In this document: positions 1 through 24,765 of the stretch, piece by piece | How the letters are laid out: every line of letters starts with the position of its first letter | How positions within the stretch are numbered: the first letter of the stretch is position 1 | Origin: Bacteroidota bacterium | Lineage (GTDB): Bacteria > Bacteroidota > Bacteroidia > J057 | DNA length: 24,765 bases | Assembly: GCA_039033615.1 (NCBI GenBank) | Contig: JBCCCJ010000001.1 | Coordinates: forward strand, 1-24,765 | Direction of reading: 5' to 3' | Notes under the pieces: model-generated | Told to the model about the DNA's origin: nothing | Seen by the model: only the letters and a program-made list of their open reading frames with translations | Databases searched by the model: none | Made by a program: the position numbers and the translations under genes

Positions 1-358
1 GCTGCTTTCGCTTCCGGAATATCGGCTCAATTTCGTCTAATGGACGAGACAGTTTCACTCCCAATAGCTGATGTAACCGATAAAGTCGTAGCGCAGGGAA
101 AGCAACCAACAAGCCTATGGTGATCCCTCCGATGGCCTGTAACAAGGGCTGGTTGAAAGTCGAAAACTGATAGACAAACAAAGCGGCGAAGTACCAGCAA
201 GTAGCAAGCGCCAGCCATTCCGGCCAGAGAATCCGTCCCAGGGTTTTTCGATAGCGTTTTTGTAGCTGCTTACGCAGGTGTTCATTTCGCAAACTTGGAT
301 GGGCCTGAGCTTGCTGATCAAGAGCCTCCCAGCTGTTTTGTAATTCGTCGAAATTCAT
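1..358 (-). CDS. Membrane protein, putative anti-sigma/ECF partner (partial, runs off the left edge)
   Basis: Not in the ORF track. ATG at 358 overlaps the sigma-factor TGA (ATGA, 355-358). Reads MNFDELQNSWEALDQQAQAHPSLRNEHLRKQLQKRYRKTLGRILWPEWLALATCWYFAALFVYQFSTFNQPLLQAIGGITIGLLVAFPALRLYRL..., open to position 1, with a short helical N-terminus and two hydrophobic segments. Confidence 0.85.
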   Translation of the reverse strand, partial: MNFDELQNSWEALDQQAQAHPSLRNEHLRKQLQKRYRKTLGRILWPEWLALATCWYFAALFVYQFSTFNQPLLQAIGGITIGLLVAFPALRLYRLHQLLGVKLSRPLDEIEPIFRKRKQ

Positions 359-846
359 GATTCTGTGGATAAGGATGCCTGAATTTTTTGTTTGACTCGG
401 GACAAGCGGGTTCCAACATTGGTTTCAGAGAGGCCCGTGATTTCAGCAATCTCGCGGTAGCTCTTTTTCTCCAAATGCAAGAGAATCAAACTCTTTTCCA
501 TGGGGTTGAGGGTTTGGAGATGTTGCTGCAGCAGGAGCCATTGTTCATCCAGTGGATTGGGGTCGTCCTGTATCGGTTCGGGATGTGAACGGGAAAATGG
601 TAACAACTGCGGTTTCCTTCGTTTTCGCTTCACTTGATAAATGGCCGTATTCATCGCCACTCGATACATCCAGGTAGATAGTTGAGCTTTGCCCGAAAAG
701 GAATCAAAGGACTTCCACAACTGATAAATCATCTCCTGCATCAAATCTTCCCGGTCTGATGGATGATCGGTATAGAGACTGGCCACCTTGAAAAGAATGG
801 CCCGATGGGCAGAGATGGCTGCGATGAATTGTTGTTCCTGATTCAC
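355..846 (-). CDS. RNA polymerase ECF-type sigma-70 factor
   Basis: 163 aa, GTG start. Region 2 motif EDLMQEMIYQLWKS...F.GKAQLSTWMYRVAMNTAI and region 4 HTH SYREIAEITGLSETNVGTRLSRVK. Confidence 0.96.
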   Translation of the reverse strand: MNQEQQFIAAISAHRAILFKVASLYTDHPSDREDLMQEMIYQLWKSFDSFSGKAQLSTWMYRVAMNTAIYQVKRKRRKPQLLPFSRSHPEPIQDDPNPLDEQWLLLQQHLQTLNPMEKSLILLHLEKKSYREIAEITGLSETNVGTRLSRVKQKIQASLSTES

Positions 847-919
847 GACAGTAAGCTTGATGCAACAGGTGGTTTTCAGCTAGTAAGTGTATCCCAATCT
901 GGATTCATCACAAGGATTC

Positions 920-954
920 AAAAAAAATCCCAGTCCGAAGCAATTCAGACTGGG
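920..954 (-). terminator. Intrinsic terminator downstream of the 982-1473 gene
   Basis: Minus strand: CCCAGTCTGAA-TTGC-TTCGGACTGGG (11-bp stem with one G-U pair) followed by ATTTTTTTT. Confidence 0.85.
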
Positions 955-981
955 AGGGAAATAGGAGGTGAACATGAATCT

Positions 982-1473
982 CTATTTCTTGAACCGATAG
1001 GGCAGCTTGGGCTTCCTGAAACTCAGGAATTCTGCGGCCCCAGATGCTTGCGGCGTCAGGGAAAGGCGCACTTCATAGGTTCCACCGGGAAGTTCATCAA
1101 ATAGGTCTCCAGGGAAGAACAAATCTCCGGGGAACCATTCTTTGTTGGGCCTGAGGGGCGCCTTTACCCGATTGGAAGTAGCCACGACCTTTCCCGATTG
1201 GTCCAGCAACTGAGCCTGAACGAAAAAAATCAGGTAAGACTCGCCATCTTTTCCGATTTCGTAAAACCCAACCAGGTTGTCGTACAGCTCGTGGGAGGCA
1301 TCGACCTGGAAGAAAGAGCCAAATCCCCGCAGCGCATGTAATTGTACCAGAAATTCCTGAGGTGCTTCCGCAAGTTGCGCCGCGCCTTTTTTATCGGCGG
1401 TAGGGGTGATGGTCGCCTGTCCCAACATTGCAACAGACCAACCCATCAATAAGAGGGTGAAAACAGATTTCAT
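982..1473 (-). CDS. Secreted hypothetical protein (163 aa) with tandem FPGDLF motif
   Basis: The ORF track gives 982-1626. The likely start is ATG 1473 (MKSVFTLLLMGWSVAMLGQA, signal-peptide-like); the upstream 51 codons are not protein-like and cross a hairpin and the MITE end. Beta-rich mature region containing WFPGDLFFPGDLF. Confidence 0.8.
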   Translation of the reverse strand: MKSVFTLLLMGWSVAMLGQATITPTADKKGAAQLAEAPQEFLVQLHALRGFGSFFQVDASHELYDNLVGFYEIGKDGESYLIFFVQAQLLDQSGKVVATSNRVKAPLRPNKEWFPGDLFFPGDLFDELPGGTYEVRLSLTPQASGAAEFLSFRKPKLPYRFKK

Positions 1474-1485
1474 GTATCCGTGATG

Positions 1486-1525
1486 AAAAAAGAAACAAAA
1501 AAGGGTAGGCGGGAAACACCTACCC
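1486..1525 (-). terminator. Terminator-like hairpin with U-tract immediately upstream of the 1473 start codon
   Basis: Minus strand: GGGTAGGTG-TTTCC-CGCCTACCC (9-bp stem) followed by TTTTTTGTTTCTTTTTT, ending 12 nt before the ATG. Confidence 0.7.
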
Positions 1526-1585
1526 AAATTGGGACAGAAAATATGGTTCTGCAAGTTCTTTGGTCGAATCCTTTCCCTGAAGACT

Positions 1586-1864
1586 GGGTGTATCCCAACA
1601 TGTCGCAAGCCCTCACATGAAGCCATTCATTTTTTGCCACGAATGCACGAATTTTCCCTCCCAGATCCTTCATTCGTTGAAATTCGCTGCGCAATTGGTA
1701 ACGGATGCTTTTGAAGGCGAATCGCACAAATTTGAATCACCAACTTCTGCCCTGAATTCGTTAGATGGTTCGGCAGGCTCACCACAGGTCCGTGGCTCAT
1801 TTTGTCGCCTTACCGACTCAAAGAAAATCAATGCATGCGAAAAACGACAGAATGGGATACACCC
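1586..1864. mobile_element. Non-autonomous miniature inverted-repeat element (MITE-like), 279 bp
   Basis: Terminal inverted repeats GGGTGTATCCCAacaTGTCG (1586-1605) and CGACAgaaTGGGATACACCC (1845-1864), 17/20 match with the outer 12 perfect. Flanked by the direct repeat CTGAAGACT at 1577-1585 and 1865-1873. No transposase ORF inside. Confidence 0.82.
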
Positions 1865-1995
1865 CTGAAGACTTCGGCAGCTCTTACCTAGATTTTTGTA
1901 CCTTTTCTGCGAAATACTCTCAGACAGCTGTTTCAAGCAATTCCCTCCGCACTAAACCTTGCCGTTGGCTTCCTGATCCCTGACTACCTCTACTC

Positions 1996-3567
1996 ATGCT
2001 TACCGTCCTCTCCTTTCTTGCCTTCACGGGCTTTGTTGCTTTCTTCTCCTGGTATCACCTCCGCAAGGAATCCCTGCAATCCACAGAAGGATTCTTCCTT
2101 GGGGGGCGCAGCCTTACTGGGGTAGTGATTGCTGGGTCAATGGTCCTGACCAACATTTCCACCGAACACCTCATCGGAATGAATGGCTCGGCCTATAAAG
2201 ACGGTTTCATCATCATTGCCTGGGAGGTTACTTCGGCTGTTGCTCTGGCGATTGCAGCCCTGTATTTTCTTCCCAAATACCTCAAAATGGGGCTGACCAC
2301 CATTCCCGAATATCTGGAAAGGCGATTCGATGGCACGACCCGAACGTTGGTGGCCTTTTTCCTGATCGTCTCCTTTGTGGTGTCCCTGCTGCCGATTGTT
2401 CTCTACACCGGAGCGATCAATTTTGAAAGCATTTTTGAGGTATCAGCCACGCTAGGAATCAGCGAATCGCAAGGCATCCTGCTGATGGTATGGAGCATCG
2501 GACTGCTCGGGTCTGTGTATGCCATTTTTGGCGGACTAAAAGCCGTGGCTTATTCTGACACGCTCAATGGCTACGGCTTGCTGCTCGGGGGCTTGCTGGT
2601 GCCGATCTTTGCTTTATGGGAAATCGGTAGTGGGAATCTCTGGCAAGGCTTGACCACCGTCTATGAGCACGCCCCGGAAAAATTCAACGTGATCGGGGCC
2701 TCGGATTCGGTATTGCCGTTCGAAGTGCTGTTCACGGGTCTCATCATCAACCAGCTTTATTTCTGGGGGATGAATCAGACCATCATTCAGCGGGCGTTGG
2801 GGGCGAAAAACCTCAAGGAAGGACAAAAAGGCCTGCTCTATGCCGGGGTCTTGAAAATCTTAATTCCCCTCATCATCATTCTGCCGGGCACCATCGCCTT
2901 CTACTATTTCGGAGAAAGTTTGTACGAAAGTTCGGATTCGGTTTATCCTGCCTTGGTGAAAAGGGTCCTCCCTGCCAGCCTGACGGGATTTTTTGCTGCG
3001 GTAGTCATGGGAGCCGTGCTGAGTACCTTCAATAGTGTGTTGAACAGCGCTGCCACCATTTTCAGCATGGGTATTTTCCAGCGCCTGATTCGACCACAAG
3101 CAGATGATCGGCAATTGGTGCGTGTGGGCAAAATCACCTCTGCCATCCTCGCGGTGATCGCCATGATCGTGGCCCCTTCCGTCGCCAATGCCCCGGCTGG
3201 TCTCTACGATCTCCTCCAAAAGCTCAACGGGATTTTCTTCATTCCCATTGCCTCCATTTTGCTGGCGGGCTTCTTCTTGCCTCGGGTATCCGCCAAAGCC
3301 GCCAAAACTGGCCTACTGTTTGGGTTGAGCTTCTACATTCTGGTGACCTTCGTCCTCGAAGCAGATCTCCACTATGTCCACGTCTGGGGGATAGAATTTC
3401 TGCTCAATATGGGCATCATGCTCGGCATTTCGTATTTCCAGCCACGTACGGAATCCATGGCCGAAACCCCGCAAGTAGTTGAGTTGGAACCCTGGCGATA
3501 TGCCAAACCCTTAGGCATTGCGCTCAGTGTGATCACCGTTCTGATTTACATTTGGTTGGCGCAATAA
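1996..3567 (+). CDS. Sodium:solute symporter (SSS/SLC5 family, YidK-like sugar transporter)
   Basis: 523 aa with many TM helices. Motifs FFLGGRSL, TNISTEHLIGMNGSAY, TIPEYLERRF, YFWGMNQTIIQRALGAK and Na-site-like GAVLSTFNSVLNS. Confidence 0.95.
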   Translation: MLTVLSFLAFTGFVAFFSWYHLRKESLQSTEGFFLGGRSLTGVVIAGSMVLTNISTEHLIGMNGSAYKDGFIIIAWEVTSAVALAIAALYFLPKYLKMGLTTIPEYLERRFDGTTRTLVAFFLIVSFVVSLLPIVLYTGAINFESIFEVSATLGISESQGILLMVWSIGLLGSVYAIFGGLKAVAYSDTLNGYGLLLGGLLVPIFALWEIGSGNLWQGLTTVYEHAPEKFNVIGASDSVLPFEVLFTGLIINQLYFWGMNQTIIQRALGAKNLKEGQKGLLYAGVLKILIPLIIILPGTIAFYYFGESLYESSDSVYPALVKRVLPASLTGFFAAVVMGAVLSTFNSVLNSAATIFSMGIFQRLIRPQADDRQLVRVGKITSAILAVIAMIVAPSVANAPAGLYDLLQKLNGIFFIPIASILLAGFFLPRVSAKAAKTGLLFGLSFYILVTFVLEADLHYVHVWGIEFLLNMGIMLGISYFQPRTESMAETPQVVELEPWRYAKPLGIALSVITVLIYIWLAQ

Positions 3568-3578
3568 AGAACCAGGTA

Positions 3579-3689
3579 TTACATCCGAAACGCTCCATCA
3601 TAGATGGCGACACTGCCCCCATCTCCATGTTGAATGCCCAGAATCTTGACGCCATCTTTTTCCACAATCGAAATCGCAGATGCTTCTAA
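3579..3689 (-). other. Out-of-frame C-terminal continuation of the 3686-4666 gene
   Basis: The -1 frame reads LEASAISIVEKDGVKILGIQHGDGGSVAIYDGAFRM* (TAA at 3579-3581). One extra T in the run at 3688-3691 would join it to the main ORF. Confidence 0.6.
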
Positions 3690-4666
3690 AACGCTTCTCC
3701 CTCTACCTGATATAGGTCTACTTCTTCTCCGGTGCGAGTAGTGATCGCTGCCATATCTTGCAGCTGAAAGATGGTGAGCTGGTTCTCAACGGTTTGTTCG
3801 GTTATGTAATAGTCCATCTCTATCATCCCCACGACTTCCCGAGAAGCAGCCAACTTCTTAATCGCGAGTACTCGGATCACACTTCCGAGCTTGAGTTCCG
3901 GGGGAACAAAATAGCCCACCTGCACCAAATACTCCCCTCTCTCTGCTGACTTGCCAGAGTTCAACACAAAGACTTCATAGTCTCGCTTCTCTAATAAGGC
4001 TTGCGCGTCTATCTCTACCTCCGGGGTGAATAGGTCCCAAGGCGAGGTTTCTTCTTTCGGAGCAGAAGGGGGCGAACTAGGCGTGTCTTCTTCCTCTCCT
4101 ACCAGCAGGTCGTACCAATTCTTGCTCGAAGTTCCTTGCTCCTCCGCCGCCACAGATTGGTCAGTTTCCCGCCCGATATATTCCAAATCGAGTGTTCCCT
4201 GTCCCCCATTGCTGAGACCATAGCGGTATGCCAGATCATCTGTCAGGGTGCCATTGAACACATACTGAAATGCCGCTCCCTTCTCCAAAACCATATGGTC
4301 GATCAAGCCCGGCACCCCAGACTCACCGCTATATTCGACACCGCCTTGTTTCGTCAGCTGATAAGAGACGCGGTAATCATCCGTTCGATACGTTTGCGCA
4401 ACGACATACCGCTGGGTCATCCTTCCCTGGATTTCAGTGGGTTTGTTACTACTGACAAATACGAGTTTGACCAGTACCACATCGGAGGCAGAGAACTCTG
4501 GCGGGATGGCGATTTCCCAATAATTGGAAAGGGAAGCTGTAATACCCGGTTTGATGGGCGACCGAAATAGGTGGTACGCCTGGGAAGGGAAAGCTTTGCC
4601 AACAATCATCTGGCACATCCCAAGGAGTAGGGTCAATAGCAGGAGCTGATGGAATATTTTTCTCAT
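3686..4666 (-). CDS. Secreted hypothetical protein, two related domains joined by an acidic linker; probably frameshift-truncated
   Basis: Likely start ATG 4666 (MRKIFHQLLLLTLLLGMCQMIVGKA, signal-peptide-like); the ORF track starts at 4702. Stop TAG at 3686-3688 follows a T4 run, and a protein-like continuation exists in the -1 frame to 3579. Confidence 0.75.
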   Translation of the reverse strand: MRKIFHQLLLLTLLLGMCQMIVGKAFPSQAYHLFRSPIKPGITASLSNYWEIAIPPEFSASDVVLVKLVFVSSNKPTEIQGRMTQRYVVAQTYRTDDYRVSYQLTKQGGVEYSGESGVPGLIDHMVLEKGAAFQYVFNGTLTDDLAYRYGLSNGGQGTLDLEYIGRETDQSVAAEEQGTSSKNWYDLLVGEEEDTPSSPPSAPKEETSPWDLFTPEVEIDAQALLEKRDYEVFVLNSGKSAERGEYLVQVGYFVPPELKLGSVIRVLAIKKLAASREVVGMIEMDYYITEQTVENQLTIFQLQDMAAITTRTGEEVDLYQVEGEAF

Positions 4667-4803
4667 GGAGATAAACTTAGCCAAACCGGGTGGTAGCTCC
4701 AAGTTTTTACGCGCTAGGGGGCAGGGAGAAAGGGTCGGTCCCTAAGAAGGAGAGGTGATGATGGGTTTGATGATTGGGGAGTAGGGGGATGGGGAAATGC
4801 GTC

Positions 4804-5967
4804 TCACCCAAACAACTCCCCCAATTGCTCCAGGCCAAGCACCCGCACTCCCTTAGAAAGGTCAAAGGATTGATCCACGGGACTGACCACGAATAGCCGC
4901 TCCACCCCTAAGTCTTCTTGAGCAATGAAGAAGCCTTTGCTGGGTTTGGGGGTCTGGCTGTATTTGATTTCGACCAAGATCTCGGGTTTCCCGCCTCGGG
5001 TGATGACCAAGTCTGCCTCCGTGCCCGTATGCGTGCGATAAAAATAGAGTTGCCCCCATTCTGGTAGGATGGCGGCAATCTGTTCGATCACGTAGTTTTC
5101 CCAAGAAGCACCAAGCATAGGGTGCCCACTGAGCTCGGCAAAAGAGGCAATGCCCAGCAACTGATGCAGGAGGCCAGTATCCCGCAGGTACAATTTGGGA
5201 GATTTGACCAGGCGTTTTTTCAGGTTGGTGAAAAAAGGGGGCAATCTGCGGATCAAATAGGCCGCTTCGAAGAAATCCAGGTATCGCTTGACGGTCGTCG
5301 CATGTACCCCTAAGGAACTCGCCAGGGTTTCCAATCGCAATAAATTGCCTGTGATGTGGGCACACATCTGCCACAATCGACTGGTCAGAATCGGGTTGGC
5401 TCCTAACCCCAAGGCAGGCAAATCCCGCTCCAGATAGGTTTGGATGAATTGCTGTCGCCACAAGCGGGACAAGGATTCATCAGGCGCAAGGAACGATTCC
5501 GGGAAGCCACCTCGCACCCAATGCTGACGGAAATCACCCAACGCCTTGACTTCTGACCAAACAAACGGAGGCAATTCATAAAAGCCGATTCGCCCTGCCA
5601 AAGTCTCAGAACTATCCCGAATCAAATCTGGAGAAGCTGAACCCAATAGGATGAATCGGCCAGGTCTTCGGTCTTGATCAATGATCCCTCGTAAAGCAGG
5701 AAACAGATGTGGAACTCGCTGTACTTCGTCCAACATCACGGTATAATCCGCATAGCGATCCAGAAAAAGCGCAGGTTGATCTAGCTTCGCAAGGTCCGCA
5801 GGATTTTCAAGGTCTAAATATAAGGATGGCCGATCCAACACCGCTTGCAAATGGCGCACCAACGAAGTTTTCCCCACTTGCCGAGGCCCCACAAGGGCTA
5901 CAGCGGGGAAGAAGGTCGCCCATGTGAGAATGGTTTCCGTGGCTTGGCGTGGGATGAATGTTTTCAT
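4804..5967 (-). CDS. AAA_14 family ATPase with DUF4143-type C-terminal domain (COG1373-like)
   Basis: 387 aa. Walker A GPRQVGKT, Walker B VMLDEVQ, FILLGS, GGFPE, HTH-like LASSLGVHATTVKRYL, KSPKLYLRDTGLL, and C-terminal EADLV...VEIK. Confidence 0.93.
   Translation of the reverse strand: MKTFIPRQATETILTWATFFPAVALVGPRQVGKTSLVRHLQAVLDRPSLYLDLENPADLAKLDQPALFLDRYADYTVMLDEVQRVPHLFPALRGIIDQDRRPGRFILLGSASPDLIRDSSETLAGRIGFYELPPFVWSEVKALGDFRQHWVRGGFPESFLAPDESLSRLWRQQFIQTYLERDLPALGLGANPILTSRLWQMCAHITGNLLRLETLASSLGVHATTVKRYLDFFEAAYLIRRLPPFFTNLKKRLVKSPKLYLRDTGLLHQLLGIASFAELSGHPMLGASWENYVIEQIAAILPEWGQLYFYRTHTGTEADLVITRGGKPEILVEIKYSQTPKPSKGFFIAQEDLGVERLFVVSPVDQSFDLSKGVRVLGLEQLGELFG
5798..5813. repeat. Intragenic copy of the upstream palindrome arm
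   Basis: GCAGGATTTTCAAGGT. 15 nt (5799-5813) are identical to 5993-6007, and 14 nt (5798-5811) are the reverse complement of 5971-5984. Confidence 0.85.
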
Positions 5968-5970
5968 AAG

Positions 5971-6015
5971 CTTGAAAATCCTGCATAAAATACAGGATTT
6001 TCAAGGTTAAGTCAA
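5971..6015 (-). promoter_or_regulatory. Putative promoter overlapped by a 13-bp-arm palindromic operator
   Basis: CTTGAAAATCCTG (5971-5983) N9 CAGGATTTTCAAG (5993-6005) is a perfect inverted repeat 3 nt upstream of the ATPase ATG. On the minus strand TTGACT (6015-6010) N17 TATTTT (5992-5987) straddles it. Confidence 0.65.
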
Positions 6016-6048
6016 CAGAATGGAAAGCCTAATCCTGCCTTTTCCATC

Positions 6049-6501
6049 TCATATCTCCAGAAAATACCGCTCCTTCGATTTCCCCTCTGCTCCAATCCTC
6101 TCGTAGAACTTCATTGCTCGCTGATTGAAGGCTGGCGTCTGCCACTGAATGAGACTGCAGCCGAGGGATTTACCTTCTTCTTGAATGCGTCGGATCAGTT
6201 GCTCGCCTATGCCGAGGCCGCGGGCTGCTTCCCGCAAAAAGAGGCAATCCATATAGAGATACTGCCCAGCGTCCCAGGTGGCAAACTGCTTCATATAGGT
6301 GGCGTAGCCGACAACTTCGCCTTCGACTTCTGCCACCAACGCATATAGAGCGGGCTGTTTTGCAAATAGATATTGGCGCAATCGCTCGGCCTTTCCGGCT
6401 GGGTCATAGGCAGCTTTTTCAAACTCGGCGTGCAGACCACAAAGCTCCACCAGCGTTTCGAGCTCTCCTTCCCGAATGAATCTGATCTGGACTTCCTTCA
6501 T
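6049..6501 (-). CDS. GNAT family N-acetyltransferase (diamine/PaiA-like)
   Basis: ~150 aa. ALVAEVEGEVVGYA, YLYMDCLFLREAARGLGIGEQL (acetyl-CoA motif A), WQTPAFNQRAMKFYERIG. Start is ATG 6501 or GTG 6504, overlapping the upstream stop. Confidence 0.93.
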   Translation of the reverse strand: MKEVQIRFIREGELETLVELCGLHAEFEKAAYDPAGKAERLRQYLFAKQPALYALVAEVEGEVVGYATYMKQFATWDAGQYLYMDCLFLREAARGLGIGEQLIRRIQEEGKSLGCSLIQWQTPAFNQRAMKFYERIGAEGKSKERYFLEI

Positions 6502-6959
6502 CACATGCTGCCGTTATATTCGTCCGAGAGATAAGCGGGATAGTTCGGCTCCACTTGCTTGAGGACGTGATACATCCAGGAAATGCGCTCGTGATTGATG
6601 ACTTCCAGTTCCCATATACAAGGCGCAAGACCGTCCCCGGAAATTTTGGTGAAATGATCCGGCTGCTGAGGATCAGTCAGGAAGATGTGGGTATTCAGCA
6701 TATTGGTCCCCACCCACCAGTTAACCAGAGAAAAGATGCCTTCGGTTCCGCCATGTAGAATCAGAAACCCAATCCGATCGTGGCTGTCATCGAAGTTGTT
6801 TTTCAAAGCCAGCCACTTCGGTAGCTCTGCTTTGACTTGCTCATAAAACGCCGGATGGGAGAAATCTCCGGTCTTGGCGATGGTGTAGACCTTGATCTGC
6901 CAATCATCCACTTTCAGGAGTTCGTGAAAGGCAATTTTGCGGGTTTGGTAGGGTTGCAT
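6501..6959 (-). CDS. Uncharacterised cytoplasmic protein (~152 aa)
   Basis: Likely start ATG 6959 or 6965 (ORF track 7019). Motifs FLILHGGTEG, NWWVG and PCIWELEVINHERISW; translationally coupled to the GNAT. Confidence 0.8.
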   Translation of the reverse strand: MQPYQTRKIAFHELLKVDDWQIKVYTIAKTGDFSHPAFYEQVKAELPKWLALKNNFDDSHDRIGFLILHGGTEGIFSLVNWWVGTNMLNTHIFLTDPQQPDHFTKISGDGLAPCIWELEVINHERISWMYHVLKQVEPNYPAYLSDEYNGSM

Positions 6960-6992
6960 GGGCATAAGGATCGGAAAAAAGATGCGCTGGAT

Positions 6993-7000
6993 CAAAGATA
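6993..7000 (-). promoter_or_regulatory. Bacteroidota housekeeping -7 promoter element
   Basis: TATCTTTG matches the TAnnTTTG consensus about 30 nt upstream of ATG 6965/6959. The -33 element is poor. Confidence 0.55.
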
Positions 7001-7116
7001 ACAGTTCATGGAACCCCATTCCAGGGTCTGTGATTCAGGTTTGTCTGTTATCCAACGGCTTTCTTCGGTTGGGCGTTGCGTCAAAGGAAGGGAGAGGGAG
7101 CCACAAAAGGGAGAAT

Positions 7117-7139
7117 TGCCCCTCAAAAAAAGGGGGAAT
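7117..7139 (-). repeat. REP-like C/G-run hairpin
   Basis: Minus strand ATTCCCCCTTTTTTTGAGGGGCAA, similar to TTTCCCCCTTTGGAGGGGG at 21464-21482. Confidence 0.4.
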
Positions 7140-7155
7140 GAGTTGTAGGACTTCT

Positions 7156-7176
7156 CCTCGGCCGGGAAGACCGAGG
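7156..7176 (-). terminator. GC-rich hairpin downstream of the S41 peptidase gene (possible terminator or stabiliser)
   Basis: Minus strand CCTCGGTC-TTCCC-GGCCGAGG, 8-bp stem. No clear U-tract. Confidence 0.35.
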
Positions 7177-7230
7177 TGAAGCGAGAAAGAGACCTTTTCG
7201 ACGAGATATACCAGTTATAGCATGGCAGGT

Positions 7231-8304
7231 TCACTCAATGCCATATTCGGCAGAGAGAAATTCCATGGCCCGCTCTAGCACCTGATCTTTGCTGGCTTGG
7301 AGGTCTGCCAGCGAGTTGCGAACCTGCAGATCCGGCACATGCCCGATGCCGTCCAGACTGCTTCCGTCTGCTTGTAGATACATCATGATGGAGTATTGAT
7401 ACTGCCATCCATTCGGCAAAAATCTGCGCATTCCCACATCCGAAAAGTCCCCTGCGGTGGTATCCCCAATTTGGGTGGTATGGGGCCTTGTTTTCAGATA
7501 GGAACAAAGGACTTCGGCTGCACTTACCGTGATGTTATCCGTGAGTAGTATCAAAGGATTGGGAGCTGATGCACCAAGCGGCGGAAAGGTTTCTTCTCCC
7601 AGAGGCTCAGCGTAGTACTTTCGCTTTTCGGTAAAATCATCATGATTGGGGCCATTTCGGGTTTGCACCGTAAATGCCAGCTCCCTTTCTGCGATGAATC
7701 GACCCGCAATGGCCGCTGCAATTTCATCGCTGCCCCCGGTATTGTTGCGAAGATCCAAAATCAGGGCTTGATTCGCCCGTACCAACGGAATCACTTCGTC
7801 CATGAAATCCTCGTCCTCCGCCTCTATGTCGCTGAGGTACAGGTACGCGATCTTTTTATCCCGGATGGTCCCAAATAGATAGCTTTCGTCTGGCTCACCA
7901 GAAAGGTCGTACTCGATCACCTGATCCAAATAAGTATTGCGGAGCAACTCCAGGCTAAACTCGGTAGCAACGGCGGAATCTTCTTCAGAACCCGACGCGA
8001 AAAAATCTCCTGCGGAAGGATCGTAGAGAAAGGTATGGGAATCATCCAGATACGCAATCATTTCGCGACAGATGCGCCACAATTCCGCGTCAGTCGTTTG
8101 GGCATTGACTTGGGGCTGATAGACTTGGTAGATGCTGTCCCAGTTCCATCCCCGTGCCTGAAACAAGCCATAGTGTTGGTCAAAGTCATCCCAAAATAAC
8201 TCCAGGTTGTTTTCTGGGGAATTGGGTTCCGCTTCCCCCAACAACTGCCGTTCACAGGAGACGCAAGTGGTCACAACGATCAAACAAAGGATCAATGATT
8301 TCAT
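7231..8304 (-). CDS. S41 family peptidase, lipoprotein
   Basis: 357 aa with lipobox TCVS|C. Tricorn-C1-like N-domain (FWDDFDQHYGLF...L.DSHT), LILDLRNNTGG, catalytic-region TVSAAE, QIGDTTAG, LPNGW and GIGHVPD. Confidence 0.93.
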   Translation of the reverse strand: MKSLILCLIVVTTCVSCERQLLGEAEPNSPENNLELFWDDFDQHYGLFQARGWNWDSIYQVYQPQVNAQTTDAELWRICREMIAYLDDSHTFLYDPSAGDFFASGSEEDSAVATEFSLELLRNTYLDQVIEYDLSGEPDESYLFGTIRDKKIAYLYLSDIEAEDEDFMDEVIPLVRANQALILDLRNNTGGSDEIAAAIAGRFIAERELAFTVQTRNGPNHDDFTEKRKYYAEPLGEETFPPLGASAPNPLILLTDNITVSAAEVLCSYLKTRPHTTQIGDTTAGDFSDVGMRRFLPNGWQYQYSIMMYLQADGSSLDGIGHVPDLQVRNSLADLQASKDQVLERAMEFLSAEYGIE

Positions 8305-8307
8305 AGG

Positions 8308-9087
8308 TTACAGGCTAATGACTGCTCCTCCAGAAAGCTGAAGGTGAGCGGTAGTTGCTGCGGTCAATTGACTGGTTTGGTAGTACTGCCATCTCCCTTG
8401 CATCTCCCAACTGATCCGCCCGGACATCTGATAGCGGTAGGAAGCAGCGAGTGTGAGACCAAAAAAATCCTGGAAGGAAGTCAGCTTGCCACGATAGGCC
8501 AATTCCAACCCCGAGCGTTCAAAAGAATCAACATCCCAGCCAGTGTAGGGCGGGCGCACCAATAGCCCAATAATTGGCAAAGATGCCGTTGCTTGCAGGT
8601 GATGTCGAGGGCTAAGCTGATACGCCACCAAATACGCTACCTCAATTCCGTGAAGGTTCAGGTAGGAGATCGCATCTGAATCTTCAAAAATGGTGTTGTC
8701 AATATGGCTGACCAAGCCCCCACCTAGCTTCATGCTGATGCGCTGCTGATTTCCACCGATGGGGAGTAGATAATGCGCCCGAAGGTGCCCAACCACGTTC
8801 TGAGCTTCGGCAAAGCGAGCAGCAGCAGCTTGGAGCTTCACCTGAGCATATCCAATTTCAGTCAAAAATAGGTGGCGGCCAGCGGTCTCTTTGGCGTAAG
8901 AAATGCGGAAGGCAAGGCCATCCCCACCATAGTGGAGCGGGGAGAAATTGGCATCTTGGAAGAACGTCCGATCATACCCCAGCTGAATCCCGAGGGTTTG
9001 GGTAGGGGAAGCGGAATTCTGGGCGAATGATTGACTGGTGAAAACCAACATCCAGCAGATCAAAAGGAGAAAAGGGGAGTTCATCAT
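8308..9087 (-). CDS. Putative outer-membrane beta-barrel protein
   Basis: 259 aa with a signal peptide (..TSQSFA|Q), many alternating amphipathic strands, a QDANFSPLHYGG motif and a C-terminal strand LQLSGGAVISL. Stop lies 3 nt from the S41 start. Confidence 0.72.
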   Translation of the reverse strand: MMNSPFLLLICWMLVFTSQSFAQNSASPTQTLGIQLGYDRTFFQDANFSPLHYGGDGLAFRISYAKETAGRHLFLTEIGYAQVKLQAAAARFAEAQNVVGHLRAHYLLPIGGNQQRISMKLGGGLVSHIDNTIFEDSDAISYLNLHGIEVAYLVAYQLSPRHHLQATASLPIIGLLVRPPYTGWDVDSFERSGLELAYRGKLTSFQDFFGLTLAASYRYQMSGRISWEMQGRWQYYQTSQLTAATTAHLQLSGGAVISL

Positions 9088-9241
9088 TGGGAAGTCTTGC
9101 AGGAAATCAGCAGATCAGTAGCGATCAAAACGCTGCTTCTTTCTGCCTGCCTCAAGTACCCCCGAGAATCAGGATGGTTGCATCGTGTCTCTGTGCTATT
9201 CCTGCTTCAACTTCTTCTGAGCAACTTCGCCATACAAGACC

Positions 9242-10012
9242 TCATTGTTGATCCCATCTCGCCCTTCTGCCCCTTACGTCAAAATGAATGGACATGGTGC
9301 CGGGATATTTGCCGAGTCCGCCGAAGTTCCCAATGATTTCCTGATCCAGTAACTTCACCAGGATCGCTTTGTCTGCTTGATTGGCTTTGCCATCTTGGTT
9401 GACATCTTTTGCCACGATGTCCACCGCCTCCCCGACTAAGTGGCGACTTCTGCTCGCTCCTCCAACTGCCTCATTGTACTTCGGAGGTCGATAGCCATTC
9501 ACCAATTGGAAGCCCGTCTCATCATAACCTTCTTGCTCCAGGCGTTGTTGCAGTTCCAGCACTTTTTCCAACAGGCGGACATGGATCAACCAATACATTC
9601 TGTCCGAGCCATTCAGGTTCAATACGTGTTGTCGATAATGCGAATCTTTCGGCAAAAAATCCTTGATTCGGTGATGGCCGACCACCTTTTGATAGATGGC
9701 GTCCCCGGGAAGGAGATAGTACGACTTGGAACTCAGCATTCCCGCAAAGGGAGCCTGATCGGAGCCGGTTGAGACTTTGTACGTGGTTGAGATGTCGGCG
9801 AAGGGAACCAGCTCGAAAGCCGCTAGCACTGCTTGCATCTCGGCCTTCGTTTCAATGGGCGCATCCGAGTGGGTCATTCGATAGGCCCACTCGTTGAGCA
9901 GATCCCGAACCCGCCAGAATTGGGCCGCCCCAACCCCCAAGATCACCAAGGAGAGGAAGCAGAAATACAGATGTTTACGGCTTAGGCGGAGCTTGACGGC
10001 AGGTCGAGTCAT
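9242..10012 (-). CDS. M15 family (D-Ala-D-Ala carboxypeptidase/YcbK-like) zinc metallopeptidase, membrane-anchored
   Basis: 256 aa with an N-terminal TM segment. NGYRPPKYNEAVGGASRSRHLVGEAVD (H-x6-D) and IHFDVRG (third Zn ligand). Confidence 0.9.
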   Translation of the reverse strand: MTRPAVKLRLSRKHLYFCFLSLVILGVGAAQFWRVRDLLNEWAYRMTHSDAPIETKAEMQAVLAAFELVPFADISTTYKVSTGSDQAPFAGMLSSKSYYLLPGDAIYQKVVGHHRIKDFLPKDSHYRQHVLNLNGSDRMYWLIHVRLLEKVLELQQRLEQEGYDETGFQLVNGYRPPKYNEAVGGASRSRHLVGEAVDIVAKDVNQDGKANQADKAILVKLLDQEIIGNFGGLGKYPGTMSIHFDVRGRRARWDQQ

Positions 10013-10145
10013 GGGCTAAGGGCTCAATAGGAGAAGGAGTTCTCTATACTGATCCTAACAAGAGCCAATGGTTGCAAAATGACACTTGGTAAGGGGAAGT
10101 TGTTAGGGAGAATCATTCCGCTGCCTGCTGGGAAGGTCGGAATTT

Positions 10146-10445
10146 CTATGGAGCTTCTTCCTCCCGTTCTCCAATATTGTCGTCCAACTCAGGCGTCGCC
10201 ATGATGCGAGACAGAAACCAAATGGTCCCGTACTTCTGCTTGATGTGATTCGCCCAAACCACTCCAATCATTCCTCCCAGCAGAGCGAGCGCCACCCATG
10301 CTGCAATTCCCCAGAAACCAGGGGCATACAGATAGCATAACCCGCCTAGTAATACGCCTGCCAGGGTAGGAGACAGAACAATCCCGATCCAGCCGAGTAT
10401 TTCGGAGAACCGATCAAACCGATTGGGAGGTAGTGAGTCAGGCAT
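10146..10445 (-). CDS. Small two-TM hypothetical membrane protein
   Basis: 99 aa with two hydrophobic helices and a C-terminal FLSRIMATPELD motif; packed tightly behind the sulfatase. Confidence 0.75.
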   Translation of the reverse strand: MPDSLPPNRFDRFSEILGWIGIVLSPTLAGVLLGGLCYLYAPGFWGIAAWVALALLGGMIGVVWANHIKQKYGTIWFLSRIMATPELDDNIGEREEEAP

Positions 10446-10494
10446 GGTACTCCAGTGTACTGATTAAAAAATCGTTCGCTTATGTGGGTAACAA

Positions 10495-11904
10495 TTATTC
10501 CTCCAATCCCGCCCGCCATGCTACTAGGCTCTTCCGCAACGAATCCTGCAATTCTTCTTCTTGAAGAGCCAAATTTAGCTGCTCCCCCGGATCGGTTGCT
10601 AGGTCAAACAACTGAAAACTACTGTCAGGGTGGGCCTGGAAGAGTTTGTAGTTTCCGGCGATCAGGGCGGATTGTTGGCGAAAATGAAAGCCGATGGGGC
10701 TGGTCCGGGCTAAGGTGGGACTTTCCAAAAATGGCAGCATGCTCTCCCCGTCCAAAGGAGCAGGCAGGTCAGGCTGCAGATCGAGCAGGTCTAGGACGGT
10801 TGGGAGATAATCGCTGGTGGAAAAAGGCGTGGTAGTGCGGGAGTTGGGCGCAATCTTCGCCGGAAAATGCGCGATACCTGGTACCCGAATGCCGCCTTCT
10901 TTGAGGCTGCGCTTACGCTCGGAAAGCCCTGCGGTGATGCCGAGGCTACGGGGGCGATTGCGGTCATTTTCGGGACCGTTGTCGCTGGCAAAAAATTGCA
11001 AGGTATTGGCCGAAACTCCCAGCGATTGCAATTCGCGATTCAGTCGACCGACCTGCTGATCCAGGGCAGTGATGCAGCTGTAGTAATGCTGCTGCTCTTC
11101 TGGCAAATGAGCATACTGCGCCAGCAATTCCGATCCGCCGACTACCGGCGTATGCGGCGCGTGAAACCAGATCACCGCCAAGAAGGGTTTTCCTGCCTCC
11201 ACACTTTGTTGGATGAAGGGAAGCGCCCGGTCCATGATGACCCGGCTGTCATCTCCTGTCAGGTTTTCTTCGACGATCTGTCCATTCGTGTCCCAATATC
11301 GAGTCCCAAACGGCTGTCCCAAGCCTTGGTTTCCGACTCCCCCAGCCGCTTTTTCTGGCGTCAGCATGGGGTTCCAAGTAGGCACCTTGGATTCGGTGGC
11401 GAAGCTCACCTCAAAGCCATGCTCCCGGGGCGGGTTGAAATGAGCTGCGTGCTCAGGCCGTCCTCCTCGATTGGCGTCTTGGACCTCGGTGGTTAAGGTG
11501 CCGAGGTGCCACTTCCCAAAGAAGCCTGTGGCATAACCCTCTGCCTGCAGCACTTCTGCCAGGGTCAATTCTTCGGCTGGTAGGTGGCCCACATTGGCGG
11601 TGAAAATGCCGTAGCGATCCGGGTGCCGTCCGGTCAGGCAACTGCCTCGGGTAGGGGAGCAGACCGGAGCCGCCGCATAAAATCGCTCCATTATCAGACC
11701 GTTCGAAGCCAATTGATCCAAGGCAGGCGTCTGGATGTGTGGATGCCCCTGAAATCCGGTGTCGCCCCAGCCCAGATCATCGGCTAGCAGCAAGATGACA
11801 TTGGGAGGAGGAGACGCAGGCTCAGGGGAGGTACAGCTCCAAACGCCGAATAGCAGCAATGGAAGGATAAGATAAGTCAGCGACAACGAGAATTTGGGAC
11901 ACAT
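10495..11904 (-). CDS. Formylglycine-dependent (S1) sulfatase, lipoprotein
   Basis: Likely start ATG 11904 (MCPKFSLSLTYLILPLLLFGVWS|C); ORF track 12006. PNVILLLADDLGWGD, CSPTRGSCLTGR (CxPxR), GKWHLG, HAPH, SDNG and EGGIRVP. Confidence 0.95.
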   Translation of the reverse strand: MCPKFSLSLTYLILPLLLFGVWSCTSPEPASPPPNVILLLADDLGWGDTGFQGHPHIQTPALDQLASNGLIMERFYAAAPVCSPTRGSCLTGRHPDRYGIFTANVGHLPAEELTLAEVLQAEGYATGFFGKWHLGTLTTEVQDANRGGRPEHAAHFNPPREHGFEVSFATESKVPTWNPMLTPEKAAGGVGNQGLGQPFGTRYWDTNGQIVEENLTGDDSRVIMDRALPFIQQSVEAGKPFLAVIWFHAPHTPVVGGSELLAQYAHLPEEQQHYYSCITALDQQVGRLNRELQSLGVSANTLQFFASDNGPENDRNRPRSLGITAGLSERKRSLKEGGIRVPGIAHFPAKIAPNSRTTTPFSTSDYLPTVLDLLDLQPDLPAPLDGESMLPFLESPTLARTSPIGFHFRQQSALIAGNYKLFQAHPDSSFQLFDLATDPGEQLNLALQEEELQDSLRKSLVAWRAGLEE

Positions 11905-11986
11905 GGTAGGGGGTTGGCAAAAGAGGTTTTCTGCGGAAAAGAAGAAGCAGAAACCGAAAAAGAAAAAATAAACAACCGCAAAATGT

Positions 11987-12007
11987 AAAAATTTGCCTCT
12001 AGGCAAA
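11987..12007 (-). terminator. Weak intrinsic terminator after the WG-repeat genes
   Basis: Minus strand TTTGCC-TAGA-GGCAAA followed by TTTTT, 8 nt after the stop at 12016. Confidence 0.5.
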
Positions 12008-12015
12008 GACGGTTC

Positions 12016-15000
12016 TCACTCTCCTCGCTTGGCCTCGGCTGGCAATGCCCCCCCCGTATCTGGATGCCAGACCCAATTGCCAGCTCGGTCCAAGTAGCCG
12101 ATATCATTGCCTCGGGTGAGTTTGTACAAGCCTTCCCGAAAGGTAATGCTTTCATATTCCGGCTCATAGCGCCAATTTCCCGCGTGAGTGAGAATCCCCA
12201 CCTTTTGATCGGTTTTCGCTAAAAAGCTCCCATCGGCCTGGACCTGCACATCGGTGTAGCCATAGCGATCCTCGATGACTTGTAGGATTTGCGCTTGAGC
12301 GGACAAAGCAGCCTGCCTGATGGGCCGCGGAGGCATGGCTTCTCTCACATCTACCTTCCGCCAAGCCGTACCATTCACATCCACCTTATCGACTTCAGCA
12401 ACCCCATATTCAAGCAAGCGAACGTCGATGTTTTCAAAAGGGATGATCGTCTGTCCGTTCGCATCTATGGCACCCCAGAATTTGAAATCACCTACTTGCT
12501 TGTAGGCAGCGCCCAAATGATACTGGAAAGACCTCGCCTGAAGAAAAGTCGCAGGGGTAATTTCTTTCATGTCTCTACTCAGATACCCAAAGCGATAGTC
12601 CGGCCCCCCTTTTTTGCCACGGTTCATATTGATTCGATACACTGCGACCCCATTCACAAACTTCCGGACCAGATCGTATTTGGGCGAAAGCAGGAATGTT
12701 CCCTTTGAATCGCAAAATCCGACCAAGCCCTTTTCAGTGGTGACTTGGAGGTATTCGCCGACCCAGCGAATCTCCTGATATTTGGGTGGCAAAGCCCATT
12801 TGCCGTTGGTTTGGAGGAGTCCGAATAACTTTTGGGGGTAGCGAGCGATGGCGACTCCCTGGCGAAAATTGGTGGCATCCATCAGTTGCAAGCCGATCAG
12901 CATGTCTCCATTCGGTAGCACATAGCCATAGCGTCGTTTGGCGCGAACCCGAGCCACGCCTTGGGAAAAGAGCTCCACCTGAGAGAAACGCGCAGAAATT
13001 GCCCATTCCCCTTTGCGGTTAATGAAGCCCCAGTAGCGGCCTTTTTTCGCAGGAGCGAGGCCTTCTTGAAAGTCCTTGACCTGATCAAAAGTCGGCGCAA
13101 TCATTTCTTGTCCCAAGGAATCCAGATAGCCCCATTTGCCATGGATCGCAAAAGCCATCATCCCTTCTGATTGAGGGCGTAACTCATCGGCATTGATGAC
13201 TCGCTGGAGGAGGCCTTGCTGATTGAGAAGGAAAAAGCGGCTACTCTGGATTTCCCCACAAAGTAAGGGAAGTAAGCTATCCGTAGGTTCCGTCCCCGTT
13301 TCAGGGAAAAAGAGTTGATCGAAGGTTGGCTTGATCACGGGTACAAATTTCTCGTTCAAGGCCCCCCATTTTCCATTCAATTCAAAGAGGCCCAAACCAG
13401 CAGCATAATTCTCGGCAAAGTCATAATCGGGCGTTTCGCTCCATTTGCCAGACCAGTGTAGATAGGTCCATGTTCCGGGCAGGCTGCGGGGGTCAAAACG
13501 AGGTTCTTCGCCGACAGCTTTGGGAATGGGCGCAAAGAGGTATCCCCTCCGACAAGCCCGGGCGATGCCTGCTTGAAAGGGACCGATGTAGCGGGTGAAT
13601 TCTGTTTTGCGAACGCTGCCCTTTCGACTGAGTAAAACAAAAGCTCCACCGGGAAACTGAGCCCTGGCAACGGGCAGGTCTTCAAAATCCTGGATATAAA
13701 TCATCCCAAAGCGCAGGGGCTGAATGAGTTTTCCCAGGCGGTGGTCAAACAGGCCGAGGCGGTTTTGGAACAGGGTACCTCCGGTCTCTGGGTCGATGCT
13801 CCGCCGGGTACGGCCCACCACAGAAATCTCGTATTGCGGCACCGGATAGACCTCGTGAAAGGTTGGCCCGTAGCGGAGGCTGTCTCCCACGCTATCTGTC
13901 CACACCCAACGGATGGTATCCTCTGGTTGCAGCATTGACATGGCATCTACAATTCGCCTTTCCCAGCCAACTTGTCGAGGATCACTCTCCCAAAATTTCG
14001 AAGCGATCGAATCAGAAAGGATTGCTATCTGGGAGGTATCGGTCTTGGTCTGTTGCTGGCGAATCAAGAGTCGCTTTCTAGGCACAAAGCGACCTTGTTT
14101 GTCATATGCGATCTGGGTCCAGATATCGTCTTTCAGGATGCGAGCCACTCCTGGATAGATTTCGATTCGATCGCAATCTAGGTCAGATAGGAAGTCTCCA
14201 AATTGGTTGATCAGAGCGGTTTTCCCTTCTACCACGACCTTGCCCACTGCTCCTTCAAAAAGTCCCCGGCGGGTAAAGGTCGGTTCGATTCGCCAACTCC
14301 CACTGCTGTCCATCAGTCCCCATAAGCGATCTTCCTGCATCCAGAATAGGTCGTGTTCTTCTGGCACAATTTGGCGATAGCGAAGGTCAGCGATCATTCT
14401 GCCATCCTCATGGAGCAGGCCATACAAAGAATTGTCTTCCACCAATAGATAGTCGCCGCTTTCTGCCAGGCTCCAGTTGCCCAAAGGCAGCACTTCGGAG
14501 CTATCCAAGCGGATCAAACGCTGTTGGTCCTGTTCCCCCGGTATCATCAGGAGATCTGACCCCATGATTCTAGGCAGACTGGCCAATCCGCTTAGGTGCT
14601 GCTGGCCCAGGGTATCCCAGACTTCAAACCCTTGCTCTACTGCCCCTACCAATAGTCCCGCTTTGAACTGCTCAATAGAGAAAAAACGCGGGAGAATCAC
14701 CGGGGCTTTTCCTGCCTGGATCAAGCCCCAATAGTTCTGCTGTTTCATGCCGAAAAAGCGATCCTGCAAGGGAAGCAAATCTTGGTACTGAGCGGGAAAT
14801 ACCTGACTGGTATCTATTCTTCTCATGCCCACCCATCCATTTTCCTGGTATCGAATCACATATTCCCCATGGGCCTCCACCAAAGAAAGCGCATGATAGA
14901 TCGGGGCCAGAATTTCCCCTTTCCCTTGCTGATACAGCCCCAGGTGATCCGCTTGTTGGATGAGGAACAGGCCGGAGGTGGCGCTGTCGGGAATGGCTGG

Positions 15001-15156
15001 ATACATGAAATCATACTGAGGTGGCACCACCACTTGCCCCAATCGGTCCATGAAGCCCCAGCGGCCATCCGATTGAATTTCGAAGAGTTGCGCCTGGGCC
15101 CAACATGGCAGACAGCAACAGACAAGCAAGTAACAAAGGATCCGATTCATGGACAT
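12016..15156 (-). CDS. Secreted WG-repeat protein (paralogue A, 1046 aa)
   Basis: Signal peptide ending AQA|QLFEI. Many G[KR]WG[FY][IL][DN]..G..[IV]I.P.[FY]D repeats (WG_beta_rep/KWG-type). Confidence 0.92.
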   Translation of the reverse strand: MSMNRILCYLLVCCCLPCWAQAQLFEIQSDGRWGFMDRLGQVVVPPQYDFMYPAIPDSATSGLFLIQQADHLGLYQQGKGEILAPIYHALSLVEAHGEYVIRYQENGWVGMRRIDTSQVFPAQYQDLLPLQDRFFGMKQQNYWGLIQAGKAPVILPRFFSIEQFKAGLLVGAVEQGFEVWDTLGQQHLSGLASLPRIMGSDLLMIPGEQDQQRLIRLDSSEVLPLGNWSLAESGDYLLVEDNSLYGLLHEDGRMIADLRYRQIVPEEHDLFWMQEDRLWGLMDSSGSWRIEPTFTRRGLFEGAVGKVVVEGKTALINQFGDFLSDLDCDRIEIYPGVARILKDDIWTQIAYDKQGRFVPRKRLLIRQQQTKTDTSQIAILSDSIASKFWESDPRQVGWERRIVDAMSMLQPEDTIRWVWTDSVGDSLRYGPTFHEVYPVPQYEISVVGRTRRSIDPETGGTLFQNRLGLFDHRLGKLIQPLRFGMIYIQDFEDLPVARAQFPGGAFVLLSRKGSVRKTEFTRYIGPFQAGIARACRRGYLFAPIPKAVGEEPRFDPRSLPGTWTYLHWSGKWSETPDYDFAENYAAGLGLFELNGKWGALNEKFVPVIKPTFDQLFFPETGTEPTDSLLPLLCGEIQSSRFFLLNQQGLLQRVINADELRPQSEGMMAFAIHGKWGYLDSLGQEMIAPTFDQVKDFQEGLAPAKKGRYWGFINRKGEWAISARFSQVELFSQGVARVRAKRRYGYVLPNGDMLIGLQLMDATNFRQGVAIARYPQKLFGLLQTNGKWALPPKYQEIRWVGEYLQVTTEKGLVGFCDSKGTFLLSPKYDLVRKFVNGVAVYRINMNRGKKGGPDYRFGYLSRDMKEITPATFLQARSFQYHLGAAYKQVGDFKFWGAIDANGQTIIPFENIDVRLLEYGVAEVDKVDVNGTAWRKVDVREAMPPRPIRQAALSAQAQILQVIEDRYGYTDVQVQADGSFLAKTDQKVGILTHAGNWRYEPEYESITFREGLYKLTRGNDIGYLDRAGNWVWHPDTGGALPAEAKRGE

Positions 15157-15165
15157 GCGTAAGAG

Positions 15166-18100
15166 TTATCGGTTGAGCGGAATGGGATAGACCCATGTGC
15201 CTTGGGAATTGAGGTAGCCAATGTTGCCATCCAAGATGACCTGATAGAGGCCGTCTCGATAGTGAATTTGTTCAAACATGGGCGAAAAGAGGACTTCTCC
15301 CCGTTCATTGACCAAGCCTAGCAATTGATTGCAGGTAGCAACGACCATGTCTTCACTCGGGGGATGGACTTCGTCATAGCCAAAGATTTCTTGTAGTTCC
15401 TCGGACAAGTCTGGCGCTTCTACTGTTGCAAGGGGGCGAGGGGGCATCTGACTTCTGAGGTCCAGCACTTCCCAACGCTCCCGTTTCTTGTTCAAGACCT
15501 TGACCTTGGCGTAATCTAGCACCACCAAGTCATCGAATTTCATCGGCAGAATGGTATCCCCCTCCAGGTTCAACAAGCCCCATTTGCCCTGGCTTTTGAC
15601 GGCGGCCATGCTGTGTTTGTAAGGGCGAACCCGTTGGAAAGTAGGCGGAGCGATGATCTGAAAATTGGTGTCGATGATGCCCCAGCCACTTTGCTGGAGG
15701 ATGCGAGAGCGCCCTGCTACAAATCGCTCACTGATCAGGCGATAGCGGGGTTCCAGGACGGGCTCTCCCGCCAGATTGAAGTAGCCATATAGGCCTTTTC
15801 GCTTCACCCGAAAAAACTCGCCTCTTCTCCACACCCCGGCGTAGCGAGCGGGGATGAGCCAATTCCCATCGGTATCAATCACGCCTTTCCACCCAGCGCC
15901 GCGTGCGATGGCCCGCCCCTGATAAAAATCTTCCGCCCGCTGAAAACGAGGTCGGATGTGCCAGGCTCCCGTTCGGTTCAAGAAGCCATATTTGCCTTTG
16001 ATTTTGACGCGGGCGATCCCATCTACAAAATCTCCAGCCTGGTGGTAGATGGGCTCGATCTGATATTCTCCCTTCGGATCAATGTAGCCCCATCGCATGC
16101 GGCGCCGTACCCGCGCCAGCCCATCCACAAAGCTGCCCGCCCGATCAAACTGCGGCTGAACCACCAGCTTACCGACCTGATCCAAATAACCCCATTTGCC
16201 CGCGTACTTGACGGCCACCAAGCCCCCTTCAAAATCCTGACTCTCCTCATAGAGGCGGGAAAACTGCACGTTGCCCGTCATATCCAGGTAGAAAATCTTC
16301 TTTTGCCGCTGCTGAACAATGATCATACGAGTGGTATCTGCGGAATCACTGGCTTGCTCTGCCGGACCGGAAGCGAGAATGGCATCATACATTGGGGGGA
16401 TCATTTCCTCAAAACTGGTATCCACAGCTCCCCATTTGCCTTTGAATTGGAACGCCCCAAACCCATTGGAAAATGGTTTCACTGCTTCATACTTCGCCGG
16501 GAGGCCCCATTGTCCCCATTCGGTGAGGTAGCCCCATTGAGCGCGATAGGCCGTTTGAACCTCGGGCTTGCCACTCACCACTTTGGGGAGAGGAAGGTAA
16601 ATCATGGATTGACAGGCAGAGGCAATGCCATCTACCATGGGTCCGATGAAGGCGGTTTTTTTGATGGGAAAAATCGAGCCCCGGCGATCAATCAGGGTAA
16701 AGGCTCCGGTAACGAACTGAGCCCTGGCCACCCGCGAACTGGCAAAATCATCCATGTAGATGACGTTGATGTATTGATCGGGCCGGACCAATAAGCGGCC
16801 TTGCCGATGATCCACCAAGGCACACTGGCGATTCTCCACCTTGCCAGGCTCAAAAATCGCCATGGTAAGGCCTAATTCGGGATATACGAATACGTCGCTA
16901 TACTCAGGTCGAATCCGTACTCGTCGGCTGGAATCTCGCCATCCCCAGAGTCTTCGACGGTTGAGAAACCACCCATAATCGCGGGGATCAACTTCCTGGT
17001 CCAGGCTGAGGTCTTCCTCGATTTCTGCTAAGTCTTCGTCTGTTTTCTTCTGGACAATCAACCTTCGACGGAAAGCAAGAAGGCCTTCTTCTGTCAACGG
17101 GACTTGTTTCCACAGGGTGTCATTCCATACCAAAGCAGTCCTGCCCAATAGTTTCACCTCTCGATAAATGGGTTCAACCACCTTTTCTCCAAACTGATTG
17201 ATGACGCCCATGCGTCGGTCTTTTCTAACCACCGCGGCATTCCCCTGGAAATTGCCCTTGCTATTCCATTCGATCTCACTCAGCCAATTTCCTTTTTGGT
17301 CCATAATGCCCCATCTGAAATTTTCTTCCATCCAGATGCGGCGGGTCCGATCAATGTGAAGGTTGGCATACTCGGCTTCCAGGAATTGAGTTCCCTTCAA
17401 ACTGTACAACCCAAGGTTGGTATCTCGGCCGATGCTTCGCTGAACATACAGATACCCGCGATCTATCCAGGTAGTATCAAAAATGGGTGGGGTAATCACC
17501 TGCCCAGTGGAATCCAATAAGCCCTCTAACAATTCGGGGACTTCTGGAGCAGTTCCGTTCAGTTGAGCGATAGAATCTGCTGCAATCTCCCATTGGTTGC
17601 GCAGGCTATCGGGCAGGGGGTCCTGGTAAGCGAGGGTCCAAGGCGTCAAAAAACGAATGCTGGCTTCCAGGTTTTGCACGATAGGCTCCCCTTGAGGATT
17701 CCAAGCGGAGTACCAATCGCCTTGCCAGCCAACGATGAAACTATCCAGATACACCCGAAAATCTTCGTATTCTGCCGGAATGGAGAACCCCAACTCTGGT
17801 GCCCATACGCCCCAATTTCCATTCTCTTGACAGCTATATACCTGAGATCGCAAAGCCCGAATTGCCGTAAATCGAGGCGCAATCAATTCCGTCCCCAGGG
17901 TATCCAGCAGACCAATTTTCCCATCTAGCTGGATTTCAATGTATCCGCCTAACGCTTCTGAAAGATGGACCCGAAGCCGATCATATTGGGGGGGGACAAC
18001 AATGCCGCGATCCTGATGATACATGCCCATCTTCCCATCCTGGAGAAACGCGAAATAGCCCGCTTCTTGATCGGAATAGTCTTCGCTACTGTAGATGAAA

Positions 18101-18264
18101 TCAAAGGTCGGAGGAACCACTTCCTCGCCGGAGGAATTGATGAATCCCCACCGATCGCCCGATTTGATTTCGAACAATTGGGCCTGAACAAGCAGGGGAA
18201 ATGAGACCAGCGAGAAGCACAGCCAGCTTCGAAACAGATGAGGCATAACTAGAGACATATTCAT
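15166..18264 (-). CDS. Secreted WG-repeat protein (paralogue B, 1032 aa)
   Basis: Signal peptide ending VQA|QLFEI, WG repeats throughout. ATGA overlap with paralogue C and a 9-nt gap to paralogue A. Confidence 0.92.
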   Translation of the reverse strand: MNMSLVMPHLFRSWLCFSLVSFPLLVQAQLFEIKSGDRWGFINSSGEEVVPPTFDFIYSSEDYSDQEAGYFAFLQDGKMGMYHQDRGIVVPPQYDRLRVHLSEALGGYIEIQLDGKIGLLDTLGTELIAPRFTAIRALRSQVYSCQENGNWGVWAPELGFSIPAEYEDFRVYLDSFIVGWQGDWYSAWNPQGEPIVQNLEASIRFLTPWTLAYQDPLPDSLRNQWEIAADSIAQLNGTAPEVPELLEGLLDSTGQVITPPIFDTTWIDRGYLYVQRSIGRDTNLGLYSLKGTQFLEAEYANLHIDRTRRIWMEENFRWGIMDQKGNWLSEIEWNSKGNFQGNAAVVRKDRRMGVINQFGEKVVEPIYREVKLLGRTALVWNDTLWKQVPLTEEGLLAFRRRLIVQKKTDEDLAEIEEDLSLDQEVDPRDYGWFLNRRRLWGWRDSSRRVRIRPEYSDVFVYPELGLTMAIFEPGKVENRQCALVDHRQGRLLVRPDQYINVIYMDDFASSRVARAQFVTGAFTLIDRRGSIFPIKKTAFIGPMVDGIASACQSMIYLPLPKVVSGKPEVQTAYRAQWGYLTEWGQWGLPAKYEAVKPFSNGFGAFQFKGKWGAVDTSFEEMIPPMYDAILASGPAEQASDSADTTRMIIVQQRQKKIFYLDMTGNVQFSRLYEESQDFEGGLVAVKYAGKWGYLDQVGKLVVQPQFDRAGSFVDGLARVRRRMRWGYIDPKGEYQIEPIYHQAGDFVDGIARVKIKGKYGFLNRTGAWHIRPRFQRAEDFYQGRAIARGAGWKGVIDTDGNWLIPARYAGVWRRGEFFRVKRKGLYGYFNLAGEPVLEPRYRLISERFVAGRSRILQQSGWGIIDTNFQIIAPPTFQRVRPYKHSMAAVKSQGKWGLLNLEGDTILPMKFDDLVVLDYAKVKVLNKKRERWEVLDLRSQMPPRPLATVEAPDLSEELQEIFGYDEVHPPSEDMVVATCNQLLGLVNERGEVLFSPMFEQIHYRDGLYQVILDGNIGYLNSQGTWVYPIPLNR

Positions 18265-21200
18265 TCACTCAGCAGGCGAACCCATTGCAATTGTTCGTTG
18301 AGGTAGCCGACCTGATTGTGGTGGATCACTTGGTACAAGCCATTGCGAAAACGGATGTGCTCGTAGGTAGGGGGGAGGACAATTTCCCCTTTTCGGTTGA
18401 CCAGACCACACAGCTTTTGGGAGGCCCCCACGATGACTTCCGAACTGATGGCGGAGATTCGGTCAAAGCCAGGCACCACAATGGGCGTTCCTATGGGATC
18501 CAGGACGATGGTCATCCCTTCCAGGCTAGCGGTAGCGAATCGGGTTCGAGGGTATTTCTGGACAGATTCAAAGCGTTGGTTGGCGCGAGGCACCCCAAAT
18601 CGATCGCGGTATTCCCAGGTTTGGCGTTTGGTTTCGGGATCACGGGTGCGGCAACCGAGCCATTGCTCCGAGACCCATTCGATGCGCTCATATTCCAGAG
18701 GGATGAGGGTGTCGCCTGCTTGATTGATCAGGCCATAGCGAAGCGGTTTTCCGGCTCCGACGATGGCGACTCCCTGTTGGAACGCACCCGCCCGAGCGTA
18801 TCGAAAGCGGATGGCAACCTTGTCCTGCTCGTTGAGGTAGCCCCATTTGCGGTCTTTGCGGACCGCAGCCAAGCCTTCTGAAAAAGGTTCTGCCGACCGA
18901 TAGCTTGGTTCGATCAACACTTCTCCCCCGCGTTGGAGATAGCCCCATTGTTGGTCTTGCTGAAACGGGACCTTTCCCTCTCCTACTCCTCCCAAGCGGT
19001 GGTTGCCCATCGGGATTGCCCACTCGCCTTCGGCATCCAGATAGCCTTGCTGATTCTGCCCTTTGACGTAGATCCAATCGGCTCGGCGTTCGATTCGTTG
19101 ATATTTGGGTTTGAGCAAATAGCTCCCATCGGCATCTAGGAGGCCCATTTTCTTTTTGCGCACAATCGCCAGCCCATTTTTGCGATCTTCGATATTGATG
19201 TATCGGGCTTTGACGGCCCATTTGCCTTGCGCATTGAGGTAGCCCCAACGCTTTCCTTTTCGAGCAGCTGCCCAGCCTTCTTGAAAGGTCCGGACCCTTC
19301 GATAGCGATTTTTGATCTGCGACTCCCCTCGCTGGTCGATGAATCCCCAATTCCGTCGCACTTTTACGGGGGCCAATCCTTCGGCAAAAGGCTGAACCGC
19401 GGCGAAAGTCGGGGGGATGATGACTGCTCCTTTTTCATCCATGAAGCCCCACAGCTTTCCCAACCTGACTGGCAGTTTCCCTTCCTGAAAGGTTCCGACC
19501 GCATTCACATAGCGCTGCTGCCCCCCCTCCGCCAAGGAATCAGAGAGCTTTTCAAAGAGAAACTTCCCTTCGATGTCTAGGAAGGTGAATTTGTAACCGT
19601 GTAGGTGGGAAATTAATAGAGGGGACTCCAATCCATGATCGATGAGATTCATATATTGCGCTGGCAGCAGTTCTTTTCCTTGGTCGCCCAGCAGCCCCCA
19701 CAATTCATTGGTTCGGAAGGCGGCAGCCCCATCAGAAAACGGTCCGATATAGCTCGCGCTGGTGATTCTGCGTTCTCCATTGGGTAAAATGAGGCCCCAC
19801 CGTCCGTTGATGTTGCGCAAGGCCCCTTCGTCCGTCAATTGGTCGGAAGTGAGGGGTTCTTTGAGCTTCCTTCCCACCTGAAAGCGGTAGATGCTGTCGC
19901 TGGGAGCAGAGATCGCATTCACAAAACGCTGGCCGTCGAAGGCTAGGGATATTTCGCCAGGACCGCGCCCCCGTCTTCCATATGGATCCAGCAGCTCATA
20001 CACGGATGAGGGAAGTTTGGCCCGGAGAAAATTACTTCGCTCCAAATCCTCCACCATCATTTGCTCATAGCTGACAGAAAACATGAGATTCACGCTGCGA
20101 TGATGGAACAAGCCGTAGCGGGCCCGGCTTGGATACCTGGTGTTGAGGCCCACGATGCTGAATTCGTGTTGGGGATACACCCGAACCGAGTCATAGCGTG
20201 GCTTGAGGCGCAGACGTCCAACAATGGTATCGCGAATGCCCCATTTCCCCCGGCGCTGAAACCACCCATATTCCTGATACAGGTCTCGCTGACTGCTTTC
20301 GGAGCGGGTACGCAAAAATTTGTAAGCCGAGGCACTTTCGGCAATGATGAGCTTTCGCCTCCGAATGGGGTTCCCTGCTTCGTCGAAACGAAACTGTTTC
20401 ATACTGGTGTCCTTGTAGGCCCGTACCATGCCCGGATAAATCTGGAGGAATTCGTATTCCAGCGGTACGATGGTATCTCCCTGTCGATTGATGACACCGT
20501 ATGCCTCCGTATTTCGGATGCGGGAGACCGGACCTTCAAAAAATCCTGGCGCATCATAGGTCGGGGGAAAAACGGGTTCCCCTTCTGGCGATAGGAGTCC
20601 CCACCTTTCTCCATCCGAAAACCAAATGTGTCCACTGGTGTCTATGCGAATATTGCGGTAGGCAAAATCCAGCAGGGTATCTCCTTGGGGCGACAATATG
20701 CCCCAGCGAACATTGGCGCGAGCTTTGAAAAATGGCCCCAGGGGAAGCAAATGGTCATAAGCAGCCGGCGTAACGGGCGTATTTCCTTTCCCCAATATGC
20801 CCCAGTTGTTTCGATCCTGATACAAAAAAACGCCCTGACTCCAACGTTTGATGTGGACGGGTGCGGCTTCGATCAGGCGTTCTCCCTGCTGATTCCAAAC
20901 ATGAGATCGCCCCTCAAGGTCTAGCCCAACGATGAGGGTTTCTGCTGCTTTTTTTAGGTAAAAAATCCTCCGGTATTTCACAGGTAAGGACCACTCATTG
21001 GTCAGGTGGCGAAGTCCCCACCGCTTTCCTTTTCGCAGGCTTACACAGCCAGGAAACAGGAGGTCAATTGCATCGTACTCAGCGGGAATGTTTTGGTTGT
21101 CTTCGGGGCGAAGGAGGCCATATTTCCCTTCGATGACAATTTTGAGGCTACGCTCATCATCGGGTTCGAGGAAAATCTGATCGTATTTGGGGGGAAGAAT

Positions 21201-21422
21201 TTCCCCCAGGTCGATGTGGTACAGGCCCGTTTTGCCTCCCTTTTGGGTAAGGAAGTAACGGGAATCCTCCGAGGGATAGAGATAGTCAAAGGTTGGTTCC
21301 AACACGACCCGCCCGGTTCGGTCCATCAAGCCCCATTGATTGTTGGCTTTGATTTCATAGAGCTGAGCCAATGCAGATGCCGGACAGAAGAATAAGAGAA
21401 GAGCGTAAGCAAGGAGTCGCAT
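18261..21422 (-). CDS. Secreted WG-repeat protein (paralogue C, 1053 aa)
   Basis: Signal peptide ending ALA|QLYEI, WG repeats throughout, same C-terminal GLY..V...[IV]GYL...W motif as A and B. Confidence 0.92.
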   Translation of the reverse strand: MRLLAYALLLFFCPASALAQLYEIKANNQWGLMDRTGRVVLEPTFDYLYPSEDSRYFLTQKGGKTGLYHIDLGEILPPKYDQIFLEPDDERSLKIVIEGKYGLLRPEDNQNIPAEYDAIDLLFPGCVSLRKGKRWGLRHLTNEWSLPVKYRRIFYLKKAAETLIVGLDLEGRSHVWNQQGERLIEAAPVHIKRWSQGVFLYQDRNNWGILGKGNTPVTPAAYDHLLPLGPFFKARANVRWGILSPQGDTLLDFAYRNIRIDTSGHIWFSDGERWGLLSPEGEPVFPPTYDAPGFFEGPVSRIRNTEAYGVINRQGDTIVPLEYEFLQIYPGMVRAYKDTSMKQFRFDEAGNPIRRRKLIIAESASAYKFLRTRSESSQRDLYQEYGWFQRRGKWGIRDTIVGRLRLKPRYDSVRVYPQHEFSIVGLNTRYPSRARYGLFHHRSVNLMFSVSYEQMMVEDLERSNFLRAKLPSSVYELLDPYGRRGRGPGEISLAFDGQRFVNAISAPSDSIYRFQVGRKLKEPLTSDQLTDEGALRNINGRWGLILPNGERRITSASYIGPFSDGAAAFRTNELWGLLGDQGKELLPAQYMNLIDHGLESPLLISHLHGYKFTFLDIEGKFLFEKLSDSLAEGGQQRYVNAVGTFQEGKLPVRLGKLWGFMDEKGAVIIPPTFAAVQPFAEGLAPVKVRRNWGFIDQRGESQIKNRYRRVRTFQEGWAAARKGKRWGYLNAQGKWAVKARYINIEDRKNGLAIVRKKKMGLLDADGSYLLKPKYQRIERRADWIYVKGQNQQGYLDAEGEWAIPMGNHRLGGVGEGKVPFQQDQQWGYLQRGGEVLIEPSYRSAEPFSEGLAAVRKDRKWGYLNEQDKVAIRFRYARAGAFQQGVAIVGAGKPLRYGLINQAGDTLIPLEYERIEWVSEQWLGCRTRDPETKRQTWEYRDRFGVPRANQRFESVQKYPRTRFATASLEGMTIVLDPIGTPIVVPGFDRISAISSEVIVGASQKLCGLVNRKGEIVLPPTYEHIRFRNGLYQVIHHNQVGYLNEQLQWVRLLSE

Positions 21423-21463
21423 AATCAGGGATCGGGGGCAGAGAACGGGGTTTAAATCGCAGA

Positions 21464-21492
21464 TTTCCCCCTTTGGAGGGGGTAGGGGGAGG
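21464..21492 (+). repeat. REP-like hairpin with G-tracts
   Basis: TTTCCCCCT-TTGG-AGGGGG-TAGGGGGAGG. Partial relatives at 7117-7139 and 4776-4789. Confidence 0.45.
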
Positions 21493-21577
21493 AAAATGAT
21501 TCAGGAAGCAGAACCGGAGATCACTCCCTTGTGGTGGGGCAGTGCGGGCGGTAAAGGACTCATGGCAACAACATATA

Positions 21578-21625
21578 GCAGAGAGGAGAGGCGTCAGAAT
21601 CTACTCTGAAGCTTCGCCTCTCTGC
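21578..21625 (-). terminator. Long imperfect hairpin downstream of the 487-aa lipoprotein gene
   Basis: GCAGAGAGG...TCAGA-ATCTAC-TCTGA...CCTCTCTGC (9-bp outer and 5-bp inner stems), followed on the minus strand by TATATGTTGTT. Confidence 0.5.
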
Positions 21626-21653
21626 TTGGGAGATCAAATCAGGATCAGGGCAG

Positions 21654-23117
21654 TTAGCCTGCCGATACGATGAGTGCGCGGAGGTCAGCCGGAGAAGTGA
21701 TGGTGGTGCCCGCTTCCTTCATCTGGAAAACAAAGTCTCCACTTGGTTTTTGCTCTGCAAAATCTTCCACAGAGAACACTGCAACTTCGTTGCCTGGGAG
21801 GAAAGCAAAGATCATGTTCTTGGTGTTAGGAGCATATTTGAACTGGCTCCAGCCATTCCAGCTACCCCCACGGGCATAGGGAATGACTGCATTATCCTCG
21901 GGCATGACCAGATATACCTGTTCGATGATGCTAGGGTCCACCGGAATCTCGAATTCGTCGAAGCGAAAATCTGCCGCCAATACCATCTGGGGACGATTCC
22001 ACAGGCGATCACAGTTGTAGATGCCAAAGGAACTGATCTGGAAAGCCCGCTCGATGCGCTGACGCTTGGCTGCCAATTGGCGCTGCGTTCTCATCCGCTC
22101 CCGAGCCGCGAGAATTTCCTGGCGACGCTGCTCTTGCTTGCGGCGCAATTCTGCAAATAGCTCCTGGGTCTGAGCATAATTTTCTTCTTCCACTACCGGA
22201 GTTACCAGCATTTTGGCTTCCTTCTCCTTGTTGCGCAGGGTGAAGTAAAAGATGCCATTCCGCTTGGGGTGTTGTTGCACACTGACATTGGCCCATACTT
22301 CGCCAAAAATCCATTCGGCAGTATTGGGATTCACATAACCCTCTTCCTCGATTTGGGCATATTGCCACACCAGTTCTTTATAGGGTGCCAAAGCAGGGAA
22401 TTGAGAGTAGTCTGCATCAAAATCAAAAGGCGTGGCATCTTCTGCCAACTTCTTGGGTTCATAGGGTTCAGCCGGAATTTCTTCTTCTGCCAATTCCATG
22501 ATGGCAGCGATTTCTGGGTCGGAAGCCCAATCCATTTCTTCCCCTTGGCTGGGGTCCATGACGCTCTCGGCTTGGGAAGTTTCCAGGTACGACCAGTTTT
22601 GCGTTTCCTCGTCCAACTGATAGAGGTTGTAGCCATGTTCAGGCACGTAGGAATTCAGGTCGAGATCAATGGCTTTGCCTTCGGCGATGAAGACAGGCCG
22701 TCCATTCTGGTTGGCGCGGATCTCCACCATGCCTGCGGTCTGAAAGACAAAGGTCTGACCAGCAGAGTCATATTGCATGGGGATGCCACTCATCAGAATA
22801 TCAGCCGCATCATGAAACTCCCGGTAGCTGAGGTCCACTTTTCCCTGAACGGGTTGATTGTTGGCGTCCACCAACACTCCAGCAGGGATGCGGATAGAGG
22901 TGCCATTTTCGAGGGTCAATTCCGTCCCTTCGCTGGCTTCGACGGTGAAGCGTTGTATGGGGACCTGAACGTTTTCCAGGGGAGGATTGATTCCGATATC
23001 AGCTACCTGGATAGCTGGAGTGGAATCCAATTGGGCAGATTCTTCAGTGGCGTCTGGCGCACAAGCACTCAGGAAGCCCATTGCGACGATGGCCCAAAGC
23101 AAAGATTTCAGATTCAT
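21654..23117 (-). CDS. Uncharacterised lipoprotein (487 aa) with beta-rich N-domain and coiled coil
   Basis: Lipobox FLSA|C followed by acidic residues. IRIPAGVLVD...VQGKVDLSYREF...ILMSGIPM...TAGMVEIRA, a charged helical stretch, then FQISSFGIYNCD. Confidence 0.88.
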   Translation of the reverse strand: MNLKSLLWAIVAMGFLSACAPDATEESAQLDSTPAIQVADIGINPPLENVQVPIQRFTVEASEGTELTLENGTSIRIPAGVLVDANNQPVQGKVDLSYREFHDAADILMSGIPMQYDSAGQTFVFQTAGMVEIRANQNGRPVFIAEGKAIDLDLNSYVPEHGYNLYQLDEETQNWSYLETSQAESVMDPSQGEEMDWASDPEIAAIMELAEEEIPAEPYEPKKLAEDATPFDFDADYSQFPALAPYKELVWQYAQIEEEGYVNPNTAEWIFGEVWANVSVQQHPKRNGIFYFTLRNKEKEAKMLVTPVVEEENYAQTQELFAELRRKQEQRRQEILAARERMRTQRQLAAKRQRIERAFQISSFGIYNCDRLWNRPQMVLAADFRFDEFEIPVDPSIIEQVYLVMPEDNAVIPYARGGSWNGWSQFKYAPNTKNMIFAFLPGNEVAVFSVEDFAEQKPSGDFVFQMKEAGTTITSPADLRALIVSAG

Positions 23118-23489
23118 AATACCTGTAGTTGGATAGAATGAGAAAGTGAGAAGGATAGAAGGTCTGGCGGTTGAAATCAGTTCATGGGTGTGCTTGCCAT
23201 TCAGCTCATGAGAACCGGATGGAGAAAAAGGAGAGGACCCTGCTATTCGTCAGAACGAAACGTTTATTCTTCCGATTAATCTAAGGAACGCTTCAAAAAT
23301 GACCCTACATTCTTGCTTGACCTTTTGCACGAATCCTAGGTCAGAGAATCCTCACCTAGCTCGCTAGGCTCGGTTTTTCTTCCTTGAATTTGCACAAAAT
23401 CTCTGCCCAAGCTCTGGTGTGTGATTTCCTCAGCGTTCCTATAAGGGGGAAAAGATGAATAATGAATATCTGCGTTTACGGTCAAATAA

Positions 23490-24764
23490 TCAATTGAGTT
23501 CTGATTTTTTCCCAGCCAACGGAGCCACCAACCAGCTTTGGGGCACTTCAAACTCCGGTAAGGCTTCGAAGACCACTTCGGTCTGCCCGGCTTCCCAATA
23601 TGCCCGCCATATTCCTTGATCGGGATGCCCCAACCACAAGATCAACGGCCCTTGTTGTTCCGGTAACAATACCTGTTCCGCTTCGACCGGAGCCTGCCAA
23701 AATGTACCTGCTCCTTCAAAGGTGAAGTAGAGATGGCCGACCATCAAGCTGGCATCCAAGCTTTCTCCATCCGGCTGAAGGAAGGTCAATGTCTGTCCAG
23801 ACAAATCCAATTCCGTGGGGAGTCCAATTCCTACCAAACCTAGTTGCTGAAATGGCACGATCTGCTCACAGACTTGTACTGAATCCTGACTAGCGGCTTC
23901 CCAAGCTGCGACGGCTTCCTCATAGGCCTTCAATTCGGCCACTTGCTCAGCCTGAAGGGCCTGATCTTGCTGAAGCGCCGCTTCTCGCGCCGCTACGGCT
24001 TCCCGGTATTCCCGATATCGCTTTTGGTAGAGTTGATCGGCTTCTGCTTGGGAGCGAGCTTCAAACATGGGTAAGGCCTCCACGATCTTGAATTCCAGGC
24101 CGGAATCCGTTTTGCGACCGAAGCGAAGTTCATACGAATTGCGATCAGTCTTGGGGCGAACCCGTACATCTTCCCACCCTTGACCTTGTCCAATCAAGCC
24201 TTCTTCCCAGGGATTGGCCGAGCCTGCCCCTTCCAGGTACTCCCAGTACATTTGTTCATAGCCCCGGAACTGTGGATAGTTCGCCAGGTTTTTCACCTTC
24301 ACTCCGAAGGGTTTACCAGGCTTCTGCGGGAGCATACCCATAGATTTGGGGACGAGTTCATCAGGGTTGTCCATGGCCAGCCACTCCGGCGCTGCTGGTC
24401 TCGGACCAATGAGGGATTCATCTGGCGCCAACCAATTCACTTCGGCTTCCGGCAAGGGCAGGAGCTGCCAGTTTCCATCGGCTTCAGAGAGGGTTGCCCA
24501 TTGAGCACTTTCTCCCATTTGACAATTCAGGTAGCGGACCTCCATTGGCTGAGACAAACTCACTGCCGAGCCATTCTGACTGGCCAAGACTTCCAGCATC
24601 AGAGGAGCGGTCCAGCTTTGTTGCTCCTGATTCATCATTCGTCCACTCAGAAACAGATCAGCGGGGTTGTCCAATAGTCGAACCTTCAATTCCAGCTCTC
24701 CGCTCACTGGCGTACCATCCGCTTGCTGAAATGCTTCTGCTGGGATGGCCAATACTACCTCTTC
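23490..24764 (-). CDS. Paralogue of the 487-aa lipoprotein (5'-partial, start outside the window)
   Basis: The frame is open to the window edge (EEVVLAIPAEAF...), so the TTG at 24752 is not the true start. AIPAEAFQQADGTPVSGELELKVRLLDNPADLFLSG aligns by eye with RIPAGVLVDANNQPVQGKVDLSYREFHDAADILMSG. Confidence 0.85.
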   Translation of the reverse strand, partial: EEVVLAIPAEAFQQADGTPVSGELELKVRLLDNPADLFLSGRMMNQEQQSWTAPLMLEVLASQNGSAVSLSQPMEVRYLNCQMGESAQWATLSEADGNWQLLPLPEAEVNWLAPDESLIGPRPAAPEWLAMDNPDELVPKSMGMLPQKPGKPFGVKVKNLANYPQFRGYEQMYWEYLEGAGSANPWEEGLIGQGQGWEDVRVRPKTDRNSYELRFGRKTDSGLEFKIVEALPMFEARSQAEADQLYQKRYREYREAVAAREAALQQDQALQAEQVAELKAYEEAVAAWEAASQDSVQVCEQIVPFQQLGLVGIGLPTELDLSGQTLTFLQPDGESLDASLMVGHLYFTFEGAGTFWQAPVEAEQVLLPEQQGPLILWLGHPDQGIWRAYWEAGQTEVVFEALPEFEVPQSWLVAPLAGKKSELN

Positions 24765-24765
24765 C

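What the first reader, a model, noticed from the sequence alone, without database searches (positions are those of the whole stretch)
5798..6015. Perfect operator palindrome with a third exact arm inside the ATPase coding sequence
A 13-bp-arm palindrome overlaps a TTGACT-N17-TATTTT promoter-like sequence just upstream of the ATG. The same arm recurs exactly (15 nt direct, 14 nt inverted) about 155 nt into the gene, encoding L53-E-N-P-A of the YLDLENP motif. Such a match within 200 bp is very unlikely by chance. Model 1: autoregulation by the protein's HTH with an auxiliary intragenic operator and DNA looping. Model 2: the short 5' UTR (CAGGAUUUUCAAG) pairs with codons 53-57 and controls translation. 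I know of no described mechanism of this kind for this family.
Basis: partly seen in the sequence, partly recalled or inferred. Interest (0 to 1): 0.7.

Follow-up and report, generated by a model that had tools for sequence, protein, structure and literature searches.

The report
Self-operator palindrome plus intragenic half-site
An uncharacterised ATPase-nuclease gene of a marine Bacteroidota bacterium carries the promoter palindrome typical of its family, and in this lineage only a third exact copy of one arm lies on conserved codons inside the gene, probably as a dispensable extra docking site.

Summary
Two perfect 13-bp arms (6005-5993 and 5983-5971) flank a TATTTT box just before the ATG (5967). 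The distal arm recurs exactly at 5813-5799, on codons D52-A57 of an AAA_14/DUF4143 (PADLOC PDC-S01) gene. The 13-mer occurs nowhere else in the 7.15-Mb assembly.

The palindrome is not special to this gene. 83 of 152 non-redundant relatives from many phyla have a strong palindrome before the start codon, against 0 of 152 shuffled controls. Its arm mismatches show no G-U bias, so it is a DNA element. This scan has noted such "self-operators" of this family on other DNA many times; I found no paper on them.

The third copy is not a family feature. A codon-shuffle test gives 6 of 151 loci at p<=0.05, with about 7.5 expected, and four of the six are this clade. About 10 of the 15 bases are forced by the conserved D-L-E-N-P-A residues. 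Within the clade the copy is still kept at synonymous sites that are otherwise saturated: DLENP is the most codon-conserved window of the gene, and the contrast with other operator types gives p about 0.001. Two close relatives lost it.

Best reading: an optional auxiliary half-site for the gene's own protein. Rivals are 5'UTR-coding RNA pairing and template-switch homogenisation. Interest is moderate.

The parts
4804..5967 (-). AAA_14 / DUF4143 ATPase-wHTH-nuclease gene (387 aa, P0001), PADLOC candidate PDC-S01
   Evidence: ORF. Pfam AAA_14 93.8 bits and DUF4143 154.7 bits. PADLOC PDC-S01 at 4e-89. AF2 model with pLDDT 90 showing AAA+, winged helix and an alpha-beta-beta-beta-alpha-beta C-terminal domain.
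6010..6015 (-). -35/-33-like TTGACT directly upstream of the distal arm
   Evidence: Promoter scan. A TTG-containing box sits at the same place in 7 of the 8 clade members. Its function is inferred.
5993..6007 (-). Distal (5') arm of the operator palindrome, 15 nt, lying between the two promoter boxes
   Evidence: position -40 in all 8 clade members.
5984..5992 (-). AT-rich centre TATTTTATG holding the -10/-7-like box (TATTTT)
   Evidence: A TAnnnT-type centre is kept in all clade members.
5971..5984 (-). Proximal (3') arm, 14 nt with the flanking G. It probably covers the transcription start and the short 5' UTR, and it is the inverted partner of the intragenic copy.
   Evidence: inverted pair I2. 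(position -16 in all clade members). The start site is inferred, not mapped.
5798..5813 (-). Intragenic third copy (15 nt identical to the distal arm, 14 nt complementary to the proximal arm) on codons D52-L-E-N-P-A57
   Evidence: It is kept at +154 in L012 and L013 (15/15), L174 (14/15) and L010/L177 (13/15). It is lost in L011 and L179.

Best explanation
The palindrome is this gene's version of the promoter-embedded, gene-private operator that accompanies AAA_14/DUF4143 (PDC-S01) ATPase-nuclease genes across bacteria. Its two arms bracket the -10/-7 box and reach the start codon. The gene's own product, through its winged helix, most likely binds there as a symmetric dimer or oligomer and shuts off its own promoter. 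That step is inferred.

The third copy exists because in this lineage the half-site sequence happens to be compatible with the conserved codons D-L-E-N-P-A. Ten of its 15 bases are fixed by the protein. The five free synonymous positions are held in the matching state in several lineages. I read the copy as an optional auxiliary half-site for the same protein, about 172-194 bp downstream of the main arms. It would strengthen autorepression by cooperative binding with looping, or by blocking elongation. That too is inferred. It is dispensable, because close relatives with the same operator have lost it.
For: Shown:
- The three copies are exact and unique in the genome.
- The palindrome is a family-wide feature: 83 of 152 loci score 10 or more, against 0 of 152 shuffled. 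Sequence similarity to relatives stops just upstream of the -35-like box, so promoter, palindrome and gene form one unit.
- Each paralogue has a private sequence.
- Arm mismatches show no strand bias: 10 G:T-type against 12 A:C-type. The element is therefore DNA, not an RNA hairpin.
- The AF2 model shows a helix-turn-helix with a wing at about residues 192-262, and the nearest solved folds are 2qen, 2fna and Orc1/Cdc6.

Third copy:
- L009 and L012 share only 37% of codons at conserved residues, against a random baseline of 0.34. Yet their only fully identical 6-codon window out of 81 is DLENPA.
- DLENP ranks first of 60 windows for codon conservation over five lineages, 0.76 against a mean of 0.43.
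- The per-lineage synonymous test gives p of 0.013-0.02 for L013, L012 and L174.
- Genes encoding DLENP match the arm at 13-15 of 15 positions when they have this operator (n=6), and at 9-14 of 15 when they have another (n=23). Mann-Whitney p is 2.5e-4, or 1.4e-3 without the discovery locus and its near duplicate.
Against: - No binding, expression or start-site data exist.
- The internal site is a single half-site with no partner arm nearby, unlike lac O2 or gal OI.
- L011 and L179 keep the operator but have lost the copy through N55R and A57S/A, and L010/L177 carry two synonymous changes. Any function is therefore non-essential.
- No other clade and no paralogue has an intragenic copy.
- The clade has only six to eight sequences, from about five lineages, and kin are not independent.
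- The internal copy is more conserved than the arms at positions 11-13, which a weak auxiliary site does not predict.
Confidence: 0.4

Rival explanations
1. RNA model. Transcription starts at the beginning of the proximal arm, so the 5' UTR is the arm itself. It pairs with codons 52-57 in a 14-bp long-range helix that hides the leader. Bacteroidota lack Shine-Dalgarno sequences and tune initiation by mRNA structure, so this would throttle translation until a ribosome or another factor opens the helix.
For: A transcript starting at 5984 folds with this helix in both the minimum-energy and the centroid structures. Bacteroidetes initiation is reported to depend on mRNA secondary structure rather than Shine-Dalgarno pairing (PMC6847099, found). 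In L177 the proximal arm carries a change that turns a G-U into an A-U against its own internal copy. The nucleotide-level constraint on the internal copy fits this model as well as the DNA model.
Against: The whole-fold z-score is only -1.17. The start site is unmapped. With the usual spacing after a -7 box, the RNA would begin 3-5 nt inside the arm. That would leave about 10 bp and leave unexplained the invariant T of the CCT codon. L013 and L174 carry uncompensated mismatches (A-C, and two adjacent ones). In L009 and L012 the internal copy matches the untranscribed distal arm better than the proximal arm. If read-through from the upstream gene includes both arms, the local hairpin wins.
Confidence: 0.17
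2. No function. The operator half-site and the DLENPA codons resemble each other by historical accident. Short-range template switching or gene conversion between the three nearby copies (194 bp direct, 159 bp inverted) keeps them alike.
For: Most of the identity is forced by the protein motif. The feature is absent from the rest of the family and from paralogues and is lost in two close relatives. L177 shares one private variant between its proximal arm and its internal copy. Earlier notes of this scan on other gene families invoke the same template-switch mechanism for coding palindromes (unverified).
Against: The arms carry private changes in nearly every lineage that are not copied into the internal site. 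In L013 both arms deviate while the internal copy stays at the consensus. Conversion from the arms is therefore not frequent. Pure chance is disfavoured by the replicate lineages: combined p is about 0.008 without the discovery locus.
Confidence: 0.3
3. Intragenic inverton. The 14-nt inverted repeat (5798-5811 and 5971-5984) flanks an invertible 159-bp segment holding the start codon and codons 1-52. Flipping it would give phase-variable loss of the protein or an alternative N-terminus.
For: The segment is exactly 53 codons long. The + strand ORF 5845-5988 would run in frame into codon 53 after inversion. Intragenic invertons are described in Bacteroidota (PMC10028968).
Against: The inverted repeat is simply one operator arm plus its copy. 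All eight relatives are in the same orientation. I made no search for a recombinase gene. Only the source contig was available and it shows no inverted form, which is not informative. An antisense ORF of 47 codons is unremarkable.
Confidence: 0.03

Closest known systems
AAA_14 / DUF4143 ATPases (COG1373; PADLOC phage-defence candidate PDC-S01) and their upstream 'self-operator' palindromes or arrays, as noted earlier in this scan
   Same: The domain architecture and HMM matches are the same. The palindrome is gene-private, sits on the promoter and abuts the start codon, as in most relatives.
   Different: This clade has one palindrome rather than a phased array. It adds a half-site inside the coding sequence, which I found in no other clade. 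No member of the family has been studied experimentally in the papers I could search. DUF4143 is listed only as a PD-(D/E)XK family of unknown function (PMC3424549).
Auxiliary intragenic operators and roadblocks: lac O2 inside lacZ, gal OI inside galE, PurR at purB (He and Zalkin 1992, cited in PMC10310618)
   Same: A copy of the promoter operator lies inside the transcribed or coding region, overlapping codons, within looping distance (about 170-190 bp).
   Different: Here the copy is only a half-site. The presumed binder is an AAA+ ATPase-nuclease rather than a LacI/GalR-type repressor. Binding is untested, and the site is dispensable in close relatives. The details of lac and gal are recalled from my own knowledge.
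Long-range 5' UTR to coding-region pairing that limits translation (fold-back inhibition of IS10 transposase and hok mRNAs; structure-tuned initiation in Bacteroidetes, PMC6847099)
   Same: There is 14 nt of perfect complementarity between the presumed leader and codons 52-57, and it is predicted in the minimum-energy fold.
   Different: No start-site data exist, there is no clear compensatory covariation, and the fold z-score is weak. The IS10 and hok examples are recalled from my own knowledge.
Archaeal AAA+ ATPases with a winged helix (PDB 2qen PAB2304, 2fna SSO1545) and Orc1/Cdc6
   Same: These are the nearest solved folds for the ATPase plus winged-helix part (TM about 0.5).
   Different: There is no detectable sequence relationship to any PDB chain. 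Those proteins lack the C-terminal PD-(D/E)XK domain.

Membership tests
AAA_14 / DUF4143 (COG1373, PDC-S01) | Pfam AAA_14 and DUF4143 domains above the gathering score | tested here: met
   93.8 bits (cut-off 27) and 154.7 bits (cut-off 28.1).
AAA_14 / DUF4143 (COG1373, PDC-S01) | Walker A (GPRQVGKT) and Walker B (hhhhDE) motifs | tested here: met
   G27-T34 and D80-E81 are invariant in 33 relatives.
AAA_14 / DUF4143 (COG1373, PDC-S01) | C-terminal PD-(D/E)XK nuclease core (D ... E-x-K on an alpha-beta-beta-beta-alpha-beta fold) | tested here: met
   D319 is invariant, and E333 and K335 are nearly invariant. The predicted strands 305-334 are flanked by helices. Weak fold matches to Can2/Cdn1 appear. 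The family is listed in PMC3424549. Nuclease activity is not testable here.
AAA_14 / DUF4143 (COG1373, PDC-S01) | Match to the PADLOC PDC-S01 models | tested here: met
   PDLC04790 at 4.3e-89.
AAA_14 / DUF4143 (COG1373, PDC-S01) | Anti-phage activity | not testable with these tools
   This is a candidate status only. The window context is housekeeping genes, not a defence island.
Autoregulatory promoter-overlapping palindromic operator | Inverted repeat overlapping the core promoter and the start of the gene | tested here: met
Autoregulatory promoter-overlapping palindromic operator | The element travels with the gene, independently of its neighbours, and is private to it | tested here: met
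Autoregulatory promoter-overlapping palindromic operator | DNA-type symmetry, not an RNA hairpin | tested here: met
   10 G:T-type mismatches against 12 A:C-type. There is no Rfam match.
Autoregulatory promoter-overlapping palindromic operator | The gene product binds the site and represses its own promoter | not testable with these tools
Auxiliary intragenic operator (lac O2 / gal OI / purB type) | A complete operator (both half-sites) at the second place | tested here: not met
   there is a single arm at +154 and no partner with 4 or fewer mismatches within -400 to +1200.
Auxiliary intragenic operator (lac O2 / gal OI / purB type) | Constraint on the site beyond what the protein sequence needs | tested here: met
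Auxiliary intragenic operator (lac O2 / gal OI / purB type) | The site is kept wherever the primary operator is kept | tested here: inconclusive
   Six of the eight clade sequences keep 13 or more of 15 positions. L011 and L179 lost the copy.
5' UTR-CDS fold-back pairing | The leader is transcribed and pairs with the internal copy, with compensatory changes | tested here: inconclusive
   The pairing is predicted. There is one G-U to A-U change in L177, but uncompensated mismatches in L013 and L174. No RNA run was listed.
Intragenic inverton | Both orientations present in a population | tested here: inconclusive
   Only assembled contigs of the source run were available, and they show one orientation.

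The most novel reading that the evidence does not exclude
The AAA+-winged-helix-nuclease protein of the very common, untested PDC-S01 family binds three half-sites at once: two on its promoter and one on codons 52-57. It would loop or block about 170-190 bp of its own 5' region, possibly in an ATP-dependent way. In that case a protein-coding motif (DLENPA) would double as a regulatory DNA word for the protein it encodes.
Probability: 0.25. Interest if true: 0.65.

Novelty: new variant of a known kind. Interest (0 to 1): 0.45.

Why it matters
DUF4143/PDC-S01 genes are among the commonest uncharacterised ATPase-nuclease genes in bacteria and archaea, often with 10-15 copies per genome, and no member has a known function or DNA target.

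A conserved, gene-private palindrome on the promoter gives a concrete sequence to test for binding. This clade also offers a natural experiment, because close relatives share the operator but differ in having or lacking an internal half-site. That could show whether the protein binds half-sites cooperatively.

The case is also a caution. An exact 15-nt repeat that looks astronomically unlikely is two-thirds dictated by a conserved peptide motif.

Tried and rejected
- **Dispersed repeat or MITE:** rejected. The 13-mer occurs only at this locus, and the 41 one-mismatch hits lie in unrelated coding contexts. The C981 look-alike lies inside another gene.
- **Known RNA family:** no Rfam match in 5600-6200 at E<=1.
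- **Partial tandem duplication of the 5' gene region as the source of the upstream arm:** I compared the flanks by eye. They are only about 41% alike in L009 and unlike in L012, so I dropped this.
- **Internal promoter before the copy (TATATTTA in L009):** it is not conserved in relatives (codon table), so I dropped this.
- **Expression and start-site data:** no RNA holder is listed for this DNA.
- **Inverted or deleted variants:** Read laying returned only the source contig, with no joints, which is uninformative.
- **More clade members:** the DNA of P0038 and P0055 could not be fetched because the sample files were too large. The genome and metagenome scans yielded only five species-level members.
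- **Sequence relatives with solved structures:** none.
- **First run of the codon-shuffle script:** it timed out and I re-ran it in optimised form.

Full report
**1. What is there**

The gene on the minus strand at 4804-5967 encodes a 387-aa protein. It has Pfam AAA_14 and DUF4143 domains and matches the PADLOC phage-defence candidate PDC-S01 at 4e-89. Titles of the closest public loci place the genome in Bacteroidota, Saprospiraceae-like. The assembly is a 7.15-Mb, 86%-complete MAG from a marine metagenome.

Reading the gene strand, the order is:
- TTGACT (6015-6010)
- a 15-nt distal arm (6007-5993)
- the centre TATTTTATG (5992-5984)
- the proximal arm CAGGATTTTCAAG (5983-5971)
- CTT, then ATG (5967)

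The distal arm recurs exactly at 5813-5799. With one more base, the copy is the perfect 14-nt complement of the proximal arm (5798-5811 against 5971-5984). It covers codons D52 to A57.

**2. Is it chance or a dispersed repeat?**

The 13-mer occurs three times in the whole assembly, all at this locus. The one-mismatch hits lie in unrelated coding contexts. I kept the protein and the gene's codon usage and permuted synonymous codons. An exact match of 15 nt or more between the 60 nt upstream and the CDS then arises in 26 of 4000 trials. The coincidence is therefore real but much less extreme than it looks, because about 10 of the 15 bases are fixed by the conserved residues D-L-E-N-P-A.

**3. 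The palindrome is a family feature**

I collected about 170 homologous loci: 61 relatives' genomes, the GTDB genome scan, the metagenome scan, and contigs encoding close proteins.

- Of 152 non-redundant loci, 83 have an inverted repeat scoring 10 or more in the 80 nt before the start codon, against 0 of 152 shuffled controls.
- In Bacteroidota the repeat abuts or overlaps the ATG, with the outer half-site CCTTG-N-AAAT. In Proteobacteria, Acidobacteriota, Verrucomicrobiota, Gemmatimonadota and others it ends 10-17 nt before the start, with the outer half-site CCATGAAAWT.
- The inner positions differ from clade to clade and from paralogue to paralogue. Both arms change together; for example both arms of L011 carry the same G-to-A change.
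- The four paralogues in this genome have their own palindromes or direct repeats.
- Arm mismatches that would be G-U in the sense RNA (10) are no more common than those that would be G-U in the antisense (12). The symmetry is therefore a property of double-stranded DNA, not of an RNA hairpin. There is no Rfam match.
- Within the close clade, similarity to relatives begins at the -35-like TTG box and not before. Promoter, palindrome and gene form one unit.

An AlphaFold model (pLDDT 90) shows three parts: an AAA+ domain; a helical region with a helix-turn-helix and two wing strands (about residues 192-262); and a C-terminal alpha-beta-beta-beta-alpha-beta domain carrying D319 and E333-x-K335. 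The nearest solved folds are the archaeal ATPases 2qen and 2fna, Orc1/Cdc6 and RuvB.

The most economical reading is that the protein binds its own promoter. Binding itself is inferred. Earlier notes of this scan reached the same reading on many other genomes (609 notes). I found no publication on it. DUF4143 appears in print only as a PD-(D/E)XK family of unknown function (PMC3424549).

**4. The third copy is not a family feature**

- A codon-shuffle test of the longest exact match between the upstream region and the CDS gives 6 of 151 loci at p<=0.05, where about 7.5 are expected. Four of the six are the window's own clade, at the same site.
- A mismatch-tolerant test restricted to the D-L-E site gives 5 of 148, and the top four are again this clade.
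- The paralogues in the same genome have no such copy.
Most other operator sequences could not be written into the D-L-E-x-P codons at all.

**5. Within the clade the copy is kept**

Eight sequences, from about five lineages, share this operator. The arms are at -40 and -16 and the site is at +154 in all of them. Matches of the internal site to the arm consensus are:

| Locus | Protein identity to the window gene | Match (of 15) |
|---|---|---|
| L009 (window) | 100% | 15 |
| L012 | 73% | 15 |
| L013 | 72% | 15 |
| L174 | 83% | 14 |
| L010 / L177 | 83-84% | 13 |
| L011 / L179 (motif changed to LERP) | 81-82% | about 8-10 (counted by eye) |

Synonymous sites are close to saturation. Codon identity at conserved residues is 0.37-0.41 between L009 and the others, against 0.29-0.34 for random positions.

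- The only fully identical 6-codon window of 81 between L009 and L012 is DLENPA.
- Over five lineages, DLENP is the most codon-conserved of 60 windows, 0.76 against a mean of 0.43.
- Among 29 non-redundant genes that encode DLENP, the six with this operator match the arm at 13-15 of 15 positions, and the 23 with other operators at 9-14. Mann-Whitney p is 2.5e-4, or 1.4e-3 without the discovery locus and its near duplicate.
- Combining the per-lineage p values without the discovery locus gives about 0.008.
- Kin are not fully independent and the sample is small. I take this as moderate evidence for a nucleotide-level force on the internal copy, tied to this operator sequence.

**6. What that force could be**

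*(a) A DNA half-site for the same protein, my preferred reading at about 0.4.* The copy equals the half-site consensus even where both arms have drifted (L013). Its most telling synonymous base is the T of CCT, which corresponds to an arm position that is invariant in all 16 arms. The distance of 172-194 bp suits looping, and a bound protein at +154 could also act as a roadblock, as PurR does at purB (PMC10310618). Against this reading: it is only a half-site, it is dispensable, and it is better conserved than the arms at positions 11-13.

*(b) RNA pairing of the short leader with codons 52-57, about 0.17.* The pairing is predicted in the minimum-energy and centroid folds if transcription starts at 5984. 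It is plausible in a phylum that tunes initiation by mRNA structure (PMC6847099). However, the z-score is -1.17, the start site is unknown, and L013 and L174 carry uncompensated mismatches.

*(c) No function, about 0.3.* Template switching or conversion among three nearby copies would keep them alike. Against this, private arm variants are not copied into the internal site.

*(d) An intragenic inverton, about 0.03.* The inverted repeat flanks exactly 53 codons, and a + strand ORF (5845-5988) would continue in frame after inversion (PMC10028968). There is no evidence of a flipped form (uninformative), and all relatives are collinear.

**7. Verdict**

The auxiliary-site part is a lineage-restricted, dispensable addition with moderate statistical support and no experimental test. 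It is a new variant of a classical arrangement (a promoter operator plus an internal operator) in a protein family whose biology is unknown.

Noticed in passing
own genome contigs C458, C676, C288 (G000), about 70 nt before each paralogue's ATG: Each paralogous AAA_14/DUF4143 gene has its own element at the start codon. C458 has a perfect palindrome with arms of about 22 bp. C676 has a 12-bp-arm palindrome plus a partial third copy. C288 has three direct 23-nt repeats. None has an intragenic copy.
   Followed up: partly
L051-L168 (Proteobacteria, Acidobacteriota, Verrucomicrobiota, Gemmatimonadota, Armatimonadota and other loci): The outer half-site CCATGAAAWT ... AWTTTCATGG is conserved across phyla at 42-50% protein identity, ending 10-17 nt before the start codon. 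The inner positions vary but stay complementary.
   Followed up: partly
protein P0055 (relative at 73% identity, 330 aa; contigs not retrievable): This relative's called ORF starts at about residue 61, just after the internal copy, and lies only 47 nt from the upstream gene. A deletion between the 15-nt direct repeats (194 bp apart) would give such a product, but I could not check this.
   Followed up: no
window 5812-5970 and + strand ORF 5845-5988: The segment between the 14-nt inverted repeats is exactly 159 nt (53 codons). The antisense ORF would read in frame into codon 53 if the segment were inverted. No inverted form was seen in the only contig available.
   Followed up: partly
L058, 12 nt at about +152 of the CDS and in the spacer between palindrome and start: A gammaproteobacterial homologue has a 12-nt inverted match between its upstream spacer and the same D-L-E-E-P-A-S region (p about 0.05 among 151 loci). 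It is probably chance.
   Followed up: no
L018, start of the CDS: A 19-nt inverted match runs across the called start codon, so the palindrome overlaps the first codons or the start is miscalled.
   Followed up: no
window 12016-21422 (-): Three tandem genes of about 1030-1050 aa lie here. The one I scanned carries WG_beta_rep repeats. The rest of the window is housekeeping or metabolic (SSF symporter, S41 peptidase, sulfatase, GNAT), not a defence island.
   Followed up: no
window 5963-5991 (+): The AT-rich centre of the palindrome also gives a promoter-like match on the opposite strand, TTCATA-17-TAAAAT. This is a trivial result of the symmetry, or a divergent promoter.
   Followed up: no

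Follow-up and report, generated by a model that had tools for sequence, protein, structure and literature searches.

Three paralogous WG-repeat giants in a Bacteroidota genome: a probable genus-level triplication and a predicted dock on an ECF sigma-linked lipoprotein family

A 24,765-nucleotide stretch of Bacteroidota DNA (the window, by which we mean the whole of the DNA analysed) carries three consecutive genes for very large WG-repeat proteins, and the question that this locus raises is whether these giants are subunits of a single heteromeric envelope scaffold, as a preliminary description proposed, or copies of one protein that share some other partner. WG repeats are common in bacteria and, to our knowledge, have neither an assigned function nor a solved structure.

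The three claimed reading frames, designated here A, B and C in order of transcription, are all present and intact (Table 1), and their junctions are as tight as was first reported, with an ATGA overlap of A and B at 18261-18264 and a gap of 9 nt between B and C (15157-15165). The public gene call for B begins at Met7 (P0006, 1026 aa). Pairwise BLASTP shows that the three are paralogues, collinear over nearly their full lengths and similar far beyond chance, with identities of 25% for A and B (E 6e-98), 29% for B and C (E 1e-127) and 25% for A and C (E 6e-85); the two that had been named as the closest pair and as sharing the motif MPPRP are B and C in the present lettering, and they are indeed the closest. 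A, B and C are probably co-expressed. The weak terminator-like hairpin that follows C, whose fold is not significant (z -1.09), gives only a hint that the transcription unit ends there.

Table 1. Features of the giant locus and its upstream neighbours, with positions in the window.
Feature	Position	Strand	Description
P0005	23490..24765	-	P0004 paralogue cut by the contig end; membrane-anchored, anti-sigma-like form
P0004	21654..23117	-	487-aa lipoprotein with LSAC lipobox; candidate dock for the giants
RNA hairpin	21577..21626	-	Strong, without a T-run; between P0004 and A
Giant A (P0001)	18261..21422	-	1053 aa; secreted WG_beta_rep protein; first in the trio
Signal peptide of A	21366..21422	-	Residues 1-19, ...ALA/Q; mature N-terminus Gln; read from sequence
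Predicted docking segment of A	20322..20429	-	Residues 332-367; core strand 354-364, RRRKLIIAESA; interface in the complex model
Giant B (P0002)	15166..18264	-	1032 aa; start overlaps the stop of A
Signal peptide of B	18181..18264	-	Residues 1-28, ...VQA/Q; read from sequence
Homologous strand of B	17041..17073	-	Residues 398-408, FRRRLIVQKKT; from alignment
Giant C (P0003)	12016..15156	-	1046 aa; follows B
Signal peptide of C	15091..15156	-	Residues 1-22, ...AQA/Q; read from sequence
Homologous strand of C	14050..14082	-	Residues 359-369, PRKRLLIRQQQ; from alignment
Terminator-like hairpin with T-run	11992..12007	-	Weak; 9 nt after the stop of C; pattern scan and sequence

The termini of the giants are shared in the way that had been described. 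The signal peptides of A, B and C end in AxA and are followed by QL[FY]EI..WG, the cleavage site of C aligns with those of A and B, and all three proteins carry the C-terminal motif I.[FY]R.GLY...[IV]GYL...W. A Gln at the N-terminus after cleavage by signal peptidase I corresponds to the Bacteroidetes Q-rule (PMC5837995). None of the three has a consensus lipobox, and the C-termini are WG repeats in which Pfam and NCBIfam find no T9SS C-terminal domain (Por_Secre_tail PF18962, TIGR04183 or the type B CTD), both as previously noted. Export to the envelope, also part of the earlier reading, is supported by the Sec/SPI signal peptides on all three proteins and by the absence of cytoplasmic features, and because there is no T9SS tail the giants most likely stay in the periplasm.

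The sole Pfam family in A, B and C is WG_beta_rep (PF14903), which scores 257, 314 and 204 bits respectively against a cut-off of 25.6, and a repeat HMM built from this analysis finds 16-22 repeats per giant. No PDB chain matches the giants by sequence. An AlphaFold2 model of the B monomer (pLDDT 82, pTM 0.40) is all-beta with four strands per ~34-aa repeat, and its best structural matches are beta-propellers, with Foldseek E-values down to 1e-16 at a TM of about 0.1; by VIA the propellers align with Z 7-8 and rmsd 5-10 A (the top match is Vibrio cholerae Bap1, Z 8.2, rmsd 9.0), which is the level expected for any blade repeat. As modelled, a giant would consist of about 28-30 four-stranded WG blades in propeller-like arrays. 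From the N-terminus, a signal peptide with Gln at +1 is followed by a conserved first repeat and a predicted docking strand; a disordered linker then precedes the diverged central array, and a canonical C-terminal array and two conserved final repeats complete the layout.

Two elements of this architecture differ from the preliminary description. The central segment that it called a non-repeat module (B 376-575) is conserved and consists of diverged WG-like beta repeats with a disordered linker, not of a foreign domain, since it is all-beta in the AlphaFold model, contains degenerate WG-type motifs (GWF...WGLRD..I.P.Y, GL..H..G....P.F and YIG.F.DG.AR) and yields a profile that matches 6-13 stretches per giant. 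A loop insertion said to lie in the same repeat of all three proteins was not found across A, B and C; in the pairwise alignments and the AlphaFold model only B carries an insert, of ~40 residues with a helix at 219-236.

Searches with the central-module profile recover at least 217 clusters (50% identity) at E<=1e-30, of which nearly all represent proteins 1000-1200 aa long in which the module keeps its position; P0001 (A) and P0006 (B) are among the top matches, and C aligns throughout. The giants thus belong to a WG-giant sub-family defined by a length of 1000-1200 aa and a diverged central module at about residues 330-640. The near-equal lengths of A, B and C are real but are not a trait of the trio, because they reflect the architecture common to all of these clusters, and both the length and the terminal motifs are found in single-copy members of the family.

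Copy number and linkage vary between genomes. Three giants are present in this genome and in its congener G001, and one each was found in G013, G014, G017 and G042-G045, with genome completeness at 99% for G013 and 100% for G017. In the tree A, B and C each pair with one G001 copy with 100% bootstrap, and G001 is the only genome in which orthologues of the three occur. It had been suggested that variable copy numbers without A, B and C clades would speak against a heteromer; copy number does vary, whereas the clades exist, in the congener only. The G001 orthologue of A (41% identical) also lies directly after the P0004 orthologue and is separated from the orthologue of B (45% identical) by 33 nt with no overlap, and that of C (36% identical; L030:3498-6602) lies on the opposite strand at a distance of about 15 kb, so the tight coupling is not conserved. 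The trio looks like a lineage-specific, genus-level triplication of one gene. Under the AU test, grouping the six copies in a single g1-only clade is weakly rejected (p 0.025), and the split of A from B and C may therefore predate the genus, with later losses.

Upstream of the giants, P0005 is cut by the end of the contig, its first ~102 residues lie on contig C11 of the same assembly (C11:14-319, minus strand), and that contig also carries an ECF sigma gene (C11:333-905, minus strand) with a product 63% identical to the G001 sigma factor. The gene order in this genome is sigma (on C11), P0005, P0004, A, B, C, and in G001 it is sigma, membrane form, lipoprotein, A, B. The P0004 family has two forms, a lipoprotein and a membrane protein encoded directly after an ECF sigma gene; the membrane form follows the sigma gene in 48 of the 53 informative loci. 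An ECF sigma factor (Sigma70_r2 plus r4) is encoded directly upstream of a single-pass membrane protein in G001, L036, L039-41, L044 and L120, and sigma, membrane form and giant form one run in L039, L040, L041, L044 and L120. The ~48-residue cytoplasmic segment of the membrane form matches no Pfam family, including the Pfam anti-sigma domains, and it is from gene position and topology only that we infer an anti-sigma function.

The association of giants with this family recurs at other loci. In a search with the P0004 alignment, 15 of 80 loci (labelled Flavobacteriales, Cytophagales, Bacteroidaceae and unclassified Bacteroidota) have a P0004 relative directly upstream of a giant on the same strand, with gaps of -4 to about 250 nt, and the two genes overlap or abut in L076, L082 and L097. 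Searched from the giant side, a P0004 relative adjoins the giant in two of five informative contigs, one of them with a sigma gene. There is also counter-evidence, in that the remaining three of these five giant loci have no adjoining P0004 relative and about 65 of the 80 P0004-family loci have no giant. In the window, the 231 nt between P0004 and A include a strong hairpin (-30 kcal/mol, z -4.65 relative to shuffles), possibly an attenuator or a processing or stability element, and because of this hairpin co-transcription of P0004 with A cannot be taken as given.

P0004 is modelled by AlphaFold2 with a pLDDT of 86.8 and a pTM of 0.70, and its beta-sandwich has a ZU5/GAIN/FIIND-like topology. 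The closest match is 3ud1_A (Z 10.2, rmsd 2.8 over 125 aligned residues), followed by the GAIN domains of CD97 (Z 9.6) and BAI3 (Z 8.8); the Foldseek match is weak (E 0.027). The conserved strand R.F.I..FGIYN.DR contains no obvious HL/T or F/S autoproteolysis site. Relatives of this fold in AlphaFold DB include some that are named FecR-domain proteins, as well as fusions with leucine-rich repeats, which would fit an adaptor between repeat-containing binders and anti-sigma signalling.

A direct contact between a giant and this fold is predicted by a complex model of A 20-540 with P0004 43-487, a single structure-prediction job on one paralogue and half its length. The complex scores 0.65 against 0.01 for the best of three controls. 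Among solved complexes 58 of 80 reach the mark used, as do 2 of 110 mismatched pairs, counts that are approximate here since the alignments were our own; at least 70% of contacts are common to the runs, with a partner pLDDT of at least 77. The modelled interface joins A 354-364, within a segment that follows the N-terminal repeat array and precedes the disordered linker, to P0004 residues 229-236, 268-276, 292, 294 and 310, and several of the interface residues (P230, F233, D236, G272 and W275) are invariant in the four closest P0004-family proteins. On the giant side the motif FDE.G......[KR].[IL].[VI] ahead of the linker is present in A, B and C and is conserved among 98 aligned family members (G350 in 93, I or L at position 358 in 84, and V, I or L at position 360 in 96). 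In the monomer model the strand of B borders the ordered region, and pLDDT drops there from 76 to 38. The complex model supports binding of A to P0004 and suggests that each giant docks on the P0004 lipoprotein family rather than on its sister copies. The preliminary description was probably right to place the giants in a multi-protein assembly; the partner for which there is evidence, from the 15 of 80 loci and the complex model, is the P0004/P0005 family.

A plausible scenario, and the one that we consider the most probable, is that the trio arose by genus-level triplication of the last gene in a conserved set (ECF sigma, P0005-type, P0004-type, WG giant), and that A, B and C serve the same docks as three alternative modules for binding or sensing, not as mutual subunits. 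The conserved envelope set would comprise the ECF sigma factor, the single-pass membrane protein P0005 with a P0004-type outer domain, the lipoprotein paralogue P0004 and a giant. The giant would be exported by Sec, processed by signal peptidase I to a mature protein that starts with Gln, and retained in the periplasm as N-terminal, diverged central and C-terminal propeller-like arrays of WG blades. A basic-hydrophobic beta-strand between the first and second arrays would add onto the middle domain of P0004-family proteins, tethering the giant to a membrane-anchored partner and, through the membrane form, linking it to the sigma factor. A, B and C would have kept this strand and diverged elsewhere. 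Within this scenario the paralogy, the family membership, the copy numbers, the gene order, the linkage of the membrane form to sigma and the conservation of the strand are observed, the fold and the docking are modelled, and the periplasmic location, a regulatory or sensing role for the giants and any ligand are inferred. A more specific version is tentative, and on balance we doubt it: that WG giants are periplasmic ligand sensors docking by one added beta-strand on the ZU5/GAIN-like outer domain of a previously undescribed ECF anti-sigma family, and that in this genus three alternative sensors serve one sigma/anti-sigma pair, with the lipoprotein as a decoy or second dock.

Other readings of the locus are less probable. 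One sees the giants as independent binding proteins of the periplasm or cell surface, merely co-regulated with the sigma and anti-sigma genes, as in an envelope-stress regulon, with no contact with P0004 or P0005; many giants do stand alone, the hairpin and the 231-nt gap separate P0004 from A, and ECF sigma factors commonly drive neighbouring genes. The wide lead of the complex model over its controls, with conserved residues on both sides, together with the overlapping or abutting P0004-like and giant genes, suggests more than this, and we regard co-regulation alone as unlikely, although it is the strongest of the competing explanations.

The original proposal, in which A, B and C build one hetero-oligomer (heterotrimer or filament) as non-redundant subunits of matched length expressed in fixed ratio, draws on the ATGA overlap and the 9-nt gap in this genome, on the retention of all three genes intact with orthologues in the congener, and on the conserved first and last repeats, which could in principle pair head to tail. 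It is improbable in view of the single giant in each of seven other genomes (two of them 99-100% complete), the unlinked C orthologue of G001, and the occurrence of the length and terminal motifs across the family, and obligate stoichiometric subunits are not supported. More improbable still is that the giants are secreted adhesins or surface-layer components that cross the outer membrane by a non-T9SS route and are anchored at the surface by P0004. Large all-beta propeller-like repeat proteins do include matrix proteins such as Bap1, and P0004 has acidic residues soon after its lipidated Cys, which in Bacteroidota can mark surface lipoproteins; yet Pfam and NCBIfam find no T9SS C-terminal domain, the fold match is at a level common to any propeller-like repeat, and a periplasmic location is indicated by the linkage to an anti-sigma-like protein anchored in the membrane.

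These comparisons define a large and uniform WG sub-family and, through conserved gene order, tie it to an unannotated lipoprotein and anti-sigma-like family with a ZU5/GAIN-like fold. They also show that a heteromer cannot be deduced simply from paralogues being tightly coupled and equal in length. The short conserved strand is a specific, mutable candidate contact with which the function of WG repeats becomes testable at the bench, and if the sensor reading is true it would give this widespread repeat its first functional context and Bacteroidota ECF signalling a new input architecture.

Among known systems, the giants resemble other members of PF14903 (a family related to the KWG Leptospira repeat) in being almost entirely ~35-residue repeats far above the cut-off, and differ from them in forming a sub-family of their own, fixed in architecture and 1000-1200 aa in length. 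With DDB1, the sensor domain of the BT4663 hybrid two-component system, BamB and the sortilin Vps10p domain the B model shares repeated four-stranded blades, although there is no sequence relationship and the structural match is at the generic level of blade repeats. The gene set as a whole is closest in plan to sigmaE-RseA-RseB and to FecI-FecR-FecA cell-surface signalling, with the same succession of ECF sigma factor, single-pass membrane protein bearing a large outer domain, and exported protein, here one predicted to bind the outer-domain family. It differs in that the P0004-type outer domain, a ZU5/GAIN-like sandwich into which a long helix is inserted, resembles neither RseA nor the C-terminal domains of FecR, that the outer domain also exists as a lipoprotein copy, and that the partner is a soluble repeat protein of 1000 residues rather than a TonB-dependent transducer or an RseB-type lipid binder.

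The three exported WG-repeat giants A (P0001), B (P0002) and C (P0003) are collinear minus-strand ORFs, as the preliminary description had it, with the A stop and B start overlapping as ATGA and a gap of 9 nt between B and C. They are clearly paralogous, and pairwise BLASTP alignments are collinear over near full length, from the signal peptide through the final repeat (A and B, 25% identity, E 6e-98; B and C, 29%, E 1e-127; A and C, 25%, E 6e-85). WG_beta_rep (PF14903) is the only Pfam family matched, well over threshold, and NCBIfam places none of the three in a family and thus shows no T9SS sorting domain, the lack of which had been remarked on earlier. The signal peptides terminate in AxA and are followed in each protein by Gln-Leu-Phe/Tyr-Glu-Ile, the common N-terminus (QL[FY]EI) already described; Gln at +1 follows the Bacteroidetes Q-rule for signal peptidase I substrates (PMC5837995), so that this piece of it is a habit of the phylum and nothing special. 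The common C-terminal motif is found as it was given, and the MPPRP motif ascribed to two of the three is present in B and C.

Coordinates of features in the window
Feature	Coordinates	Strand	Length	Remarks
ORF		2-358			downstream of ECF sigma gene; leaves contig start
ECF sigma gene	355-846	minus		a second, unrelated one
Envelope peptidase gene run	7231-10012	same as trio		downstream of trio
S41 peptidase	7231-8304			Tricorn C1 domain
ORF of unknown function	between the two peptidases		259 aa	
M15/DUF882-like peptidase	9242-10012			
Sulfatase ORF	10495-12006			Pfam Sulfatase and SGSH_C; listed start TTG at 12006
C	12016-15156	minus	1046 aa	
B	15166-18264	minus	1032 aa	
A	18261-21422	minus	1053 aa	
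Hairpin	21577-21626			just past P0004 stop
P0004	21654-23117		487 aa	lipoprotein; upstream of A
P0005	23490 to contig end			P0004 paralogue; upstream of A; cut off by contig end

A repeat HMM of our own finds 16-22 repeats in each giant, arranged as an N-terminal array (about 20-370) and a C-terminal array (about 575-915) with a sparse middle between them, and two last repeats after these. The middle had been taken for a non-repeat module; however, degenerate WG motifs are recognisable in B 376-575, and a profile of the module matches many further stretches within every giant, which makes the segment an array of diverged repeats. An AlphaFold2 model of B built on an alignment of 19 sequences (mean pLDDT 82, pTM 0.40) consists entirely of predicted beta-strand, with four strands to each unit of about 34 residues, apart from disordered linkers (401-424, 632-644 and 943-962) and a helix (219-236). 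The helix falls within an insertion unique to B among the trio, and no insertion common to all three within one repeat is seen, contrary to the earlier reading. Fold searches with the B model return beta-propellers exclusively: Foldseek gives E of about 1e-16 yet TM of only about 0.1, and VIA gives Z 7-8 and rmsd 5-10 A to Bap1, a designed propeller, sortilin and BamB, the usual level for any blade repeat. A PDB sequence search with B has no match. The giants are WG_beta_rep proteins of a sub-family without a name in any database, and the literature on PF14903 holds little other than lists.

A, B and C had been proposed to form a heteromeric envelope assembly, a heterotrimer or filament, on grounds that included their tight linkage, matched lengths and common ends. 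In its favor, the sole same-genus genome (the congener, G001) has an orthologue of each (A 41%, B 45% and C 36% identity), every pair joined with 100% bootstrap. The tight linkage seen in the window is not kept there, however: the A and B orthologues are neighbours with a gap of 33 nt, and that of C lies about 15 kb off on the opposite strand. Nor do the three clades extend to other genera of the family, which have one full-length giant per genome in G013 (99% complete), G017 (100%) and G014, and at least one in G004 (64% complete); a single giant is also present in each of four more distant genomes reached via related loci. A search of 1.84 billion representative proteins with the profile of the central module matched 217 clusters at E<=1e-30, almost all of them 1000-1200 aa long with the module at the same position, and the sampled members carry the same N- and C-terminal motifs. 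Length and end motifs are therefore traits of the whole giant family and no evidence that A, B and C are stoichiometric partners, and the heterotrimer idea is weak. (A word-indexed homologue search returned 16 proteins only and missed a 46%-identical congener copy, and is left out of these counts.)

Two histories fit: a triplication within the genus, or an older split of A from B and C followed by loss in the other genera. In the tree, G013 and G017 have their single copies grouped with A and G004 has its copy grouped with B, with moderate support. A tree constrained to join all six genus-level copies in one clade is worse by 33 log-likelihood units (AU p 0.025), a weak rejection on which we do not build, as the group was chosen after the tree was seen and long branches are involved. 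Whichever history holds, the single copies function alone.

Conservation is seen in the genes upstream. P0004 encodes a lipoprotein and P0005 its membrane-form, anti-sigma-like paralogue, and Pfam has no family for either. A P0004 orthologue lies directly upstream of a giant in G001, G004, G013 and G017. A scan with an alignment of the orthologues against one genome per species gave 80 P0004-family loci across Bacteroidota, in 15 of which a WG giant of 950-1200 aa comes next on the same strand, at spacings from a 4 nt overlap up to about 250 nt. These 15 are labelled Flavobacteriales, Crocinitomix, Cytophagales, Acetofilamentum (Bacteroidaceae) and unclassified Bacteroidota, and only the congener among them has two consecutive giants. 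Sampled from the giants' side, 2 of the 5 informative contigs have a P0004 relative upstream, so that the linkage is frequent but short of universal.

The family takes two forms, one with a signal peptide or lipoprotein signal and the other with a membrane helix after a cytoplasmic stretch of about 30-50 residues. An ECF sigma gene, checked with Pfam in nine cases, is immediately ahead of the membrane form in 48 of the 53 loci whose upstream sequence could be read. Five loci (L039, L040, L041, L044 and L120) have sigma, membrane form and giant in an unbroken run, and the congener has the order sigma, membrane form, lipoprotein form, A, B. The window spans contig C1 entirely and breaks off within P0005; the metagenome-assembled Bacteroidota genome to which it belongs is fragmented (7.15 Mb in 1535 contigs, 86.5% complete). 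The start of contig C11 (14-905; L124, L129) encodes the N-terminal ~102 residues of P0005 and, adjoining it, an orthologous ECF sigma factor (63% identity). C1 and C11 therefore abut, and the local order is sigma, P0005, P0004, A, B, C. In Acetofilamentum a LuxR-type response regulator rather than an ECF sigma gene (L069:499-1110) precedes the P0004-like lipoprotein and giant. At giant-less loci the sigma/membrane-form pair often has next to it, downstream, a gene for a secreted protein of about 250 aa (L045, L060, L066, L073, L075, L094 and L110), which has no Pfam family, shares the motifs I[YF]VRK...PYVKVEYKYYL...DTPRVDT and may be another partner of the P0004-family outer domain; as a group these genes are heterogeneous and without obvious docking motif.

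The P0004 model (pLDDT 86.8, pTM 0.70) comprises a beta-sandwich, a middle domain, a 40-residue helix and a C-terminal beta domain. Its sandwich matches ZU5 and GAIN domains (3ud1_A, Z 10.2, rmsd 2.8 A over 125 residues; CD97, Z 9.6; BAI3, Z 8.8), and the family is predicted to be ZU5/GAIN/FIIND-like. Eukaryotic folds of this kind are known to self-cleave ahead of the last strand. In P0004 the last strand of the sandwich (residues 357-371, conserved R.F.I..FGIYN.DR) comes after an insert of about 170 residues made up of the middle domain and the helix. A PDB sequence search with the P0004 alignment gave chance matches only, and look-alikes in the Atlas (astroprincin/FAM171 and CarboxypepD_reg) score below 0.9 or have TM below 0.5 and are leads only. 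Relatives of the fold in AlphaFold DB include some named as FecR-domain proteins and some leucine-rich-repeat fusions (A0A2M8ACI9 and A0A7W1IM67), which would be a covalent version of the non-covalent pairing of giant and dock proposed below.

Modelling of A residues 20-540, half of one paralogue, with mature P0004, each with a separate alignment, gives a complex score of 0.65 (runs of 0.65, 0.46 and 0.65) versus 0.01 for the best of three controls. Of 80 solved complexes, 58 attain the mark applied to this score, as do 2 of 110 mismatched pairs; the counts are only rough here since our own alignments were used. At least 70% of contacts agree between runs, partner pLDDT is at least 77, and we know of no similar complex, which makes a pass through a structure already known improbable. 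The model thus favors binding of A to P0004 without showing it. The confident predicted contacts join A 354-364 (RRRKLIIAESA, inside 332-367), immediately before a disordered linker, to P0004 residues 229-236, 268-276, 292, 294 and 310, among which P230, F233, D236, G272 and W275 are invariant in the four closest P0004-family proteins. The equivalent segment of B sits at a drop in confidence in the monomer model, as would be expected of a strand ordered upon its partner. The docking pattern, FDE.G......[KR].[IL].[VI], is conserved among 98 aligned giants (Gly in 93, I/L at the first hydrophobic position in 84 and V/I/L at the second in 96) and is retained in B (FRRRLIVQKKT) and C (PRKRLLIRQQQ).

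Among other features of the window, we note that the strong imperfect hairpin past P0004 (-30 kcal/mol, z -4.65) lacks a T-run and is a candidate attenuator, processing site or repeat element. The sulfatase gene was considered as a member of the trio operon and rejected: its listed start overlaps a hairpin after C (itself of no significant folding), a start at ATG 11903, with a signal peptide next, is more likely, and the gene is probably a separate unit downstream of C. In the related loci read, the giants are not followed by a sulfatase, and no link of the envelope peptidase run to the trio is seen there. The second ECF sigma gene and the ORF downstream of it are a possible further sigma/anti-sigma pair.

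The account with most support can be set out in four parts. The giants would be exported, propeller-like binding proteins, probably periplasmic, a location that we infer together with any ligand. One conserved strand would tether them to P0004-family proteins, and the membrane form would tie them to the ECF sigma factor, with a presumed anti-sigma activity and sensing. The trio would be a local expansion through which three surfaces, now diverged, serve the same docks. Paralogy, copy number, sigma linkage, gene order and motif conservation are observed here; the folds and the contact are modelled. Against this account, many giants and most P0004 relatives are found apart from each other, and the docking model covers half of one paralogue. 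P0004 and A are separated by 231 nt and the strong hairpin, so that a single transcript is not established, and scans of the trio for Sigma-70 and Bacteroidota TAnnTTTG promoters were at chance level. Although the heterotrimer idea is weak, the gene context of the giants and a testable strand contact merit follow-up, and we found no paper connecting WG repeats with sigma signalling. By the working model, the giant module is like RseA-RseB and FecR-FecA in being an ECF module with an extra periplasmic partner. It would differ from both in that its outer domain is ZU5/GAIN-like, its partner is a soluble repeat protein of 1000 residues, and a lipoprotein copy of the dock is added.
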